Both the position numbers and the translations under genes were made by a program. A model generated the notes under the pieces. The model did no database searches. It saw only the letters and a list, made by a program, of their open reading frames with translations, and was not told the DNA's origin. Below, piece by piece: positions 1 through 64,000 of a stretch of DNA of 64,000 nucleotides (positions within the stretch are counted from its first letter, which is position 1; every line of letters begins with the position of its first letter). The stretch comes from an uncultured Eubacteriales bacterium (GTDB taxonomy: Bacteria > Acidobacteriota > Aminicenantia > Aminicenantales > Aminicenantaceae): NCBI GenBank assembly GCA_964400735.1, contig CAYNVQ010000003.1, forward strand, positions 1-64,000, in the 5' to 3' direction.

Positions 1-54
1 TAGCGCGCCTGCCTTGGGAGCAGGAGGTCGGCGGTTCGAATCCGCTCTCCCCGA
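1..54 (+). tRNA. 3' portion of tRNA-Pro(TGG), truncated by the window edge
   Basis: The anticodon arm reads cctgc-CTTGGGA-gcagg, giving anticodon TGG. A T-arm with GGTTCGAATCC is present. The acceptor 3' strand is ctccccg followed by discriminator A. A T-run follows. Confidence 0.7.
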
Positions 55-114
55 TTTTTTTGCATCCGGAGAATTGCCGTTCTTGATGAGGCAGCTCTGG
101 ATTCCGTAGAGGGG

Positions 115-183
115 GAGGTTCCTGTCCATCTTCGTCCAACCCCCCCCGCCCCCCATCAAAGGCTGCAGATGGACAGGAACCTC
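115..183. repeat. Perfect 17-bp inverted repeat gaggttcctgtccatct / agatggacaggaacctc with a 35-nt C-rich loop. A diverged direct copy of the right arm and its flank lies at 335-364.
   Basis: Read directly from the sequence. The reverse complement of 167-183 equals 115-131. 167-197 and 335-364 are about 80% identical. Confidence 0.6.
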
Positions 184-500
184 TTATAGAGATTCTGACA
201 CCATAGGCACCGGAGGGACAGATACCGTCATTGTAGCCGCCATGGGCTTCAGACAAGCAGGCACAACCACAGCGGCCTGCACCATTGAATCCAGAAGAAA
301 AGGGACCGTGCGTGAGATTCCCATCAGGGGCCGCGGATGGACGGGAACCTTTTGAAGAGATCCTATCCCCGTGGGTTTCAGATAAAAAGGCGACTGCCTT
401 AGAACTGTGGACATTGGATGGAGTGTTGGTCCGAAAGCCGTAATCATGATTGAAAATCATGGGGTTTTGGGCTATAGTTAGGGAACTTGAGAGCTGACGC

Positions 501-577
501 GCGCCTGTAGCTCAGATGGATAGAGCAGCTGCCTTCTAAGCAGCGGGTCGGGAGTTCGAGTCTCTCCAGGCGCGCCA
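501..577 (+). tRNA. tRNA-Arg(TCT)
   Basis: Cloverleaf: acceptor gcgcctg/caggcgc, D-arm gctcagatggatagagc, anticodon stem gctgc/gcagc with loop CTTCTAA (anticodon TCT), T-loop TTCGAGT, discriminator G, encoded CCA. Confidence 0.85.
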
Positions 578-1044
578 TTTTAGGTCTCGGAACCTGTCCA
601 GCCATCAATCCGCGCAATAGCCAGCCCATTGAGTGATGCGATAAATGTACCCTTTCACTTTGACCTTGATTTGCTGGAATTTCCTACCAGCCGAATATTT
701 TTTTGGGGGAGTCGTAAAAAGACTCATAATCTTTTTGTCAATGCGGGTTTTTCCTATCAGATATTCCTGTGCTGATGCGACTAAAATAGAGTAACAAAAA
801 ATGTCATTTTCTTTGGAAACTCATAAGGAAGAATCGTCCTGGGCGGCAAAGGGTATAACCCAAAGGGGTGATACAATTTTTGTAAAAATCACCTCGCTAT
901 TCCTCGTTGCAGGTGATTGACGCTAGAGATAAACTCTGAGAATATTAAGGGCGTTTTCAGGAGAATCATGACCCTACGCCATTGATTCAAGAAGAGGAGA
1001 GAAAAAATCTTGATCGCAATCGTCCTTTTAGTAGGAAGAATATG

Positions 1045-1073
1045 TTGACAAAAAATGTCAGTTTATCTAATGT
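1045..1073 (+). promoter_or_regulatory. Putative sigma-70 promoter for pilB: TTGACA, 17-nt spacer, TAATGT
   Basis: -35 TTGACA at 1045-1050, 17-nt spacer, -10 TAATGT at 1068-1073, about 38 nt upstream of the pilB ATG. It overlaps the palindrome TGACAaaaaaTGTCA. Confidence 0.4.
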
Positions 1074-1110
1074 GGATGTTCTTCGTAATTTTTGGCCGTG
1101 AGGAAAAAGA

Positions 1111-2844
1111 ATGGGATCGAACTTAGGTGAACTGCTCATTCAGGAAAAGTTGCTCGATGCCGAACAACTGAAAAGCGCCGTCGATTACCATCGACAAAAT
1201 GACGTGGGCATCGGATCGGCGATAGTCAGCCTCGGGTTTCTTTCCGAGGAAGAGATGGCTCAGGCCCTCAGCCGGCAGTTGGGCTATCCGTATATCAACT
1301 TGGATCAATTCGAGGTCTACCCTGACGTCATCAGCCTTATCCCTGTTGAAATCGCCAAAAAATATTTGATCATGCCCATTCATCGTATCCGGTCTTTCCT
1401 TACTCTGGCCATGGTCGACCCGACAGACCTCGGCATCATCGAAGACATCCGGTTCAGGACAGGACTGAGTATTCAGCCTGTCATCGCCTCAGAATCGGGC
1501 ATCATGAATGCCATCTCCAAGTACTACGGTTCTTCCGATGCTCTGCGGGTGAAACAGATCGTGGATGAAATCGAACAGGCCGAGGACACCAGCGTCAATA
1601 TCATCGAAGAAGAAGAAGAGGATTATGATATCGAGGAACTGGTTCATTCGACCGAGGAAGCGCCGATCATTACTCTTGTCAATACCATCTTCATTGATTC
1701 CATAAAAAAAGGTGCCAGCGATGTCCATTTTGAGCCCTATGAAAAGAATTTTCGGGTGAGATACCGTTTGGACGGAACCCTTCACGAGATGATGAACCTT
1801 GCACTCAAGTTCAAGAATCCCGTCACTTCCCGAGTGAAAATTCTCTCCAATATGGATATTGCCGAAAAAAGATTGCCTCAGGATGGCCGGATCAAGATGA
1901 GAGTGAAGCTGGAAAACGGAGATCGGAAAGATGTCGATATGCGTGTCTCTAGCGTTCCCACCATCTTTGGTGAGAAGGTCGTAGTCCGAATTCTCGATAA
2001 GGCCATGCTGCAGTTAGATATGTCCAAGCTTGGCTTTGAAGAGGAGTCCCTTGACGTTTTTAAGCGCATGATCGTCAGGCCCTGGGGGATTATTCTGGTT
2101 ACCGGCCCGACCGGAAGCGGGAAAACAAATACGCTTTATTCCGCCATCTCAAATCTTAACTCGATGGAAAAAAATATTATGACAGCCGAGGATCCCGTCG
2201 AATTCTATATGGCGGGCATCAATCAGGTCAACGTAAAAGATGATATCGGATTGAATTTTGCCAGTTCGCTGCGAAGCTTTTTGCGACAAGATCCTGACAT
2301 CATGCTTGTCGGTGAAATGAGAGATTTCGAGACTGTCGACATTGCCATCAAGGCCGCTTTGACCGGGCATCTTGTGTTCTCAACGGTACATACCAACGAT
2401 GCCGCCAGCACTATTCTCCGGTTGGTCAACATGGATGTCGAACCCTTTCTTATCTCGGATTCAGTCGTTCTTGTTGTGGCCCAGAGGCTTGTCAGGCGCC
2501 TATGCCAGGATTGCTGCACGCGGCACAACCTGACGCCCGAAGCACTTGCGGATATAGGCTTCACGAAAGAGGAATCCACCAAAGTGAAGGTTTATAAGCC
2601 CGTCGGCTGCAACAAATGTCACAGCACGGGCTACAAAGGCAGAACCGGTCTTTTTGAAGTGATGGAAGTGACCGACGATATCAGAGACATGATTCTATCC
2701 CGAGCGCAGTCAAAGGAAATCAAAAAGAAAGCCCAGGAAAATGGGATGCTCACCTTGAGAAGGAGTGGCCTGACCAAGATAATGAATGGGATCACTTCTG
2801 TTGAGGAAGTATTGAGAGAGACGATAAAAGATTCGGAGGTATAA
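1111..2844 (+). CDS. pilB: Type IV pilus assembly ATPase PilB (GspE family)
   Basis: 577 aa. Has an N-terminal T2SSE_N-like domain, Walker A GPTGSGKT, an Asp box, a His box and a tetracysteine motif CQDCC...CNKC. It sits in a pilB-pilT-pilC context. Confidence 0.9.
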   Translation: MGSNLGELLIQEKLLDAEQLKSAVDYHRQNDVGIGSAIVSLGFLSEEEMAQALSRQLGYPYINLDQFEVYPDVISLIPVEIAKKYLIMPIHRIRSFLTLAMVDPTDLGIIEDIRFRTGLSIQPVIASESGIMNAISKYYGSSDALRVKQIVDEIEQAEDTSVNIIEEEEEDYDIEELVHSTEEAPIITLVNTIFIDSIKKGASDVHFEPYEKNFRVRYRLDGTLHEMMNLALKFKNPVTSRVKILSNMDIAEKRLPQDGRIKMRVKLENGDRKDVDMRVSSVPTIFGEKVVVRILDKAMLQLDMSKLGFEEESLDVFKRMIVRPWGIILVTGPTGSGKTNTLYSAISNLNSMEKNIMTAEDPVEFYMAGINQVNVKDDIGLNFASSLRSFLRQDPDIMLVGEMRDFETVDIAIKAALTGHLVFSTVHTNDAASTILRLVNMDVEPFLISDSVVLVVAQRLVRRLCQDCCTRHNLTPEALADIGFTKEESTKVKVYKPVGCNKCHSTGYKGRTGLFEVMEVTDDIRDMILSRAQSKEIKKKAQENGMLTLRRSGLTKIMNGITSVEEVLRETIKDSEV

Positions 2845-2845
2845 A

Positions 2846-3961
2846 ATGGGAATAACCATTCAAGAATTGCTTCAATTAACCGTCGAAAAAGATGCAAGCG
2901 ATTTGCATATAACCACCTATATTCCTCCCCGCATAAGGGTGCACGGTTCGCTGATCACCCTCGATTACCCTCCCCTCACACCGCCTGAGACCAAGAATAT
3001 TGTCTACAGCTTGTTGACCGACAGGCAGAAAAAACAATTCGAGGAGAAACTGGAGCTGGATTTCTCTTTTGGGGTTAAAGACATGGGCCGCTTCCGCGGC
3101 AATGTTTTCATGCAGAAGGGCGCTGTTGCCGCTGCATTTCGTCGTTTTCTTCCCATCATGTGGAGTTTCTCTCAATTGGGCATCCCCCAGAGGCTAGCCA
3201 AGCTATGCTATTTGCCCCGAGGGTTGGTCCTTGTAACTGGCCCCACAGGATGCGGAAAATCGACAACTCTTGCCTGCTTGATAGACCACATCAACAAGGA
3301 AAGAGGGGTACATATCGTCACGATCGAGGATCCTATTGAATACTTCTTTACACCCAAAAAATCCATCATCAACCAGAGAGAACTTTTTGTCGATACCCTT
3401 TCCTACCCTAACGCTCTTCGTTCCGTTCTCAGGGAGGATCCCGATGTCGTTCTAGTGGGAGAAATGAGGGATCTAGAAACGGTGGAAGCGACTCTCCGCG
3501 TAGCCGAAACGGGCCATCTGACCTTTTCCACGCTGCACACCAACTCTGCTTCAGAGACCATATCGAGGATCATCGATATTTTTCCCTCCCAGTACCAATC
3601 TCAGGTGAGGATTATGCTGTCCATGTGTTTAGAGGCTGTGATCACCCAGGCACTTTTGCCTCGAGCTGACGGGAGAGGGCGCGTGTTGGCCATGGAAATC
3701 CTCATTCCCAATGCGGCTATAAGAAACCTGATCAGGGAAAACAAAATTCACCAGATCTATTCCTCCATGCAGATGGGACAGGAAAAGTTTGGCATGCAGA
3801 CATTCAATCAATCGCTTGCCAGTCTCTATTTCCAAAAGGCCATCACCATGGAAACAGCCATGAGCATGTCGGCAAAACCGGAGGAATTGACGGATATCCT
3901 TCAAAGGAGAGAAGGACTCAAGGTAACTTCTGCAAACTTCTCTCCGGAGATGAGAAAATAG
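2846..3961 (+). CDS. pilT: Twitching motility / pilus retraction ATPase PilT
   Basis: 371 aa. Walker A GPTGCGKST. PilT-like length and motifs (DPDVVLVGEMRD). Immediately follows pilB. Confidence 0.85.
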   Translation: MGITIQELLQLTVEKDASDLHITTYIPPRIRVHGSLITLDYPPLTPPETKNIVYSLLTDRQKKQFEEKLELDFSFGVKDMGRFRGNVFMQKGAVAAAFRRFLPIMWSFSQLGIPQRLAKLCYLPRGLVLVTGPTGCGKSTTLACLIDHINKERGVHIVTIEDPIEYFFTPKKSIINQRELFVDTLSYPNALRSVLREDPDVVLVGEMRDLETVEATLRVAETGHLTFSTLHTNSASETISRIIDIFPSQYQSQVRIMLSMCLEAVITQALLPRADGRGRVLAMEILIPNAAIRNLIRENKIHQIYSSMQMGQEKFGMQTFNQSLASLYFQKAITMETAMSMSAKPEELTDILQRREGLKVTSANFSPEMRK

Positions 3962-3975
3962 AAAGGGGATAGAAG

Positions 3976-5178
3976 ATGCCATCCTATCAATGGAAAGGAA
4001 AAAATCGTTACGGCGATGTGGTGGGAGGAGTCCGAGTGGCACGGAGTGTCGAGGATTTATCCAGAGCCCTTCAGAGGGAACAGATCACCGTTATGGACAT
4101 TTCCGCTGCCAGAAAAAAATTCGAGATTCCTTTTCTCCAGAGGCAGAGGGTTAGACTGAAGGATTTGGCGATTTACAGCCGACAGCTTTCGGTTTTAATC
4201 GATGCTGAACTCCCGCTGATACAGAGTCTCAACATTCTAGCTGAACAGACCAAGAATAAGTATTTCAAGCATGTTATCAAAGCGATCAGGGAGGACGTAG
4301 AGGCAGGTTCGACCTTGAACCAGGCTAAGCGCAAGTTTCCCAGCGTTTTTGACGACTTGTACTGTAACTTGGTGGCTTCGGGTGAGCAAAGCGGCTCGTT
4401 GGATATCATGTTGAGACGATTGGCTGAATACCTGGAAAAAGTCGTGAGGTTGAGAGCCCAGGTCCGCCAGGCCATGATCTACCCTTCGGCCGTTTTGTCG
4501 TTTGCTGTGTTGGTTGTGGTTTTCATGTTGTGGAAAGTCATCCCGGTTTTCGCCTCGATCTTCCTGGAACTGGGAGCTGAGCTTCCTTTCTTGACGTCCA
4601 TTGTTTTAGTCCTGAGCAATTTCATACAGAAGTACATCCTGTTGCTCGCCATCGGTTTGGTTGCACTTGTTTTTGGCTTCAGGTACTGGAGGAAAACGGA
4701 ATCGGGCCGAAGAATCACGGATAAATTTCTTCTTCGGATGCCTCTATTTGGAAAATTGCTCGAGAAAGTCGGTCTGTCGCGCGTAACCCGAACCTTGAGC
4801 ACGCTGCTTTCAGGAGGAGTCCCGATGCTGGAGAGCCTGAAGATCACCTCATCGACCGCGGGAAATGTCATCGTGGAAGATTACATCATGCAGGCCAGGA
4901 CTATGGTAGCCGAGGGGACCAGCCTAAGGGATGCTTTCAAGGAAAAAGGGCGGTTTCCCTTTATGATGATCCAGATGGTGGGCGTGGGAGAGGCCACTGG
5001 CACATTGGATGAAATGCTGGCCAAGCTGGCCGATTTTTATGATGAGGAGGTCGAAACCTCGGTGGCCTCCCTGCTATCGATTTTAGAGCCGATTTTGCTG
5101 ATTGTTGTGGGTGTGATCGTGGGATCGATCGTCGTTTCGATGTATCTTCCAATCTTCGAGCTCATGAAAAAGTTCTGA
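3976..5178 (+). CDS. pilC: Type IV pilus inner-membrane platform protein PilC (GspF family)
   Basis: 400 aa with duplicated T2SSF domains and three transmembrane segments. In synteny with pilB and pilT. Confidence 0.85.
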   Translation: MPSYQWKGKNRYGDVVGGVRVARSVEDLSRALQREQITVMDISAARKKFEIPFLQRQRVRLKDLAIYSRQLSVLIDAELPLIQSLNILAEQTKNKYFKHVIKAIREDVEAGSTLNQAKRKFPSVFDDLYCNLVASGEQSGSLDIMLRRLAEYLEKVVRLRAQVRQAMIYPSAVLSFAVLVVVFMLWKVIPVFASIFLELGAELPFLTSIVLVLSNFIQKYILLLAIGLVALVFGFRYWRKTESGRRITDKFLLRMPLFGKLLEKVGLSRVTRTLSTLLSGGVPMLESLKITSSTAGNVIVEDYIMQARTMVAEGTSLRDAFKEKGRFPFMMIQMVGVGEATGTLDEMLAKLADFYDEEVETSVASLLSILEPILLIVVGVIVGSIVVSMYLPIFELMKKF

Positions 5179-5272
5179 GCTGAGGCTAAAAGCGGCTAGG
5201 ACTGGGTCCGGAAGGAACAGGATTCCAGAATCAGGCTAGGTTTAAAGGTGGTAATCGAGAAGGATTGATAAG

Positions 5273-6553
5273 TTGATCAAAAGAAAAAATATTTTTTGGC
5301 TGATTCTTATACGGTTGATCGTTGTCACCACCCTTGCTGTGTCCGTGGCCGTCATTCAAGCCAGCACGTCCGCCTTTCTTCCCACGCTGTTTTATTATTT
5401 GATCCTTGTTACCTATGTTCTGTCCATCGTGTATATTCTCCTTTACTATTGGGGGAAATTTGAGACCTTTCAAGTATATCTGCAGGTCTTTTTCGACCTT
5501 TTCCTGATCACGGCCTTTGTGTATTTTTCGGGAGGTTTACGAGGCTCCTTTCCCTTCCTTTACATTTTCGAAATCATTGCCGCCAGTATTGTGCTTTCCA
5601 AGCGGGCTGCCTATTTAACGGCTGCCCTATCCGGTGTCCTTTTCGGGTTTTTGGTGAACGGGATGCATATGGGTTTTTTACCTTATTTCGGTGCTGATGA
5701 GCCCGCAGAGCTTTCACCTGGGTTGGTAATCAACAGTATCTTCATATCTTGGAGCGTATTCTTTCTCGTTGCTTTTCTCGTCAATTATTTGACGGGGAGC
5801 TTGAATAGAACGGCTGAAAAGCTCCATGTGGCCCAAAAAGAGCTGGATATCAAAAAACGTTTGGCGCTGGCCGGAGAATTCTCTGCCCATCTGGCTCATG
5901 AGATAAGGAATCCGCTTGCGGCCATCTCCGGTTCCGTTCAAGTTCTGCGGGATAATCTGGTTTTGGACAGGGATACCAAGGAGCTGATGGATAATATCGT
6001 TCGGCAGTCCGAAAGAGTCTCCCAATCCATCGAACAATACTTGAACCTTGTTTCTCCTGATAAAAAAACCTTTTCCGATTTGAACCTGGCCTCAGTTGTA
6101 GATGACGTGCTCTCGCTCTTGGAGGATAACGGGGATTTGGCCGGAAAATTGGAGATAAACGGGAATTTCAGAGCCTCCGATATCATCTATTTCGGCAATA
6201 TCAATCAGTTCAAACAGCTCTTCTGGAATCTCATCCGGATTGCCGCCAAAGCTTCACCCGAAGGTGGCCCCATAACCATCGATTTCGACCAAGAGCATAG
6301 GGATGAATTCCAGTTGAAAATTTCTCGGTCGGGTAATCATCGAGAAGAAGAAAAAGAAAAGAAAGAGAGTCGGGTCGAAGATGCTCCATCAGTATTTGAA
6401 TATGGAGCAGAAATCGGCATGGCTGTTGTCAGCCGGATCGTCGATGATTACGATGGAAAGATGGTCGTCCGCTCCGATGGTGAGAAGGGGACGGAGGTCG
6501 TAATCAGGCTGCCCAAGAAGCAAAATACAACGGAAAATAGAATGAGGGCATAG
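5273..6553 (+). CDS. pilS: Sensor histidine kinase, PilS-like (polytopic N-terminal membrane domain plus HisKA/HATPase)
   Basis: 426 aa with an apparent TTG start. About six N-terminal transmembrane helices. H-box FSAHLAHEIRNPLAAISG. C-terminal ATPase region. Located between pilC and pilR. Confidence 0.7.
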   Translation: MIKRKNIFWLILIRLIVVTTLAVSVAVIQASTSAFLPTLFYYLILVTYVLSIVYILLYYWGKFETFQVYLQVFFDLFLITAFVYFSGGLRGSFPFLYIFEIIAASIVLSKRAAYLTAALSGVLFGFLVNGMHMGFLPYFGADEPAELSPGLVINSIFISWSVFFLVAFLVNYLTGSLNRTAEKLHVAQKELDIKKRLALAGEFSAHLAHEIRNPLAAISGSVQVLRDNLVLDRDTKELMDNIVRQSERVSQSIEQYLNLVSPDKKTFSDLNLASVVDDVLSLLEDNGDLAGKLEINGNFRASDIIYFGNINQFKQLFWNLIRIAAKASPEGGPITIDFDQEHRDEFQLKISRSGNHREEEKEKKESRVEDAPSVFEYGAEIGMAVVSRIVDDYDGKMVVRSDGEKGTEVVIRLPKKQNTTENRMRA

Positions 6554-6559
6554 GAAAAA

Positions 6560-7969
6560 ATGGAGAAAATTCTGGTTATCGATGATGAAAAAAGCATCCT
6601 CGATCTGTTGAGCGTGGTCTTTGAAAAAGAAGGATATGCAGTGAAGACTTCGTTATCAGCCACTAGGGCCGTGGAGTTCATGAGTAATGAAGATTTTGAT
6701 ATGATCATCTCCGATATCAAAATGCCCAATATGAACGGGATGGAGCTTCTCCACTATGTCAGGCAAAACAGGCCGGATATCCCTATTATTATGATAACGG
6801 CCTATGGCACCATCAAGCAGGCCGTGGAAGCACTAAAAGCTGGAGCCATGGATTACATTGTCAAACCTTTCGATGTAGAAGAGTTGAAGATTATCGTGGC
6901 TCAAGGATTAGAGAAGAAAAGGCTGAGGGAAGAAAATCTGTTCCTGAAAAAAGAGCTAAAGGAGAAATATGATTTTGAGAACATGATCGGGAAGAGCAAG
7001 GTCATGCGGGAAATCTATAATCTAATTGAAAAGGTGGCTGGAACAGATTCTACTGTCCTTATAGCCGGTGAAAGCGGGACAGGAAAGGAGATGGCGGCCC
7101 GTGCCATCCATTACTTGAGTGCAAGACGCGATAAGCCATTTGTCTCGATAAATTGTGGAGCCCTGCCAGAGAATCTTCTGGAAAGCGAGCTCTTCGGCCA
7201 CGTCAAAGGATCATTCACAGGAGCTGTGGCCAATAAGAAGGGGATGTTCGAGGTGGCGGAGAACGGCGCTCTATTCTTAGATGAAGTGGGGGAGATGTCG
7301 CCTTGGACTCAGGTCAAGCTCTTGAGAGCTCTTCAGGATAAACGGATCAGAAAGGTGGGGGGAACTGAGGAGATTTTGGTCAATGTCCGGATTATCGCCG
7401 CTTCCAATCAGGATTTAAAAAAGAATATTGAAAGGGGAAATTTTCGTGAAGATCTTTTTTATCGTTTAAACGTCATTTCTTTCGAGATGCCCCCCCTGCG
7501 GAATAGGAAAGAAGATATTCCTCTGCTGGTTAATCATTTTCTTGAAAAATACTGCAACGGAATGAGCCGGCCTTTGAAAAGAATCGCACCTGAAGTTATC
7601 AGCGTACTCGAGTCCTACCCTTGGCCAGGAAATGTCCGGGAGTTGGAGAATACGATGGAAAGAATCGTGGCCATCGAAGACAGAGGGACGATCACCAAAG
7701 CGAGTCTTCCCAAGGAGATGCTCACCCCCAACAAAAAACAGGAGACCACTCCAGCTCTCGAGCCTGGTTTTGATTTCAATGCTGTTATGGATGAGATTTC
7801 GGCCAGCTATGTCAGGCAAGCCCTTCAATTTTCTGGGGGCAACTTAAAGGAGGCTGCCAATATACTGGGAATCAATTACCGCTCTTTAAGATATCTGGTG
7901 GAAAAACACAATCTGAAAGAAACGAGCCGGGCGAGCAGAAACAACCTGCATGAAAAACATGTGGGATAA
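6560..7969 (+). CDS. pilR: Sigma-54-dependent response regulator, PilR/NtrC family
   Basis: 469 aa. N-terminal receiver domain with DDE...D. AAA+ sigma-54 activator domain with GESGTGKE and the GAFTGA-like motif ESELFGHVKGSFTGA. C-terminal HTH. Confidence 0.85.
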   Translation: MEKILVIDDEKSILDLLSVVFEKEGYAVKTSLSATRAVEFMSNEDFDMIISDIKMPNMNGMELLHYVRQNRPDIPIIMITAYGTIKQAVEALKAGAMDYIVKPFDVEELKIIVAQGLEKKRLREENLFLKKELKEKYDFENMIGKSKVMREIYNLIEKVAGTDSTVLIAGESGTGKEMAARAIHYLSARRDKPFVSINCGALPENLLESELFGHVKGSFTGAVANKKGMFEVAENGALFLDEVGEMSPWTQVKLLRALQDKRIRKVGGTEEILVNVRIIAASNQDLKKNIERGNFREDLFYRLNVISFEMPPLRNRKEDIPLLVNHFLEKYCNGMSRPLKRIAPEVISVLESYPWPGNVRELENTMERIVAIEDRGTITKASLPKEMLTPNKKQETTPALEPGFDFNAVMDEISASYVRQALQFSGGNLKEAANILGINYRSLRYLVEKHNLKETSRASRNNLHEKHVG

Positions 7970-8085
7970 GGTGTATAATGTCAAATATTGGCAGCGATAT
8001 GACAATAAATGTTAATGAATCAAGCGAAAAAAAGAAAAATGATGAGTAATTTATTTATTTTCAATAATTTGTACCAAAAAGGATT

Positions 8086-8101
8086 TGGCACAAAAATTGC
8101 T
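8086..8101 (+). promoter_or_regulatory. Sigma-54 (-24/-12) promoter TGGCAC-N5-TTGCT upstream of pilA
   Basis: Exact TGGCACaaaaaTTGCT lies about 80 nt upstream of the pilA start. A sigma-54 activator (pilR) and rpoN are both in this window. Confidence 0.75.
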
Positions 8102-8181
8102 GTATATTTCGTCCCCGAAAAAAAAAGTACTTACTGGTGAACGGAAATAAAAACCACCAGGAGTAAAAAAGGAGGTTTTAA

Positions 8182-8727
8182 ATGTTAAAAAAAGCGAGAG
8201 GTTTTACACTGATTGAGTTGCTGATCGTTGTGGCCATTATCGGAATTCTTGCCGCACTTCTTATCCCCAATGCCATCACTGCCATCCAGAAGTCCAAGCA
8301 GAAAGGAACGATGAAGGACATCAACACCATCGCCACCGGCGCCGCTGACTTCATCACAGACCAGGGCTCTTGGGCCCATGCAGGTATTGCTCAGGCCGGC
8401 CCCCTTGCTGCGAACAATGATTTCATCAACGGTCTTTCCCCCTTCTATGTCAAGGTCATTCCGGTGAACGACCAATGGGGCGAACCCTTCCAGGTTTACC
8501 TCGGCGATACCATCGGAGGTTACAGGGGAATTAACGCTGTCGATGTGGGAAATGATGACTTCCTGATCGAATCGTTCGCAAGAGATAACGGCACCGACGG
8601 CTGGACCTATGACGCCACAGATGCGTCAGCTGGGATGTACATCGTCGATTCTATGGATGACTTCAACAGCGACCTGGTCCAGTGGAGCGGATCCTGGATT
8701 CATGCACCGAGAACTGCCGTTCAGTAA
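8182..8727 (+). CDS. pilA: Type IVa major pilin PilA (prepilin with N-terminal methylation motif)
   Basis: 181 aa. N-terminus MLKKARGFTLIELLIVVAIIGILAALLIP has the class III signal G|FTLIE with Glu5. A C-terminal globular domain follows. Confidence 0.85.
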   Translation: MLKKARGFTLIELLIVVAIIGILAALLIPNAITAIQKSKQKGTMKDINTIATGAADFITDQGSWAHAGIAQAGPLAANNDFINGLSPFYVKVIPVNDQWGEPFQVYLGDTIGGYRGINAVDVGNDDFLIESFARDNGTDGWTYDATDASAGMYIVDSMDDFNSDLVQWSGSWIHAPRTAVQ

Positions 8728-8770
8728 GACAAAGGCTTCAGTCAGTTCCATTTATTCGCTTTAGGGAGAA

Positions 8771-8806
8771 GGGCGATACGGGTTGAAACCGTATCGCCCT
8801 TTTTCT
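8771..8806 (+). terminator. Rho-independent terminator downstream of pilA
   Basis: GGGCGATACGG-gttgaaa-CCGTATCGCCC followed by TTTTTCT. Confidence 0.8.
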
Positions 8807-9021
8807 ATTCACCCTTTTTTTTCTTCCCATCGTTTTAAAATATCCCTCGTCTGCGTATGCCGATCCAAGCCTGCATTTCTTCGTGGAAACATGCGGGCAT
8901 TTCCAAAGTCCAAATGATTTTGTATCCGGATGTTTCTTCATCGCGATTCTGGTGGCGCTGATTCAGAACATCAAAGAACTGAAATAACGCCTATCCTGTG
9001 CTATAATGATAGCCCTCTGTT

Positions 9022-9732
9022 ATGCGGACGATCATTCTTTTCATCATCTACATTTTGATTACCATCCTTTTGATTCCCATTCTTTTTATCTGCATTCTGT
9101 TTGGGTGGTCGAAGCCTTTGATTTGGGCGGGCAAACAGGCGATGGGAATCGGCCCCCCAATACTTGGAATCCGGATCGAGGTGACAGGAAAGGATTTTGT
9201 GCATCAAGAGACCCCTTATATTTTCATGTCCAATCATTTGAGTTTTTTAGACGGCCCCCTGCTTTTTTGGGCCATTCCTCGGCCTATCCGGGTGATATTG
9301 AAAAAAGAGATCTTCAAGATTCCCGTTATCGGGCTGGGTATGCGGCAAGTTGATTTTGTTCCTGTCGACCGGAAAGGAATAAGGGGAGGGAAAAAGAGCA
9401 TCGACAGGGCTGTAAAACTGATCAAAGAAAAAGGTTTTTCTTTTCTGATTTTTCCCGAAGGAACGCGAAGCCGCGATGGAAAGTTGCAGCGATTTCGAAG
9501 GGGAGGTTTCTTTCTTTCCTTGGAAAGCCGTACAGCCATTCTTCCCATTTCGATCGAGGGAACTTTTGAGCTCATGCCTAAAGGCAGCTTTTTTGTAAAG
9601 AGAGGCCGGATCAAGATCGTTTTTCATGCTCCGGTTCATGTGGCTGCTTACGATGCGAAACGGCTCACCGAGCTTTCCGATAGGGTGCGAGATATCATCC
9701 AATCGGGTCTTGAGGCGGAAATCGGGCCATAA
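9022..9732 (+). CDS. plsC: 1-acyl-sn-glycerol-3-phosphate acyltransferase (lysophospholipid acyltransferase)
   Basis: 236 aa. N-terminal membrane anchor. HX4D motif NHLSFLD. FPEGTRS motif. Confidence 0.8.
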   Translation: MRTIILFIIYILITILLIPILFICILFGWSKPLIWAGKQAMGIGPPILGIRIEVTGKDFVHQETPYIFMSNHLSFLDGPLLFWAIPRPIRVILKKEIFKIPVIGLGMRQVDFVPVDRKGIRGGKKSIDRAVKLIKEKGFSFLIFPEGTRSRDGKLQRFRRGGFFLSLESRTAILPISIEGTFELMPKGSFFVKRGRIKIVFHAPVHVAAYDAKRLTELSDRVRDIIQSGLEAEIGP

Positions 9733-9749
9733 ATAATGGGGAGTGGGAT

Positions 9750-10310
9750 ATGAAAATCAGAAATCTCATCGAAATGCAGGCGAGAATCATCCAAGCTTTT
9801 TTTCAAGAAAAAGAGGAGCTCTTTGAACGTGCTGTAGATATGATTTCGGAACGATTGAAAGAAGGCCGAAAAATCCTCGTCTTCGGAAATGGAGGGAGTG
9901 CAGCCCAAGCCCAGCATTTTGCTTCGGAATTGGTCAATAAATTCTTGAAATCGAGACCAGCCATTCCTGCACTATCCCTTGCCATAGACTCGTCCTCTCT
10001 CACTTCCATAGCTAACGATAGTTCTTTCGAGTACGTGTTCAGTCGCCAGATGGAGGCTTTGGGGGAGGCAGGGGATATCGCGGTTGCGCTGACCACCAGC
10101 GGGAATTCGCCTAATATTTTGCGGGCCATTCAGACAGCTAGAAAGAAAGGCCTTATGACCCTAGCCTTGACAGGAGAAGGGGGTGGGGAAATCGGTCCTT
10201 TTTGCGATATTTTGCTAGATATCCCTTCACAGGAAACTCCCCGTGTGCAGGAAGCCCATCTATTCCTTCTGCATCTATTATCCCAGATGATCGAAGAGAG
10301 AGTCGGTTAA
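9750..10310 (+). CDS. gmhA: Sedoheptulose-7-phosphate isomerase (SIS domain; GmhA/DiaA family)
   Basis: 186 aa. SIS motif ILVFGNGGSAAQAQHFASE. Confidence 0.75.
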   Translation: MKIRNLIEMQARIIQAFFQEKEELFERAVDMISERLKEGRKILVFGNGGSAAQAQHFASELVNKFLKSRPAIPALSLAIDSSSLTSIANDSSFEYVFSRQMEALGEAGDIAVALTTSGNSPNILRAIQTARKKGLMTLALTGEGGGEIGPFCDILLDIPSQETPRVQEAHLFLLHLLSQMIEERVG

Positions 10311-12151
10311 CGACCCCTCCATAAACGTTCTCTCCGCGGCCTTGTTTTGGACACCCAGGGCTGGGGAGGTTTTTCGGCTGGCATCTGTTCCGCCTTCTCT
10401 GACACAGGTACGGAAACGCTCTGCTTTTTCTGGCCTTTCGCAATCTGAAAAGAGCGTTCTGCAGCACGTTGGATCTCAGGCCTGAGTCCTTCGGAGGCGA
10501 TTTCCTCGGTGAATTCTTTTCGGCCTTCTACGAGATCGGCGATGTATCTCTGGATTTGCTCTTCGGAATAGAAGCGGCGCGGATCCCACTCGTCCAGTGA
10601 CTTATCTCCACAGCGTATGATTCCTCTTGTTCCAAGAATCCCTTTTTCGTACAGGTTTGTACCCCGCAGATCTCCTCTTTGGATTTGGGCCATGAGGTTG
10701 ATGGGAACGCGTCTGACTTTTCGAATCAACCTTTTTTTCTTTTTTCCGTTTTCTTCTGTTTCTTCGATAATTTCACCCATCCCCCCTGTATTGTACTGCA
10801 AGAATTTCAGTTTTCCCGGGTAATTGTTGACGAGTGTCATAATGATTTCATAGAAACGATTGACCTTTTTGGCCCTGGGCCCCACGATAAAAGGATCTGT
10901 TCCCACGATCCTTACGGATTCTCCTGCCTTGAGGGGCTGACTGGCATAGCTATGAGTGCTTTCTCCCCAGAGATAGGCCAGAACAGCCTGTTCGGGAGTG
11001 AGTTCTTGCGCGAAACTCATGATGGTGTTTCTACGGGTGATGAAGGCGAAGATGAGTCCATCCAGTTCATCAAGGGGGGGAAGATTGATGGAGTCGGAGA
11101 AGATATCGACCTTTTTACCTTGGATTTCGACCCAGAGTTTTTTGCGCTGGAGAACGGCCCTTCCATTGGCGGTCAAGCTTTCGTCCATGAAGTCGACTTC
11201 CCCGTTAGCCTTGATCATGACGTTTTCGAAAAGAGCCGATTTATCCGTCAGAGCGTTATACATGGCTTCCTGGTATTCTTTTTCCACGTCGGTCTTGACA
11301 AAAAAGTTGTTTTCCGAGCCTAAAGCTGATCCGTCTTTCCTCAGAAATACGATATCATCTTGAGTGACGAGAGTCCTCTCTCCCTGGGCACTGTCCAGCC
11401 CCAGTTGATGGCAGGACCAGGTGGATTTTCCGGTCGCAGTCAGTCCGAACAGAAAGACTCCATAGGTCTTGAGCTTATTATCTGGATTGCGGGCCGTCAC
11501 AATTTTTGTTCCTGCATGCAGCCCGAGCATTCCTTTTTGGTCGGCTGTCCACATGGCCTGGCGGAGAAATCCTTTTTTATCCTCGCCCATATAGTCTGTC
11601 CCCAGAGCAATGTTGATATTGTATTCCGGAAGCACCAGAACCTGCTGTCTCAAAGGATGTTCCTCTGGAATGTGAATCATGATAAATTCAGGGCCAGGAC
11701 GGGCGGAGGGCTTGAACATGGTCATCCCCCACATATAAGCCAGGCGATAATTGATGAGGTCGGCCGCTGACACATAAAGATTGCAGAGAGGATTATAGAA
11801 ATCGTTTTCGCCCATTTGCCTTCGAATGTGGCAGAAAGGCATTGTCCGGATGAGATGAAGAACCTTATCCAGCTCATGCGGAGAGTTGGCAATCAGTGAT
11901 TTTTGTTCCTCAGTCGGACGAGGAAGCCGGATTTCTTCGCTCCCAAGATAGACCGTCTTGGGGGCAATCCGGCTGGATATGGATGCCCGCCAGCCGTAAG
12001 AGCCGAATTTTGTTTTTATTCCAGTAGCTTTGGCTCGTGATTCCAGCCAGCCAAGGTCTACGGGCTGGATGTTGGCTCCTTTGAGGGCGAAAGTAAGCTC
12101 CTCGGCAAATCGTTTGTAGGCATGATCGTTATAAAGGCTGTTTTCGCTCAT
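10307..12151 (-). CDS. pckA: Divergent ATP-dependent phosphoenolpyruvate carboxykinase (PckA family)
   Basis: 614 aa. Has the PckA hallmark blocks YMGEDKKG (compare YGGEMKKG), kinase-1a FGLTATGKST (compare GLSGTGKTT) and kinase-2-like LVTQDDIVFLRKDG (compare LIGDDEHGWDDDG). Overlaps the upstream gene by 4 nt. Confidence 0.6.
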   Translation of the reverse strand: MSENSLYNDHAYKRFAEELTFALKGANIQPVDLGWLESRAKATGIKTKFGSYGWRASISSRIAPKTVYLGSEEIRLPRPTEEQKSLIANSPHELDKVLHLIRTMPFCHIRRQMGENDFYNPLCNLYVSAADLINYRLAYMWGMTMFKPSARPGPEFIMIHIPEEHPLRQQVLVLPEYNINIALGTDYMGEDKKGFLRQAMWTADQKGMLGLHAGTKIVTARNPDNKLKTYGVFLFGLTATGKSTWSCHQLGLDSAQGERTLVTQDDIVFLRKDGSALGSENNFFVKTDVEKEYQEAMYNALTDKSALFENVMIKANGEVDFMDESLTANGRAVLQRKKLWVEIQGKKVDIFSDSINLPPLDELDGLIFAFITRRNTIMSFAQELTPEQAVLAYLWGESTHSYASQPLKAGESVRIVGTDPFIVGPRAKKVNRFYEIIMTLVNNYPGKLKFLQYNTGGMGEIIEETEENGKKKKRLIRKVRRVPINLMAQIQRGDLRGTNLYEKGILGTRGIIRCGDKSLDEWDPRRFYSEEQIQRYIADLVEGRKEFTEEIASEGLRPEIQRAAERSFQIAKGQKKQSVSVPVSEKAEQMPAEKPPQPWVSKTRPRRERLWRGR

Positions 12152-14508
12152 TTGAGATATTCTTCTTCGGTCTCCCCTTTCATCACGCGTTTGATGTCCT
12201 CGGTAGAGGCAACTCCACTGTTGAATAAGTAACAGGTTGTATTCTGCAGAAGCTGGCGGAAAAAATTCTTTTGGTATTCGATTCTTTCAGGAGAGGTCAT
12301 CAAGAGATGGGGATTGTAGAAGGGCTGGCTTTTCGTCGGTCCGAGGGCCGTTTTCCATCCGGGACTTTCTCCGGACTCAAGGATTCTAAGGGCGTCATCG
12401 ATTTCCAACCTGATCAAAGGAGGAGAGGAGGTATCGGTGCGCAGGATAAAGACCCAGCGCAGCTGGGTCCTTTTGACATGCTTAGCCGGACCTTCGATCC
12501 AGTATGGGTCGAGGAGAGCCACCGCCCTTTTGGAAGCCTTATAACAGAAAGGAGAACCCCGGTCGAGACGGCAATCATCGGCACGAAGACATTCGGCGTT
12601 TTCGCAATTATCTTTGCGGATGATGACATTTTCGCATTTGCTGTTGTCCAGGAGTGGAGCCAGGTGGGTGTAAAATTCGACGGCTTGGGTAGGAATGAGG
12701 AGCTTCCTTTCGACGGAATCGGCAAGAACCCGAGCTCCCGAGAAGCGGGCGAAGAGAATGTCATTGGAGAGGAGACGGAAGTCCTTTTCCTGAAGTAGAG
12801 CATAAAAAAGATCTGACTTCTTCGTTCCCTTGGGGCCGACAAGGACCAATCCTTGCCCTTCCACATCGGCTGACATGCCACGCAATGTATAGGTGCCGAA
12901 CTGTCGCTCGGAGACATCCATGACCAGACCCAGGGCGAGACTTCTTAATGGGGAGTAGTTATCCGTGTTAACCAAGATACCGGTTTTCGACTCGGAATTG
13001 TAGAACCCTCGTGATTCCCGGCCAGGGATTCCATCCACTGCATAGATGATTCCATGAGGCTCGAGTTCGGCCTCCAGTTGGGCCGGATACCAGTTTTCAA
13101 TCCAGAAATCATTTAGATGGGATACATTGGTCCGAAGCTGGACAATTACGCCGTTTATGTTGGCGTTCCACTCAAAATAGTTCTCGTAACTGAAAGCCTC
13201 CTCCATCTCGGTCACGAGCGCATCACGGACAGGCAGGGAAATCGAGGAGTCAACGGGTACGGATGTCTTTACACGGGTGCGCGTGTTGTTAAGAGTGATG
13301 CGTCTGACTTTCTTGGGTGTTTTGAGCTGGGAGACGGCATGGATTATCCTGTCCATACCCTTTTCGAGATTCCCCATCGAGGTGGCATAGGATAGGCGGA
13401 TGCATCTGTCAGCCCCGAAGGCATCTCCCGGCACGATGGCCACCTTGGCCTCCTTGAGAAGATAGTAAGCGAGACCGTAGGAGTTGCGGATGACCATGTT
13501 GTTAAATTCCTTCTCGTAGGTGACGGAAAAGTTGGGAAAAAGGTAGAAGGCGCCGTCAGGTTTATTGCAGGAAACACCGGGGATACTCTGGAGCCTCATC
13601 AAGGCATAATTTCTTCTCCTCTGGAATTCTGAAACCATTTTGGAGACCTCGTGCTGAGGCCCCTTCAAGGCCTCTAAACTGGCCTTCTGAGAAATGGAAC
13701 AGGGATTGGAAGTGCTGTGGCTCTGGATTTTGGCCATTCCGTCTATGATGTCGGAGGAACCCGCAGCGAACCCGATTCTCCATCCAGTCATAGAATAGGA
13801 TTTGGATACCCCGTTGATCACGATGGTTCTTTTCTTGATCTCATCTCCTAGGGAGGCGAAACTGTAGAAACGGAAATCGTCATAGACCAGCTTCTCGTAG
13901 ATTTCATCCGCGATAACATAGATATCTTCCTCCAGCACAACTTCCGCCAAAGCCTCCAGGGCCTGTCTTGGGTAAGCCGCTCCGGTAGGATTGGAGGGAT
14001 TGTTCAAGATAAAGGCCTTTGTAGCCGGAGTAATGGCTGCCTTCAGCTCATCCGGCCTCAACAGGAATCCATTCTCTTCCTTGGTGGGAACGATCACGCC
14101 TTTTCCTCCGGCAAGAGAGACGGCGTGGGGATAGGTTACCCAATAAGGAGCAGGGATGATGACTTCATCTCCCAAGTTGACCAATGCCTGCACGAGATGG
14201 TAGAGGGAACTTTTGGCACCCGAGGAGACGATGATCTCGTTTTTATCGTATTCCAGGCCCTGGTCTTCCTTTAACCTTTGGATGATCGCCTCCTTAAGGG
14301 CCGGGATCCCATCGTTCTGGGTGTACTTGGTGAAATTTTCCTCGATAGCCCGGATTCCCGCCTGCTTCACATTCTCTGGGGTCGGAAAGTCCGGCTCCCC
14401 GACGCTGAGATCGATGACATCGATACCCTCGGCCTTCATGGACTTAGCCTTGGCCGAGACCTTCAAGGTTGGAGATTCTCCGATCTTGTTTGCTTTTTCT
14501 GATACCAT
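12148..14508 (-). CDS. Fusion protein: N-terminal class-I PLP aspartate/aromatic aminotransferase plus C-terminal HprK-like (PEPCK-fold) P-loop domain
   Basis: 786 aa. Residues 1-400 read as AspAT-like (LSVGEPDFPTP, NGVSKSYSMTGWRIG with the PLP lysine). The C-terminal 380 residues have the P-loop LVLVGPKGTKKSDLFYALLQEKDFRLLSNDI, which parallels HprK GDSGVGKSE-ALEL...G-LVADD. A 5-Cys cluster follows. Confidence 0.6.
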   Translation of the reverse strand: MVSEKANKIGESPTLKVSAKAKSMKAEGIDVIDLSVGEPDFPTPENVKQAGIRAIEENFTKYTQNDGIPALKEAIIQRLKEDQGLEYDKNEIIVSSGAKSSLYHLVQALVNLGDEVIIPAPYWVTYPHAVSLAGGKGVIVPTKEENGFLLRPDELKAAITPATKAFILNNPSNPTGAAYPRQALEALAEVVLEEDIYVIADEIYEKLVYDDFRFYSFASLGDEIKKRTIVINGVSKSYSMTGWRIGFAAGSSDIIDGMAKIQSHSTSNPCSISQKASLEALKGPQHEVSKMVSEFQRRRNYALMRLQSIPGVSCNKPDGAFYLFPNFSVTYEKEFNNMVIRNSYGLAYYLLKEAKVAIVPGDAFGADRCIRLSYATSMGNLEKGMDRIIHAVSQLKTPKKVRRITLNNTRTRVKTSVPVDSSISLPVRDALVTEMEEAFSYENYFEWNANINGVIVQLRTNVSHLNDFWIENWYPAQLEAELEPHGIIYAVDGIPGRESRGFYNSESKTGILVNTDNYSPLRSLALGLVMDVSERQFGTYTLRGMSADVEGQGLVLVGPKGTKKSDLFYALLQEKDFRLLSNDILFARFSGARVLADSVERKLLIPTQAVEFYTHLAPLLDNSKCENVIIRKDNCENAECLRADDCRLDRGSPFCYKASKRAVALLDPYWIEGPAKHVKRTQLRWVFILRTDTSSPPLIRLEIDDALRILESGESPGWKTALGPTKSQPFYNPHLLMTSPERIEYQKNFFRQLLQNTTCYLFNSGVASTEDIKRVMKGETEEEYLK

Positions 14509-14529
14509 GGCTGACCTTATCTGGAAAGA

Positions 14530-15942
14530 TTATTCTTCTTTTTTTTCTTGGTTCTCTGAAGCCAACTTCCTCTTCAGGTATTCCTTCAGGTCCACTCCAG
14601 TCAGCGATTTGACCACGTCTGGCATCTGAGCCAGGATGTCTGCCACTTGAGAGGTGATTTTAGTCGTCCCCAGGTTTTTGTCACTGCCTATGACCACGAT
14701 CTTGTCCACTTTGGAAAGGGGTTCTGAGACAGCTTTCGCCAAGTCAGGCAGCATTTTGAGATACATCTCGAGGATAGCGGCCTGGTTGTATTTTTCCCAA
14801 GCTTGGGCTTTTTTTAGCATGAATTCGGCCTCGGCCAGACCCAATTGTTTGATTTTTTCCGCTTCGGCGATCCCTTCCAATTTTTTTGCATCTGCCTTGG
14901 CCCTCGCTTCAGCCTGGATACGGAATTCCTCAGCCTCGGCCTCGGCCTTCATCTGATATTTTCGAGCGTCTGCCGGCTTGATGACATTTGCATCGAGCTC
15001 TTTTTCTTTGCGGGTAATCTCGAGTTCATCTATTTTTATGGCTTCTTGTTTCTCGATGAGCCTAACTTTGGCCTCCTCCTTTTTCAAGTCTTGAGATAGG
15101 CGGGATCGTTCTATTTCGTAGGCGAAATCGGCCTGGGCTTTCTTCTCGTTGACCAAAACTTGAGATTGCGCCTTCTTCGCTTCATTTTCCCATTGGGCTT
15201 TGGCAATCAATGCCTCGGCAGCCAAACGGGCAATCTCTCCTTCTTTTCTCGCTTCCGAGGATTTTATGGTGGCTTCTTTCTCGGTCTCGGCTTCCGCGAT
15301 GGCTGCGTCTCTTTTCGCTGCGGCAATCTGAGGTTTTCCAAGAGCGTCCAGGTAGCCCTGGGTGTCGCTGATGTCTTTGAGGGCAAACGACATCATGTTC
15401 AGGCCCATACGGGAAAAATCGCTGCGTGCGGCCTCGATGACCTTATCCGAGAAATCTAGCCGGTCCTTGTATATTTCTTCCACGGTCATTGTTCCCATTA
15501 CCGCTCTCATCTTGCCTTCGAGCACGGTTTCAGCCACAGACCTGATCCCTTCTTTTCCCACCCCCAGGAATTGTTCAGCAGCAATCTGGATGGAATGATC
15601 CGCGGAATCGATTTTGACTTGGGCCACACCCTCGGCCATAAGAGGAACGCCGCCCTGGGTGAGAACTTCGGGGGTCTTGATGTTTATGGTGATGGCTTCC
15701 ATCGGAAGGATGTTGACCGTTTCCAGAAAGGGCAAGACGAAAGTGCCTCCTCCTAATCGATACCGATAGCCGATTTTTACCTTTGTCCCGTCTGGGGCAA
15801 TCACGGTGCGTTTTCTTCCCCCGGATATAATGAGGACTTCATTTGGCCCCACTTTTCTGTATTGTTTAGCTAGAAGAAAGGCTAAAAATGCCAATAGGAG
15901 AACGATGATACCGATCAGGATCAATTGAGATATTAAAGTCAT
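14530..15942 (-). CDS. Flotillin-like SPFH/band-7 protein (YqiK/FloT family)
   Basis: 470 aa. N-terminal transmembrane helix, an SPFH domain, and a long coiled coil with AEAE/EA repeats. Lies 21 nt upstream of the aminotransferase fusion gene. Confidence 0.8.
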   Translation of the reverse strand: MTLISQLILIGIIVLLLAFLAFLLAKQYRKVGPNEVLIISGGRKRTVIAPDGTKVKIGYRYRLGGGTFVLPFLETVNILPMEAITINIKTPEVLTQGGVPLMAEGVAQVKIDSADHSIQIAAEQFLGVGKEGIRSVAETVLEGKMRAVMGTMTVEEIYKDRLDFSDKVIEAARSDFSRMGLNMMSFALKDISDTQGYLDALGKPQIAAAKRDAAIAEAETEKEATIKSSEARKEGEIARLAAEALIAKAQWENEAKKAQSQVLVNEKKAQADFAYEIERSRLSQDLKKEEAKVRLIEKQEAIKIDELEITRKEKELDANVIKPADARKYQMKAEAEAEEFRIQAEARAKADAKKLEGIAEAEKIKQLGLAEAEFMLKKAQAWEKYNQAAILEMYLKMLPDLAKAVSEPLSKVDKIVVIGSDKNLGTTKITSQVADILAQMPDVVKSLTGVDLKEYLKRKLASENQEKKEE

Positions 15943-16176
15943 CTGAACCTCCTTTTTATTAGGGCGATTAAAGAGGGAATGATATTTGTGGCTTCATATT
16001 GTATTTTAACCGTTCCAGTTATGATGTGAAATAAAATAGTTTATCCTGATATCCGGTTATTTTCAAGAAAATTATAGGCTCCGTCGACATATCAGAAACC
16101 CTCCTCTTTTGGGATTCCTCTGTTTAAGGTCTTGAAGGCAGGTCGATGCCTATTGGGTCATTATGGACTAGATTGT

Positions 16177-17106
16177 TCACACAATTTTTTGGAAGTAAGC
16201 GATCGTTTCCTTGAGCCCTTCCTCTAGGGAAACATGAGGCTGCCAACCGAGTTTATCCTTGGCCAATGAGATATCAGGACATCGGCGGTCAGGGTCATCC
16301 TGGGGCAAAGGTTTATGGATGACCGGGGAGGAACTTCGCGTAAGAGAAATGATTTTATGCGCCAGGTCCAGAATGCTGAATTCGGAAGGATCCCCGAGGT
16401 TAACCGGTCCGGTAAAATCGTGGCTGTCCATCATGGCTACAAGGCCTGATACGAGGTCCGTGACATAACAAAAAGAACGGGTCTGGCTTCCCTCCCCGTA
16501 GACGGTTATCGGTTCGCTCCTGAGAGCCTGGATGATGAAATTACTAATCACTCTTCCGTCATCCACCGCCATCCTGGGTCCATAGGTGTTGAAAATACGG
16601 GCGATTTTGATGTCGACATTATTTTGGCGGTGGTAATCCATCATCAAGGTTTCAGCCACTCGCTTGCCCTCGTCATAACAGCTGCGGGGTCCTATGGGAT
16701 TGACATAGCCCCAATAGGTTTCCACTTGAGGGTGCACTTGGGGATTTCCGTATACCTCGGATGTGGAAGCGAGGAGTATTTTGGCCTTTGTTCTTTTAGC
16801 CAATCCCAGCATGTTGATGGTGCCCATCACATTGGTTTTGACGGTTTTGATGGCATTGTGTTGGTAGTGGATAGGGGATGCGGGACAGGCAAGATGAAAG
16901 ATTTGATCGACTTCCACAAAAAGAGGATGAATGATATCATGCCGAATCAACTCGAAATGAGAATGGGGAAGAAGATGTCGGACATTATTCTTGCTTCCGG
17001 AAAAAAAATTATCGACACATATGACATCATCCCCTTTTTCCACAAAATATTCACAGAGATGACTTCCCAAAAATCCTGCGCCGCCTGTAATGAGGGTCCG
17101 GTTCAT
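16177..17106 (-). CDS. UDP-glucuronate decarboxylase / UDP-xylose synthase (SDR-family NAD-dependent epimerase/dehydratase)
   Basis: 309 aa. Rossmann motif [10 protein letters not shown]. YxxxK catalytic signature. UXS-like length. Confidence 0.7.
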
Positions 17107-17169
17107 ATTATTCTCCCTTAATTCCTTTTGCCCTGCATAATATTTTGACTGGCCTATTCGAACCGCGGA

Positions 17170-17913
17170 TTATCCGTAAGCCATGAACATAAGGCTTTTC
17201 TGTTTGAGAAGGTCTTTTTGTGCGGCGACGAGCTCCGCTATGCCTTTGCTGGCTAAACTCAACAGGGTGTTGAAGTCTTTTTTTGTGAAGGGCGATTTTT
17301 CGGCTGTTACCTGGATTTCCACGATTTTTCCTGTGTCGGTCTTGACGACATTCATATCGGTATCCGCTGATGAGTCTTCGAGGTAATCCAGGTCGAGGAA
17401 AAACTCGCCGTTGACGATGCCGACGCTAACGGCACTCACTAGGTTTTTTAGAGGCATCCTGTCGATAATCCCCTCTTCCATCAATTTCCTGAGAGCAAGA
17501 GCCAAGGCGATACACCCTACAGTGATGGAAGCTGTCCTGGTCCCTCCATCGGCCTGAATGACATCACAGTCAATGGTGATGGTCCTCTCTCCAAGAATGG
17601 TGAGATCGGTTACCGTCCGGAGCGAGCGGCCGATGAGGCGTTGAATCTCTTGAGTACGTCCGGATGGCCGGCCGAGGTTTCTCTCTCGGACGGACCTTTT
17701 TTCTGTAGAACATGGGAGCATGCCGTATTCGGCCGTGATCCAGCCGGTCGCACTTCCTTTGAGAAAAGAGGGGACTTTTTCCTCAATGGTGGCGGCTGCC
17801 ACGACTTTCGTCTTTCCGATTTCGATAGAGGCCGATCCATCGGCGAATTCAAAATAGTCTGCCTTCAAAGACAAGGGGCGCAAGGCGTTAGATGAACGTT
17901 TGGCGGCTCTCAT
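17170..17913 (-). CDS. rph: Ribonuclease PH
   Basis: 247 aa. Conserved RNase PH blocks, including GRTQEIQRLIGRSLR and TAEYGMLP. Confidence 0.85.
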   Translation of the reverse strand: MRAAKRSSNALRPLSLKADYFEFADGSASIEIGKTKVVAAATIEEKVPSFLKGSATGWITAEYGMLPCSTEKRSVRERNLGRPSGRTQEIQRLIGRSLRTVTDLTILGERTITIDCDVIQADGGTRTASITVGCIALALALRKLMEEGIIDRMPLKNLVSAVSVGIVNGEFFLDLDYLEDSSADTDMNVVKTDTGKIVEIQVTAEKSPFTKKDFNTLLSLASKGIAELVAAQKDLLKQKSLMFMAYG

Positions 17914-18830
17914 TATTCTTTGTTAGAAATTCCCTCTTCCTCCGGCCTGGTTTTCCAACGGTTGTGAAACCAGAACCAGAAGTCGGGGTGTTCCTCAATT
18001 TGATCCTGTATAATCTTAGTGCATAATTGTGTGATTTTCAATACATCTTCCTTTTCATCTCCCGATAGGCCGATCTTGAGGGGCGGGCCGATTTTGAGGC
18101 GATAGCAGCACTTGGATGCAGGATAACAAAAAACTGGGACAAGAGGAGCCATTGTTTTGAGATGAAAAATAGCCAGGCTGGGGGTGGTGGCCGCTGCCTG
18201 GCCAAAAAAGTCGATAAACACGGCTTGATGGCGTAAGACATTTTGATCGATAAGGATGGCCACCATGGCCTTAGACTTCAGGGCACGGAGGATGGGCTTG
18301 GCGGCAAATTGTTTATAGATAACCTCGGCGCCTAGACTCTCTCTTGTTCTCATGAGTTCTTTCTCTAGCAACCTGTTATCCAAGGTGCGGGCGACAACAT
18401 AGAGCTTTCCTAGCTGGGAGATGCAGGCGGGGGCTAACTCCCAATTTCCATAATGAGCGGAAAAGAGCAGCGCGCCTCTACCTTGCTGAAGAGCCTTGTC
18501 CAAATGTTCTATTCCTTCCACGATCAAAAGTCGCCGGACTTTATCAAGGCGTTGATGCTGCATCTTGAGAACCTCAAAGAGGACACGCCCCAACTGTTTG
18601 AAGGAAGCCTTGGCTGTTCTCTTTCGGTCCGCGACAGACAGCTTTGCACCTAAGGCGATACTCAGGTTGACCAAAGCGACATCCCGATGTTTTTTATCCA
18701 CATAATAGACCATTGATCCGAGCGTCTCGCCCAAAAATTGGCAGAATGAACGGGGAAGAATAAAAAGAGGAACTTTGAGCAAGAGGAAACCCAGATATTC
18801 CGCTGCTTCCTTAATGCGATGGCTGGTCAT
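17913..18830 (-). CDS. lpxL: Lipid A biosynthesis late acyltransferase (LpxL/HtrB family)
   Basis: 305 aa. LpxL-family architecture with the C-terminal HPDFWFWFHNRWK signature. Adjacent to lpxK. Confidence 0.75.
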   Translation of the reverse strand: MTSHRIKEAAEYLGFLLLKVPLFILPRSFCQFLGETLGSMVYYVDKKHRDVALVNLSIALGAKLSVADRKRTAKASFKQLGRVLFEVLKMQHQRLDKVRRLLIVEGIEHLDKALQQGRGALLFSAHYGNWELAPACISQLGKLYVVARTLDNRLLEKELMRTRESLGAEVIYKQFAAKPILRALKSKAMVAILIDQNVLRHQAVFIDFFGQAAATTPSLAIFHLKTMAPLVPVFCYPASKCCYRLKIGPPLKIGLSGDEKEDVLKITQLCTKIIQDQIEEHPDFWFWFHNRWKTRPEEEGISNKE

Positions 18831-18837
18831 GGATATT

Positions 18838-19827
18838 TCAATCTCCCTTCAAGGAGGATGCCATATCTTGGTAGAAGTCCTCATCCACCTGAACGCTTAT
18901 CCGGTTGTAGCATACGGATACAGGAGGATCCTTTACCGGGCTCTTCAGCTTAAAAACGTCCTTTTCTGTGGTAAGGATGACATCTGCGTCGATTTTTTGA
19001 ATGGTCCTGTTTATCTTCTTCATTGAAGAAAGCGGATAAGAATGATGATCGGGAAATTTCAGGAAATGAAGGGGATTGATTCCACTTTCCTCTAGGAGTG
19101 AGAAAAATCCATCCGGACGGGCAATGCCGCAAACGGCCAAGATGCGCCTTTTCTTCAAGGTTTCCACCGGGACAGATTGGTTGTCTTCAGAGGAAAAAAA
19201 TCCTTCGTTTTTGATCGAGTAAAGGAAGACCTTGGCTTGAGGGAATCTTTTCCTTATTCTGTTTTTGGAATCCGGACTGCCGCTTTCCTTTACCAAGATA
19301 AAGTCTGCTCTTCGAAGCGAACAAATGAATTCTCGAAGGAGGATCTTTTCTTCCGGATCGAAGAGGACAACGTCATGATTCCGGTGCAGTCGTCTATGCT
19401 GGAATCCATCATCCAAGATAAACACGTCAAAGCCATCCTGCTCGGCTTTTCGGCAGGAGTCCAGTCGGCTTGTGCCCACGTATATTCCAGCCTGTGGGAT
19501 ACGGCGCGATACCATAAATGGCTCATCTCCGGCTTCGTGCCAAGACCCGTATACTCGTTTACCATCTGAGAGAACCCCACCGGTTCTCTCCCACTTTCCT
19601 CTATAGCCTCTTGTGATCAGGGCAGGTTTGAGGCCTTTATCCAGAAGGACAGAGAGTAGCTGCATGGCTAGAGGGGTTTTTCCCGTCCCACCGAAGGCGA
19701 TATTTCCCACACTGATGACAGGCTGGAGCACGCCTTGAGTTTTTAAAAGTCCCGAGTCATAGAGGGAGCGATAGATCCAACTTCCAGCCCGGAAGATAAA
19801 GGTTAAGGGATACAGAACCCAATTCAT
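18838..19827 (-). CDS. lpxK: Tetraacyldisaccharide 4'-kinase
   Basis: 329 aa. P-loop SVGNIAFGGTGKTP is diagnostic of LpxK. Confidence 0.85.
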   Translation of the reverse strand: MNWVLYPLTFIFRAGSWIYRSLYDSGLLKTQGVLQPVISVGNIAFGGTGKTPLAMQLLSVLLDKGLKPALITRGYRGKWERTGGVLSDGKRVYGSWHEAGDEPFMVSRRIPQAGIYVGTSRLDSCRKAEQDGFDVFILDDGFQHRRLHRNHDVVLFDPEEKILLREFICSLRRADFILVKESGSPDSKNRIRKRFPQAKVFLYSIKNEGFFSSEDNQSVPVETLKKRRILAVCGIARPDGFFSLLEESGINPLHFLKFPDHHSYPLSSMKKINRTIQKIDADVILTTEKDVFKLKSPVKDPPVSVCYNRISVQVDEDFYQDMASSLKGD

Positions 19828-20045
19828 CCTATGGGACTATACACTAACTTTTTCCCGGTTTCAAGGTCGGACCTGGATCATTCAGATGAGACAGACCGGG
19901 GGAGGCCTATTGACACTCCGGGCTGAAAAATGGTTCACAACTCAGTCCAACCTTTTTGCCTGACATCTAGGGTTTTCCTTATCCTTTACTTCTTGGGCCT
20001 AATTTTTTATAATATTGCCGATCCATCGACAGGAGGAAGATAAAA

Positions 20046-20912
20046 ATGTGGAAAAAAATGGGTGTTGGATTGTTGATTTTCTTTTTGGCGATCGTTTCCT
20101 TCCAGTGCAAAAAAAAGAGTCAGGTTCAAGGTCTCAGCCTCGAAGTGACTTTTTCGGAAGAAAACCTTTCGGATAACTTGATGACGGACATGCAGTATCG
20201 GTGGAAAACCGATTCCGATTTTGAAGGGATAGAAGGAGATCCATTCATCTTTGTCCATTTTTGGCACAACGATAATCTGCTGTTTCAAGACGATCATAAA
20301 CCCGAGATTCCTTTTTCCGAATGGAAGCCTGGGGAGGAATACGTTTATTCGAGGAGAATATACATCCCGGAATTTATCGACGAATTCGATCCTGAATTCA
20401 CAGGAGAAGAAACCCTTAGACTTTCTGTTGGCTTTTATTCTCCCGGCGATATGGCTGAGGAAACGAAGAAGGAGGTTCTGGAGAAAAGGTTGAAAGTCTC
20501 TCCTCCTCCCCTGGATACTCCCGAAATCATCTATGAGGATGGATGGTACAACCTGGAGATAGATCCTGAGGCTCATTTGAGAAGGTGGCGCTGGACAGCT
20601 CAGGAAGCCAGATGCATCATCGATAATCCCAAAAGAGATGCGCTACTGGTGATCAAAGGGGGCGTGAATCTTGAAGCCCTTGAGGAACAGAAGGTCATCT
20701 TCAAGATCAATGACTGGATCCTCGACGAATTTATTCCCGATGAGAGCTATTTTGAGAAATCATACAATATCAAAAAAGAGATGCTGGGAGAAGGTGAAGA
20801 GTTTTTTCTGACCATCGCCACGGATAAGGTATTCGTCCCTGCCCGGGATATTCCTGGATCTAAGGATGAGAGAGAATTAGGGATTCAGATCTCCTTCATC
20901 TATTTTCGCTAG
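20046..20912 (+). CDS. Hypothetical lipoprotein (signal peptide with lipobox VSFQC)
   Basis: 288 aa. N-terminus MWKKMGVGLLIFFLAIVSFQC. Acidic. No family recognised. Confidence 0.5.
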   Translation: MWKKMGVGLLIFFLAIVSFQCKKKSQVQGLSLEVTFSEENLSDNLMTDMQYRWKTDSDFEGIEGDPFIFVHFWHNDNLLFQDDHKPEIPFSEWKPGEEYVYSRRIYIPEFIDEFDPEFTGEETLRLSVGFYSPGDMAEETKKEVLEKRLKVSPPPLDTPEIIYEDGWYNLEIDPEAHLRRWRWTAQEARCIIDNPKRDALLVIKGGVNLEALEEQKVIFKINDWILDEFIPDESYFEKSYNIKKEMLGEGEEFFLTIATDKVFVPARDIPGSKDERELGIQISFIYFR

Positions 20913-21445
20913 GGCGTTTTCCGTTTCTTCTGGCGGGCTTGTTCCAAGTCCTTTTTCGCCTGGTCGGCATCCTGCTGGGCTTTTTGTAGCCTCAGATAGG
21001 TTTCGCTTATTTGTCGCTGGACGAGATCTTTGGGGGTCATATCCCTCATGTCGTAATATTTATTCCATAAAGCATTCAATTGCAGACCGAGAAGGGCTAC
21101 TTGTTCCTGGGCCTCTCTCCATTTTGCTTCCAGCGTTTTCGGATCAGAGAAAGCGGTCTGTTCTTTATCCTCAGGGACCTGGTCAAGGATATGGCCTAGC
21201 GAGCGTCTTTCAGGAATTTCTGTTACAGCGGAAATTTCCGATGTGGGAAGGCTGGGAGAGCGGATGGAGATCGAGGGCTCGATCTTCCTGTTTTCCAGAA
21301 CTTCATTGGTGACCACGATGCTTTTTTTCCCTTTCAATTTGGCCCGTCTTTCTTTTTCTTTCTTCGCCACTTCAACAAGGCTCTGAGAGGAGAGAATAGA
21401 GATACACAGAAGCAGCGCAAGGGCTAAAATAGCGCTTTTTTTCAT
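20909..21445 (-). CDS. Hypothetical secreted coiled-coil protein
   Basis: 178 aa. Cleavable signal peptide MKKSAILALALLLCISILSSQS. The rest is charged and helical. Confidence 0.5.
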   Translation of the reverse strand: MKKSAILALALLLCISILSSQSLVEVAKKEKERRAKLKGKKSIVVTNEVLENRKIEPSISIRSPSLPTSEISAVTEIPERRSLGHILDQVPEDKEQTAFSDPKTLEAKWREAQEQVALLGLQLNALWNKYYDMRDMTPKDLVQRQISETYLRLQKAQQDADQAKKDLEQARQKKRKTP

Positions 21446-21554
21446 GTCCGTTTCCCTTCCTTTATCTTAAAGGCTGTGATGGCTGGTGTCAATCGAGCGG
21501 AAAAAACGGAAGCGTCTCTCCGACATCCCGATCTTAGGGCAGCAAGAAGCACTG

Positions 21555-21835
21555 ATTTGTCAGCCCGAGGATTTTCCCCATCGACCTTTTGGAGGGAGAA
21601 TTGTTTTCAATTCCTGCGAGTAAATGCTCGCTTTCTGCCACCAAAGCTTGATTTCGTGCTCGTACCCGCTCTCTGACTTTCCTTCTCGGACTTCGTCCTG
21701 CATCCAAAGGGACATATCCCCTAGGATCCGCCCATTGATTTTTTCAGAATCGATCGAAATTCTCTTATTCCTCGGCTCACTTTCCTCGTCGAAGAATCAT
21801 GCCCTCTTGCTTTGAATGGCTTCCTCATCTGCTTA
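21555..21835. repeat. Degenerate, rearranged copy of the intergenic repeat family (see 38158-38346)
   Basis: Shares the blocks gtcagcccg..gattttcccca, ctgccaccaaagcttgatttcgtgctcgtacccgctc, cttattcctcggctcactttcc and ctttgaatggcttcct with copies A and B. Confidence 0.5.
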
Positions 21836-21900
21836 TATCACTGTTGTTGCAGCTTTAATAAGGCTGAAGATGCTTCTGGATAAAGAGGAAGAGAAGAGGA

Positions 21901-24357
21901 TTACCGTGTTGGGGATGCTGTGCGAAAAAACAGGAGTTGGCCATCCGAGGAGACCTCAACGGCTCCATCCCTATCGGTCCTGAAAATTTTAATATCCAGT
22001 CGCTCATATCTCTCGAGAACGGCGGGATCCGGAAGACCGTATCTATTTCCGGTGCCCACAGAGATGACCACGAAATCTGGAGATACTGCCTGAAGAAATT
22101 CTTCTGAACTGGACGAGTCGCTTCCATGATGGGGGGATTTCACTACCTGGCTCAGAAGGGGGAAGCCAGATCGCACCAGCTCGTTTTCTACACCCTCTTC
22201 GATATCCCCGGTTAGAAGAAAAGATGTCAGGCCATACGATATCCTGAGTACAAGGGATTGGTCATTGTGTATCATCGAGATATACGCGGAAGCCTGGACC
22301 GGATTCAAAACCTGGACCTTCACCCCGTTTATCGTTTCCTCCTGACCCCGAAACATCCTCCTCTGATTGGTTTTAGAGGATAGTTGTCTCTTGAGTTTTT
22401 CATAGGAGTCGTTATTTTTTGGGCTAAACGCCTCCCAGAATTCCGTGATTCTGAAATTTCTTGCCACGGATTTCAGGCCGTTCAAATGGTCGGGGTGGGC
22501 GTGGGTCAGAACGAGATAATCGACTCTTTTTATCCCTTTTTTCCAGAGAAAAGGGGAGACAACATATTCGCCGATGTCGAAAGTATTTTCGGGTGTCCCC
22601 CCTCCATCAATAAGCATTTTTTTTTGGCCTGGAAATTCAACAAGGATGGAATCTCCCTGACCCACATCGATGAAAGTCATTTTGAGAGTTTTTGAAGAGG
22701 CGGAGAAAGGGTAAATCACAAGGGTCAAGAGAAACAAGGAGAAGCATAAAGCCGTAATGATTTTCTGGCCAGGAATTTTTTTAGGAACGAGCAAAAGGCC
22801 GAGAAAAAGGAAATATCCCAGGACGATGAGGGGCGAAGGAGTGGGAATTCTGAAAGAGAGGAAAGGGAGAGGGTCGAATAAATGGGAGATCGCGACCAAA
22901 ATTCCGACGAGGAAATCGATGCCTTGAGCCAAAATTCCTGCTAAAAAAGAGTTCAAAAAGGCGAGGAGAAGAAAGACGTAGCCCAAGGCCATAATCAACC
23001 CCACGAGGGGAATGGCGGCCAAGTTGAGCACCAGGGAAGAAAAAGTCACCCGATTGAAAGCCGAGGCGATGAAGGGAAGGACACCCAATTGGGCGGCGAT
23101 GCTCACAGCCAAGATTTCGCTTATTCTTAGGGGAAGGCGAGGTAAAAACTTGATCACTCTCGGAAAAAGAAGAATGATGGATAGGGTGGCCACAAAGGTG
23201 AGTTGAAAGCCGAGGCTGAAAAGGTTAAGAGGATTGGAAAGTAGAAGAATCAAGGCGCTCAGAGATAAGGTGTTCAGAAGGTTGACGTTTCGCCATATGA
23301 GTTTACCCAGCAGGTAGGCCAGGGCCATGATGGTGGCTCTCAGGATAGAAGGCCTTCCCTCAACCAAAAGGGCGTAAAAACAGAGAAAAAGGATAAGAAG
23401 CACATAATTCGTCCGTTCTGGAAGTCTGAATACCCTAAAAAGGGAAAAAAGAAGAAAAGAGATGATGGCTATGTGGGCGCCCGAAAGAGCGAAGAGATGG
23501 AAGATCCCTGCGTGTTGAAGGGATTTGGTCGTCTCTTTATCCATCCTTTCTCTTTCGCCCAAAAGAAGAGCTTCCACAACCGATCCTCGTGGGGAGAGAG
23601 ACCGGTTTTCTGCGCCGGAGAAATACTTCTCAATGCTGATCTGTAATTTTCTTCGGATGACCGATATGATCCGCAGAGGAGAAATGCTTTTTCCGGTTTT
23701 CAATTTTTCAACAAGAAGGGCGCTCTTGGTGTAGGCTTGGCCATGGATATTTTGACTTTTCAGGTGAAGATCGAGAACCGGCGGATTGAAATTTTTAAAA
23801 TCCTGTGAGAGAAAGAGCTTGGCTGAGACTTTGATCTTATCATTGGTATGGAGATGGAGGATTGTTGACGATTCCTGGGAGCGAAAGACAGAGATTCTCA
23901 AATTTCCTTCGACCGTTTTTTCCTTTTTATGGATAACAACTTTCTCGACTCTCAGGTAAAGATAGTCTCTTTCCATTCCCTGCGAGACCGATTTGTACAA
24001 TCGGCCGTAAAAATCTATGTAGTCTCCGGATTTAAGTTCTCTGAGAGGATTCGTTTCATAAGACCTGCTTTGTGAGGTGTAAAAACTTGCCCCCATCAGC
24101 AGAGAAGTCACGAGGATGAAACCAAGACATACTCTCGGTCTCCTAAAAACCGAGAAGAAAATCCAGGAGCAGGCAAGGGAAAAGACCGTTGACACCGTCC
24201 AGACTGCCAGAGGTATAGTGAGGTGAGCGGAGAGAAAAATTCCCGCAGCCAGGCTTATGGTAAGAGGGAGGAATGGAAAAAGCATAACCGTTATTAATAA
24301 CGAACCGTCTCCGCTAAGTGTCTCTGATGTTCGAAACAATCGAGGAGAAGATGGCAC
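21901..24357 (-). CDS. comEC: DNA internalization competence protein ComEC/Rec2 with C-terminal metallo-beta-lactamase domain
   Basis: 818 aa. Polytopic membrane domain. C-terminal HAHPDHLNGL (MBL HxHxDH). The true start may be internal; the ORF as drawn overlaps the upstream gene. Confidence 0.8.
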   Translation of the reverse strand: MPSSPRLFRTSETLSGDGSLLITVMLFPFLPLTISLAAGIFLSAHLTIPLAVWTVSTVFSLACSWIFFSVFRRPRVCLGFILVTSLLMGASFYTSQSRSYETNPLRELKSGDYIDFYGRLYKSVSQGMERDYLYLRVEKVVIHKKEKTVEGNLRISVFRSQESSTILHLHTNDKIKVSAKLFLSQDFKNFNPPVLDLHLKSQNIHGQAYTKSALLVEKLKTGKSISPLRIISVIRRKLQISIEKYFSGAENRSLSPRGSVVEALLLGERERMDKETTKSLQHAGIFHLFALSGAHIAIISFLLFSLFRVFRLPERTNYVLLILFLCFYALLVEGRPSILRATIMALAYLLGKLIWRNVNLLNTLSLSALILLLSNPLNLFSLGFQLTFVATLSIILLFPRVIKFLPRLPLRISEILAVSIAAQLGVLPFIASAFNRVTFSSLVLNLAAIPLVGLIMALGYVFLLLAFLNSFLAGILAQGIDFLVGILVAISHLFDPLPFLSFRIPTPSPLIVLGYFLFLGLLLVPKKIPGQKIITALCFSLFLLTLVIYPFSASSKTLKMTFIDVGQGDSILVEFPGQKKMLIDGGGTPENTFDIGEYVVSPFLWKKGIKRVDYLVLTHAHPDHLNGLKSVARNFRITEFWEAFSPKNNDSYEKLKRQLSSKTNQRRMFRGQEETINGVKVQVLNPVQASAYISMIHNDQSLVLRISYGLTSFLLTGDIEEGVENELVRSGFPLLSQVVKSPHHGSDSSSSEEFLQAVSPDFVVISVGTGNRYGLPDPAVLERYERLDIKIFRTDRDGAVEVSSDGQLLFFRTASPTR

Positions 24358-25601
24358 ATGAGTTTTATCCCTATCGAAATGCTCTTTTCATCAGGATTGA
24401 AATAGGGACTGTGCAGAGGGGCAAGGGAGGGTTTATTTGGATCCTTGGCTCCTAGAAAAAAATAAAATCCTGGGATAATGTGGGAGAAATAGGAGAAATC
24501 TTCGGCTACCATCTGTGGCTTAGAGGGATGAATATTCCATTCGCCGAGCACTCGGGAGAGGGTGGGGGATAGAATGGAAGCCAGGTCGGGGTGGTTATAA
24601 AGGGGAGGAGCTCCCTTTTTAAGTTGGAAAGTGGAATTGGCTCCGAAAGAGCGGGAAATACCGCTCACCACGTCTTCGATCAATCGTGGGATTTTGCTTC
24701 TGTTGGCTTCGCTTAGAGTCCTGATCGTGCCTTCGATAGTAACCCTTTCAGCAATGATGTTGGCCTTTGTCCCTCCTTCAATCTTTCCGATGGTGATAAC
24801 CCCCGGATCTGTGGGATCGATGGAACGGCTCACGATAGATTGAAGGCTGACGATGGTTTGGGAAGCTATGGCAATGGCATCGATACCTTCATGAGGCCGG
24901 GCTCCATGGGAGCTCTTTCCTTCGATGATGACTTGGAACCAGTCGGAGCTGGCCATGATCGGACCCGCAGAATAAGAAACCTGTCCAGAGTTTTCCGGCC
25001 AGACGTGAAGACCGAGGATGGCCTGAACAGGAGGATTTTCCAAAACCCCCTCCTCAATCATCAATTTGGCTCCTCCTTCTTCGCCATGGGGTGCCCCCTC
25101 CTCTGCAGGCTGGAAGATGAATTTGATATTTCCGTTGATTTGGTCTTTAAGGGAAGTCATAATCATAGCCGTTCCTAAAGCGATGGCCATATGTATGTCG
25201 TGACCGCAGGCATGCATAACGCCAGGATTAAGGGATTTATAAGAGACATTGGTCATTTCCTGGATGGGCAAAGCGTCCATATCCGCCCTGACGCCCACGG
25301 TCAGACCTGGCCCGGCTCCTCTGAGGAGGCCTGACACTCCTGTTTTGGCTATTCCGTTCTTTACTTCTAGGCCCAGAGAGAGGAGCTTGGATGAAATAAG
25401 GTTGGCGGTCTCGAATTCTTGGTTGCTCAATTCTGGATTCATATGGAGAAATCGGCGGATTCGGATGATTTCGGCTTCACGCTTTTGGATTTCTTTTTCT
25501 ATTAAATTGGCGGTTTTTGTATCAATGCTAAAGGTCGAGATGGAAACAATAAAAAGGCCAAACAAAGAGGCAAGAAATCCACGCAGGATTGTTTTTTTCA
25601 T
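24294..25601 (-). CDS. M20D-family amidohydrolase (N-acyl-amino acid amidohydrolase-like), secreted
   Basis: 435 aa. Signal peptide. Metal-binding block MHACGHDIHMAIALG. Confidence 0.7.
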   Translation of the reverse strand: MKKTILRGFLASLFGLFIVSISTFSIDTKTANLIEKEIQKREAEIIRIRRFLHMNPELSNQEFETANLISSKLLSLGLEVKNGIAKTGVSGLLRGAGPGLTVGVRADMDALPIQEMTNVSYKSLNPGVMHACGHDIHMAIALGTAMIMTSLKDQINGNIKFIFQPAEEGAPHGEEGGAKLMIEEGVLENPPVQAILGLHVWPENSGQVSYSAGPIMASSDWFQVIIEGKSSHGARPHEGIDAIAIASQTIVSLQSIVSRSIDPTDPGVITIGKIEGGTKANIIAERVTIEGTIRTLSEANRSKIPRLIEDVVSGISRSFGANSTFQLKKGAPPLYNHPDLASILSPTLSRVLGEWNIHPSKPQMVAEDFSYFSHIIPGFYFFLGAKDPNKPSLAPLHSPYFNPDEKSISIGIKLMCHLLLDCFEHQRHLAETVRY

Positions 25602-25749
25602 AGATTCATCTTAGATTTGCCCACCCTGAAAGTCAATATCTCAGGGAGTGCTTGCACCGTTCTTTCCATAATGGATTTGATTTTAGAGGCGGGATAATCC
25701 GATGCCTTATTTTACAAAAGCGGGAATTCCGGTGATGATCGAACAAGGG

Positions 25750-27351
25750 CTAGATGCTTACCAGTTCTCGGAAAGTTCCGTAGACTTCTTCGAGAATCGA
25801 AGAGATTTCTCCCAGGGTGGCCAGCTCTTTGACGGCATCGATGATGGCCGGAATAAGATTCCTTTCTTCCAGGGCTGCTTTTCTTAAATCGCGAAGACAC
25901 TGCGTCACCCGGGCCTCCGATCTTTTGGCCTTCGCCTTTTTCAATCTACGAAGCTGGCTCGATTCCAGTTCTGGAGGTGGAGAATAGAGCTGCAGTAGCC
26001 TCTTCTCTTCTTCACTTCGAAAAGCGTTGAGCGAGACGACGATCTTTTCCTTTTCTTCGATCTGTCTTTGATCGGCATAAGCGCTGTCTTGGATTTCTTT
26101 TTGAACGAAACCGGTCTCGATGGCGCGTCCCATTCCCCCGATATCATCTATTTTATTCAAATATTCCTGAACCTTTTCCTCGATTTGGTTGGTTAGACTC
26201 TCCACAAAATAAGCGCCTCCCAGGGGGTCCACACTGTCGGCGACACCGCTCTCATACGCGATGATCTGCTGGGTGCGAAGGGCAATTTTTGCCGATTTTT
26301 CTGTGGGGAGAGCCAGAGCCTCATCCCTAGAATTCGTGTGAAGCGACTGAGTCCCACCTAGAATAGCGGCCAAAGCCTGAAGTGTAACTCTGACCACGTT
26401 GTTTTCGGGTTCTTGGGCGACAAGAGTCACCCCGCTTGTCTGGGTGTGGAATCGGAATTTCCAGGAGAGGGGATTTTTTGCCTTGAAGTTATTTTTCACG
26501 ATTTTTGCCCATATCCTTCTGGCCGCACGGAACTTCGCGATTTCTTCAAAGAAGTTATTGTGGGCTGAGAGAAAAAATGAAAGGCGGGGAGCGAATGTGT
26601 CGATATCGAGACCGGCCGATAGGGCGGCTCTTATATATTCCAAAGCGTTGGCAAATGTAAAAGCCAGCTCTTGGACAGCCGTCGCCCCAGCCTCGCGGAT
26701 GTGATACCCGCTGATGCTCATGGTGTTCCACTTCGGCACATTTTTTTGACAGAAGGCCAGAATATCGGTGATAATTTTGAGCGATGGTTGAGGAGGGTAG
26801 ATGTAAGTTCCCCGGGCGATGTACTCCTTGAGTATATCATTCTGGATGGTTCCGTTGAGTTGGTCCCATGGAATCCCCCTAGCTTGGGCCAGGGCCAGAT
26901 ACATGGAAAGGATGACAGCGGCCGTGGAGTTTATCGTCATCGATACGCTCACTTCTTCAAGAGGAATGTCGGCAAATAATATCTCCATGTCCTCTAGGGT
27001 ATCGACGGCCACACCTACTTTACCGACTTCCCCTTGAGCTTGGGGATGATCGGAATCCAGGCCGATTTGGGTGGGAAGATCGAAGGCGACGCTCAATCCC
27101 GTCTGCCCTTGAGAGAGGAGGAATCGGTATCTTTTGTTTGATTCCTCAGCCGTCCCTAATCCGGCGTATTGGCGCATGGTCCACAATCTTCCTCGATACA
27201 TATCGGCGTAAAGCCCTCTAGTGAAAGGGTATTCACCGGGTCGACCTAGGGAGCGTGCAGAATCGAAATCGGCGAGATCCTTCTTGGTATAGGATTCTTT
27301 GATTTCAATACCGGAAGAAGTCAGGGCCTTTTTTTTTCTTTGTGTAGTCAT
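25750..27351 (-). CDS. Methylmalonyl-CoA mutase family catalytic (large/N-terminal) domain protein; no adjacent B12-binding subunit
   Basis: 533 aa. Acyl-CoA mutase TIM-barrel domain signature. Length matches a standalone catalytic subunit. Confidence 0.7.
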
Positions 27352-27374
27352 ATTTATGGCAGCTGATGATCGAA

Positions 27375-28706
<1,332 letters not shown>

Positions 28707-28736
28707 TTATTTAGCCGGGAACCGTAAAAATAATAC

Positions 28737-29063
28737 TTACTTAGTTTCCGAGCCTTCTTCCGAAGCTAATTCTTCCGGTTTTTTAGCCAGCTCTTTCTTT
28801 TTCTTCTCGACAAATTCTTTTATGGCATCGATCCCTTCCGTCGTTTTCTCCTTGACGACTTTAATCCCTTTTTCAGCTTCTTTTGCGATCTTGTCGTAGC
28901 TTTCTTTGGCCTTTTCCCCGGTTTTTGCAGCGGATTCTTGGATTTTTTTCCGGGTTTCCTCTCCGCTTGCCGGAGCAAAAAGGACTCCCAGGATGAATCC
29001 GGCCGCGGTGCCTAAAAGAAATGAAAGAGTGACTTCCAAAGCTCCAGAGTTTCTATCTGCCAT
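28737..29063 (-). CDS. YtxH-like small membrane protein
   Basis: 108 aa. One transmembrane helix followed by a Lys/Glu-rich helical tail. Confidence 0.5.
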   Translation of the reverse strand: MADRNSGALEVTLSFLLGTAAGFILGVLFAPASGEETRKKIQESAAKTGEKAKESYDKIAKEAEKGIKVVKEKTTEGIDAIKEFVEKKKKELAKKPEELASEEGSETK

Positions 29064-29424
29064 TTTTTTTCCTCCTTGATTTTTTCGCTTGCCGCCAGCC
29101 TAAACGGATCAAAGGAAAAAGGAACGGCCAGTACTTAGAAGTAGGCCGGATGATTTTTACCGTTAAAAACCAGGCAATTTCTGCGATGCTCACGGATAAC
29201 TTTTTGGATGCCTGGACCACTTCGCCGACATCATCCATTTTAGACTGAACGCTCAAGCTGGTTTTTTTCAATTCTTGGGCTAATGTCCTTATTTCAATTA
29301 GGGTTTCCTCTGCTTCGCGGGCTGTTCCTCGTAGTTGGATCATCAGCCTCACCAGAAAGGTGACGGCAATGACGGCAGCTATGGTGAGAACAAGCAATAA
29401 GAATTGGTTAAGGGTTAGCGGCAT
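29053..29424 (-). CDS. DUF948-like membrane-anchored coiled-coil protein
   Basis: 123 aa. N-terminal transmembrane helix plus a coiled coil. Overlaps the downstream gene. Confidence 0.45.
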   Translation of the reverse strand: MPLTLNQFLLLVLTIAAVIAVTFLVRLMIQLRGTAREAEETLIEIRTLAQELKKTSLSVQSKMDDVGEVVQASKKLSVSIAEIAWFLTVKIIRPTSKYWPFLFPLIRLGWRQAKKSRRKKNGR

Positions 29425-29498
29425 CGTAATAAATAGATAAAATAAAAAGCGCCTTTTGTCAAATCGGATTGTTTCGGGCAGCCCTGATTCCGCTTGGA

Positions 29499-30077
29499 TT
29501 ATTTCCAGAGGATTTTTTGGATATTCTCTATCTGATATTCTTCAGCGATTTTTTTCAGGATTGTGGAGTAATCCCCTTCTCCTTTTTTTTGGACGGCTTC
29601 TTCCCATTCCTTTAACGATGGATCGGCTAGAAAAGCGTATTCCATTTTGGACAGCCGGTTGATCCCTCTTAGGGCCTGCCAATGGGTAATCATCAGAAGG
29701 GCCAACACTCCAAAAAAGACGTTGGGTCCGGGAAGGAGGGCGGCCAGTCCGCTAATGGGAAGCAGAAGGGCTTCTCCTATTATAAAGAGGAGGTGTTTGG
29801 TCCTTTGTCTTTGAAGAAAGAAAAAAAACCTAGTCCTTACTCTCTTTTCGTCACAGCTTCCTGAGTACAAAATTTCCACTTTTTCTCCCCTCGATTGCAA
29901 TATCCTTTCAAAGGCCTGTTCTTGGACGAGAATCCGCTTTGGCAGAAGCATGAGCTTTTCCTTGGCTTTTTCCCAGATTCCCTTCCAACGGGAAAAATGG
30001 ACAGAGATTTGATGGATGGGCTCGGCCGAGAAACATCTATATTTCTCCCGGTGGTCTTTGACAAAAAAGAATTGCAT
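29499..30077 (-). CDS. Hypothetical membrane protein
   Basis: 192 aa. Two central hydrophobic helices. No recognised family. A repeat-family copy lies immediately 5'. Confidence 0.4.
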   Translation of the reverse strand: MQFFFVKDHREKYRCFSAEPIHQISVHFSRWKGIWEKAKEKLMLLPKRILVQEQAFERILQSRGEKVEILYSGSCDEKRVRTRFFFFLQRQRTKHLLFIIGEALLLPISGLAALLPGPNVFFGVLALLMITHWQALRGINRLSKMEYAFLADPSLKEWEEAVQKKGEGDYSTILKKIAEEYQIENIQKILWK

Positions 30078-30164
30078 CCCTCTATTTTATCAATTTGCCG
30101 GCAAGAAACAAACGAACAAATCGCCCGAAATTGGATACGGAAAGTGGAATGAAGACAATCCTCT

Positions 30165-30260
30165 CTGGTTTTTTTGCCTGCCAGCAAAGCTTGCTTTCAC
30201 GTTCGCTTCGCTCTCTACCTCCCCTTCTCGGTTTCGCCCTGAGACCGAGGGATCATATCC
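30165..30260. repeat. Partial copy of the intergenic repeat family (core gcctgccagcaaagcttgctttcacg)
   Basis: Contains ctggtttttttgcctgccagcaaagcttgctttc, which matches the core of copies A and B. Confidence 0.5.
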
Positions 30261-30591
30261 CCCTGGAATTCCCAACAGAGTTCCTCCAGATGTTGTTGTC
30301 CTTCTCGGCACCTGGTCAATCCGGGAACGTCCCAATCAAAGACTCTATAATTTATCATTGATAAAAAGCAAATATTGAAATAGTGGGGATTTCCAAATGG
30401 GACGCCCCCTCAAGTTATCCTCCCTGGACGTTTCAGGAAGGCGGGGTTAGGTTGGATCGGGGCCTTCCATACCTCCCCGGCATTTTTCTGCACCTTTATT
30501 TGCATTTGATTTTCCCTCACTTCGGGACAAAATCCAGCATTGCAAAAGGGGACTTCCACGTGCATAAAAGAATCTTTCGGCAAATTCGGTG

Positions 30592-31578
30592 TTATTTTCT
30601 TTGGGTGAGAAGAAAAATAAAAAAAGGCGCGCCGATGACGGCGGTGATGATGCCTATGGGAAGCTCTGAGCCCGGAAGGATTGTTCTGGCTACCAGGTCG
30701 CAGAACAAAAGAAATACACCGCCCAGGAGGGAGGAAAAGAAAAAGAGGCGTCTGTGGTCAGGGCCGATCAATAGGCGTACCCAGTGGGGCACAATCAACC
30801 CGACAAATCCGATGATACCGCTGACCGATACGGAGGAGGAGGCGAGCAAGGTAGAAAGGATCAAAAAGATTTTTCTCGTGCGCTTCACGGGACAACCCAG
30901 GGATTGAGCGGTCTCGTCGCCCATGACCAGAAGGTTCATGTCCTTGGCCAGCCAAAGGCATATAAAAAAACACCCCATAAATTGAGGAAGGATCACTCGA
31001 ATCTGGGCCCATTCGGCAAGATGGAAACTTCCCAAAAGCCAAAAAACAGCCTGCTCGAATGATTCGGATCGAATGAAAATCAAGAATGAGGTCAGGGAGG
31101 AAGCCAATGCTCCGGCCGCTATCCCGGTCAAGAGTAGAGTTTCCACTTTGAAGAGGCCCTTTTTTTGGGAAAGGAGATAGACCAAAGAGACGATAACCAA
31201 TCCGGAGCCGAAAGCGAACACGCTCTGAAGTGAATAACCGAAGACACTTAAATCGAGACCCAAAAAGAGGGCTAGTACCGCTCCGAAGGATGCGCCTGAC
31301 GATACTCCGACAACAAATGGCCCGGCCATCGGATTCTGAAAATATCCTTGGAGTATGGCTCCTGAAAGAGAAAGACTGGCGCCGACCAGGAAGGCAAGAA
31401 AGGCACGGGGGAGCCGAAGATGAATGAAAATCGTGCTTTGGGTCTGGTCCTTGTGCACTAAAAAATTCCACAGGTCATCAAACCCGGTTTTGACCGACCC
31501 GCTCACCAGTGAGAGATAGAACCCGGCGATCAGGAGAAGAAGAAGGATTGAGAGGAGGCGGATCCTGTTTTTCTTCAT
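30592..31578 (-). CDS. ABC transporter permease, FecCD/BtuC family (iron-siderophore, heme or cobalamin import)
   Basis: 328 aa. About nine transmembrane helices. FecCD-type. Confidence 0.75.
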   Translation of the reverse strand: MKKNRIRLLSILLLLLIAGFYLSLVSGSVKTGFDDLWNFLVHKDQTQSTIFIHLRLPRAFLAFLVGASLSLSGAILQGYFQNPMAGPFVVGVSSGASFGAVLALFLGLDLSVFGYSLQSVFAFGSGLVIVSLVYLLSQKKGLFKVETLLLTGIAAGALASSLTSFLIFIRSESFEQAVFWLLGSFHLAEWAQIRVILPQFMGCFFICLWLAKDMNLLVMGDETAQSLGCPVKRTRKIFLILSTLLASSSVSVSGIIGFVGLIVPHWVRLLIGPDHRRLFFFSSLLGGVFLLFCDLVARTILPGSELPIGIITAVIGAPFFIFLLTQRK

Positions 31579-32492
31579 GGGCGTGGATTTTTTATAAAGA
31601 CGGAGGGGTGAAGAATACGGGCCAGCTGATCAAGAGCCAGGAATATGCGCGGGCCTAGCCGGGTCACCAGGTCTTCATCGAGATAATGGATATTCCCTTT
31701 TTGGACAGCCTGTATACCCTTTAAAAAAACCTCGCTGCTTAGCCAGTTTTCAATTTTGAGGAAATCTTCCTTCGATTTGGTGATGACAACGATATGTTCA
31801 GGGTCCTGGTGGATGAGCTCCTCCCGGTTGTAGGCAAGCCATGCCCGGGATATCTCCCCAGCAATATTTATCCCTTTGGCCGCAAGGACCAGATCATTCA
31901 GAAAGCTCTCCTTTCCACAGGTCCAGAATCCCTTGCCATGAAGATTGAGGAAGATCTTGGGCCTGTGTTCGACGTTTTTCAGAGCTACTTGGATATTCTC
32001 CAGATCATTCCGAAGCGAATTGACCAGATTTTCAGCTTCTTTTTCCCTCCGGGTGATGAGACCTATCCTTTCGATAAGAGAAAAAACAGTTTCTATTTCT
32101 TTTCCAGTTTCAAGGACGAAAATAGGAAGATCAAGGCCCTTGAAACGCTGGACGAGCCTCAAGGGATTTCCCCTGAAGGCGATGATGAGATCTGGATGAA
32201 GGTTGACGATTTTTTCTAAATCGGGGTCAACCATTCCTCCTATTTTTTCAATGTTCATGGCCTGCTTTGGGTAGTTGCAGTAGCGTGTCACTCCGACAAT
32301 TTCTTTTTCCAAACCCAGGGCGAAAAGAATTTCTGTAACGTTCGGAGCAAGAGATACGATCCGTTGAGGAGGTCTTCCCAGTATATGAATGTTCCCCAAA
32401 TCATCTTTGACGACAGGGTTCTGGATCGAGATGCCGATGTGGTTCAGCAGCAGCAAAAAGATCAGGAGTGGTCTAAAAGAATTTGGTCTCAT
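31575..32492 (-). CDS. Periplasmic substrate-binding protein, class III (BtuF/FhuD-like)
   Basis: 305 aa. Signal peptide. TroA-like fold motifs. Confidence 0.65.
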   Translation of the reverse strand: MRPNSFRPLLIFLLLLNHIGISIQNPVVKDDLGNIHILGRPPQRIVSLAPNVTEILFALGLEKEIVGVTRYCNYPKQAMNIEKIGGMVDPDLEKIVNLHPDLIIAFRGNPLRLVQRFKGLDLPIFVLETGKEIETVFSLIERIGLITRREKEAENLVNSLRNDLENIQVALKNVEHRPKIFLNLHGKGFWTCGKESFLNDLVLAAKGINIAGEISRAWLAYNREELIHQDPEHIVVITKSKEDFLKIENWLSSEVFLKGIQAVQKGNIHYLDEDLVTRLGPRIFLALDQLARILHPSVFIKNPRP

Positions 32493-33283
32493 TTCTCCTC
32501 AGATCTCTGAAAAACCAAAGAGATTTCCGGGAGTCCGGAGCGCAGGTTATCCCTTACTGTCACCTCAGCTTGGAAGACTTCGAGTATTTTTTCTTCGGTG
32601 ATGAGTTCCGATGGGGTTCCCAGAGAGTGGATACCCCCTTCCTTCAAGAAAAGCAACCGCTGGGAATAAGGGATAGCCAGATTGATGTTGTGCTCGGCGG
32701 AAAGAATGGTTTTGCCTTTCTCCTTTTGGAGCCTTTCCAGGATTTGGTAAATTTCGACTTGGTAGCTTATATCCAGATGAGCACTGGGTTCGTCGAGAAA
32801 GAGAAGGGGTGTATCCTGGGCCAAAGCCCGGGCGATGAAAACCCTTTGCCGTTCTCCTCCGCTTAGATGGGCTATTTTTTTTTCTCTCAAATGAGAAATG
32901 GCTGTCAGATCCATGATTTCCTGGATGACCTTTTTGTCTTCGTGAGAAGCTCCGCTCAATCTTTTCTGGTGGATATATCTGCCCATCAGTATGATCTCTT
33001 CCACGCTGAATTCGAATGAGAGGGGATGCAGCTGGGGAACATAAGCGATTTTTTCAGCTACCTTATCAGGTTTCATCGAGAATAAATCTTTCCCCTCTAT
33101 CAGAACCCTCCCCGATACGTTTTTAAGCAGTCCTTGAATGGCCTTTATGAGAGTGCTTTTTCCCGACCCGTTTCTCCCGAGAATGGATAAAAATTCCCCC
33201 TCGTTCAGGACGAAGGAAATGTTTTTTATGACGTCGCCGTTGCCATACCCAGCCGAGAGATCGATTATTTTTATGACGTCCAT
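32489..33283 (-). CDS. ABC transporter ATP-binding protein (BtuD/FecE-like)
   Basis: 264 aa. Walker A GRNGSGKST, signature LSGGERQRV, Walker B LLFLDEP. Confidence 0.85.
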   Translation of the reverse strand: MDVIKIIDLSAGYGNGDVIKNISFVLNEGEFLSILGRNGSGKSTLIKAIQGLLKNVSGRVLIEGKDLFSMKPDKVAEKIAYVPQLHPLSFEFSVEEIILMGRYIHQKRLSGASHEDKKVIQEIMDLTAISHLREKKIAHLSGGERQRVFIARALAQDTPLLFLDEPSAHLDISYQVEIYQILERLQKEKGKTILSAEHNINLAIPYSQRLLFLKEGGIHSLGTPSELITEEKILEVFQAEVTVRDNLRSGLPEISLVFQRSEEK

Positions 33284-33696
33284 TGTGCACCAAACATTGA
33301 ACTTTACTATTTTTTCCTACTGGGTAAAGCGTGTCAAGTTTTGATCCTGTGATGGGAGGGCAGTATTATGGACACAACGAAACAGGGATAGGATTGACGC
33401 TTGTTTGGATGATGAACGGGGAGACCTTCAGTTGGCCGGTAGCTGTTTGGCTGAAAAGATGGCGAACCCAAGGATAAAAAGGGAAACCGGTATAGTTCTG
33501 AGGTCATTATCTTGACTTTTGTAAGGGAGGAATTTAATATTTAAGATTGAATGTCGTAACGAGAAACATACAGAGATAATCCGTTATTTTTCCTCAACTT
33601 CAAACCCTTAAAGAACTGGAATACGAAAGATGCGGGAACAAAAAATATTTGGGCTGAAGGCAAGCGGGCCTCAAAAGAAACCCAGAGGTTAGCAAA

Positions 33697-36183
33697 ATGA
33701 AAGAAGAATATCAATTCGATATCATCGAGAAGAAGTGGCAGCAGATCTGGGAAGAGCGCGGAGTGTTTACCTTTTGCGAAGATTCCCAAAAAACGAAATA
33801 TTACTGCCTGGAAATGTATCCTTATCCTTCGGGACGCATCCACATGGGGCAAATCCGTAACTATACGATCGGTGACGTGATCGCTCGCTTCATGATAATG
33901 AGAGGGTTCAATGTCCTTCATCCCATAGGTTGGGATGCACTCGGAATGCCGGCCGAGAACGCCGCCATCACGCAGGGAATTCATCCTCAGAAATGGACCT
34001 TGGGCAATATCTCCCATATGAAAAAACAGCTGAAAAGGCTGGGATTCAGCTACGATTGGTCCAGGGAAGTGAACACCTGTCTACCGGATTACTACAAATG
34101 GAATCAGTGGATATTTCTTAAAATGTTCGATAAAGGTTTGGCCTATCGAAAAAAAGGCTGGATCAATTGGTGCCCTTCTTGCCAGACTGTATTGGCCAAT
34201 GAGCAGGTCATCGGGGAGAGATGCTGGCGGTGTGACGCCATTGTGAAGCAGAAGGAAATGGAGCAGTGGTTCTTAAGGATTACAGACTATGCAGAGGAGC
34301 TTCTTGCTGGTCATGAAGCCCTTGAGAAATGGCCGGAGCATGTCCTTTTGATGCAAAAAAATTGGATAGGTAGAAGCACAGGAGGTCACATATCCTTTCC
34401 TGTCGCCGGCTCTTCCCAGATTATCGAGATATTCACCACGAGAGTGGACACGATTTTTGGAGCGACTTTTATGGCCTTATCCCCAGAACACCCCTTGGCT
34501 CAGCAGCTCATCGCGGATTCTTCCCGAAAAGAAAAACTAAAGGCGTGGATCGAAAAAAGCATCGCCGAGCAGCGCCTGCGCAAAGATCCGGGAGAGATGG
34601 AGAAGGAGGGAATAGACACAGGGAAAAAAGCCATCAATCCTTTTACAGGAGATGAGATCCCGATTTGGGTTTCCAATTATGTCCTGATGGAATATGGGAC
34701 AGGAGCGATCATGGCGGTGCCGGCGCACGACCAGAGAGATTTCGAGTTTGCCAGGAAATATTCCCTGCCCATCAAGACAGTTATCATGCCCGAAGGAAAC
34801 ACGCTCCCGGATGAATTGGACAATGCCTTTGAGGGGACAGGCGTTGTGGTCAATTCTGGCGAGTTCTCGGGGTTTTCCTCTCAAGATGCTTCCGATAAGA
34901 TGGTCGATCATGCTGTCAAGAAGGGATTTGGACAAAAAAGCACACTCTACCGGCTTCGGGACTGGGGAGTTTCGCGCCAACGCTATTGGGGAACACCTAT
35001 TCCCATCATCTACTGCCCGAGGTGTGGAGTGGTCGGTGTGTCCTATGAGGAACTCCCCGTGACTTTGCCGCCAGATGTGGAGTTTAGGGGCGAGGAAGGT
35101 TCGCCTTTGGAAAAGGTGGATAGTTTTGTTCACGTCCCTTGCCCCAAATGCGGGGAAGAGGCCAGACGCGAGACAGATACCATGGATACTTTTTTCGATT
35201 CTTCCTGGTATTACTTTCGCTATTGTTCCCCCCATGAAGACAGGATGCCTTTCAATCCTCAGCCCGTCAATTATTGGCTGCCGGTGGATCTCTATATAGG
35301 CGGCGTAGAACACGCCATCCTTCACCTTATTTACGCCCGGTTTTTCTGTAAATTTTTGAGGGACTTCGGTTTAACGACCGTCGATGAGCCTTTCCCCCGT
35401 CTGCTCGCCCAAGGCATGGTGACCAAAGACGGGGCTAAAATGTCCAAGTCAAAGGGAAATGTCGTGGACCCCGACGATATAATCCAAGAATATGGCGCTG
35501 ATACTCTGAGGCTCTTCATACTTTTTGCCTCTCCTCCGGAGAAGGAATTCGCTTGGAAAGAAAAGGGCATAGAAGGATGTTATCGGTTCCTCCATCGACT
35601 ATGGGCCTTTTTCCAGGAGAACAGGAACTTTTTTGAGAAAGAACCGCTGCCAGAAAATAGACAGGCTTCGGAGGGAGATGAGGGAGTTCGTCGGACCAGG
35701 ATCAAGATGCATCAGACGATAAGAAAAGTATCGGAGGATATTGAAAAAAGGTATCATCTGAATACAGCGATTAGCTCCATAATGGAATTTTTCAACCTCC
35801 TTAAGGCGGAGAGAGAGGAGCTTATCCGGAGCCATGAAGGCATATGCCTGTTAAAGGAGTCTCTGGAAAACATGCTCATCCTTCTTTCTCCTTTTTCTCC
35901 CCACCTTTGTGAAGAACTTTGGCAGACGGCCGGGAAAACCACCATTCTTGCCCAGACACCTTGGCCCCTCTATGACCCGGAGCTGGCCAAAGAGGAAACA
36001 TTGACTATAGTGGTCCAGGTCAATGGTAAACTGAGGGACAGGTTCGAGGTCGAAAGGGACACAGGGGAAGAAAAACTGAAGGAAATAGCCTTGAGTTTAG
36101 GAAAGATCAAAAGCTTGATAGGCGAAAAAAAAGTGAAGAAAGTGATTACGGTCAAAAATAAGCTGATCAACATCGTTATTTAA
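33697..36183 (+). CDS. leuS: Leucyl-tRNA synthetase
   Basis: 828 aa. HIGH-type motif (PSGRIHMGQ) and KMSKS. Confidence 0.95.
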   Translation: MKEEYQFDIIEKKWQQIWEERGVFTFCEDSQKTKYYCLEMYPYPSGRIHMGQIRNYTIGDVIARFMIMRGFNVLHPIGWDALGMPAENAAITQGIHPQKWTLGNISHMKKQLKRLGFSYDWSREVNTCLPDYYKWNQWIFLKMFDKGLAYRKKGWINWCPSCQTVLANEQVIGERCWRCDAIVKQKEMEQWFLRITDYAEELLAGHEALEKWPEHVLLMQKNWIGRSTGGHISFPVAGSSQIIEIFTTRVDTIFGATFMALSPEHPLAQQLIADSSRKEKLKAWIEKSIAEQRLRKDPGEMEKEGIDTGKKAINPFTGDEIPIWVSNYVLMEYGTGAIMAVPAHDQRDFEFARKYSLPIKTVIMPEGNTLPDELDNAFEGTGVVVNSGEFSGFSSQDASDKMVDHAVKKGFGQKSTLYRLRDWGVSRQRYWGTPIPIIYCPRCGVVGVSYEELPVTLPPDVEFRGEEGSPLEKVDSFVHVPCPKCGEEARRETDTMDTFFDSSWYYFRYCSPHEDRMPFNPQPVNYWLPVDLYIGGVEHAILHLIYARFFCKFLRDFGLTTVDEPFPRLLAQGMVTKDGAKMSKSKGNVVDPDDIIQEYGADTLRLFILFASPPEKEFAWKEKGIEGCYRFLHRLWAFFQENRNFFEKEPLPENRQASEGDEGVRRTRIKMHQTIRKVSEDIEKRYHLNTAISSIMEFFNLLKAEREELIRSHEGICLLKESLENMLILLSPFSPHLCEELWQTAGKTTILAQTPWPLYDPELAKEETLTIVVQVNGKLRDRFEVERDTGEEKLKEIALSLGKIKSLIGEKKVKKVITVKNKLINIVI

Positions 36184-36200
36184 CCTGAGAAAATTCAGAT

Positions 36201-36728
36201 TTGTTTATAGAGGTTCTGATGAGAAAACTCGCTCTGCTTTTCATCCTTTGTTTGGTATCCTTCGAATGCGGCTATCATCTTCGAGGGACAGGAAGTTATC
36301 TTCCTCCGCATATCAAAGTTCTCCACATCCCGATGTTTACCAACCGGACAACCCGGTTCGAGCTGGATGTGAAACTAACCCAGCGTGTGATCGATGAGAT
36401 GGTTGCACGCGGAAAGCTGGAAATTACAGCGAATGAAGATGCATCGGATGCCGTGTTGATCGGCGAAATCCTTGCCTTCCGTGCGACTCCTATCGGATTC
36501 GGGGAGGAGGCAACGGCCGACCGCTACAGCATTACGATAGTGGCCAAGGTGTTGATGAGAGATCTCGTTCAGAAGAAAGTGATTTTTTCCAACCCGTCTT
36601 TTGTCTACCAAGGAGAATATGAGGTGCCGGAGGGTACAGATTTCGAGTCGGTGGAGACCGAGGCCATCGATGAGATAGCTGATAGATTTGCCAGAAGTCT
36701 CGTGGTGGCCATTCTAGAGGGATTCTAG
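36201..36728 (+). CDS. lptE: LPS-assembly lipoprotein LptE
   Basis: 175 aa. Lipobox followed by CGYHLRG (compare E. coli CGWHLR). Conserved leuS-lptE-holA synteny. Confidence 0.7.
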   Translation: MFIEVLMRKLALLFILCLVSFECGYHLRGTGSYLPPHIKVLHIPMFTNRTTRFELDVKLTQRVIDEMVARGKLEITANEDASDAVLIGEILAFRATPIGFGEEATADRYSITIVAKVLMRDLVQKKVIFSNPSFVYQGEYEVPEGTDFESVETEAIDEIADRFARSLVVAILEGF

Positions 36729-36733
36729 GGGAA

Positions 36734-37795
36734 GTGTACAGTTTCTTTCTGAGAAAAGAAATCGACGAAAAGAGCGTTCATCCCTGTTATTTTTTCTATG
36801 GAGAGGAACCTTTTCTCGCGGAAGAGTTTATCCAGGAGCTTCAAAGGTCCTTGATCTCTCCGGAAGAAAAGGATTATCACGTCGAAAAATACGATCTCGA
36901 GGAACATTCTTGGATGGAAATCATGGACGGAGCCAGGACCCTTCCTTTCTTTTTTTATTCCTGGCGGATCATCCTGGTGAGCCTTCCCTTCGGGAAAGGA
37001 GAGCACCTCTCATCCGCCGAGGAGAAGGTCGTCAAAGACTATTTTTCTTCCCCTTCCTTCCAGACGGTTTTGGCGGTTGTCTATCCGTTTAAGTTGAAAA
37101 GAAATACTTTGATTTTTCGGTTATTTACATCCCTTCCTGCCTCTCTCGTTCATGTTAAAGAGCTTAAGCCCCTCAAAGGGAGAGCCTTGATCGGCTGGAT
37201 GGAGAGAAAACTTAGTTCGCTGCAAAAAAGAGCGACCCAAGAAGCGATAGGAAGGATTGCGGAACTGGCGGGCGGCAACCTCACTCGTCTGAACAGTGAA
37301 CTGGAAAAGATCTCTTCGTTCACTGGGGAAAAGAAGATCATCGAGCTGGATGACGTCAATGCCGTTTTAGGATGGATCAAATCTTTTTACGAATGGGAGA
37401 TCGTGGACGGGCTTGAAAAGGCAGATTTGAAAAAAAGCCTGATGGTTCTCGACCAACTCTTCAGAGAGGGTGAAAGGCCTGAATTCATTCTGGGTATGAT
37501 AGCCAAATTTTTTCGGGATATTTTTATGGCCAAACTATGGCTCCGAGAAAAAGAAAAGGATAAAAAGGAAATTTTTAAAGAATTGAGACCCCATATCCAG
37601 GAAAGATTTGGAAATTTTTACACCGACAAGTTTAGAAATTTTTTTTCCCTCGTGGAGAAAATCCCGATAGAGGGCCTGGATCAATGGCTTTCCGAACTGA
37701 GGGAGATCGACCTGAAGATAAAAACCTCAGATCTTTCCGCACAGATATTGCTCGAAAAATTCCTCCATAGCTATTGTCGGTTGAGATTAGCTTAA
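36734..37795 (+). CDS. holA: DNA polymerase III delta subunit
   Basis: 353 aa. Its position after leuS-lptE and a delta-subunit-like N-terminus. Confidence 0.7.
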   Translation: MYSFFLRKEIDEKSVHPCYFFYGEEPFLAEEFIQELQRSLISPEEKDYHVEKYDLEEHSWMEIMDGARTLPFFFYSWRIILVSLPFGKGEHLSSAEEKVVKDYFSSPSFQTVLAVVYPFKLKRNTLIFRLFTSLPASLVHVKELKPLKGRALIGWMERKLSSLQKRATQEAIGRIAELAGGNLTRLNSELEKISSFTGEKKIIELDDVNAVLGWIKSFYEWEIVDGLEKADLKKSLMVLDQLFREGERPEFILGMIAKFFRDIFMAKLWLREKEKDKKEIFKELRPHIQERFGNFYTDKFRNFFSLVEKIPIEGLDQWLSELREIDLKIKTSDLSAQILLEKFLHSYCRLRLA

Positions 37796-37798
37796 ATC

Positions 37799-38077
37799 TT
37801 ACTTAGAAGGGGAGGGGTTGATCATTTCGACCTGCCGGTTTAAGCGAGATTTGTACCGGCTTCCTGTATTTTTGTGGATGGTTCCTTTTTTTACGGACTT
37901 ATCTATTATGGAAAAGGTGAGAGGCAGAAGCTTTTCCGCCTCCTCCCGGTCTTTTTTTGCAATGGCTTCTCTTAATTTTTTCAATTGTGTGCGCAAGATA
38001 GATTTGTTTTTCCTGTTGATCAAATTCCGGTGTTGTGAACGTCTGTCCTGGCGTATAGCCGACTTGTGCTGAGCCAT
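37799..38077 (-). CDS. rpsT: 30S ribosomal protein S20
   Basis: Begins at the internal Met, MAQHKSAIRQDRRSQHRNL. 92 aa, a typical S20. The 20-aa extension in the ORF track is not part of it. Confidence 0.8.
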   Translation of the reverse strand: MAQHKSAIRQDRRSQHRNLINRKNKSILRTQLKKLREAIAKKDREEAEKLLPLTFSIIDKSVKKGTIHKNTGSRYKSRLNRQVEMINPSPSK

Positions 38078-38157
38078 TTTTTTCTCCTCAAATAAAAATG
38101 TATGATATGATATCTTGTGTTTGAAGTCAACCGCCATGGTGATGAGGCAAGCATCCT

Positions 38158-38346
38158 GATTTCCGTGACAAAAAAACAGTCAGACAGAATGGTCCGTCAG
38201 CCCGCTGGTTTTCCCCAGCGAGGAAAACCAGCTTATTCCTCGGCTCACTCTCCAACCTGCCAGTAAAGCTTGCTTTCCATGCCCGCTCGCCTCCGGATGG
38301 CTCCCTAACCATCCTGCCTGACTTAAAAAGAAATCGTCACGGAAAT
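38158..38346. repeat. Intergenic repeat element copy A, about 189 bp, with 11-bp terminal inverted repeats (atttccgtgac ... gtcacggaaat)
   Basis: Shares extended identity with 43538-43680. Contains an internal 10-bp hairpin, ctggttttcc/ggaaaaccag. On the minus orientation it ends in a U-run 60-80 nt before the rpsT start. Confidence 0.7.
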
Positions 38347-38495
38347 TAGGATGCTTAAGGCGATGAGAAGGTATCCCTGGATCCGAAGAGCGTTGGTTTC
38401 GGTGCTTTTTTGTAAAGGGAAGAGGCCGACAGGACTTGTGAGTGATATCGATGGCTGAAGCGAACAAGAGGACCACCTGATTTCAAGGAGGAAAG

Positions 38496-38954
38496 ATGAA
38501 GATAGTCCTTCAAAGGGTTAGCGAAGCGTCCGTTTCCGTCAATGGAGAAGTGGTCGGAAGGATCGGGCGGGGCGTATGCCATCTAGTGGGCATAGAAAAG
38601 GGAGATGCGGAGGAGGATGCGTGCTATTTGGCCCGAAAAGCTGTAGAACTGAGGATATTTCCCGACGATGAGGGAAAAATGAACCGGTCTTTGATCGATG
38701 TCTCGGGCGATGTCCTGGCTGTTTCCCAATTCACGCTGGCCGGTTCTATTCAAAAGGGAAGAAGGCCGAGTTTTGATAAGGCTGAAGAGCCGGTTCGGGC
38801 GGATCGGATTTTTCATTTTTTTGTTGAGCAATTGAAGAAGACAGGATTGAAAGTCGAGACAGGAATTTTTCAGGCGATGATGAAAGTTCGTTTGATCAAC
38901 GATGGCCCTGTAACCTTTATCTTGCAGGGCAAAAACCGATTAGCTAAACTTTAG
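38496..38954 (+). CDS. dtd: D-aminoacyl-tRNA deacylase
   Basis: 152 aa. MKIVLQRV...SQFTL motifs. Confidence 0.85.
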
Positions 38955-39500
38955 CTGGCTGGCCTGTTGAAGAGCCTGTCGGGCGGATGCCCTGACAAAA
39001 GAGCTGCTATCCTTGGCGAGTTCTGCGAGAAGAGTTAGGGCGTTCTCCGTTCCGATTTCGCCGAGTGCACAGGCGACAGTGCGGCGAACCTCGATATTGG
39101 GATCGTTCATCAAGTTTTTTATGTGATCTACCGATGAAGGCTCCTTTCTCAGCCCAAGAATTTTGAGGCAGCCTGCTTTAGCATACCAGGGAGGATTCAA
39201 GAGTCTTCGGTACAAAAGATTGAGATCGAAGTTGTCTCTTGTTCCGAGTTCCTTTATGATGAGATCTCGTATTTCCTCACTGGGATCGTCCAGGCATTGG
39301 ATCAAAATTTCGACGATCCACGGCATCTTGGATTTTGTGGTTTCTTTGATGATCTCCGATCGCAACTGTTTGTCTTTTGCTGCTCGAATCTTATTTAGGG
39401 TATCGTTAAGTAGAGATTTTTCTCCGGTTTTTTTAGCCTTTTGTTTTTTTTCGGCTCTATCGATTTCAGGGAATAATAATCCCGACTTTTTTTCTTTCAT
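38940..39500 (-). CDS. HEAT-repeat (PBS-lyase type) protein
   Basis: 186 aa. Repeated DPxxxVRxxAAxALG-like HEAT motifs. Confidence 0.6.
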
Positions 39501-39649
39501 TCCATCCGCTTACCCTTTTTGAATACCCCCCATTTATATAATAGATAGCAAAAAAGTGCAAATGACAGTTGTGGCTAAAATCGGGCGTGTTTTTCTTCAG
39601 GCGATGCTTTCAGTCATGAGAAATCTGAGAGCGAAGGAAGTCCAGCGGG

Positions 39650-40912
39650 CTACACCAAGTCCAAAATATGCCCCATTTTTTCCTTTTTGGTCCTTAGGTA
39701 ATGGATGTTGGATTTACAGGGAGGTATCTCTATGGAAACACGTTCGACAATCTCCAGCCCATAACCGGCGAGACCGATAAATTTTCGGGGATTATTGGTG
39801 ATCAACCGGAGCTTTTTTACACCCAAGGAGACTAAAATCTGTGCGCCTATCCCATAATCCCTCTGGTCGGGTTTAAAACCGAGTTTCTGGTTGGCCTCTA
39901 CCGTATCGAGCCCCCGTTCCTGCATGGCATAGGCCTTTATTTTGTTGACCAAGCCAATGCCTCTTCCTTCCTGGTCGAGTATGTAAAGGACGATTCCCTT
40001 CCCTTCTTTGTTGACTATTTCCATAGATTTGCGGAGTTGGTCTCCGCAATCGCAGCGCATGGAACCGAAGGTATCGCCGGTCAGGCATTGGGAGTGGGCG
40101 CGGACAAGGGTGGGCTCGTCGGGATCGATCTCTCCTTTGACGAGGGCGAGGTGGTTCTCCCTGTGTATGGTGTCTTCGAATATCATCAGACGGAAGTCCC
40201 CATATTTTGTGGGAAGATGAATTTCCTCGATTTTTTTCACCAGGCACTCGGTTTTCATGCGGTATTTGACCAGATCGGCAATGGTTATGATCGGAATGTC
40301 ATAGGTTTGGGAGAATTTTTCGAGCTGAGGAAGGCGGGCCATTGTCCCGTCTTCATTCATGATTTCGCAAATGACGGCAGCAGGGGTCAATCCTACCAGC
40401 CGTGTTATATCCACCGAGGCTTCCGTCTGGCCTGTTCTCTCCAGAACCCCTCCATCTCGTGCCTGAAGAGGGAAAATATGCCCGGGACGGGCAAGGTCAG
40501 AAGGTTTTGTCTGGGGATCGATGGCGACCTTGACGGTATGGGCACGGTCAGGGGCAGATATTCCGGTGGTGATTCCATTTTTGGCGTCGATAGAAACAGT
40601 GAAGGCTGTTTCAAAGGGAGCAGTGTTGTCCATGACCATCAAAGGAAGGCTTAGTTCTTTAAGCCGCTGTTTTGTCAGGGGAAGACAGATCAGCCCCCGT
40701 CCGTATTTCGCCATGAAATTGATGATATCGGGCGTGACCTTTTCCGCGGCCACCATGAGGTCGCCTTCGTTCTCACGGTCTTCATCATCGACGATGATAA
40801 TGACCCGGCCCTCTTTGACCGCTTTGATGGCCTGTTCGATGGGAACCTTCCCTTTGGTGTTCTCCATTGCCTTGGACATTTCTTCTCTTATTCTTTTAAT
40901 TTCGACATCCAA
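39650..40912 (-). CDS. ribBA: Bifunctional 3,4-dihydroxy-2-butanone-4-phosphate synthase / GTP cyclohydrolase II
   Basis: 420 aa. DHBP synthase block [17 protein letters not shown] zinc motif CDCGDQL. The true start is probably an internal Met (MENTKG), which would remove the overlap with ribE. Confidence 0.9.
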
Positions 40913-41478
40913 TTATACACGTATTTCCCGATTATGTCACACTCGATGTTCACTCTGTCCCCGACCTTACGCCAGCCCAAATTGGAGCTTTCTAAAGTGA
41001 GGGGAATCAGTTCTGCCTCGAATGAAGAGGACTTGATCTCGGCAATGGTCAGACTGACCCCATCGACGGCTACGGACCCCTTGGGAATGAAGTAGGGTCT
41101 AAGGTCGGAAGGAAAGGAGACGGATATTCTCTTTCCGGCCCCTCTTTTCTGCAGTATCAAGACTTTTCCGGTAGCGTCGATGTGCCCGCTGACGAGATGT
41201 CCGCTGAGAGGAAGAGAAAGTGTTAGCGAGGACTCTAGGTTGAGCCGGTCTCCTCTGCGCAACGATCCTAGGTTGGTACGATTCAATGTCTCCTGCGAAA
41301 GATAAAAAATAAGAGCGTCTTTTTCTTTCTGCATCAGGGTGAGGCAGACACCGTTGACGGCTAGGCTGTCACCGATTTTCAGATGGGATTGGAGTCGCTG
41401 AGCCTTGATAGCCAGTTTTTGTTTCCCCAGTTTATATTCTTTGAAAATTCCGATGTGTTGAATGATTCCTGTAAACAT
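40888..41478 (-). CDS. ribE: Riboflavin synthase alpha subunit
   Basis: Starts at [10 protein letters not shown]. The start/stop overlap with ribD has the form TGATG. Confidence 0.85.
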
Positions 41479-42581
41479 CACAGATAGCCTTCCAGAATAA
41501 AATCTTCTCCGAGCTGATGGCATTTTGTTTTTTTTGCCCGAAGGGCGCTGGTGATGGAGGAAAACCCTTGGCCCTCAAAAAATGTGAGGGCTTTCGCTCC
41601 TCCAATCAGCTTGGAAGAAAGGGTGATATAAATTTTATCGATGAGTTTCTGTTCCAGAAGGGAGGTAAGAAGCTGGCTCCCTCCTTCCACCATAATGCTG
41701 GAGATTTCTTTTTCCCCCATCCAGATGAGGACTTTATTCAGGTCCACCCTTCCCTCCGGGCTTTCGGGAAGCGAGATGACCTGCATGCCCCTTTTCTTCA
41801 GGGCCTCTGCCTTTTTCGATGTGCTCGGTTGACAAGTGAAGACGAGAATTTTGCCCCTTTCCAGGGTTTCAAGAATTTTTGCCCCAAAGGGGAACCGAAG
41901 ATGGGAATCGATGATGACGCGTAGAATCGTCTTTTTTTTCCACAGTGGGTGTCTAATCGTTAATCGGGGGTCGTCCTGCAGGATGGTGTTTATTCCCACC
42001 ATGATGGATTCGTGCTCACCACGGAGAAGGTGAACATATTGTCTTGTGGGTTTAGAGGTTATCCAGTGGGATTGATGGCTCCCAGTGGCTATTTTGCCAT
42101 CCAGGCTCGCCGCTATCTTGGCGGTTAGGAAGGGAATTCTGGAACGGATGTATTTATTATAAACTTCGTTAAGAGATGAATTTTTCTCCTGAAGGAGACC
42201 GATGGATACTTCTATTCCAGCCTCTCTCATTTTCTGGATCCCCTTTTGGCAGACGATGGGATTAGGATCGTAAGATGATATGACAGCTCGTTTTATCCTC
42301 GAACGGATGAGATGATCCACACAGGGAGGGGTTCTTCCCCAATGGACACAGGGTTCAAGCGTGATGTAAACCGTGCTGTTCTGTGCCCGTGAGCCTGCCC
42401 TTTGCAGAGCTATGGCTTCAGCGTGGGGTTTGCCCGGTTTTTTGTGGTAACCGGTTCCGATAATCACTCCTTTTTTGACGACAACGGCTCCCACATAGGG
42501 ATTCGGATTAGCCCAGCCTTTGGCTTTTTCGGCAAGGCTGTAGGCCATTTCGAGGAAGGCCATGTCTTGGTTATCGCTCAT
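41478..42581 (-). CDS. ribD: Bifunctional riboflavin deaminase/reductase RibD
   Basis: 367 aa. CMP/dCMP deaminase zinc motif HAE...PCxxC. C-terminal reductase domain. Confidence 0.9.
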   Translation of the reverse strand: MSDNQDMAFLEMAYSLAEKAKGWANPNPYVGAVVVKKGVIIGTGYHKKPGKPHAEAIALQRAGSRAQNSTVYITLEPCVHWGRTPPCVDHLIRSRIKRAVISSYDPNPIVCQKGIQKMREAGIEVSIGLLQEKNSSLNEVYNKYIRSRIPFLTAKIAASLDGKIATGSHQSHWITSKPTRQYVHLLRGEHESIMVGINTILQDDPRLTIRHPLWKKKTILRVIIDSHLRFPFGAKILETLERGKILVFTCQPSTSKKAEALKKRGMQVISLPESPEGRVDLNKVLIWMGEKEISSIMVEGGSQLLTSLLEQKLIDKIYITLSSKLIGGAKALTFFEGQGFSSITSALRAKKTKCHQLGEDFILEGYL

Positions 42582-43471
42582 GAAAGTAAGGCGTTGACGA
42601 ATTCGGGGGGAGAAAAATCCAAAAGATCTTTTTCGTCTTCTCCTACCCCGATATATTTTATGGGGAGATCAAGCTCGTCCATGATGCCAATTGCACTTCC
42701 CCCTCTTGCTGTACCATCCAGCTTGGTGAGAAAAATGCCGGTAAGGCCTGAAAATTTTAAAAATTCCCTTGCCTGAATCAAAGCATTTTGTCCGATTGAG
42801 GCGTCCATTACCAGCAGAATTTCTTGGGGGGCTCCTTCTATTTCCCTAGAAATCACCCTCTTTATTTTTTCCAGCTCATTCATCAGATTGACATTGGTGT
42901 GAATTCTGCCTGCCGTATCCACGAGAAGATAGTCGTAGTCCTTTGCCTTGAGGGATTGAATGGCATCATAGACCACAGAGGCTGGATCGGCGCCATATTG
43001 TCCCTTGATGACCGGGATATTTAGCCTTTTGCCCCATATCGAAAGCTGTTCTTGTGCTGCTGCCCTGAAGGTGTCCGCGGCGACCATCAGGACCTCATTT
43101 CCTTCTTCTTTAAACCTAAAAGCAAGCTTAGCGAGTGACGTGGTTTTGCCTCCGCCGTTTACCCCCGCCATCATGACGACCCAAGGAGGTTGTCGAAAAT
43201 TGTGGGTATTGGGAGGACGAGAAAGGATGTTGGAAATTTCTTTTTCCAAATATTTTTTCACGGTCGAGAAGGAATCAGTCTTTTTGCTCTCTTTACGAAT
43301 GGAATCGATAATTTTTTCGCTCGTTTGCACCCCCACATCGGCAAGAATCAGCGATTCAACCAATTCGTCAAGGATGTCGTCCCTTGTTTTTCCGGATTTG
43401 AGCAGCTCGTCGAACCTCGCTTTCAGACTCGATCTTGTGCGGCCGAGCGTTTTTTTCAGGTCTTTGATCAT
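42578..43471 (-). CDS. ftsY: Signal recognition particle receptor FtsY
   Basis: Starts at the internal Met, MIKDLKK. NG domain with [10 protein letters not shown]. The 80-aa N-terminal extension in the ORF track reads through repeat copy B and is not part of the gene. Confidence 0.8.
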
Positions 43472-43537
43472 GGCCCAACCATTATATTTTCCGTCCTTTT
43501 TAATGTCAATCGACGGGAAAGACGATTGAGAACTCTC

Positions 43538-43680
43538 ATTTCTGTGACAAAGAAACAGTCGGGCAGGCTTATTCTTCGGATCGATCTCTTCAACCTGCCA
43601 GTAAAGCTTGCTTTCTATGCCCGCTCGGCTTGAATGGCCTCCTAACCAGTCGGAAGGACTTAAAAAAGAACCCTCAAGGT
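43538..43680. repeat. Intergenic repeat element copy B
   Basis: Contains atttctgtgacaaagaaacagtc, cttattcttcgg, cctgccagtaaagcttgctttctatgcccgctcgg and ggcctcctaacca. Collinear with copy A. Sits directly 5' of ftsY. Confidence 0.7.
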
Positions 43681-43844
43681 AATAAGGATACCCTGAAAAG
43701 CGAGGAAGCATCCCCGTTTTGGAGAGATTAATATCAATATTATTAGGTTGACAAGAGGAGGGCTAAATTCTAAAATCATTCCCCTTTGCCCAATGCTCGA
43801 TTATCCACCGAATAGGGTGAGTTTAAACGACTAAAAGGAAGACT

Positions 43845-45542
43845 ATGACGAGCGAAACGGTTTGGTTGTTGAGACCGGCGTCCGAGAAGGTACAAAGCCT
43901 TTCCTCTGAGCTGGATCTTCCAATCGAAGCTGCACAGATCCTGGTAAACAGAGGAATCGACGAGCCCACGAAAGCGCACAATTTCCTCTATGGGGGACTG
44001 AATGACCTTCATGATCCTTACTTGATGAGAGGTATGAAAGAAGCCGTCCAAAGGATCAGAAGGGCCGTATATGGACAGGAAAAGATCCTGATATTTGGCG
44101 ATTATGATGTGGATGGGATTTTATCCGTCGTTGCTCTCACCAAAGCTTTGAGATCTTTGGGAGCAGAAGTGGACTTTTTTATTCCCAACAGACTGGAAGA
44201 AGGGTACGGACTAAGGGAAAAATATGTGGATTTGGCTCTGTCGAAAAAGGCGAGCGTGATCATCAGCGTTGATTGTGGGATCAAAGCGGTGGCTTTTGTG
44301 GAAAAGGCCAAAGAAAAAGGTTTGGATGTCATCGTTACGGATCATCATCAACCGGGCCCGAAACTTCCCAACGCTTTGGCCATACTGAATCCGGCTCTTC
44401 CTGATTCCACTTATCCATACAAATATTTAGCGGGAGTCGGAGTCGTCTTTAAGTTGATTCAGGCTCTTCTTGACGTCGAGTCCAAATCGTCTCAACTTCC
44501 CCACTACCTCAAGCTCGTTTCGATTGGAACGGTGGCAGATATCGTCGAATTGAAGGACGAGAACAGAATATTCGTCAAGTTCGGGTTGAGGGGGTTGGAA
44601 GACGTGACGAACATCGGATTGAAAAGCTTGATGGATATCTGCGGCATACACAAAAGACGCATCTCTGTCGGGGATCTGGGATTTAGGATAGGCCCGAGGA
44701 TCAATGCTGCAGGACGTCTGGGGATGACAGACCTTGCGGTGAACCTTTTCTTTTCCGATTCGACAGAGGATGTTAAAGATATAACCAGGAGTTTGGATAA
44801 ACTCAATTCCCGAAGACAAAGAATTGAGGAAAAGGTTTTTAACCAGGCGAAGGATAGGGTGAAAAGGCGATCTTTGGATACACGCTACAAACTTCTTCTG
44901 CTTGGTTGTGAAGAGTGGCATAGAGGAGTTATTGGAATCGTGGCTTCCAAGATAAAGGACGAGTTTTATCGGCCGGTCATTCTATTTTCATATAAAGAGG
45001 GAAAAGCTTATGGATCCGGAAGGAGCATACGTGAATTTCCTTTGATCGATTGCTTGGAAATGAATAAGGAACTTTTTCTCAATTACGGCGGGCACACAAT
45101 GGCTGTCGGATGCGAGTTGGATCGCGAAAATATGCAGAATTTTAGAAGTCGTATGAATGCATTTGTGAGTTCGAGGATTACGCCAGAACATCTGAAAAGA
45201 AAAATTTATATCGATGCCAAAGTCGATTTCGCAGATATCAACCTAGCCCTTCTCGATAAATTATCGTTGCTCTCTCCTTTTGGGATGGGAAATCCCAAGC
45301 CTCTTTTTCTGACGGAGGAGGTCGAAATAGTGACAAACCCGAAAAAAATTCAGGGAAAGCACTCAAAATTTCTCTTCAAGAAGGATGGGAGAATTTTTGA
45401 ATCCATCGGTTGGGGAAAAGGAAAGTGGGCCGATGAGATGGAGATGGGGGATAGATTAAATATTGTCTACTCACTCCAGATTTCCGAGTACCTGGGGGAA
45501 GAGCGATTGACGCTGTTTCTCGAGGATACCAAAAGGTCCTAA
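43845..45542 (+). CDS. recJ: Single-stranded-DNA-specific exonuclease RecJ
   Basis: 565 aa. DHH motifs (IFGDYDVDG, DHH) and a DHHA1 domain. Confidence 0.85.
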   Translation: MTSETVWLLRPASEKVQSLSSELDLPIEAAQILVNRGIDEPTKAHNFLYGGLNDLHDPYLMRGMKEAVQRIRRAVYGQEKILIFGDYDVDGILSVVALTKALRSLGAEVDFFIPNRLEEGYGLREKYVDLALSKKASVIISVDCGIKAVAFVEKAKEKGLDVIVTDHHQPGPKLPNALAILNPALPDSTYPYKYLAGVGVVFKLIQALLDVESKSSQLPHYLKLVSIGTVADIVELKDENRIFVKFGLRGLEDVTNIGLKSLMDICGIHKRRISVGDLGFRIGPRINAAGRLGMTDLAVNLFFSDSTEDVKDITRSLDKLNSRRQRIEEKVFNQAKDRVKRRSLDTRYKLLLLGCEEWHRGVIGIVASKIKDEFYRPVILFSYKEGKAYGSGRSIREFPLIDCLEMNKELFLNYGGHTMAVGCELDRENMQNFRSRMNAFVSSRITPEHLKRKIYIDAKVDFADINLALLDKLSLLSPFGMGNPKPLFLTEEVEIVTNPKKIQGKHSKFLFKKDGRIFESIGWGKGKWADEMEMGDRLNIVYSLQISEYLGEERLTLFLEDTKRS

Positions 45543-45800
45543 AACCTATATCTTTCCTCTAAAACAGCTTCCTCGTGCTCGACCCTCGATAAGCTCACGC
45601 ATGACAGTGGGATCTCCCTTATCGTTATCCTTCGAGGCAGTTCCCCGCAGACATGTTTAGCTGGATCGCCGGTTCGCAGCAGCTTCATGAGCCACTTCCA
45701 GGATAAAGGCTTTAATGAGGTTGCCTGCTGAGTGGGACAAATTCTGGTTAAAGGCTTGAATTTTAGGGTATAATTAATAAGACGATTTATGAGATAATCC

Positions 45801-47690
45801 ATGAAAAGCCCTAGGTTTCAAGGACGCCTTGTTCTAAGAATCCTCAGTCTCGGACTGCTTCTGGCAGTGATGCTGATCATCGTCTCGAATTTCATATCCC
45901 GCTCGAGGAGACAGTTGCGAATTCCCGAAGTATCTTCTCCCTTGGAAGGGCAAAAAATTGACAAAAAAGAAGAGGTTGAATTTCGGGAGATCAGAAGAAA
46001 CGAAGAATACACGAGGATGACGGCCGACCAGCATTATATAGGAGAAGATAACCTATATCATCTGGAAGGAAACGTCGAATTATCTTTTTATAAACGGAGT
46101 GAAGGCGACATCGTTCTTAAAGGCAATGAAATCATTCACAACAGAGAACGCACCTATTTTTGGCTTAAAGGAGGAGCGATCGTCGAATTCAAAGATCTGG
46201 TTATAAAATCTCCGGCTATGGAATTCGATGTCAGAGAAAATATGTTCAGTGGTGACCAAGGAATCCAATTTTTTTCAGGGTCAATTTCTGGTGCGGCTCG
46301 AAAATTCTTTTACGACTTAAATAAAAAAAAAGCTCAGCTGATAGGGAAAGTCCACCTGGAGATTCAACCAAGTCTTGAGGATTCGCTTCCTGTAAAGGTT
46401 GATACTGAATTTCTTGAATATTTTGTCAAAAGGGGAAAGGGAAGCGCAGAGAAAACGGTGGAGCTGGTGCACGGAAAGAGCCATGTCTCAGCTGGTCTCA
46501 TGCGGTTCGAACTTGCCGCGAACAGAGATCAGATCAAATCGCTGTTTTTGAAAGAAAGAGTGAAAATTACTCTGATAGAAGAATTAGAAGAGGACGAAAC
46601 TTTATCAAATCAAACTACTTTTTCCCTTTATGGAGACAGATGCGAGATTGAAGCCGACGAGATATCCCTAAAAGGTTTTGTGGGGATGCCCCAGATAGAT
46701 AACATGGAAGCGCGAGGAAACAGCACCTTTCGGTTTTTTTCCGAGAATGGCAATTCCACCCAAATCGAAGGGAAAAAGATTTTTTTCAATCTTTCTCATA
46801 ACGGGAGGTTGAAAAAGTTATCTGTTCTTGAGGATGCTAGGATTACCGAAAAGGATAAAAAAAAGGGGTCAGTAAGATATATTGAAGGACAGACCTTGTT
46901 AATCGATGAAGGTAAGAATATTTTGAAGGTCGATGGGACCGAGACCACAAAGGCGAGAATTCGTTCACCAAGTTCGGAGATCAGCTCTCGACAAATAAAC
47001 ATTTTTCTCAAGAACGATGATATAGAGACCGAGATGGAGACAGAGGTCATTATTTATCCTGAAGAAGACTCCCCCACAGGTTTAGGCTTTTTCTCCGGGG
47101 AAAGCCCTGTTTTTATCACAGCCGACAATTTGAGATATTTTGATGACCGCCAACGTTTTATATTTAGTGGAGGCGTCAAACTGTGGCAGCTAAAGGAAAT
47201 GTTTTTAGCCCAAAACCTATCGATGGATATTGAAACGGGAGCCGTCCAGGCAAAAGGAAGCATCCGATCTTCTCTGCCTTATAAGCCCAAAAACGAAGAT
47301 GAGGAGGAGAGGATAAGGATAGAATCTACGCGAATGGCCTTTGATCCCGAAAAAAAAATCATTACTTATACCGGAGGGGTTATCCTCAAAGTAAAGGATA
47401 TTAGTCTCAAAAGCCGATTCCTGACTATCACCTTGGAGAAGGAGTCGGGGGAGATATTGGATATGACGGCAAAGCAACAAGTTGTGGTTCTCCAAAATAT
47501 ATATGAAGGAAGAGGGGAGGAAGCGAGGTTCGATGTGAAGGAGGAGGTCATCACGATGGTGGGGAATCCGGTTTTAATAGACAAGGAACGGGGGAAAACA
47601 GAGGGGGGGAAATTGACTTTCTCTATTGCCGATGATAGAATCGTGATTGAAAACAAGGATAGAGAAAGGTCGATAACGGTCATAAAATAG
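45801..47690 (+). CDS. Large membrane-anchored LptC/LptA(OstA)-like multi-jellyroll protein
   Basis: 629 aa. N-terminal transmembrane anchor. Several OstA-like beta-jellyroll segments. Sits immediately upstream of lptB. Confidence 0.55.
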   Translation: MKSPRFQGRLVLRILSLGLLLAVMLIIVSNFISRSRRQLRIPEVSSPLEGQKIDKKEEVEFREIRRNEEYTRMTADQHYIGEDNLYHLEGNVELSFYKRSEGDIVLKGNEIIHNRERTYFWLKGGAIVEFKDLVIKSPAMEFDVRENMFSGDQGIQFFSGSISGAARKFFYDLNKKKAQLIGKVHLEIQPSLEDSLPVKVDTEFLEYFVKRGKGSAEKTVELVHGKSHVSAGLMRFELAANRDQIKSLFLKERVKITLIEELEEDETLSNQTTFSLYGDRCEIEADEISLKGFVGMPQIDNMEARGNSTFRFFSENGNSTQIEGKKIFFNLSHNGRLKKLSVLEDARITEKDKKKGSVRYIEGQTLLIDEGKNILKVDGTETTKARIRSPSSEISSRQINIFLKNDDIETEMETEVIIYPEEDSPTGLGFFSGESPVFITADNLRYFDDRQRFIFSGGVKLWQLKEMFLAQNLSMDIETGAVQAKGSIRSSLPYKPKNEDEEERIRIESTRMAFDPEKKIITYTGGVILKVKDISLKSRFLTITLEKESGEILDMTAKQQVVVLQNIYEGRGEEARFDVKEEVITMVGNPVLIDKERGKTEGGKLTFSIADDRIVIENKDRERSITVIK

Positions 47691-47696
47691 TGGAAA

Positions 47697-48428
47697 ATGG
47701 AAAACTGTTTGGAAGCCGTGGGGCTGGAAAAAAGCTTTCATAGAAATAAGGTGGTCGAAGATGTATCGATCACGGTCGAGAAGGGCGAAATCGTCGGGCT
47801 TTTAGGCCCAAACGGAGCGGGGAAGACCACGACGTTTTCCCTGATTCTGGGTCTCATCCATCAAGATGGGGGACAAGTTCTCTTGGATGGGGAGGATATA
47901 ACAGAATTGCCCATGTATGTACGAGCGAGAAGGGGATTATGCCTGCTTCCCCAGGAGCCATCCGCTTTCCGGAGACTCAGCGTTGAGGACAATCTCTTGT
48001 CCATCGTGGAAAATATGTCAGATGGGTCGGCCAGAGGGGATGGAATCCTGAGAAATGTGCTCACAGAAATGGGATTGATGAAGCTGTCCAAAGTGAAAGC
48101 ATACACTTTATCAGGAGGAGAGCGAAGAAGACTGGAGATTGCCCGCGCTCTTGTTACTGACCCTGAATACATGCTTTTGGATGAGCCTTTTACGGGGATT
48201 GATCCCCTGGCCATTCTTGACCTACAAGATGTCATTCTTTCTTTACGGAACAAGGGCATTGGAGTTCTGATCACCGATCACAGTGTTCGGGAGACCCTCA
48301 AGATCACGGATCGGGCTTATATCATAGACAGGGGAAAAATCCTCGCCCATGGAACTTCCCCTCAACTGGTCTCTAGCAATAAGGTGAGAGAAATTTATCT
48401 CGGCGACGAGTTTAACCTTGATGAATGA
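47697..48428 (+). CDS. lptB: LPS export ABC transporter ATP-binding protein LptB
   Basis: 243 aa. GPNGAGKTT, LSGGERRRLEIARAL. Directly precedes rpoN. Confidence 0.85.
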   Translation: MENCLEAVGLEKSFHRNKVVEDVSITVEKGEIVGLLGPNGAGKTTTFSLILGLIHQDGGQVLLDGEDITELPMYVRARRGLCLLPQEPSAFRRLSVEDNLLSIVENMSDGSARGDGILRNVLTEMGLMKLSKVKAYTLSGGERRRLEIARALVTDPEYMLLDEPFTGIDPLAILDLQDVILSLRNKGIGVLITDHSVRETLKITDRAYIIDRGKILAHGTSPQLVSSNKVREIYLGDEFNLDE

Positions 48429-48453
48429 AGGGCTTATCATGAGGGGATGTTAG

Positions 48454-49905
48454 ATGGTTTTGAAACAACAGCTCCACCAAAAGCAGGTTCAAAAACTCAT
48501 ACTCGCCCCCGCCCTGCAACAGGCGATAAAACTTCTCCCCTTAACGAACTTGGAGCTTATCGAAATTATCGATGCCGAGCTTTCTCAGAATCCCATGCTG
48601 GAAATTGAGGAGGAAACAGCAGAAAAAAAGACAGAGGAGACCGAAGGAGGGGAGGATACAAAGACAGATGCTGGCGATGAAACGCTGATCGATTCCAAAG
48701 ATAGAGAGGATGACCAGGAGATCGAGGCCTATTTCCAACAGTATTTTGATGAAGGCTTTCGATCCTTTTCTTACGAGAAAAAGGAAACGGTAGCCTTGGA
48801 AAACATCGTTTCTAAAAGCGTTACTCTCTGGGATCATCTTGACTGGCAGGCCAATTTAACTTTTTTTAGCGAAGCAGACAAGGAAATCGCCACTTACATC
48901 ATCGGGAATGTTAACGAGGAGGGTTTTCTTACCATCTCCCTTCAGGAAATTGCCTCAGCCACAGGGGCTTCAGAGGAAAGAATTGAAAAAGTGCGGGAAA
49001 AGATCAAGAAATTCGATCCTGTTGGAGTAGGGAGTTTTTCTGTCTCAGAAGCTCTCTTGGCTCAGATGGATTACTTCGAGATTGAAGATAAAATCACCAG
49101 ATTGATCGTCAGCCAGCACCTCCACCTTTTGGAAAAATCGGATTTCATTCAAGTGGCTAGAGAGTTGGGCATTTCTTTAGAGGAAGTCAAACCTCATATC
49201 GACGTTATCAAGAGCCTAGATCCTACCCCCGGAAGGAAATACAGCCAAGAAAAAACGACTTATGTGGTGCCTGATATCCTGGTCACTAAGGAAGGGGATG
49301 ATTTGAAAATCGCCCTCAATGATGAAGGCCTGCCCCGTCTCAAAGTCAATTCTTTTTACAGGAAAATGATTTCCCGGGCATCCAAGGAAAATCCTGAGGC
49401 TTACCAGTATCTCAAAGACAAGATGAAGAAAGCGTTCTGGTTTCTTCGAAGTTTGGATCAGAGAGATCAGACAATACACAAGGTTGCCCGATATATCGTC
49501 GACAAACAGAAAGATTTTATAGAAAGAGGGATTGAATACATAAAACCGTTGACTCTGATCGAATTGGCCCAAGAAATTGGAGTGCACGAATCGACGGTGG
49601 GACGGGTGGTAGCGAACAAATACATCATGACCCCCCGAGGCGTATTTTCGCTCAAATACTTCTTTCATAAATCTCTTTCTGGAGATTTTGGGGAGGAGGT
49701 TTCTTCCTTGAGAGTGAAGGAGAGAATCAAGAAGTTGGTGGAAAACGAAGACCGGAAGAATCCTCTCAGTGATATCGAAATTGAAAATATACTCGCCCGG
49801 GAGAATTTTAGGATCGCCCGCCGCACCGTGGCCAAATACCGAAAGCAGTTGAAGATCCCTCCCTCTCATATACGAAAACGAAAATATTGGGTGGAGGAAA
49901 TTTGA
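48454..49905 (+). CDS. rpoN: RNA polymerase sigma-54 factor
   Basis: 483 aa. N-terminal Gln/Leu-rich region. C-terminal RpoN box ARRTVAKYR. Confidence 0.9.
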   Translation: MVLKQQLHQKQVQKLILAPALQQAIKLLPLTNLELIEIIDAELSQNPMLEIEEETAEKKTEETEGGEDTKTDAGDETLIDSKDREDDQEIEAYFQQYFDEGFRSFSYEKKETVALENIVSKSVTLWDHLDWQANLTFFSEADKEIATYIIGNVNEEGFLTISLQEIASATGASEERIEKVREKIKKFDPVGVGSFSVSEALLAQMDYFEIEDKITRLIVSQHLHLLEKSDFIQVARELGISLEEVKPHIDVIKSLDPTPGRKYSQEKTTYVVPDILVTKEGDDLKIALNDEGLPRLKVNSFYRKMISRASKENPEAYQYLKDKMKKAFWFLRSLDQRDQTIHKVARYIVDKQKDFIERGIEYIKPLTLIELAQEIGVHESTVGRVVANKYIMTPRGVFSLKYFFHKSLSGDFGEEVSSLRVKERIKKLVENEDRKNPLSDIEIENILARENFRIARRTVAKYRKQLKIPPSHIRKRKYWVEEI

Positions 49906-50429
49906 TGAAGATAAACTTTACGGCACGTCATACAAGTGTAACCCCTGACATCAAAAAATATTGTGAAAAGAGGATCAAATCCTTGGAGAAAATACTCGGG
50001 CATTCCATCGACGCGGATATTCTGCTTTCGGTTGAAAAATACAGACAAAAGGCAGAAATTAACCTTAAAACGAAGAGAGCGGCCTTCAACACGGTTGAAG
50101 AAACCCACGAAATGACCAGTTCTCTAGTAGGCGCCTTCGATCACCTAGAAAAGAGAGTGAAAAAGGAGAGGGAGAAACTCAGGGAAAGAAAGCGGAGGAG
50201 AATAAGAGAAATAGGGGCTTTTGCCTCCACCGAGGAAACGGAGGTCCGACAAAAAAGAGTGATCCGCAGTCAAAGTTATTCCATGAAACCGATGTCTCTG
50301 GAGGAAGCGATCATTCAGTTCGAAGCGAGCAAAAATGAAATATTGCTCTATCGGACAGCCGAAAAAGAAAATTGGGCTGTCCTTTACCGCCGGAAAGACG
50401 GAAATTATGGTTTAGTGGAGCCTGAATAA
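49905..50429 (+). CDS. hpf: Ribosome hibernation promoting factor (long HPF)
   Basis: Starts MKINFTARH. Its position after rpoN. Overlaps the rpoN stop by 1 nt. Confidence 0.8.
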   Translation: MKINFTARHTSVTPDIKKYCEKRIKSLEKILGHSIDADILLSVEKYRQKAEINLKTKRAAFNTVEETHEMTSSLVGAFDHLEKRVKKEREKLRERKRRRIREIGAFASTEETEVRQKRVIRSQSYSMKPMSLEEAIIQFEASKNEILLYRTAEKENWAVLYRRKDGNYGLVEPE

Positions 50430-50458
50430 AGGAATTCGACCGAGAGAGAGATATATCA

Positions 50459-50929
50459 TTGAAAATCCAAAGCTTATTAACCCCAGACATGGTCTTGCTG
50501 GAGGTGGAATCCCGAGAGCGAGATGAAGTTTTAAAGGAGATGGTGAGTTTTTTAAAACAGAAGGAAAAAATTTCCAAGGAGAAAGAACTGTACGAAAAAT
50601 TGATCCAGAGGGAAGAATTGGGAAGCACGGCTATCGGTGATGGCGTCGCTATCCCACACTGCAAGATGAAAGGTATAAAAAACCCGGTTGTTATGCTTGC
50701 CGTTTCCAAAAAAGGCGTCGAATTTCATTCTTTGGACGGACATCCGACCTTTGTATTTTTTCTGGTGGTGTCGTCTCCTGATAACCCGAGCTTGAACCTC
50801 CAGATCCTGGCCGCCATTGCTCACCTGGTAAGGAAAGCGGATTCTTTTTTGAAAAAAATACTGGAAGCCAAAAGCATATCGAATATTCTGGATATCATTA
50901 AAGAAGAAGAAGAGAAAATAAATGAGTGA
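50459..50929 (+). CDS. ptsN: PTS IIA-like nitrogen regulatory protein (EIIA-Ntr)
   Basis: 156 aa. Active-site region GDGVAIPHCK. Confidence 0.8.
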   Translation: MKIQSLLTPDMVLLEVESRERDEVLKEMVSFLKQKEKISKEKELYEKLIQREELGSTAIGDGVAIPHCKMKGIKNPVVMLAVSKKGVEFHSLDGHPTFVFFLVVSSPDNPSLNLQILAAIAHLVRKADSFLKKILEAKSISNILDIIKEEEEKINE

Positions 50930-51833
50930 AGGAGGGGAAGACTCCCTTCTAGTCCGGCATTTTTATAAACTGGCCAAGGTTCCATTGAGACTTTCTTCTG
51001 TTTCGGGCAGAACTGGATTTTCGAGAATGCTGCATACTCCTTATCAGACGGCTGATTGGCTGCCCGTGCAAATTTGGGGTAGGAGAGAACTGCAAAAAAT
51101 TGAAAATCTGCCACCCGCTCAGAGAAAAAAGTTCATCCAAGGGGAATTCCAAAACTTTTCCTGTTGCGTTTTATCCGACAACCTCTCTTTTCCCCCATCA
51201 GCCAGAGAGATAGCCCTCGAGAATAAATTGGCCTTGTTCAAGTCCGAACTTTCAAGATCCAGACTGAAAACACGCTTGAAAGAGCTGTTTTCTAGTCTGT
51301 ATAATTCATCGCTCACTCTATCCGGAGGATTACTTCAGATATTTGGAATAGGCGTGCTCATTTTGGGGGATAGCGGAGTGGGGAAAAGCGAAAGTGCCTT
51401 GGAGCTTATTGCAAGAGGGCATATTTTCATTTCTGATGATGTCGTCAGGATTCAAAAGGACGTTAATGGAAATCTGAGCGGTACCGCTGTTTCGATTTCT
51501 CGCAATTTCATGGAGATCAGAGGTTTGGGGATTATCAACGTCGCTAAGATTTTTGGAAAAAAATCCATCAGTCCGAAATCAAAAATTGAGCTGATCATCA
51601 TGCTCAGAAAATGGGAAGAAGGAAAGGACTATGACCGCCTTGGACTTGAGATTCCTGAGACCTATAAAATATTAGGAGTAAGTGTACCCAAAATTTCCAT
51701 TCCTGTGGCGCCCGGAAGGAATATTTCCACGCTTATCGAGGTGGCCTGTAAGGTATTCTTATTGAAGGAAAAAGGATATCTTGCTGCTCGGGAGATCACA
51801 GAGAAATTGGAGCGAGCTCTGTCGCGTCGGTGA
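50922..51833 (+). CDS. hprK: HPr kinase/phosphorylase
   Basis: 303 aa. P-loop GDSGVGKSESALEL...GHIFISDD. Confidence 0.85.
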   Translation: MSEGGEDSLLVRHFYKLAKVPLRLSSVSGRTGFSRMLHTPYQTADWLPVQIWGRRELQKIENLPPAQRKKFIQGEFQNFSCCVLSDNLSFPPSAREIALENKLALFKSELSRSRLKTRLKELFSSLYNSSLTLSGGLLQIFGIGVLILGDSGVGKSESALELIARGHIFISDDVVRIQKDVNGNLSGTAVSISRNFMEIRGLGIINVAKIFGKKSISPKSKIELIIMLRKWEEGKDYDRLGLEIPETYKILGVSVPKISIPVAPGRNISTLIEVACKVFLLKEKGYLAAREITEKLERALSRR

Positions 51834-51836
51834 GGT

Positions 51837-52709
51837 ATGAATAAAAGAAAGTCGAAAGACATCCGGTTCTTGATCATCACAGGACTTTCCGGTTCAGGGA
51901 AGACTGTGGTCAGTCGGTTTTTGGAAGATCTAGGGTATTACTGTATCGATAATCTTCCTGCCAAGCTCATCCCCCAATTCGTGGACTTATGGTCCAGGCA
52001 AGAAGTCGAGATCGAAAAGGTCGCTCTTGTCGTGGATATAAGAGAAGCTGGATTCACGACGGAATTCCCGAAAGTTTATCAATCAATCCAGGACAAAATT
52101 AAACCCTATTTAATGTTTCTTGAGGCATCTGATGAAGTATTATTCAAGCGCTTCAGCGAAAGCAGGCGGCCTCATCCTATGGCCAGCACAAAATCGGTGA
52201 GAGAGGGGATAACGCTGGAAAGAAAGGGGTTGGCGCAAGTAAAGAATTTAGCCGACGAAGTCATCGATACTTCCTCCACCAACTTGGCAGAACTTAGGGA
52301 AATTTTAACCAGGCGTCTGTTGGAAAAAAAGGGAGTGGGTCTTCAGGTGATCGTGATCAGCTTCGGATATAAATACGGTATTCCCCTCGATTCTGACTTG
52401 GTTTTCGATACCAGGTTTTTGCCGAATCCCCATTATATTGACAGCATGAGGAACAAGACAGGAAAAAGCAGGGCGGTGAAGAAGTATGTCCTCCAAGCCA
52501 AAGAAACGCAGTCATTCCTGATAAGACTCTTGAGATTTGTGGACTATCTGATGCCGAAATTCGAGGATGAGGGAAAAACCTATTTGACTATCTCCATAGG
52601 TTGTACAGGTGGAAAACACCGGTCTGTCGTTCTCGCCAATAGACTGAAAGAACATCTCGTCAGTCACAACTTCAAAACGCGGGTTTATCACCGAGACATT
52701 TACAAATAA
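51837..52709 (+). CDS. rapZ: RNase adapter protein RapZ (YhbJ)
   Basis: 290 aa. P-loop GLSGSGKT. Position in the rpoN locus. Confidence 0.8.
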   Translation: MNKRKSKDIRFLIITGLSGSGKTVVSRFLEDLGYYCIDNLPAKLIPQFVDLWSRQEVEIEKVALVVDIREAGFTTEFPKVYQSIQDKIKPYLMFLEASDEVLFKRFSESRRPHPMASTKSVREGITLERKGLAQVKNLADEVIDTSSTNLAELREILTRRLLEKKGVGLQVIVISFGYKYGIPLDSDLVFDTRFLPNPHYIDSMRNKTGKSRAVKKYVLQAKETQSFLIRLLRFVDYLMPKFEDEGKTYLTISIGCTGGKHRSVVLANRLKEHLVSHNFKTRVYHRDIYK

Positions 52710-52958
52710 TTGGGGATGTGCCCCAAAGCTCCCATCCAATTTCGAGAGCTTCGAATTTTAAACGTGATTAAATAAGAGGTCCTTTCTTTCGGGATTTTCC
52801 ATTTCGGGAAAGATCATACCTCAAGATGAAAAGATGAAGCAAGAGGAACGCCTAAAGAAAAAACTTACGATTGTTAACAAATAATGATAGAATTTTGTAC
52901 AATAAAGGGTATTACGAGATATCCATTGAATAAATGACCGGAAAAGAATGAGGATAGC

Positions 52959-53363
52959 ATGATTGGTGGCATCATCGTCTCGCACGGAAAATTAGCCGAG
53001 GAACTTCTAAATGCGCTGACGATCATACTCGGAGAAGTGGTGAACATTGAGGCGATCTCCATCGGGTGGTATGACGATGTCGAAGATTCTAAACGAAAAA
53101 TCAACCAATCGATAAAAAGGGTTGATCAGAAAAACGGAATCCTTATCTTCACGGATATGTTCGGAGGAACTCCATCAAACTTGAGTTTCAGCTTCTTGAA
53201 GGATAACCAGATCGAAATCATTACCGGAGTTAATCTTCCCATGCTCATCAAATTTGTCTCCCTTCAGAGAAGGAATAGGTTGAAAGAGGTCGCCAAAAAG
53301 GTCGTCGAACAAGGGAAGAAAAATATTCATCTGGCCAGTCTTCTTTTAAGCTCCAAACAGTGA
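52959..53363 (+). CDS. PTS EIIA component, mannose/fructose family
   Basis: 134 aa. MIGGIIVSHG with an active-site His near the N-terminus. Confidence 0.7.
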   Translation: MIGGIIVSHGKLAEELLNALTIILGEVVNIEAISIGWYDDVEDSKRKINQSIKRVDQKNGILIFTDMFGGTPSNLSFSFLKDNQIEIITGVNLPMLIKFVSLQRRNRLKEVAKKVVEQGKKNIHLASLLLSSKQ

Positions 53364-53385
53364 TTGACCGATCAAAACAGCCATC

Positions 53386-53655
53386 ATGATAGAAGAAAAA
53401 GTCAAGATTATAAATAGACTCGGTCTGCATGCCAGGGCGGCGGCGAAGTTTGTGAAGTTGGCCAACCGATTCGAGTCTTCTGTCAAGATCGAAAAAGATG
53501 GAGCCTTCATCGATGGGAAAAGCATTCTCGGCATTTTGACCTTAGCCGCTGTGATGGGAAGTAGGATCACCCTTAGAACGTCGGGCAAAGATGAGAAATC
53601 GGCTATGAAAGCCTTGGTGGCTTTGATAGAGAACAAGTTCGATGAGGAAGAATGA
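53386..53655 (+). CDS. ptsH: Phosphocarrier protein HPr/NPr
   Basis: 89 aa. The His15 region reads LGLHARAAAKFV. Confidence 0.8.
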   Translation: MIEEKVKIINRLGLHARAAAKFVKLANRFESSVKIEKDGAFIDGKSILGILTLAAVMGSRITLRTSGKDEKSAMKALVALIENKFDEEE

Positions 53656-55415
53656 ATAAAGTGGACTATATTAGACTGAGAGGGCTAGGAGTCTCCCCTG
53701 GGATCGCCATAGGCGAGGCTAAGCTCACAGAGAAAGTCGTTTTCACGACTAGAAAGGACGTTCTCTCCTCCAGCCAAGTACGCGACGAACTGAAGCGGCT
53801 GCAAAGAGCTATCGAAAACACCAAAGAACAATTGGTCCAGATTAGGGACAGCATCAAGAGAAAAATAGGGCAAGAGCACTCTTTCATTTTTGATGCTCAC
53901 CTCATGATTCTAGAAGATAAATCTCTATATTCTACCCTAACAGAAATGATAAAAAACGAGAAAGCCAGAGCCGAATGGTCGATTTCTCGTGCTTATGATA
54001 AGTATAAAAAGCTTTTTGAATCCATAGATGATGAGTATTTCAAGCAGCGGAAATATGATGTTGCTGATGTTCTTTCCAAGATTTATAGGAACTTGGAACC
54101 ATCCGAAAAAGCAAAAAAGGAAGATGGGAAGGACAAAATTCTTGTCGCTCATGAACTTCTTCCTTCAGAAGCAGCTTTGAGGCTGAGCAAAGGGAATGTG
54201 CTGGCTGTGGCTCTCGATATGGGAGGCCAGACCTCCCATACGGCTATTTTGGCCCGCTCCTTGAATATTCCGGCAGTGGTGGGCTTGCGGGATATTTCGC
54301 AAAGGGTTAAAAACGGGGATGTTTTGATCGTGGATGGAACGGATGGCGAAGTGCTGATCAATCCGCCCCTGGCCATTAAAAAAGAGTTCACCAGCAAGAA
54401 ACAGAAATACATCGATTACAGGAAAGAGCTTCGAAAGATCGCCAAGTTGAGTTCTCAAACGATGGACGATTTTGATTTTACACCTCTAGCCAATATCGAA
54501 CTTCCTGAGGAGGTCCCGATGGCCTTTTCCATGGGGGCAGAGGGAATAGGCCTTTTCCGCTCGGAATTCATTTATCTCCAGAGTGCTTCCCTCCCATCAC
54601 AGGAAGAGCACGTTAAGATTTATACTCAGATTGCCAAAGATGCTTATCCCTCACCGGTATATATTAGGACTATCGATGTGGGCGGTGAGAAAAACCTCCC
54701 CCAGTTCAAAATAGAGAAAGAGCCAAATCCGGCACTTGGTCTAAGGGCCATAAGGCTTTCTCTTAAGGACAGGAAGATTTTCAAAATACAGCTGAAAGCT
54801 ATTCTGATGGCGAGCACATTGGGAAACGTGAACGTTTTGATCCCGATGATCACGGAACTCGAAGAAATCGAAGAAGTCAAGATGTTGTTTCGGGAAATTA
54901 AACAAGAACTGAGAGAGAAATCTATTCCCTTCGACGAGGAAATTTCTTTAGGTGTGATGATCGAAGTGCCAGCCGCCGCCGCTATCACGGACGTCTTGGT
55001 GAAGGAAGTGGATTATATCAGTATCGGGACCAATGATCTTATCCAATACTACCTGGCTGTGGACCGGTCGAACGAATTGGTATCTTATCTCTTTAAGCCT
55101 CTGCATCCCTCGGTCATAAGGCTTATCAAATTCGTTATGGATGCCGCACAAAAGGCAGAAAAGGAGATCACAGTCTGTGGGGAAATGGCGGCTGACCCCC
55201 TTTCGGCCATAATCCTTCTCGGGCTCGGCTTAAGAAAATTCAGCATGAATCCGATTTTTATTCCCAGAATTAAAAATATACTGCGCTCTGTCGAGTACAA
55301 AACAGCGAAGGAAATTGTCCAGGAAGCTCTAGAATTGAAAACGGCTCAAGAAATCGAAGAATGCATTTTGGAAAAGATACTGCTGAAACATCCTAAAGCT
55401 TTCCTTATGGGCTAG
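53652..55415 (+). CDS. ptsI: Phosphoenolpyruvate-protein phosphotransferase (Enzyme I)
   Basis: 587 aa. GGQTSHTAILARSLNIPAVVG with the active-site His. Confidence 0.85.
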   Translation: MNKVDYIRLRGLGVSPGIAIGEAKLTEKVVFTTRKDVLSSSQVRDELKRLQRAIENTKEQLVQIRDSIKRKIGQEHSFIFDAHLMILEDKSLYSTLTEMIKNEKARAEWSISRAYDKYKKLFESIDDEYFKQRKYDVADVLSKIYRNLEPSEKAKKEDGKDKILVAHELLPSEAALRLSKGNVLAVALDMGGQTSHTAILARSLNIPAVVGLRDISQRVKNGDVLIVDGTDGEVLINPPLAIKKEFTSKKQKYIDYRKELRKIAKLSSQTMDDFDFTPLANIELPEEVPMAFSMGAEGIGLFRSEFIYLQSASLPSQEEHVKIYTQIAKDAYPSPVYIRTIDVGGEKNLPQFKIEKEPNPALGLRAIRLSLKDRKIFKIQLKAILMASTLGNVNVLIPMITELEEIEEVKMLFREIKQELREKSIPFDEEISLGVMIEVPAAAAITDVLVKEVDYISIGTNDLIQYYLAVDRSNELVSYLFKPLHPSVIRLIKFVMDAAQKAEKEITVCGEMAADPLSAIILLGLGLRKFSMNPIFIPRIKNILRSVEYKTAKEIVQEALELKTAQEIEECILEKILLKHPKAFLMG

Positions 55416-55451
55416 TTTTTTTTGGCCGATACCAGTCATGAAGGATGAAAT

Positions 55452-55832
55452 TTATTCCGAGGAGTGGCTGAGCAGCTTTTCGAGAAGATCAAGCAGTCCC
55501 TTCATGTTGATCGGCTTTTCAATAAAATGGTCGGCTCCAGATTTTATGGCCTCAAATTTGAAGGTGGCTCCTTTGTAAACGGCTGTCATCAATACGATTT
55601 TGGTCTCCTTAAGCTGAGGATCCTTTTTGATATTTTGACAGAGTTCCAGGCCATGAAGTTTGGGAATTAGCATATCGCATAGCACAACGTCCGGTTTTTG
55701 GCTAGAAGCGATTTCAAATCCCTTTGCCCCATCCTCAGCCTTGAGAACTTGATAATTATGGCGGGAAAGACTCATCTCGAGCATGGTCAGCGTGATTCTG
55801 TCGTCATCTATGAGGAGAATCTTCCCTTTCAT
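55452..55832 (-). CDS. Single-domain response regulator (CheY-like receiver)
   Basis: 126 aa. DD...D...K receiver residues. Confidence 0.75.
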   Translation of the reverse strand: MKGKILLIDDDRITLTMLEMSLSRHNYQVLKAEDGAKGFEIASSQKPDVVLCDMLIPKLHGLELCQNIKKDPQLKETKIVLMTAVYKGATFKFEAIKSGADHFIEKPINMKGLLDLLEKLLSHSSE

Positions 55833-56216
55833 CTATCCTCTGCCGTATACATCCTCGATTCTTACGATATCCGCTTCTTCTGAATTGCCAATCCAGACCT
55901 CCATTATCCGGGCTGGTTCTCGACTGGTACAACGGGCCCGGTGAGGAGTTCTGCACGGGATGAAAATTTCCTCATTTTTCACAGGAAGCCAGGTTCGGTC
56001 ACCGGATGTAACTTCTAAGCCTTCATCCAAAATGACCCAGAATTCATGCCTTTTCAAATGGTATTGGAGTGAGAAGGCTTCTCCCGGATTTATGGTTATG
56101 ACTTTGAGACTTGTGACCCGGTCAAAAGGAAAGGAACGAAATTTTCCCCACGGCCTGATGTCCTCGATGATTCCTTCCTGGAAATGTTGTCCCTTATTTT
56201 TTTCTTTGGGAGTCAT
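55833..56216 (-). CDS. Cupin-domain protein
   Basis: 127 aa. The cupin motif region has Hx..E and a conserved His. Confidence 0.6.
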   Translation of the reverse strand: MTPKEKNKGQHFQEGIIEDIRPWGKFRSFPFDRVTSLKVITINPGEAFSLQYHLKRHEFWVILDEGLEVTSGDRTWLPVKNEEIFIPCRTPHRARCTSREPARIMEVWIGNSEEADIVRIEDVYGRG

Positions 56217-56308
56217 GACAAAAATCCCCTTTGTTTTCAGTTACTCGCGATTGATTTTCGAGGACTCTAAAGCCTCTGGTCCAACATTATGACTGATCGA
56301 TGACTTTT

Positions 56309-56776
56309 CTAAAAGGGAACCTCGTCGTCCCCGTCTCCCTCCCCTTCCATGTCCGGAATAGCGCTTTCCTCAGAGGGAAAATCGGAGGAACTTGGCTGTG
56401 AGTAGGGCTCCTTTCCTCTTTCAGCCTCGTCTTTTCGGCCGAGAAGGACGATGCTATTGGCTTCGATTTCTGTAGTAAACCGTTTGTTCCCTTCTCTGTC
56501 TTGCCAGCTCCGTGTGCGTATTTTTCCCTCCAGGCATATTTGCTTGCCTTGACTGAGAAATTTCTCGCAGAATTCCGCAAGCTTTCCCCAGGCTATAATT
56601 CGGTGCCATTCCACACGAATGTCACTCTCATTCGTGCTTGGATTGAAATAACGCTCATTAGTGGCCAGGGTGAAACGGGCAATAGCCCTCTCTGACTGGG
56701 GAAGATATCGAACCTCGGGGGGACGGCCCAGACGTCCGATCAAAATGACCTTATTGAGGCTGTTAATATCTCTCAT
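56309..56776 (-). CDS. ssb: Single-stranded DNA-binding protein
   Basis: 155 aa. OB fold. Acidic C-terminal tail DDEVPF. Confidence 0.85.
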   Translation of the reverse strand: MRDINSLNKVILIGRLGRPPEVRYLPQSERAIARFTLATNERYFNPSTNESDIRVEWHRIIAWGKLAEFCEKFLSQGKQICLEGKIRTRSWQDREGNKRFTTEIEANSIVLLGRKDEAERGKEPYSQPSSSDFPSEESAIPDMEGEGDGDDEVPF

Positions 56777-57662
56777 ATTGTTTGATCAATTCCTTTATTT
56801 TTTCCTGGGCGATTTTCGTTTCTTCCTCCAAGGGGTATTTGCTAATCAGAAGTCTGAAGACTGAAAGTGCTTCTTCCTTTTGGCCCAGTTCTATCAGGCT
56901 CAGCCCTTTGTGAAGATAAGCGGCAGGGACCTTGTCGCCGGACGGATAGTTCAAAATCAGTTCATTATAGCGGGCTATGGCCTCCTCGAAATTTTTCTGG
57001 CTGAAATAACATTCCCCGATCCAATAGAGGGCATTGTCAGCAAAAGGGCTTTGGGAAAAGTTTTCCAGATAGATCTTGAATCCGTCTATGGCGAGGTCGA
57101 AATTCCCCTTAAGATAATCCGCATAGGCCATATTGTAGATTTCCTGAGGAGATAGATTGGGAGGAAGAGGAGATTTCGGCTGTTCTTCTGTTTCTTCTTC
57201 ACTCTTTATTTCTGCCGGCTCCTTTTTTGTCAGAGGCTGTTGTTCTTCTTCCGGTTTTTTGTTAGGGGCTTCTTCTTGCTCTAGCTGAGGAAGCAAAGGA
57301 ACCACTGCTTCCTTTATTTCCATCACTTCTTCCGAAATTTGAGAAAATTGCATACCCAAGGAGTCAAGCCTTTCCAGGAGGATTTGGAACTGGTTGGGAA
57401 TTTTTTTTTGATCTTCTTGAAAGCTTGCTTGTTGAGCCTGAAGGGATCGGAGCAAAGAGAGCATATCCTTCACTTCTTTTTTTATGCTCTGCAGTTCTTC
57501 TTGGTAAATTTCGAGCTTAGCGTCGAACTCCAACATTTGTTGTTTGAGCATCTGGATATCTTGGTAGATGAGTTCATAGGCTTTCTTTTCCTTTTGGACT
57601 GCCCCCAACATAAGGGGAACTGCCAGGACAGAGGATATCCTCAGGAAGGATCTTTTGAGCAT
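56763..57662 (-). CDS. cpoB: Tol-Pal associated TPR protein CpoB/YbgF
   Basis: 299 aa. Signal peptide, coiled coil and C-terminal TPR repeats. Last gene of the tol-pal cluster. Confidence 0.7.
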   Translation of the reverse strand: MLKRSFLRISSVLAVPLMLGAVQKEKKAYELIYQDIQMLKQQMLEFDAKLEIYQEELQSIKKEVKDMLSLLRSLQAQQASFQEDQKKIPNQFQILLERLDSLGMQFSQISEEVMEIKEAVVPLLPQLEQEEAPNKKPEEEQQPLTKKEPAEIKSEEETEEQPKSPLPPNLSPQEIYNMAYADYLKGNFDLAIDGFKIYLENFSQSPFADNALYWIGECYFSQKNFEEAIARYNELILNYPSGDKVPAAYLHKGLSLIELGQKEEALSVFRLLISKYPLEEETKIAQEKIKELIKQYERY

Positions 57663-57665
57663 ACG

Positions 57666-58220
57666 TTACTTAGCTATAATCGTGAATTCTGCTCTTCTGT
57701 TTTTCTGCCAGGCAACCTCATTATGTCCGAGATCTATGGGCTGACTTTTTCCATAGGAGATGGTTTTTAACCGATTTGGGGATATCCCGAGCGAAACCAG
57801 GTAGTCGAAGGTGCTCTTGGCCCTTTTTTCTCCCAGAGCAAGGTTGTATTCTTCGGTGCCTCTTTCATCACAATGACCTTCGATCAAGACCTGAGCACTA
57901 CTGAATTTTTTTAGCCAGGCCGCATTTTGTTCGAGAACCGGCTTGGCGTCTTCCCGGATGAAATACTTGTCGAAATCGAAGTGAATCATCTGAAGGGGAG
58001 CTTCACGGTTTATCTCCTCGAGAGATTTGCGCATGAAAATCTCTTCTTCCGTCAGCTCGGGCTCCTTGGCTGGAGCGGGTTCTTCGACCTTTTCAACTTT
58101 GGGTTGTTCTTTAACTTGTGGCGGGGGTGAAGGGGGAGCTTCCTCGACTTTTTTTCGGCAGGATAGCATGAAACCAAAAGCCAGAATTAATGATAGCGTT
58201 AGGATAAGGGCTTTTTTCAT
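57666..58220 (-). CDS. pal: Peptidoglycan-associated lipoprotein Pal (OmpA-like domain)
   Basis: Starts at MKKALILTLSLILAFGFMLSC (lipobox). OmpA C-like domain NRRAEF. Confidence 0.8.
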   Translation of the reverse strand: MKKALILTLSLILAFGFMLSCRKKVEEAPPSPPPQVKEQPKVEKVEEPAPAKEPELTEEEIFMRKSLEEINREAPLQMIHFDFDKYFIREDAKPVLEQNAAWLKKFSSAQVLIEGHCDERGTEEYNLALGEKRAKSTFDYLVSLGISPNRLKTISYGKSQPIDLGHNEVAWQKNRRAEFTIIAK

Positions 58221-58364
58221 TTGACCTCCTTTGAAATGTTTTTCTTCCAAATTGATGAACCCTCGCGCTAATTTTATACAATCAATCATATCCTCTGTCA
58301 ACAGGGTAAAGTCATAAAAATTAAAATACTTTCATCGATGAGGGGACTATTTACACAAAAATTT

Positions 58365-59657
58365 CTAGTGGCGGGACCAATCGGGTAGCTTATTTTCTCC
58401 CTGGGAGGTAAGACGGCGCAGGTTTCTCCCGTCGTAGTCGATGCTGTAGAGCTGGTTCGTCCCAGTTAGTGTAGAAGAAAAGATCAAATGGCGGCCGTCC
58501 GGTGACCAGCTTGGAGACTCGTTCCGGGCATTGCCCTCTGTGAGTTTGATGATTTGCTGGGTGCGGAGGTTGAGGACATAGATGTCAAAGATTTGGTCCA
58601 CCCGAGAAACGTACGCCAGATTATCCCCAACAGGTGACCAGGCTGGAGCATCGTGATAGGTACCCCCGAAACTGACTCTCGTCACGTTGGATCCTTCAGC
58701 ATCCATGGTGTAGATTTGGGGCGTTCCTCCCCTATCCGAAGTAAAGGCTATTTGTCGGCTGGTCTGTGACCAGCAGGGAGCTGTATCCGTGGCCTTGTTG
58801 AAGGTCAGCCTTCGGATTCCCCTTCCTTCGCCTGTGGCCAGATAGATCTCGGAATTCCCCCCTTCTTCCTGAGAGCAGAAGACCAGTCTTTTTCCATCCG
58901 GAGAAAAGGAAGGCGCAAAGCTAGTCCCTTTGTTGTAAACTTCGTGCCTTTTTCCCTCGTAGACTTCCAGGATATAAAGAATGGCGTTTGATCCCTGATA
59001 AGAAGTGTAAGAGATTTTTTTTCCGTCGGCAGACCAAGCGGGCATGTAATCCGTGACGTTATTGAAAGTCAGGCGGGTCTGGTTGTAGCCATCGTAATCC
59101 ATCATGTAGAGTTCCCAATTGCCGTCACGGTTGGAGGTGAACACGATTTTTGTGGTGAAATAGGGAGGTTCTCCCCATGCCTGTAACATCTCATCGGCCA
59201 TTCTGTGGGCGGCATAGCGGAGAAAAGAGCTGCCGCTTTGGTAACGTCTGCCGATTATTCCCCTCTCGGCTTTTACATCGTAGACCTTTCCCTCGAAAAT
59301 TATATCGCCATTGTCTCCCTCGGAGACTTCTCCGACAAAAAGGATCTTGGCCTGGATGGATTCCCAATCCTTGAAGGCGATATTCTCTGGATTCAAGCGG
59401 TCAATATAGCTATACCAGCTTTTAGGAATCTCTTCGAAGATCCGGCTATATTTCAGGTCTGAGGCGAGCGTCTGTTGCAGGACTTCGGCCGCTTGCTGGA
59501 GCTGAGAAGAGGAACCGTGGACGGTAAATTCAGGGATAGCCAGCGAAATGGCAGGCATTCCTTCCCGGATGCTCAGATAGACTTCCTGTTGGGCAGGAAG
59601 GAGGAGAACCACGACCAGCAGAAGACTTGCACAAAACAAAAAATCTTTTTTTCTCAT
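58365..59657 (-). CDS. tolB: Tol-Pal system beta-propeller protein TolB
   Basis: 430 aa. Signal peptide. WD-like PD40 repeats. Confidence 0.85.
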   Translation of the reverse strand: MRKKDFLFCASLLLVVVLLLPAQQEVYLSIREGMPAISLAIPEFTVHGSSSQLQQAAEVLQQTLASDLKYSRIFEEIPKSWYSYIDRLNPENIAFKDWESIQAKILFVGEVSEGDNGDIIFEGKVYDVKAERGIIGRRYQSGSSFLRYAAHRMADEMLQAWGEPPYFTTKIVFTSNRDGNWELYMMDYDGYNQTRLTFNNVTDYMPAWSADGKKISYTSYQGSNAILYILEVYEGKRHEVYNKGTSFAPSFSPDGKRLVFCSQEEGGNSEIYLATGEGRGIRRLTFNKATDTAPCWSQTSRQIAFTSDRGGTPQIYTMDAEGSNVTRVSFGGTYHDAPAWSPVGDNLAYVSRVDQIFDIYVLNLRTQQIIKLTEGNARNESPSWSPDGRHLIFSSTLTGTNQLYSIDYDGRNLRRLTSQGENKLPDWSRH

Positions 59658-60481
59658 TTTTTATGTTCAAATCGTAGATGGATGACCAGATACTCTTCTT
59701 CGTAACCGTCAGGAAGAGGAGCGAAGGGAGCTGCGGATTGGACGGCGCGCACCGCTGCTAAATCAAGAGTCCGGATTCCGCTTCCTTTTTCGATCTCCAC
59801 GATGGAGATCTTTCCATCCCTGTATATTTTAAAGACGATCTCCGTATATAATTCATCGGATGTCCCTGAGCTGATTTGGGTCTTCAGCCAGTTGGAAGAG
59901 ATTCGGCCGACCATGTTTTCCAAATAATATGTAAAGGGAAAATTGGAAAGACCGATTTGAGAAGCGAACTCCGACCCGAATCCCAATCCTCCGCCCGACC
60001 CCGATCCGACGCCCAAGGAGACTCCTGATCCTGAGCCGCTTCCTGTTCCTTCTTTTGCGCCCGATTCGGAAGGGCTCGATGACTCATTGGCCGGGGTTTC
60101 TCGCTTCTGGATAACAGCCTTTTTCTGTTCGGGAGGCTTGGCTTCTCTTTTGGGCTTTTCCACCGGATACTTGAGGGAGGAGAGGGATTGTTGTTCCAGT
60201 TTTGGAGGGGTAGTGAGATCCCTCAAGGTTTCCCTGGCTGGAGCAGAGGTTTTGGACAATTCCTCCGTTTTTTTTACGGTCGGCTGTCCTCCCCCTCCAG
60301 GGGAGCCTCCTCCGCCGCCCCCACCAAAAGAGACCAGGCTTACATAATGGACCATCCTTTTCCGTCCGAAGCTTGGGAGGTCGGGGGAAAAAAGAATCAG
60401 GAGAAAAAGAAAGAAATGGGCTGAAAGGGAGATGTATATGAATTTTTTGAAGACAGGATTTTGCCTGATAAAAGCGACCAT
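59654..60481 (-). CDS. tolA: TolA (TonB-family energy transducer with Gly/Ser/Pro-rich linker)
   Basis: 275 aa. N-terminal transmembrane helix, low-complexity linker and TonB_C-like domain. Sits between tolR and tolB. Confidence 0.65.
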   Translation of the reverse strand: MVAFIRQNPVFKKFIYISLSAHFFLFLLILFSPDLPSFGRKRMVHYVSLVSFGGGGGGGSPGGGGQPTVKKTEELSKTSAPARETLRDLTTPPKLEQQSLSSLKYPVEKPKREAKPPEQKKAVIQKRETPANESSSPSESGAKEGTGSGSGSGVSLGVGSGSGGGLGFGSEFASQIGLSNFPFTYYLENMVGRISSNWLKTQISSGTSDELYTEIVFKIYRDGKISIVEIEKGSGIRTLDLAAVRAVQSAAPFAPLPDGYEEEYLVIHLRFEHKK

Positions 60482-60483
60482 TC

Positions 60484-60918
60484 TTACTGCCTTCTCTTTT
60501 TTTCGGGAGGTTCGGTTATCAAGCCGACCTGTTCTATACCGGCCTTTTTCACGATATCCATGATGTGGATGACGTACCCGTAATTCAGGCCTTGGTCGGC
60601 CTGAATAAAAACCACCTTTTTTTCTTTATTGAAAAAAAATTGCCTCAATCTCGTTTCCAGAAGGTTCTGGTTGATGACGCCGCCTTCCATGCTTATGTAT
60701 CTGTCCTTATCGATGGTCAGTGTCAACCCTTCCTCAGCCGGGGCGGATTGTGTTTCGGCCTGGGGAAGGTCAACACCGATTCCCATCTTGAGCATGGGAG
60801 CTGTGACCATGAAAATAATCAAGAGCACCAGCATGACATCAACCAGGGGAGTGACGTTGATCTCGGACAGGGAAGTCCCTACTTCTCTTTTAGAAATGGA
60901 ACGGAATTTAAAGGCCAT
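60484..60918 (-). CDS. tolR: TolR/ExbD biopolymer transport protein
   Basis: Starts at the internal MAFKFRS. One transmembrane helix and a periplasmic domain. Confidence 0.8.
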
Positions 60919-61594
60919 AGAGCCTCTCCGTGATGCTGAGGAATTCGATGGAAAAATCTTCCATATCGGTGATGATCTCTTTGATCCTGTGAAGGTAATG
61001 GTTGTAGGCAATGACGGCCGGGATGGCGGCAAAAAGTCCGAGCGCTGTGGCGATCAGGGCTTCGGCGATTCCCGGGGCGACGGTTTGAAGGGTGTTCATC
61101 TCGGCTGCACTCAATTCGTTAAAAGCATCCATGATTCCCCAAACCGTGCCGAACAAACCGATAAAAGGCGTGACGCTTCCCGTCGTAGCCAAGAAATTCA
61201 TCATTTTTTCCAGTCGTGTCACTTCTTTATTGGAAGCTTTGATCAGCGCCCGGTTGATGCTTTCCAGCACGGACGGGGTTATGGAAGGTTTAGGGTTGGA
61301 TTTGGTGTGATAGGCCAGGTCCTTGTAGCCGGCGCGGAAGAGGGTTGCCAGAGGGCTCCCCTTGAATTTTTTGGCTGCCTCGTTGACCTCCAGAAGGTTC
61401 TTGCTCTTCCGGAATATGATAAGAAATTTCTTGGATTGGTTGGTTACGGCTTTGAGTGTATTTCTCTTGAAGAGAATGAGCGCCCAGGAGAAAATGGAGA
61501 AGAGAAGAAGCACCACAAGGACCAACTGCACGACTACACTGGCCTGCAGGATCAACTTGAAAACGTTCATCTTTCTTGTCATAAAAAGTAGCAT
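60908..61594 (-). CDS. tolQ: TolQ/ExbB/MotA-family proton channel
   Basis: 228 aa. Three transmembrane helices. MotA/TolQ/ExbB signature. Confidence 0.8.
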
Positions 61595-61627
61595 ATGCCA
61601 GGCATAAAGTCAATCATGATGGGTCAT

Positions 61628-61722
61628 GATAGGGACGTTCCATTCGGGGATATCCTATCCTGTAAGCATAATGTTATTATCGGCAGAATGGATAGGGTGT
61701 CCCCGAATGGAACGTCCCTATC
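61628..61722. repeat. Long near-perfect hairpin: 23-bp perfect outer stem plus an inner imperfect stem, about 33 bp in total, around a roughly 29-nt AT-rich loop
   Basis: gatagggacgttccattcgggga (61628-61650) is the exact reverse complement of 61700-61722. Inner pairing cctatcc/ggatagg. Located in the tolQ / trkH divergent intergenic region. Confidence 0.7.
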
Positions 61723-61843
61723 AACCGTCGATTGACAAAGAAGGAGAGAAGTAATAGATTGATGGAAATATCCTTGGAGGGATGGATGCCTGGACCTAGA
61801 GGAGTGCCCCATCAAAAGCGATAGAAGGTTCCAACCGGCCCAA

Positions 61844-63148
61844 TTGCTGGCGCTTAGCTTTGTAGGGACCATTTCCATGGGGGCTTTTCTGCTGCTTTTG
61901 CCCTTCAGCGTCAAGGCCGGACATATATCGTTTGTGGATGCACTCTTCACATCCACATCTGCCGTGTGTGTTACCGGCCTCATCGTCAAAGATACGGCCA
62001 CTTATTTTACGACCTTCGGGCAAATCGTCATCATGGTCCTCTTTCAATTGGGAGGGCTGGGAATCATGGCCTTCTCCACCCTTGTGTTACTGGTTGCCGG
62101 AAAAAAGATCTCCATTCAGGACAGGATCATCATCCAGCAAGGATATCATTATACATCGGCACAGAATGTGAAATCTCTGATCAAGAACATATTTATCTAT
62201 ACCTTGTTTATCGAAGGAGCTGGGACTCTTGTGCTGTTTCTGCACTGGCATAAAAAATTCCCAGGGATCAAAGGTTTTTTTTATTCCATTTTTCACGCGA
62301 TTTCTGCCTTTTGCAACGCAGGATTCTCGCTTTTCAGCGACAGCTTTATGTCTTTTCGGGGAGACATAATCGTCAATGTCACCATTGTCCTTTTGATCGT
62401 GCTCGGCGGCTTGGGATTCTTGGTACTTAAAGAAGGGCGGAAGAGCCTATTCAGCCGCCTGAAAAGAGAGAAGATAAAAATCTCCCTCCATTCCAAGATG
62501 ATTTTCGTTATCACCTTCCTTCTCATCGTCGTCCCGTTCCTATTCTTTCTGCTTTTCGAATGGAATAGATCATTGATGGGGTACACCCTGAAAGAGAAGG
62601 TGCTTTCTTCGCTTTTTCAGGTCATAACGCCTCGAACAGCAGGGTTCAATACCATGGACTTAAACACCTTGAGTTTTTCTGCTGTTTCCCTTTTGATTTT
62701 CCTGATGTTCATCGGCGCTTCCCCCGGATCCACAGGAGGTGGCATAAAGACCAGCACTTTCGGGGTCATTTTCGCCTTTATGAAATCCAGGATAGCTGCC
62801 AGGGATTCGGTCAGTATCTTCCGCAGAACGCTCCCGGGGCTGATCGTTATGAGGGCCTTTACGGTCGTGACTCTGAGTATCGGGGTGATTTTTCTTTCTT
62901 CTTTCATCCTCTTTATGATTCAACCCATGGTGTCCATGAAGCAAGTATTTTTCGAGGTGTTTTCCGCCTTTGGTACGGTGGGTCTTTCACTGGGGATCAC
63001 TCCTGAGCTCAACGATGCGGGAAAAATCGTGATCATCCTGACCATGTATATTGGGAGGATCGGTCCTTTGACCATGCTCTATGCCTTCAGCAGGGAAAAA
63101 GCTTTCGGAAAGTTCGAGTATGTTGAAGAAAGCGTGATGATCGGATAG
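61844..63148 (+). CDS. trkH: Trk/Ktr-family potassium transporter membrane subunit (TrkH/KtrB)
   Basis: 434 aa with an apparent TTG start. Multiple M-P-M repeats carrying selectivity-filter Gly motifs. Confidence 0.8.
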   Translation: MLALSFVGTISMGAFLLLLPFSVKAGHISFVDALFTSTSAVCVTGLIVKDTATYFTTFGQIVIMVLFQLGGLGIMAFSTLVLLVAGKKISIQDRIIIQQGYHYTSAQNVKSLIKNIFIYTLFIEGAGTLVLFLHWHKKFPGIKGFFYSIFHAISAFCNAGFSLFSDSFMSFRGDIIVNVTIVLLIVLGGLGFLVLKEGRKSLFSRLKREKIKISLHSKMIFVITFLLIVVPFLFFLLFEWNRSLMGYTLKEKVLSSLFQVITPRTAGFNTMDLNTLSFSAVSLLIFLMFIGASPGSTGGGIKTSTFGVIFAFMKSRIAARDSVSIFRRTLPGLIVMRAFTVVTLSIGVIFLSSFILFMIQPMVSMKQVFFEVFSAFGTVGLSLGITPELNDAGKIVIILTMYIGRIGPLTMLYAFSREKAFGKFEYVEESVMIG

Positions 63149-63157
63149 AATGAGACC

Positions 63158-63808
63158 ATGAAATTTGCGGTCATCGGATTGGGAAGCTTTGGATCCAATG
63201 TAGCCAAAACCCTGTACGAAAAAGACCATGAGGTTCTGGCTGTGGATAGGGATAAGAACAAAATAGAGGAAGTGAAGACCTTCGTTTCCCATGCGGTCCA
63301 TATGGAGGCTGCCGTCAAGGAAAATCTCGAAGCCCTGGAAATTCAAGATATGGATGTGGTGGTGGTGAGCCTTGGGCCTGAGATGGAAGCTTCGATTTTG
63401 ACTGTGCTTTATCTGAAGGAACTGGGAGCCGAACGCATCGTGGCCAAGGCGTTGACAGAAGACCACGGAAAGATTCTGGATGCTGTGGGAGCTACAGAAG
63501 TCATCTATCCCGAAAAGGACATGGCTATAAAAACAGCCCTGCGGCTGAGCAACCCGAATGTGCTGGAGTATCTTCCCCTTCTGTCCGGAATCGATATCCA
63601 GGAAATTGCCCCTCCTGAAAAATTTATCGGAAAGAGTCTGAAGGATCTAGACCTGAGAAATAAATACGGGGTGCAGGTCATTGCCATCAAGGAGATCATC
63701 CCGGAAAAAACAACCTATATCCCCAAAGCTGATTTTGTCATCAAGGACAGTGACATCCTTATCATGATGGGGGAGCAGGAACAATTGGATAAGATCAACA
63801 GGTTCTGA
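63158..63808 (+). CDS. trkA: Trk/Ktr potassium uptake NAD-binding regulatory subunit (TrkA/KtrA)
   Basis: 216 aa. Rossmann motif VIGLGSFG. RCK_N and RCK_C domains. Confidence 0.8.
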   Translation: MKFAVIGLGSFGSNVAKTLYEKDHEVLAVDRDKNKIEEVKTFVSHAVHMEAAVKENLEALEIQDMDVVVVSLGPEMEASILTVLYLKELGAERIVAKALTEDHGKILDAVGATEVIYPEKDMAIKTALRLSNPNVLEYLPLLSGIDIQEIAPPEKFIGKSLKDLDLRNKYGVQVIAIKEIIPEKTTYIPKADFVIKDSDILIMMGEQEQLDKINRF

Positions 63809-64000
63809 TCTTTGGGGCCGGCAAACTTTACACTCGGTTAGATTCCAGCCCTTTTTGATATCTGTTATCTATTATGGATGTATTATCTCCTGTGTCACCG
63901 CGATGAATGAAACACCGAAGCGATCCCATTTTATAGCGAGATGGCCACTTTTGCTTTGGTCACTCCCCTAAGGGTGTGATGATATTCAAGGCGGCTACAA

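Follow-up and report, generated by a model that had tools for sequence, protein, structure and literature searches.

A flotillin, an aspartate aminotransferase fused to a degenerate PEPCK-like domain and a divergent PEPCK are encoded in a conserved gene cluster of Aminicenantes and other lineages

We examined three genes on the minus strand of a 64,000-nt stretch of DNA from an uncultured Aminicenantaceae bacterium, here called the window. An earlier note on the same DNA had described the genes as tightly packed, with a 21-nt gap and a 4-nt overlap, and the list of open reading frames (ORFs) reproduces both figures exactly (14509-14529 and 12148-12151). The ORFs, all on the minus strand, span 14530-15942 (470 aa), 12148-14508 (786 aa) and 10307-12151 (614 aa); because they are long and have hundreds of homologues, they do not arise by chance. 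The locus contains the following features.

15943-16176, minus strand: spacer of 234 nt 5' of the flotillin gene, with promoter-like hexamers and a candidate ribosome-binding site
14530-15942, minus strand: FloT-like flotillin of 470 aa, with a hydrophobic N-terminal anchor, SPFH/Band_7 and a flotillin coiled-coil region
13327-14508, minus strand: class-Ib aspartate aminotransferase, fusion residues 1-394, assigned by Pfam, NCBIfam and PDB alignment
12148-13326, minus strand: pseudo-PEPCK domain, fusion residues 395-786 plus the stop codon (about 390 aa), a shrunken, degenerate PEPCK fold
12814-12837, minus strand: decayed P-loop GPKGTKKS, in which the glycine before the lysine of PEPCK GLSGTGKT has become lysine
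12544-12636, minus strand: five-cysteine insertion C-x8-C-x4-C-x6-C-x8-C, within the hairpin between the ENV motif and the R333-equivalent position
10307-12151, minus strand: divergent PEPCK of 614 aa (PEPCK_ATP, 89 bits) with all catalytic residues kept
10310-10456, minus strand: C-terminal extension of the PEPCK, 49 aa, ending in a conserved basic-aromatic RPRRERLWRGR (10310-10342)

Within the three-gene cluster, no minus-strand terminator-like sites were found. The spacer contains promoter-like hexamers at 16030-16003 (TTCACA-16-TAAAAT), which are a consensus match only, and a candidate ribosome-binding site, AAAGGAGG. Promoter- and terminator-like sites are no more numerous than in shuffled controls, and an Rfam search of the 234-nt spacer returned no RNA family.

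The first gene is a flotillin, as had been proposed, matching Pfam Band_7 with 100 bits and Flot with a borderline 27.9 bits (cut-off 27). Its hydrophobic N-terminus can be read straight from the sequence, and its NCBIfam FloT score of 408 bits lies under the equivalog cut-off of 700.

The second gene begins with a complete class-Ib aspartate aminotransferase, in agreement with the earlier assignment: it matches PDB 1j32 with E 4.5e-109 and has retained the PLP lysine as well as the lysine typical of Ib. Residues 30-388 match Pfam Aminotran_1_2 with 268 bits, and the alignment with 1j32 covers the PLP lysine (SKS/AKT), NPSNPTG, DEIY, RLSYA and the GAK/GGK lysine. The aminotransferase is thus intact by sequence. 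The best NCBIfam equivalog is the aspartate transaminase PRK06107, at 444 bits against a cut-off of 617. Among PDB neighbours of residues 1-394, aspartate aminotransferases and bifunctional prephenate aminotransferases (5wmh, 6f77) score similarly. Since the subgroup also holds these prephenate enzymes, aspartate is a likely, unproven substrate, and prephenate is possibly a further one.

The rest of the second protein had been aligned with the nucleotide-binding core of HprK/P, with a canonical hprK placed elsewhere in the window. That gene is indeed present at 50922-51833 (Hpr_kinase_C, 200 bits), and the P-loop string first pointed out in the fused domain occurs as described. Its likeness to HprK survives as a real local similarity, a weak one that covers 47 columns to the window's own HprK (E 4.8e-4). 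Against Hpr_kinase_C (gathering score 33.3), the window protein gives no match and its relatives score 13-28 bits. When candidate folds were tested, the two-lobed PEPCK fold was found in the fused domain, and the HprK C-domain fold was not its best structural match. Residues ~395-786 belong to no Pfam family (neither PF01293 nor PF00821), and a phmmer search of the PDB with the fused domain gave nothing significant; only profile-profile comparison links it to the gene-3 family (E 8e-5) and to E. coli PckA (E 6.6e-4). A conserved LNNTxTRVK motif opens the domain ~8 residues past the last aminotransferase helix.

Alignment of the fused domain with E. coli PckA, whose numbering is used here, shows the kinase-1a motif YGGEMKKG changed to YNSESKTG, with T in place of K213. 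H232 has become an invariant R, the Walker glycine G253 is K, and R333 is V, H or Y among fused domains (V in the window protein); the equivalences of H232 and R333 come from sequence alignment through intermediate relatives. PckA residues 1-110, R65 included, are missing. At the P-loop position, orthologues read HAPNVKKE, GPRGLSRG or GSSENDIA; P0239 and P0251 are examples of orthologues that have lost the loop outright. Among the fused sequences examined, the His and a GK[ST] P-loop never occur together. Tested for the equivalents of K213 and H232 (the Mn ligands), R65 and R333 and for an intact GxxGxGK[ST], the fused domain lacked them. On this alignment, the domain is catalytically degenerate, a pseudo-PEPCK. 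The P-loop Lys-Ser/Thr is still present in Aminicenantes copies, as is the second kinase-2 Asp, and these copies may bind nucleotide or retain residual catalysis. The previously noted cluster of five cysteines lies at 12544-12636 (CENVIIRKDNCENAECLRADDCRLDRGSPFC); the insertion occurs in most aminotransferase-fused forms and several stand-alone relatives, and is absent from archaeal PEPCK-fused forms.

Because the fused domain is catalytically degenerate, the active phospho-transfer module that had been suggested is unlikely, given K213T, H232R, G253K, R333V, the missing R65 segment and the loss of the P-loop in orthologues. We considered an active P-loop kinase or phosphotransferase that would act on a small molecule or protein with ATP or PPi, like HprK/P, for example in control of PEPCK or the aminotransferase, and find it rather improbable. 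GxxGTxK[ST], the second kinase-2 Asp and invariant ERK and ENV motifs in the Aminicenantes copies speak for it, as do sub-threshold Hpr_kinase_C matches in relatives. Stand-alone relatives, which keep IHG, GTGKST, HSDDW and SRAxLD, look fully active, and one has an intein directly after GKS, where inteins of functional NTPases typically sit. However, the two Mn ligands K213 and H232 have T and R as their counterparts, Lys has taken the place of the Walker glycine, and the equivalents of R333 and R65 are lost. Moreover, the P-loop is missing entirely from clear orthologues (HAPNVKKE, GSSENDIA) in which the domain is otherwise conserved, indicating that the conserved function cannot depend on the P-loop.

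The third gene, to which three PckA blocks had been attributed, contains GTDYMGEDKKG, GLTATGKST, TQDD and ANGR; it was said to be about 70 aa longer than canonical PckA, and it exceeds E. coli PckA (540 aa) by 74 aa. PF01293 is matched with 89.4 bits (cut-off 26.5), only residues 169-339 being aligned, and NCBIfam scores fall under their cut-offs (TIGR00224, 35 versus 590; best subfamily NF006821, 278 versus 369). Comparison by hhalign with E. coli PckA, using a sequence checked to be identical to 1aq2, gives a probability of 96.8% over 469 columns. As aligned, the gene 3 PEPCK keeps every catalytic residue: R61, Y187, K192, K193, H212, K242, S243, D265, D266, K286 and R331 correspond to E. 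coli R65, Y207, K212, K213, H232, K254, T255, D268, D269, K288 and R333. Relatives with 75-88% identity occur throughout Aminicenantes, and one archaeal homologue (P0430) comes near the PEPCK_GTP threshold (23.1 bits, cut-off 23.8). The motif RP[RPK][RK] is found in the tail of all complete bacterial ORFs (45/45), and the tail is absent from archaeal fused forms and from 545-aa short forms. We regard the tail of the bacterial unfused PEPCKs as a candidate docking or membrane-binding peptide.

The same module also occurs joined directly to PEPCK. Proteins of 880-910 aa that consist of a pseudo-PEPCK module followed by a member of the gene-3 PEPCK clade form at least 95 clusters and come from Asgard archaea, Bathyarchaeia, Altiarchaeota and a few bacteria. 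In archaeal proteins of ~890 aa annotated 'phosphoenolpyruvate carboxykinase' (e.g. P0251, P0385, P0432), the N-terminal 350 residues are the fused module, sharing the motifs WNANINGxIIQLRTN, FWxENW, LRG, SERK, LDPxWIGG, FFNPH and NT, and the C-terminal part falls in the gene-3 clade. They differ in that the module is joined to PEPCK rather than to an aminotransferase, in lacking the cysteine insertion, the ENV motif and the N-terminal NNTxTRVK motif, and in having no flotillin next to them in the single context looked at (L086). An AF2 model of one natural archaeal fusion has a pTM of only 0.66, a value compatible both with packing of the module against PEPCK and with its absence. Since the module is covalently fused to PEPCK elsewhere, a Rosetta-stone link connects it to the adjacent PEPCK at our locus. 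No such module lies near the 545-aa short members of the clade, indicating that PEPCK does not require it.

Functional linkage of the genes, as the earlier note supposed, is borne out by a neighbourhood that is conserved across phyla, rearrangements notwithstanding. A survey of the co-occurrence of the fusion with pckA and flotillin, which that note had called for, yielded ~165 loci in Aminicenantes and in Zixibacteria-, Calditrichota- and Latescibacteria-like lineages, where flotillin, fusion, PEPCK and often NDK stand together; NDK joins the cluster in sister phyla. The fusion is encoded as a single ORF in 79 of 82 loci. Flotillin is its most invariant neighbour, lying directly upstream in 124/126 loci from at least four lineages (median gap 24 nt), and PEPCK follows within 900 nt downstream in 94 of 122. 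Four gene orders are found across phyla: flotillin-fusion-PEPCK, flotillin-fusion-NDK-PEPCK, flotillin-fusion-PEPCK-NDK, and a PEPCK gene divergent from flotillin-fusion. Where flanks on both sides are ample, 13 of 80 loci have no PEPCK within 8-10 kb, so the fusion persists without an adjacent PEPCK. The association of flotillin with the fusion locus is real and unexplained, and its constancy lends indirect support to the flotillin tether that the earlier note had put forward as a possibility.

These genes may simply be neighbours under common regulation that serve gluconeogenesis or anaplerosis from amino acids, their products forming no physical assembly and flotillin being an unrelated passenger. 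Genes for successive pathway steps frequently share a transcript although their products form no complex, the literature searched holds no flotillin-PEPCK or flotillin-aminotransferase link, and the pTM of the archaeal model fits this account as well. We nevertheless hold it to be improbable: flotillin keeps its place in nearly every locus, however the genes around it are rearranged, and the covalent archaeal fusion argues for physical proximity.

Somewhat more weight, though still far from the likely explanation, goes to the pseudo-PEPCK domain as an allosteric or oligomerisation module that acts on its own aminotransferase and senses PEP, oxaloacetate or nucleotide, the neighbouring PEPCK staying unbound. 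Many polar residues of the domain are invariant although catalysis appears lost, a very short linker separates it from the aminotransferase, and the fusion is kept in loci without an adjacent PEPCK. A 2020 review also provides a precedent in the same metabolic node, the malic enzyme MaeB, whose inactive phosphotransacetylase domain serves regulation and assembly (PMC8100219). This account leaves unexplained both the module-PEPCK fusions, which are mostly archaeal and lack an aminotransferase, and a PEPCK that stays nearby through four rearrangements.

The reading that we prefer, and to which we give even chances as a whole, is that the module serves the gene-3 PEPCK clade as its own accessory or adaptor domain and was moved onto an aminotransferase in these bacteria, and that the fusion and the real PEPCK form one assembly coupling aspartate, oxaloacetate and PEP. 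The adaptor would dock the aminotransferase onto PEPCK for Asp⇄OAA⇄PEP. Aspartate and 2-oxoglutarate would yield oxaloacetate, which would pass directly to PEPCK and be converted to PEP and CO2. Flux in the opposite direction is just as possible, with PEP carboxylation conserving a nucleoside triphosphate, followed by aspartate synthesis. In the sister phyla, NDK could supply the nucleotide pool of the PEPCK step, and flotillin might position the assembly at the membrane or organise it there. A fuller version, a flotillin-organised membrane Asp⇄PEP metabolon with a dead PEPCK paralogue as adaptor, NDK for nucleotide and the PEPCK tail as docking or membrane peptide, seems to us doubtful.

PEPCK and aspartate aminotransferase meet at the PEP-pyruvate-oxaloacetate node, among the most studied of metabolic junctions. 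If an adaptor-based assembly exists there, an entire PEPCK clade from abundant sediment organisms (Aminicenantes, Zixibacteria, Calditrichota, Latescibacteria, Bathyarchaeia and Asgard archaea) has a companion pseudoenzyme domain that is new and without a Pfam family, labile oxaloacetate gains a natural, testable case of channelling between two enzymes, and bacterial flotillins gain a specific metabolic client. The metabolon would add, as far as our searches go, a first case of a bacterial flotillin devoted to an enzyme complex of central carbon metabolism, and a widespread, undescribed PEPCK accessory domain common to the PEPCKs of Asgard archaea and Bathyarchaeia and to several bacterial candidate phyla. 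Metabolic reconstructions of these uncultured lineages are affected, since the fusion is now annotated as a plain aminotransferase and the archaeal long form as a plain PEPCK.

The fusion had been put forward as an architecture not previously described, and no described family covers it in the searches made; nor did the literature searched contain the aminotransferase-pseudo-PEPCK-PEPCK-flotillin arrangement. The 2020 review of the PEP-pyruvate-oxaloacetate node names only ATP-, GTP- and PPi-dependent PEPCKs, and a term search of it returns no mention of an accessory domain of PEPCK (PMC8100219). Compared with bacterial FloT, gene 1 shares the membrane anchor, SPFH, flotillin coiled coil and domain layout; it differs in falling under the FloT equivalog cut-off and in its kept operon partner, a central-metabolism enzyme fusion, a pairing absent from the literature searched. 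The aminotransferase part aligns end to end with class-Ib aspartate aminotransferases (1j32, 1bjw) and aspartate/prephenate aminotransferases (5wmh, 6f77) at E 1e-91 to 1e-109 and has their PLP lysine and substrate-binding residues, whereas no described member carries a C-terminal PEPCK-fold domain and the fusion scores under the NCBIfam equivalog cut-offs. The HprK/P C-terminal kinase domain (PF07475; 1jb1, 1ko7) has a gathering score that the fused domain does not reach. Relative to ATP-dependent PckA (1aq2 from E. coli, 1ii2 from T. cruzi; PF01293), the fused domain is without ~110 N-terminal residues, Mn and substrate ligands and any PF01293 match, and gene 3 lies far under the pckA equivalog cut-off, with insertions and a 49-aa basic tail. 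MaeB differs in its folds and partner, which are unrelated and without homology; it offers the analogy of an enzyme of the PEP-pyruvate-oxaloacetate node joined to a dead copy of another enzyme.

The aminotransferase fusion is encoded in a compact minus-strand cluster, between a flotillin and a phosphoenolpyruvate carboxykinase (PEPCK):

14530-15942, (-): gene 1, flotillin, 470 aa
12148-14508, (-): gene 2, aminotransferase fusion, 786 aa
12148-13326, (-): C-terminal domain of gene 2 (residues ~395-786), the module
10307-12151, (-): gene 3, PEPCK, 614 aa

The ORF list reproduces exactly the three packed genes described in the earlier note, with a 21-nt gap and then a 4-nt overlap, and the P-loop, five cysteines and PckA blocks that it quoted are all found in the sequence. 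Gene 1 is indeed a flotillin by Pfam (Band_7/Flot) and is FloT-like at 408 bits in NCBIfam, under the equivalog cut-off. The 234-nt spacer 5' of the flotillin carries promoter-like hexamers and a strong ribosome-binding site, and a promoter/terminator scan detected no minus-strand terminator-like site inside the cluster. Since promoter- and terminator-like sites are no more numerous than expected from shuffled sequence, co-transcription of the three genes is only plausible, and unproven by such scans. No Rfam match was found in the operon and leader. The 3' end of gene 3 shares 4 nt (10307-10310) with a convergent SIS-domain (GmhA-like) gene at 9750-10310, and a SIS gene also lies directly 3' of the fusion in relatives that have no adjacent PEPCK, such as locus L002. 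The flanks (16177-19827 and 8182-9732) encode cell-envelope functions with no obvious metabolic tie to the operon. Pfam identifies an NAD-dependent epimerase/dehydratase, a SIS-domain protein and an acyltransferase there; synteny with L002 is the sole basis for RNase PH, lipid A acyltransferase and LpxK, and the ORF at 8182-8727 starts with what reads as a type-IV-pilin-like leader.

We interrogated the C-terminal domain of gene 2 by structure and profile searches, as Pfam, NCBIfam and PDB phmmer return nothing significant for it. Using an AF2 model built from 32 homologues (pLDDT 87.9, pTM 0.86), we found by Foldseek that the best 35 PDB matches are all ATP-PEPCKs (E 2.5e-17, TM 0.69, ~400 columns), with GTP-PEPCKs next. 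The similarity to the PEPCK fold raised in the earlier note is thus recovered, and it is strongest with ATP-PEPCKs. The same note had read the P-loop as HprK-like. This likeness is real as a local hhalign alignment between the domain profile and the window's own HprK (47 columns around the P-loop, E 4.8e-4), because HprK shares its P-loop core with PEPCK, but the domain as a whole is PEPCK-like in Foldseek, and Hpr_kinase_C scores only 13-28 bits in its relatives against a threshold of 33.3. The model indicates that the fused domain is a second, shrunken PEPCK paralogue and not an HprK module. The HprK used for comparison, the second hprK reported at 50922, is genuine; it belongs to a ptsN (EIIA_2)-hprK-rapZ cluster (50459-52709) unrelated to the operon, the usual rpoN-region regulatory PTS module.

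Compared with E. coli PckA (sequence identical to PDB 1aq2, whose numbering is used for R65, K213, H232, G253 and R333), the domain covers residues 111-456 in the profile alignment and so lacks residues 1-110, R65 among them. The kinase-1a motif YGGEMKKG has become YNSESKTG, with K213 replaced by Thr; the P-loop GPKGTKKS has Lys in place of the glycine before the Walker lysine; and the kinase-2 DD is ND. Through alignments via intermediate sequences, not coordinates, the His232 strand reads LRG, its Arg invariant in 32 sequences, and the R333 equivalent is Val, or His or Tyr in other Aminicenantes. We rejected the invariant arginine of QLRTN as the counterpart of R65, as hhalign puts that hairpin at PckA ~120-140.

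Catalytic motifs of the module in its three settings.
Stand-alone relatives: His232 position, IHG; P-loop, APTGTGKST; HSDDW and SRAxLD; one with an intein directly after GKS.
PEPCK-fused archaeal forms: His232 position, Arg; P-loop often destroyed (GSSENDIA, SRTDGGRT); no Cys insert, no ENV.
Aminotransferase-fused forms: His232 position, mostly Arg; P-loop GPKGTKK[ST], GxGR[GS] or HAPNVKKE; Cys insert usual.

No fused sequence examined has both the His and a GK[ST] P-loop. Outside these motifs the domain is strongly conserved (EWNANING..QLRTN, FWxENWYPA, SERK, LDPxWIGG, FFNPH, N[ST]G). Because the catalytic motifs are lost while the remainder is kept, we predict that the fused domain is catalytically degenerate and that its conserved function is independent of phosphoryl transfer. 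An active HprK-like kinase, the phospho-transfer role proposed in the earlier note, is disfavoured despite the P-loop likeness: its ligands are lost, and some orthologues have no P-loop. The five-Cys insertion (12544-12636) sits in a hairpin of this pseudo-PEPCK domain; most aminotransferase-fused forms and several stand-alone relatives keep it, archaeal PEPCK-fused forms lack it, and Zixibacteria-type copies have mostly lost it.

The N-terminal half of gene 2 is, as had been claimed, a complete class-I PLP aminotransferase. Aminotran_1_2 spans residues 30-388 (268 bits), and residues 1-394 align end-to-end with solved class-Ib aspartate aminotransferases (AspATs; 1j32, E 4.5e-109; Thermus 1bjw, E 1.7e-91). 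Given this alignment and the retention of the PLP lysine, NPSNPTG, DEIY, RLSYA and the Ib-type lysine, an active enzyme is well supported. Aspartate is its likely substrate, though unproven, because the bifunctional aspartate/prephenate aminotransferases 5wmh and 6f77 score nearly equally and the NCBIfam equivalog cut-offs are missed.

Gene 3 was confirmed as a PckA relative, with the PckA blocks present. PEPCK_ATP scores 89 bits over the central 170 residues only, hhalign against E. coli PckA gives a probability of 96.8% over 469 columns, and all catalytic and substrate residues are kept (R61, Y187, K192/K193, H212, K242/S243, D265/D266, K286, R331). It falls well under the pckA equivalog cut-offs and is 75-88% identical across Aminicenantes, with close relatives annotated Candidatus Aminicenantes. 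The retained residues mark gene 3 as a genuine PEPCK belonging to a divergent clade. Bacterial unfused members carry a 49-aa C-terminal extension (10310-10456 here) that ends in a basic-aromatic SKxRPRRxRFWRGR, in gene 3 RPRRERLWRGR (10310-10342); the RP[RPK][RK] motif is present in 45/45 complete ORFs, with variants at loci L001 and L084. Archaeal fused forms and short 545-aa forms have no such extension. The tail may dock onto the fusion or bind the membrane.

We surveyed the co-occurrence of fusion, pckA and flotillin. A relative is encoded by 370 species-level genomes, and neighbourhoods were compared at 82 genome loci and 80 metagenome loci picked around a Zixibacteria-type query. Aminotransferase and module form one ORF at 79 of the 82 genome loci; the other three look like frameshifted assemblies. 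Flotillin lies directly upstream at 124/126 loci (median gap 24 nt), and PEPCK lies less than 900 nt downstream at 94 of the 122 loci whose sequence extends far enough; among 80 loci with ample flanks on both sides, 13 have no PEPCK. The order varies between lineages, two of which add a nucleoside-diphosphate kinase (NDK).

Gene orders around the fusion (FLOT, flotillin; FUS, fusion; PCK, PEPCK).
Aminicenantes: FLOT-FUS-PCK
Zixibacteria-like lineages: FLOT-FUS-NDK-PCK
Calditrichota-like lineages: FLOT-FUS-PCK-NDK
Latescibacteria-like lineages: divergent PCK / FLOT-FUS

The persistence of the neighbourhood despite reshuffling across phyla goes beyond what inheritance of gene order alone would produce, and it indicates a functional linkage of all partners, flotillin included. 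Mere co-regulation, without any assembly, is a rival reading of this linkage. One Calditrichota contig (JBHOUP010000021.1, L085) carries two fusion copies in opposite orientation, a shortened one of 609 aa after flotillin and one of 776 aa followed by PEPCK and NDK, which would stem from an inverted duplication or else from misassembly.

A profile search with the domain over 1.84 billion representatives found 315 relatives, including P0251, an 899-aa protein in which the module precedes a complete PEPCK from the same clade as gene 3. With P0251 as the query, we retrieved at least 95 clusters that share this layout, their proteins 880-910 aa long. Their sources are Hod-, Hel-, Loki- and Freyarchaeota, Bathyarchaeia, Altiarchaeota, Hydrothermarchaeales and a few bacteria, and every one is labelled merely 'phosphoenolpyruvate carboxykinase'. 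The ~890-aa archaeal proteins (P0251, P0385-P0479; loci L086, L087) are pseudo-PEPCK/PEPCK tandems whose N-terminal 350 residues are unannotated. By homology, the domain fused to an aminotransferase here is elsewhere an accessory N-terminal domain of PEPCK, the strongest argument that the module works together with the PEPCK encoded alongside. If the domain merely regulated the aminotransferase allosterically, this archaeal fusion would be left unexplained. An AF2 model of P0251, a test of module-PEPCK packing, gave pLDDT 85.7 but a pTM of only 0.66. Near the short 545-aa clade members we found neither the module nor a separate accessory gene, so the module would be accessory and not essential.

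Stand-alone 'mini-PEPCK/HprK-like' proteins of 350-570 aa occur in archaea and high-GC bacteria (P0245, P0247, P0252, P0258, P0264, P0291, P0295; context L088). They have intact IHG, GTGKST, HSDDW and SRAxLD motifs, are annotated hypothetical without a Pfam family, and look like active kinases. Another stand-alone relative of the domain, P0314 (754 aa), has an intein at ~208-393 (Intein_splicing, 61 bits) directly after its GTGKS P-loop, a typical intein insertion point in functional NTPases.

The earlier note's view that the fusion is undescribed held up. Neither Pfam nor NCBIfam has a model for the domain, and public records list the fusion as 'pyridoxal phosphate-dependent aminotransferase' and the stand-alone relatives as 'hypothetical protein'. 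We found no description of the architecture in full-text literature on Aminicenantes PEPCK/AspAT, PEPCK-like fusions, Asgard PEPCK domains, OAA channelling or flotillin-PEPCK, nor, by term search, in a 2020 review of the PEP-pyruvate-oxaloacetate node (PMC8100219). All parts come from known superfamilies; it is their combination for which no description was found.

The best-supported reading is that the pseudo-PEPCK adaptor tethers aspartate aminotransferase to PEPCK, so that oxaloacetate (OAA), a labile intermediate, would pass between both active sites in either flux direction (Asp⇄OAA⇄PEP). That sister phyla add an NDK suggests that the nucleotide is important to the PEPCK step, and the flotillin association together with the basic-aromatic PEPCK tail hints at membrane placement. 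An analogy is found at the same metabolic node in the malic enzyme MaeB, where an inactive phosphotransacetylase domain mediates regulation (PMC8100219), likewise an inactive enzyme-like domain on an active enzyme.

Follow-up and report, generated by a model that had tools for sequence, protein, structure and literature searches.

Immediately 5' of rpsT, the 64,000-nt stretch of DNA analysed here (the window) carries a repeated sequence that returns, in more or less decayed form, in front of three other genes. The question raised by this locus is whether the repeat is a mobile element or a family of RNAs that regulate the genes behind it, and why its copies should all lie in front of genes. 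According to our analysis, the repeat very probably belongs to a family of non-coding miniature inverted-repeat elements (MITEs), which is served in trans by the transposase of an IS and has its insertion sites 16 bp ahead of -35 boxes. The elements possess conserved termini and target duplications, an autonomous partner, a fixed distance to promoter-like sites and a polarity of their tips, and every sequence-level hallmark of a MITE is present. The preliminary description of this DNA had offered a MITE-like element as one of its readings, and the inverted repeats, the 9-bp duplications, the size classes and the autonomous IS with the same termini make that reading stronger than it was when proposed.

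Structure and extent of the copies in the window

Copy A occupies positions 38147..38358 (212 bp) and is the one copy here whose structure is intact; no strand is assigned to it, to its duplications and hairpin or to the other copies. It had been drawn as an element of about 189 bp bounded by 11-bp terminal inverted repeats. The two arms named at that time, ATTTCCGTGAC (38159-38169) and GTCACGGAAAT (38336-38346), are indeed present, but the start had been set one base early, the true extent is 38147-38358, and the inverted repeats are longer, measuring 21-23 nt. The left terminal inverted repeat (TIR; 38147..38169, plus strand) reads GCAAGCATCCTGATTTCCGTGAC, and the right one (38336..38358, minus strand) reads TTAAGCATCCTAATTTCCGTGAC as its reverse complement, forming together an inverted repeat of 21 nt with 95% complementarity (38149-38169 / 38336-38356), or of 23 nt with the tip dinucleotides included. 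A search of the window for the 21-mer of this repeat, with 3 mismatches allowed, matched the two arms of copy A alone, and the same search recovered such arms in 0 of 100 shuffles of the window. Positions 3-23 of the left repeat show zero mismatches to the pattern AAGCATCCTNATTTCCGTGAC.

The outer limits of copy A follow from drawing the elements of this family two bases beyond the 21-mer, as G[G/T]AAGCATCC...GGATGCTT[A/C]C. When widened in this way, the elements are flanked by a 9-bp direct repeat, which places copy A at 38147-38358, between a left target-site duplication GGTGATGAG (38138..38146) and a right one GGCGATGAG (38359..38367) that agree at 8/9 positions. The tip dinucleotides of copy A are altered to GC and TT, compared with GG and GT as usual, and this alteration, together with the one mismatch in the duplication, suggests that the insertion is probably not very recent.

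Copy A groups with 13 other elements of 195-213 bp in a 14-member subfamily, and it shares 86-87% identity with two of them (L006 and L023) across ~150 nt. The internal hairpin reported earlier is real and has an 11-bp stem (38204..38232, GCTGGTTTTCC CCAGCGA GGAAAACCAGC); it is kept throughout the subfamily, with a few paired changes seen by eye (CTGG../..CCAG vs GTGG../..CCAC). A Logan contig identical to the window ends inside copy A, as repeats do to assemblies.

Copy B (43526..43695) also belongs to the A subfamily, but it has decayed and has no hairpin module. The copy previously placed at 43538-43680 is thus a genuine one, which matches copy A with 79% identity over 124 nt (E = 1e-23) and with 84% over 32 further nt, while its left and right TIRs retain 16/21 and 15/23 positions of the consensus, respectively. 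Copy C (21508..21877) is a decayed long variant with an inserted module of ~172 nt, here called X. Its TIRs are degenerate (GGAAGCGTC... / ...GATGCTTCT), and its ends resemble a 200-nt metagenome variant at 21551-21584 (88%, 34 nt) and 21757-21834 (~80%, 70 nt). The right TIR of copy C and the boundary at 21877 were placed by eye, reading the repeat with insertions, and the automated scan chose a different, weaker position; a possible decayed duplication, GGAAAAAAC / GGATAAAGA, agrees at 6/9 positions by eye. Fragment D (30165..30262) comprises a CCTGCCAGCAAAGCTTGCTTTC block and module X, and neither recognisable TIRs nor a promoter at the expected distance were found for it. The partial copies formerly indicated at 21555-21835 and 30165-30260 stand as a decayed variant and a fragment, respectively, but what C and D have in common with copy A amounts to blocks of 22-34 nt only (E about 5e-4). 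Module X, common to C and D, is also found at four metagenome or genome loci (L003, L100, L071 and L110), and elsewhere it forms part of TIR-bounded elements; L100 and L071 have it on the side of a terminal repeat that faces the body of the element, at most ~160 nt from the repeat. Both B and C represent insertions that are old and have since decayed.

As had been noticed from the outset, all four copies lie 5' of minus-strand genes, namely rpsT (A), ftsY (B), a secreted-protein gene (C) and a gene of 192 aa (D), for which 'membrane protein' is the name given in the preliminary description. In addition, a stretch of 28 bp at 43704..43731, 8 nt past copy B, consists of an IRL-type tip GGAAGCATCCCC and a decayed IRR-type tip and lies 16 bp ahead of the -35 box of recJ (TTGACA at 43748). 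It may be the remnant of a second element, a tentative reading since the likeness to the IS repeats was judged by eye.

The family outside the window and its autonomous partner

Two scans bear on the earlier proposal to count copies and define termini in related genomes. A conserved 21-mer of the A core, used as a query against one genome per species, detected seven loci in three genomes, namely a complete Candidatus Aminicenantes MAG and two 'uncultured Eubacteriales' MAGs. These genome copies share 80-86% identity with copy A over 130-218 nt, with a shorter match of 95% at L003, while their flanks are unrelated; all of them are intergenic and occur in both orientations relative to their neighbours, and the one at L006 possesses the same long inverted repeat as copy A. 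The terminus AGCATCCTNATTTCCGTGA, used as a second query, was found in at least 120 metagenome stretches, which are of sediment type, and both conserved termini and 9-bp duplications are present among them.

Among the matches listed, 65 inverted pairs of termini bound elements of 62-338 bp, and these fall into discrete size classes of 62-90 bp, 160-171 bp (the commonest), 195-216 bp (that of copy A) and 229-338 bp. Their 23-nt consensus termini are G[G/T]AAGCATCCTTATTTCCGTGA[T/C]. A 9-bp duplication with at least 8/9 positions matching flanks 34/59 non-redundant elements among the matches listed, such as CCCGCATTC (L010), GGATACGAT (L017) and GTTAGACAA (L020). Solo termini also occur, 25/58 of which, among the matches listed, are cut by the end of the contig or locus. 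Several MITE subfamilies combine unrelated cores with identical termini, and both ends of most MITEs have the sequence of the right repeat; in a few (L025, L054, L093 and L120) one left-type and one right-type repeat are present. An apparent 2.3-kb element at L081 (421-2769) was rejected, as it shows 5 mismatches and no transposase, and was treated as two unrelated matches. The MITE was not found in the plasmid collection, and no empty site was seen among the fetched loci, a search that is uninformative since these loci were themselves chosen for carrying the terminus.

All these elements lie below the ~600 bp taken as the upper size of a MITE. Their size variants are separated by an indel of 13 nt, a length that does not divide by three, and indels of this kind leave a coding origin of the core unsupported. 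The only ORFs overlapping the element are spurious; those on the ORF track, like the longer N-terminus given to ftsY, had already been suspected to be so, and the present data agree.

An autonomous partner was identified in the metagenome locus L055, where positions 91-1475 hold a 1385-bp IS with both repeats, one ORF of 423 aa and a perfect 9-bp duplication (CAGGTATGA). The left repeat of copy A matches the right inverted repeat (IRR) of this IS at 19/20 aligned positions. The encoded protein matches Pfam UPF0236 above the cut-off (E = 3.7e-24, 85.7 against 24.3), and it also matches the NCBIfam models of ISKra4 (2.5e-50, 171.8 bits, below the cut-off of 205) and ISLre2 (1.8e-45, 155.9, below the cut-off of 200). 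As both NCBIfam scores are under their cut-offs, the protein can be placed, judging from such profile matches, within the UPF0236 superfamily, with an ambiguous position between the ISKra4 and ISLre2 families. It is distantly related to ISKra4 and ISLre2, and its only relatives in the plasmid collection are annotated ISKra4/ISKpn19 transposases with 24-26% identity. A total of 210 homologues were found at E of 1e-20 or better, and nine more homologue loci that were fetched, L129-L137, have the architecture and tips of L055, the proteins of these ISs being 422-426 aa long.

The left repeat of the IS reads GGAAGCATC[C/T][C/T]CAAAACCGTGATGG and the right repeat begins with GT; 9-bp duplications are clear at L130 and L135 and approximate at L137. 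The MITEs and the IS have the 23-nt termini in common and nothing else, and a transposase gene was not found within the 64-kb window. An IS66-family origin had been a candidate on the grounds of GTAA tips and 8-9-bp repeats, which we took to be features of that family, and it was dropped once the UPF0236 transposase partner was found.

These termini and duplications also bear on another class of repeats. REP/BIME-like sequences or IS200/IS605-type palindromes, moved by a tyrosine (HUH) transposase, as well as simple repeats generated by recombination, might be considered, as the present sequences are palindromic, intergenic and multi-copy. However, the 9-bp duplications and the 23-nt inverted termini are common to an IS with a DDE transposase, and the elements are much longer than REPs. 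To our knowledge, HUH-type elements have neither target duplications nor inverted termini. The probability of such an origin is close to negligible, and the MITE reading is retained below.

Spacing from promoter-like sites and the regulatory alternatives

A promoter-like site of sigma-70 type on the minus strand lies between the element and the gene at three of the copies. For rpsT (38102..38130) it consists of TTGACT (38130-38125), 17 nt and TATCAT, for ftsY (43481..43509) of TTGACA, 17 nt and TATAAT (12/12), and for the secreted-protein gene (21464..21492) of TTGACA, 17 nt and TAAGAT. The gap between the -35 box and the left tip of the element measures 16 bp at copy A (tip at 38147), 16 bp at copy B (43526) and 15 bp at copy C (21508). 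All of these sites are predicted, being matches to the consensus.

The same spacing was found across the family, for which 115 outward flanks were taken from the tips of 59 non-redundant elements among the matches listed. TTG occurs at an offset of exactly 16 in 31/115 flanks, the background being 2.5 flanks at each offset (binomial P = 4e-25), and at least 5/6 positions of TTGACA occur at this offset in 17 flanks, compared with a background of 0.66 (P = 4e-19). At 17 nt beyond the -35 box of these 31 flanks, a -10 hexamer has T, A and T at positions 1, 2 and 6 in 25/31, 24/31 and 23/31 flanks, respectively; the flanks were chosen by TTG alone, and the TAnnnT signal is thus unselected. One side of the element carries TTG at 15-17 bp in 35/59 elements and both sides in one only, while ~40% of elements have it on neither side.

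The two ends are not equivalent with respect to the promoter. Position 2 is T at the promoter-proximal tip in 28/34 cases and G at the distal tip in 27/34. In copies of the IS, the promoter lies on the IRR side, with TTGACT or TTGAAA standing 16 bp outside the GT-tipped right repeat (L129, L134/L135 and L137), so the polarity of the MITE tips, with the GT tip toward the promoter, parallels that of the IS partner. Copy A has its promoter at the apparent GG-type end, which is the minority orientation. An outward ORF was seen in 24/28 promoter-proximal flanks vs 18/28 other flanks, a difference that is not significant (P = 0.12) under a crude ORF criterion.

One possibility offered earlier was that the repeat hitch-hikes into promoter regions. 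Its fixed distance of 16 bp to -35 boxes argues that the association with promoters results from targeting by the transposase and not from passive carriage, and insertion 16 bp upstream of gene promoters accounts for the position of all copies in front of genes.

The promoter positions are also informative with respect to the other reading offered originally, in which the copies are paralogous small RNAs or cis-acting leader attenuators whose minus-strand transcripts end in a hairpin and a U-run before each gene. At rpsT, ftsY and the secreted-protein gene, the promoter-like sites are located between the element and the gene and face away from the element, so copies A, B and C lie outside the leader and a leader attenuator is excluded there. 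Copy A folds well on both strands (z = -3.8 for plus and -4.9 for minus), and its minus strand has a terminator-like hairpin with a T-run inside the element (38198-38183), as an RNA gene might. However, strong folding is a trivial outcome of the inverted repeats, and the stem and U-run that were said to end each copy do not correspond to any homologous feature common to all four.

The pairing of the internal hairpin survives its few paired changes by eye, which would suit a small RNA, but the compensatory changes sought as a check on this reading were not borne out: RNAalifold of 18 aligned A-type copies gave a weak consensus of -11.75 kcal/mol with a covariation term of +0.3, that is, no net covariation. 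The internal hairpin is absent from the RNAalifold consensus, and the inner palindrome is the only stem with several paired changes, by eye. Rfam gave nothing relevant at the gathering threshold or at E up to 10. Moreover, the core is not always turned the same way with respect to neighbouring genes and promoters, identical termini surround unrelated cores, and neither 9-bp duplications nor an IS partner are expected of RNA genes. A family of small RNAs or attenuators is therefore very improbable, and the copies are treated in what follows as MITEs.

A MITE by origin might nevertheless have acquired a function, with the A-type core, a large hairpin that has a U-run behind it on one strand, co-opted as an insulator or terminator upstream of promoters or as some other modulator. 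Upstream of about -52, in the region of UP elements and activator sites, an insertion exchanges the original DNA for the element, and this replacement could in itself favour co-option. On the minus strand of copy A, GTTTTTTTG comes after an inner stem (AGTCAGGCAG.../...CTGTCTGACT) that faces the rpsT promoter, and the A-type core is 77-87% conserved among copies of different assemblies. However, such conservation is equally typical of a recently amplified MITE, the alignment that speaks against a small RNA offers no net covariation here either, and subfamilies with other cores insert at the same distance. Judged by eye, ~7/9 A-type copies have the promoter at their right, GT-tipped end, and copy A has it at the left one, so that the strand with the U-run usually does not face the promoter. 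Co-option of the A-type core is thus unlikely, and a MITE without such a role remains the preferred reading.

Proposed mechanism, related systems and implications

In the proposed mechanism, a DDE transposase of the prokaryotic Mutator-like type (UPF0236) would be supplied in trans and bind the repeats of the MITE, and its N-terminal domain would make the contacts with the repeats, judging from published properties of the family. The element would then go in 16 bp upstream of the -35 box of a sigma-70/sigma-A promoter, duplicating 9 bp of the target, with the GT-tipped end usually toward the promoter. A circular form, in which the two repeats abut at 6-10 bp, is probable by analogy with published family properties (PMC3942029). 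The start of contig L136 shows a junction of right repeat, 9 bp and left repeat, which fits such a circular intermediate or, equally, tandem copies. Integration that merely adjoins the promoter would leave both promoter and gene intact, and copies would for this reason pile up just 5' of gene starts.

Among bacterial MITEs, Correia/NEMIS in Neisseria, RUP in Streptococcus pneumoniae, ERIC/IRU in enterobacteria and Nezha in cyanobacteria are the classical examples. Like the present family, they are small, non-coding, multi-copy and intergenic, with inverted repeats and target duplications, and they likewise include long hairpins, size variants and decayed copies. Their targets are short motifs (e.g., TA) at no fixed distance from a promoter, whereas the present family is distinguished by its fixed -35 spacing, its 9-bp duplication and its Mutator-like partner.

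The closest parallels in targeting are TnGBS, the ISLre2 family and several ISs of the ISKra4 group, whose insertion sites were reported to precede sigma-A -35 boxes by 15-17 bp (Guerillot et al. 2014, PMC3942029). A range of 13-17 bp also serves as a hallmark of elements mobilised by such transposases, and the peak was reported at 16 bp from the right repeat; insertion generates direct repeats of 8-9 bp, and the orientation is derived from the asymmetry of the two repeats (PMC3942029). Promoter targeting was tied to a motif with a conserved Asp between domains N1 and N2 of the transposase (PMC3942029), and the comparison with TnGBS also goes back to Brochet et al. 2009, taken here as cited in PMC3942029. 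The partner IS resembles these systems in its UPF0236 transposase, which has its best scores with the ISKra4 and ISLre2 models, and further similarities lie in the 9-bp duplications, in the 16-bp peak on the side of the right repeat and in the orientation by repeat asymmetry. Unlike ISKra4 and ISLre2, the elements of the window have no transposase and their cores are unrelated to the IS. The partner transposase, for its part, is set apart from both by its low identity to ISKra4/ISKpn19 and by scores under both NCBIfam cut-offs, and in most MITEs the asymmetry comes down to essentially one tip position, G vs T.

MITEs are not described in PMC3942029, which does mention plant Pack-MULEs and other non-autonomous Mutator-like elements. 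Similar to the present family, Pack-MULEs are non-autonomous Mutator derivatives that have only their termini in common with an autonomous element, generate duplications of 9 bp and show a preference for gene 5' ends. However, they are eukaryotic, much larger and carry fragments of host genes. For the cores of the present MITEs, no origin from a host gene was apparent from the comparisons made.

Both MITEs and promoter-targeting ISs are known, but their combination is apparently undescribed, which would make this a new MITE family of moderate interest. In the literature covered, itself incomplete, we found neither an account of MITEs belonging to the UPF0236 transposase group nor one of Aminicenantes MITEs. 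The further claim that this is the first described MITE family to have inherited sigma-A-promoter targeting from a Mutator-like transposase, with some copies perhaps co-opted, is possible but rather doubtful. If it holds, hundreds of copies would naturally tag the active promoters of uncultured sediment bacteria from 16 bp upstream. Apart from this claim, the data show that promoter targeting as known from TnGBS, ISLre2 and ISKra4 extends to very small non-autonomous elements, which have become numerous in these organisms. As the tip stands 16 bp from the -35 box, each copy marks a likely promoter, and the family could thus provide free promoter predictions for organisms beyond culture. The insertions at the same time amount to a natural experiment in which the DNA upstream of about -52 was replaced, and, if co-option were real, promoters would be insulated or tuned by the replacement of this upstream region with its UP element or activator sites.

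For annotation, recognition of the repeat means that several ORFs in the window can be struck off as spurious and that ftsY loses a false extension at its N-terminus. The repeat also accounts for the assembly breaks at this sequence in these genomes.

A possible remnant and promoter-like sites around MITE B

The stretch at window 43704-43731, in which GGAAGCATCCCC is joined to GTTTTGGAGAGATTAA, starts 8 nt past MITE B, the decayed copy upstream of ftsY, and lies exactly 16 bp ahead of the recJ -35 box (TTGACA at 43748). The GGAAGCATCCCC part has the same sequence as the initial 12 nt of the left repeat of the partner insertion sequence (IS). Judged by eye, GTTTTGGAGAGATTAA is similar to a decayed version of the right repeat of the type found in the IS copy L134. 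This stretch may be what is left of a second insertion, since collapsed, that was directed at the divergent promoter. On the ftsY side, a promoter-like site within window 43470-43509 (minus strand) matches the consensus at 12/12 positions. Because just 8 nt separate the end of its -10 box from the ATG at 43472, the ftsY mRNA would have little or no leader. The ORF called at 42578..43711 (377 aa) crosses MITE B and is over-extended.

Modules within the MITEs

Module X, which is about 100-170 nt in length, recurs within long MITE variants. It is present in the window at 21585-21756 and 30178-30262, as well as in four loci outside it, L003 (4233-4337), L100 (3421-3494), L071 (1-76), and L110 (7075-7131). 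The initial ~35 nt of module X are similar to CCTGCCAGTAAAGCTTGCTTTCC, a block within the A-type core, the internal sequence of the 195-213-bp MITE subfamily. Module X may be an element nested in the MITE or a cassette that varies between copies.

As well, a palindrome of 65 nt, whose 15-nt arms (GGTTCCTGTCCATCT ... AGATGGACAGGAACC) match perfectly, is located between two tRNA genes at window 117-181, and a single arm of it is also present at window 335-349. A module 77-79% identical to this palindrome is nested in A-type MITEs at three metagenome loci (L093 6775-6840, L051 10463-10528, and L075 8316-8381), where it replaces part of the A-type core. The palindrome and the nested modules seem to make up another family of small palindromic repeats.

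Junction and flanks of the partner IS

The 1541-nt contig L136 opens (1-100) with the IS right repeat, which 9 bp separate from the left repeat; the transposase gene comes next. This arrangement is either two IS copies in tandem or the point at which a circular intermediate of transposition is joined. In one sample, locus L132 shares an identical IS copy and right flank with L130, L131, and L133 but differs in its left flank, pointing to either a rearrangement mediated by the IS or a chimeric assembly.

Other inverted repeats in the window

Just beyond the boundary of MITE A, the intact copy upstream of rpsT, a terminator-like hairpin (CCGAAGAGCGTTGGTTTCGG), with TGCTTTTTTG directly after it, is present upstream of dtd at window 38383-38411 on the plus strand; no gene lies upstream of it on that strand. 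Another inverted repeat, at window 61627-61723, comprises 34 nt with 94% complementarity and a 29-nt spacer (TGATAGGGACGTTCCATTCGGGGATATCCTATCC ...), and ends 8 bp ahead of a site that, by eye, reads TTGACA / 17 nt / TAGATT. Its spacer includes TGTAAGCAT, a sequence that recalls the MITE tip.

Follow-up and report, generated by a model that had tools for sequence, protein, structure and literature searches.

REPINs (REP-BIMEs) are doublets of REP sequences that form hairpins and are mobilised by RAYT HUH transposases in Pseudomonas and the Enterobacteria. The cognate RAYT gene, which encodes a Y1 HUH enzyme, is usually flanked by REP repeats, and classical REP/REPIN populations amount to tens to hundreds of copies per genome. 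Imperfect intergenic palindromes of ∼100–150 bp are also known as the Correia elements (NEMIS) of Neisseria and the ERIC/IRU sequences of enterobacteria, which are frequently inserted beside or inside promoters and occupy a given orthologous site in some related strains but not in others. Structures of a different kind come into question upstream of potassium uptake genes, as K+ transporter operons are often controlled by c-di-AMP riboswitches. In its definition, a REPIN consists of two inverted REPs around a spacer (PMC3337134).

Here, we describe a palindrome in a 64,000-nt stretch of DNA, referred to below as the window, which TolQ homologues place in Candidatus Aminicenantes. The palindrome lies between the divergent genes tolQ and trkH, and we consider, with a probability of about 0.8, that it is one copy of a REPIN/MITE-like family of non-coding palindromic repeats of Aminicenantes, located upstream of both promoters and dispensable. 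The family resembles REPINs in that two inverted, conserved units of ∼25–34 nt surround a variable spacer and form a long hairpin, and in that it is strictly intergenic, often following stop codons or lying between convergent genes, and persists across lineages with decayed copies. It differs from them in its low apparent copy number, in the lack of a GTAG-type flank or of a RAYT gene beside the copies, and in its phylum and arm sequence, which are new. The Correia and ERIC elements are alike in size, imperfect symmetry, proximity to promoters and presence or absence at orthologous sites but have no sequence similarity to the hairpin family; moreover, Correia elements possess 26-bp terminal inverted repeats, a TA duplication and an IHF site, whereas neither a target duplication nor an internal protein site was identified here. 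The likeness to the ydaO/yuaA riboswitch (RF00379) is limited to the genomic theme of a position upstream of a Trk/Ktr-type K+ transporter operon; the window hairpin is a single stem that does not match the model, is situated upstream of the predicted promoter and is not conserved in orthologous leaders.

Structure of the hairpin

The hairpin spans positions 61627–61723, a total of 97 bp, and is nearly perfect. Its left arm (61627–61660), which carries the family core AGGGACGTTCCATTCGGGGA, and its right arm (61690–61723) were delimited by an inverted-repeat search and the family alignment, and neither is assigned to a strand. The arms are 34 nt each, 94% complementary and separated by a 29-nt AT-rich loop (61661–61689, again without strand), which varies across the family but has a homologous counterpart in the decayed orthologue at locus L032 (see below). 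The 23-bp perfect core of the stem, GATAGGGACGTTCCATTCGGGGA, has exactly two occurrences, at 61628–61650 on the plus strand and 61700–61722 on the minus strand, where none is expected by chance, and the hairpin is the sole inverted repeat of 20 nt or longer within the window. Its two non-Watson–Crick pairs are G–T on the plus strand and A–C on the minus strand. Folded as RNA, positions 61610–61740 reach −78.5 kcal/mol compared with −34.2 ± 3.6 kcal/mol for shuffled sequences (z = −12.2), and the hairpin folded as DNA has z-scores of −9.4 for the plus strand and −9.0 for the minus strand. The covariance model of the family, R1, assigns 90.6 bits to the window copy at 61622–61728.

The initial annotation had described a near-perfect hairpin of ∼95 nt with a 23-bp perfect stem and an A/U-rich loop. 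The 23-mer count, the inverted-repeat search and the fold z-scores confirm the hairpin far beyond chance, and the loop, as read from the sequence, is ∼69% A + T. About 10 pairs beyond the 23-bp stem had also been claimed. In the fold, the 11 outer pairs (TCAATC…GATTGA) are largely the two inverted −35 regions of the divergent promoters and fall outside the element.

Divergent promoters and gene starts

Two sequence blocks that border the hairpin are conserved in nine of nine orthologous loci, and from their match to consensus and their conservation, we infer that they are promoters. The left block, AAAAGTAGCAyATGCCAGG..TAAAGTCAAT, corresponds to a predicted tolQ promoter read on the minus strand (61585–61613), with −35 TTGACT at 61613–61608, a 17-nt spacer and a TGn-extended −10 TACTTT at 61590–61585. 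The −10 matches the consensus at only three of six positions, and the promoter scan therefore omitted it. The right block, TTGACAAwG…AAGTAATAsATTG, is invariant, lies downstream of the hairpin and corresponds to a predicted trkH promoter on the plus strand (61732–61760), composed of TTGACA at 61732, a 17-nt spacer and TAGATT ending at 61760; in the scan, it matched the consensus at 10 of 12 positions. The hairpin is placed exactly between the tolQ −35 (61613–61608, minus strand) and the trkH −35 (61732–61737), its end at 61723 being 9 nt upstream of the latter. As far as promoter conservation can tell, the hairpin would thus be upstream of both promoters and in neither mRNA, and so absent from the trkH leader. 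The predicted 5′ untranslated region of trkH is ∼45 nt and varies between orthologues.

The start of trkH is probably a non-canonical, conserved AUC at 61811 rather than the first canonical start, TTG 61844. Orthologue alignment identifies a ribosome-binding site, GAGGAG, followed after 6 nt by this codon (61799–61813, plus strand). The ATC is common to all nine orthologues and the pattern [A/G]GGAG, 5–7 nt, ATC to eight of the nine; at L032, the ATC is kept and the ribosome-binding site is weak. In addition, coding-type conservation (RRFQPAQLL, with synonymous changes) extends upstream of TTG 61844. The lengths given to trkH by gene callers range from 416 to 470 aa. For tolQ, the start is most likely ATG 61570, which yields the 220-aa form chosen by most gene callers. 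Further in-frame ATGs upstream, at 61594 and 61582, are inside or before the predicted promoter with its −10 at 61590–61585. With these starts, the distances from the hairpin, earlier put at ∼35 nt to tolQ and ∼120 nt to trkH, become 57 nt and 88 nt, respectively.

The orthologous gap in relatives

The gene order trkA–trkH <> tolQ–tolR–tolA–tolB–pal is kept in relatives whose TolQ is 86–94% identical to that of the window. With all loci oriented like the window, we took the gap to be the sequence between the landmarks TAAAGTCAAT and TTGACAAAG; percentages in brackets below are TolQ identities to the window. The window gap is 117 nt and contains the intact hairpin. In two lineages, L034 (88%) and L026 (87%), the gap is only 20 nt and represents an empty site, and in L035 (87%) and L029 (86%), it holds 75–78 nt of unrelated sequence. 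Decayed hairpins are found in L032 (94%; 99 nt) and L023 (93%; 105 nt). These do not fold, with z-scores of −0.96 and −0.57 compared with −9.4 for the window, although they still match the family covariance model with 38 and 23 bits, respectively. In L033 (93%), the gap is 461 nt and the hairpin arms are split by a 348-nt MITE in the loop, while the 301-nt gap of L024 (90%) contains a MITE of the same kind and no recognisable hairpin.

The comparison suggests that the hairpin was inserted into a gap that lies between conserved promoters and varies from clade to clade, and the insert moves the two −35 boxes from ∼21 bp to 118 bp apart. Because the promoters are kept whatever fills the gap, the hairpin would appear to be dispensable for the expression of tolQ and trkH. 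The orthologues with an empty site have diverged too far for the insertion junctions to be placed, and we saw no direct repeat at the edges of the window copy or of the other copies.

A family of palindromic repeats

Exact matches to the 20-mer arm core in species-representative genomes were found on three contigs of one MAG and at a contig end of one Candidatus Aminicenantes MAG, so that exact-core copies number at least three in a single MAG. Each of these four matches belongs to an imperfect hairpin of ∼100 nt, with an arm spacing of 48–51 nt compared with 49 nt in the window, and none is the end of an IS element. A phage or plasmid origin was rejected, as blastn of 61600–61745 against plasmid and phage collections gave no match and the 20-mer is absent from viral contigs. 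A degenerate two-arm pattern matched at 18 metagenome loci, which reduce to 14 distinct ones and give at least 14 unrelated intergenic sites on Aminicenantes-type contigs. A palindromic MITE or REP had been one alternative in the initial annotation, with occurrence of the palindrome at many unrelated loci named in advance as a refutation of the riboswitch idea and as the mark of a generic element of this type. Such an occurrence, with conserved arms and differing loops, is what we observe.

In a family copy, which measures ∼90–110 bp, a variable, AT-rich spacer lies between two inverted arms of 25–34 nt that follow the consensus GGGGACGTYCCATYYGGGGACACCC and the complementary sequence. The arms are conserved, whereas loops and flanks differ between subfamilies, the spacers accounting for 15–34 nt beyond the 29 paired positions. 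Since the search pattern fixed most of columns 11–29, arm invariance there is partly by construction. Among 17 distinct sequences, 89.5% of arm cells are paired, as against 30–51% when the partner is slid by one to three columns. Both sides have changed in 9 of 32 pairs, including inner pairs at which TAT/ATA is replaced by CGC/GCG or TGC/GCA, and the inner pairs with two-sided changes were not fixed by the pattern.

All copies lie outside long open reading frames, between seven convergent, three tandem and two divergent gene pairs, some of them 0–16 nt from a stop or start codon. Their neighbours are unrelated housekeeping genes and include recA, hpf, an lptB-like ABC ATPase, glycosyltransferases, glnA (glutamine synthetase), an FGGY kinase, uvrC and acpS, together with an addA-like helicase, lpxI, NAD kinase, an sdhA-like (succinate-dehydrogenase-like) flavoprotein, a radical-SAM enzyme and AhpC/TSA; no flanking gene recurs. 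Pfam scans of 29 flanking open reading frames at 17 loci revealed housekeeping domains only and no transposase or RAYT beside the copies. Rfam searches of 17 family loci returned no family matches, and a literature search on palindromic sequences in Aminicenantes yielded CRISPR-related mentions only. With no literature report found and no Rfam, plasmid or phage match, the family is apparently undescribed in this uncultivated phylum.

The MAG CAYPGQ01 (L001, L002 and L004), labelled 'uncultured Eubacteriales', carries the repeats, and parts of its contigs recur without a difference in JGI metagenome contigs (L004 in L016 and L001 in L019). As the repeat otherwise tracks Aminicenantes, the label of this MAG may be wrong. 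At L014, positions 5030–5107, a different and shorter palindrome, TTCGGGGACAGGTACCGAATT/AATTCGGTACCTGTCCCC, adjoins a solo GGGGACGTCCCATT motif, which suggests a wider set of GGGGAC…GTCCCC palindromes in these genomes.

The window itself contains a second, decayed copy of the family at 30314–30418 on the minus strand, detected by arm blasts and by the covariance model (35.8 bits, E = 1.3 × 10−7). It no longer folds (z = −0.9 and −1.45), its loop is homologous to that of the MITE-borne subfamily described below, and a fragment of the associated MITE adjoins it at 30428–30470. The presence of this relic beside the one intact copy in the 64 kb implies that the genome holds more than one copy and that copies decay.

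An associated larger MITE

In one subfamily, the hairpin occupies the centre of a 370–430-nt element. This element is a MITE, whose copies with or without the hairpin measure 350–430 nt and which ends in terminal inverted repeats of its own, GGTTCTCTTCCATTTTGTGTGGG and the complementary sequence. Copies of the MITE are present at L001 (6832–7263), L004, L010, L017 and L022, in the tolQ/trkH gap of L033 and at L024. Unlike the hairpin, this element has clear terminal repeats and, at some copies, flanking duplications of 8–9 bp, such as ACCTGGAA (L010) and TTCATAA(A)G (L004). The copies at L033 and L024 have no hairpin at their centre, and that at L033 is inserted in a hairpin loop. Nesting has therefore taken place in both directions, the hairpin within the MITE and the MITE within the hairpin. 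Part of the multi-copy spread of the hairpin is accordingly passenger spread within the MITE. The independent hairpins that lie outside the MITE, namely, the window copy and its orthologues, L005, L006, L007, L009, L012, L021 and L002, indicate that the ∼100-nt unit is a repeat in its own right.

Regulatory interpretations of the hairpin

The proximity of the hairpin to trkH had led to the proposal that it is a ydaO-type c-di-AMP riboswitch, and we extended the question to any ligand riboswitch or leader structure of the trkH–trkA mRNA. The hairpin is extremely stable as RNA, and both imperfect pairs are G–U on the trkH-sense strand. Nevertheless, the check proposed at the outset, an Rfam covariance scan, run here on 61400–62000 at E ≤ 10 with permissive filters, matched neither ydaO (RF00379) nor any other riboswitch model relevant to the hairpin; the weak matches, MIR807 (30.8 bits, cut-off 113) and mir-144, are to generic models of long hairpin miRNAs and fall far below their cut-offs, and a single chance match to Glutamine-II was outside the hairpin. 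At the gathering threshold, the whole 64-kb window returned two tRNAs only. Two tRNA genes open the window, at 1–54 and 501–574, the first truncated by its edge. As the initial annotation had itself remarked, a single stem is unlike the pseudo-symmetric multi-stem ydaO fold, and a perfect stem of this kind offers no ligand pocket. The hairpin, moreover, ends 9 nt upstream of the −35 of a promoter kept in nine loci, and so outside the 5′ untranslated region; the orthologous trkH leaders are without it (L026, L034, L029 and L035) or have it in decayed form (L032 and L023), and elsewhere the same hairpin adjoins unrelated genes. We regard a riboswitch or leader role as having virtually no chance of being correct. 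Almost as little credence attaches to a bidirectional transcription terminator or mRNA-stabilising hairpin. Seven family copies do lie between convergent genes, some of them 0–16 nt from stop codons, and REP-type hairpins at such sites are terminators or stabilisers in other bacteria; in the window, however, tolQ and trkH both point away from the hairpin, leaving nothing to terminate, as had been recognised from its position, and an intrinsic terminator was rejected for this orientation and for the lack of a T-run or any terminator-like site at the hairpin. Transcription of the element alone, whether into a small hairpin RNA or into a cis-antisense RNA, is very improbable. A minus-strand promoter-like match in the right arm and loop (GGGACA at 61703, 16 nt, GATAAT ending at 61676) points toward tolQ, most arm mismatches in several copies are G–U on one strand, with a strand difference of 4–10 kcal/mol, and Correia, ERIC and other bacterial palindromic repeats carry promoters or are transcribed. 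Against this, the internal σ70-like match is weak (9 of 12) and situated in the non-conserved loop, the region contains two promoter-like sites where shuffled sequences predict 1.1, and many copies are perfectly symmetric. The G–T versus A–C strand bias was set aside as a sign of an RNA role because the number of independent copies is too small and the direction is inconsistent inside individual copies. An integron attC site was rejected, as inspection by eye revealed neither RYYYAAC/GTTRRRY cores at the boundaries nor an array of cassettes. A retron msd and a CRISPR repeat were rejected from context, there being no array and no nearby gene for a reverse transcriptase or a Cas protein.

A role at the DNA level deserves separate consideration since the window copy is nearly perfect, whereas the orthologous copies at L032, L023 and L033 have decayed. 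In this lineage, the copy might have been co-opted to couple or insulate tolQ and trkH, either as a cruciform that absorbs the negative supercoils generated by divergent transcription or as a protein-binding site. It is placed exactly between the two −35 boxes, whose spacing it increases from ∼21 to 118 bp, and cruciforms are extruded more readily from a palindrome with an AT-rich centre. Set against the orthologues, the window copy has also changed symmetrically on both arms: the first pair is A–T instead of G–C, and there are extra outward complementary bases, TGATA…TATCA. At the left boundary, comparison with L032, L033 and L023 reveals a 10-nt tandem duplication at 61614–61633 on the plus strand (TCATGATGGG, 61614–61623; TCATGATAGG, 61624–61633), which may have extended the palindrome outward. 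Symmetric changes of this kind are the product of hairpin-templated strand switching, a quasipalindrome correction that is established as a route of mutation in bacteria; repair of this type predicts them equally well. We propose, therefore, that the perfection of the window copy would reflect hairpin-templated (quasipalindrome template-switch) correction, or conversion by other copies, and not regulatory selection. Relatives run the same promoters with 20 to 461 nt of unrelated gap sequence, which argues that no specific sequence is required, and no binding protein is indicated. Co-option is accordingly an improbable explanation, albeit less so than the RNA-based ones.

Discussion

The reading that we prefer is that of a non-coding palindromic repeat of the REPIN/MITE type. 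An ancestor of the lineage would have gained a copy in the ∼20-bp gap between the back-to-back −35 boxes of tolQ and trkH–trkA, and the family would have spread as a non-autonomous element, its folded single-stranded arms being recognised by an enzyme acting in trans. No target-site duplication is definable for the hairpin in the window or at the other copies, and no transposase or RAYT lies beside any of them; mobility is for this reason inferred from the distribution of the copies. The bases just outside the arms are variable (TATG, CTAG, ATTG, GTAG, TAAG and GATA), with no conserved GTAG-like tetranucleotide.

As to the route of spread, the family has the features that define MITEs, being small and non-coding with terminal inverted repeats and multiple copies at unrelated sites, and those that define REPIN structure, having inverted arms conserved across at least 14 distinct loci and variable spacers. 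At somewhat less than even odds, we favour a REPIN-like route by way of an HUH/RAYT-type transposase over a DDE route, because conservation is confined to the arms, the copies show no target duplication and the family persists across diverged lineages. DDE-derived bacterial MITEs are similar in being small, non-coding and multi-copy, with terminal inverted repeats and, here, reciprocal nesting with another MITE; they differ in that the hairpin family is essentially two arms and a loop, has no definable target-site duplication and showed no parental IS with the same ends among the exact arm-core matches in species-representative genomes. A MITE moved by a DDE transposase is to our minds the less likely of the two origins. 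It is plausible all the same, and membership of the REPIN class is tentative, given the low apparent copy number and the lack of a GTAG-like flanking signal. A bolder and unlikely version is that of an undescribed REPIN-like replicator of Aminicenantes, which a domesticated HUH enzyme would mobilise as a folded single strand and whose targets would be the tips of hairpins; the window copy would be kept perfect as a cruciform buffering the negative supercoils of divergent transcription. Targeting of hairpin tips would explain the reciprocal nesting with the DDE-type MITE.

Some observations count against the interpretation as a mobile repeat family. The copy number per genome looks low, with at least three copies in one MAG and one intact copy plus one relic in 64 kb, compared with the much larger populations of classical REPs and REPINs. 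Compared with the orthologues of sister lineages, the window copy has survived in far better condition, so that a function may have been gained here. In addition, many copies are passengers at the centre of the MITE, which explains part of the multi-copy signal without mobility of the hairpin.

As a type of feature, a palindromic intergenic repeat is ordinary. The practical consequence is that this hairpin, for all its position ahead of a K+ transporter operon, does not warrant annotation as a riboswitch or a regulatory RNA, and the same arms will yield similar false leads at other Aminicenantes loci. For an uncultivated phylum, the analysis defines a new family of palindromic repeats by a consensus and by a covariance model. 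It also provides a natural series at one promoter gap, in which the site is empty, intact, decayed or interrupted by a MITE, and this series is a possible marker for strain typing and for studies of the origin, decay and correction of palindromic repeats.
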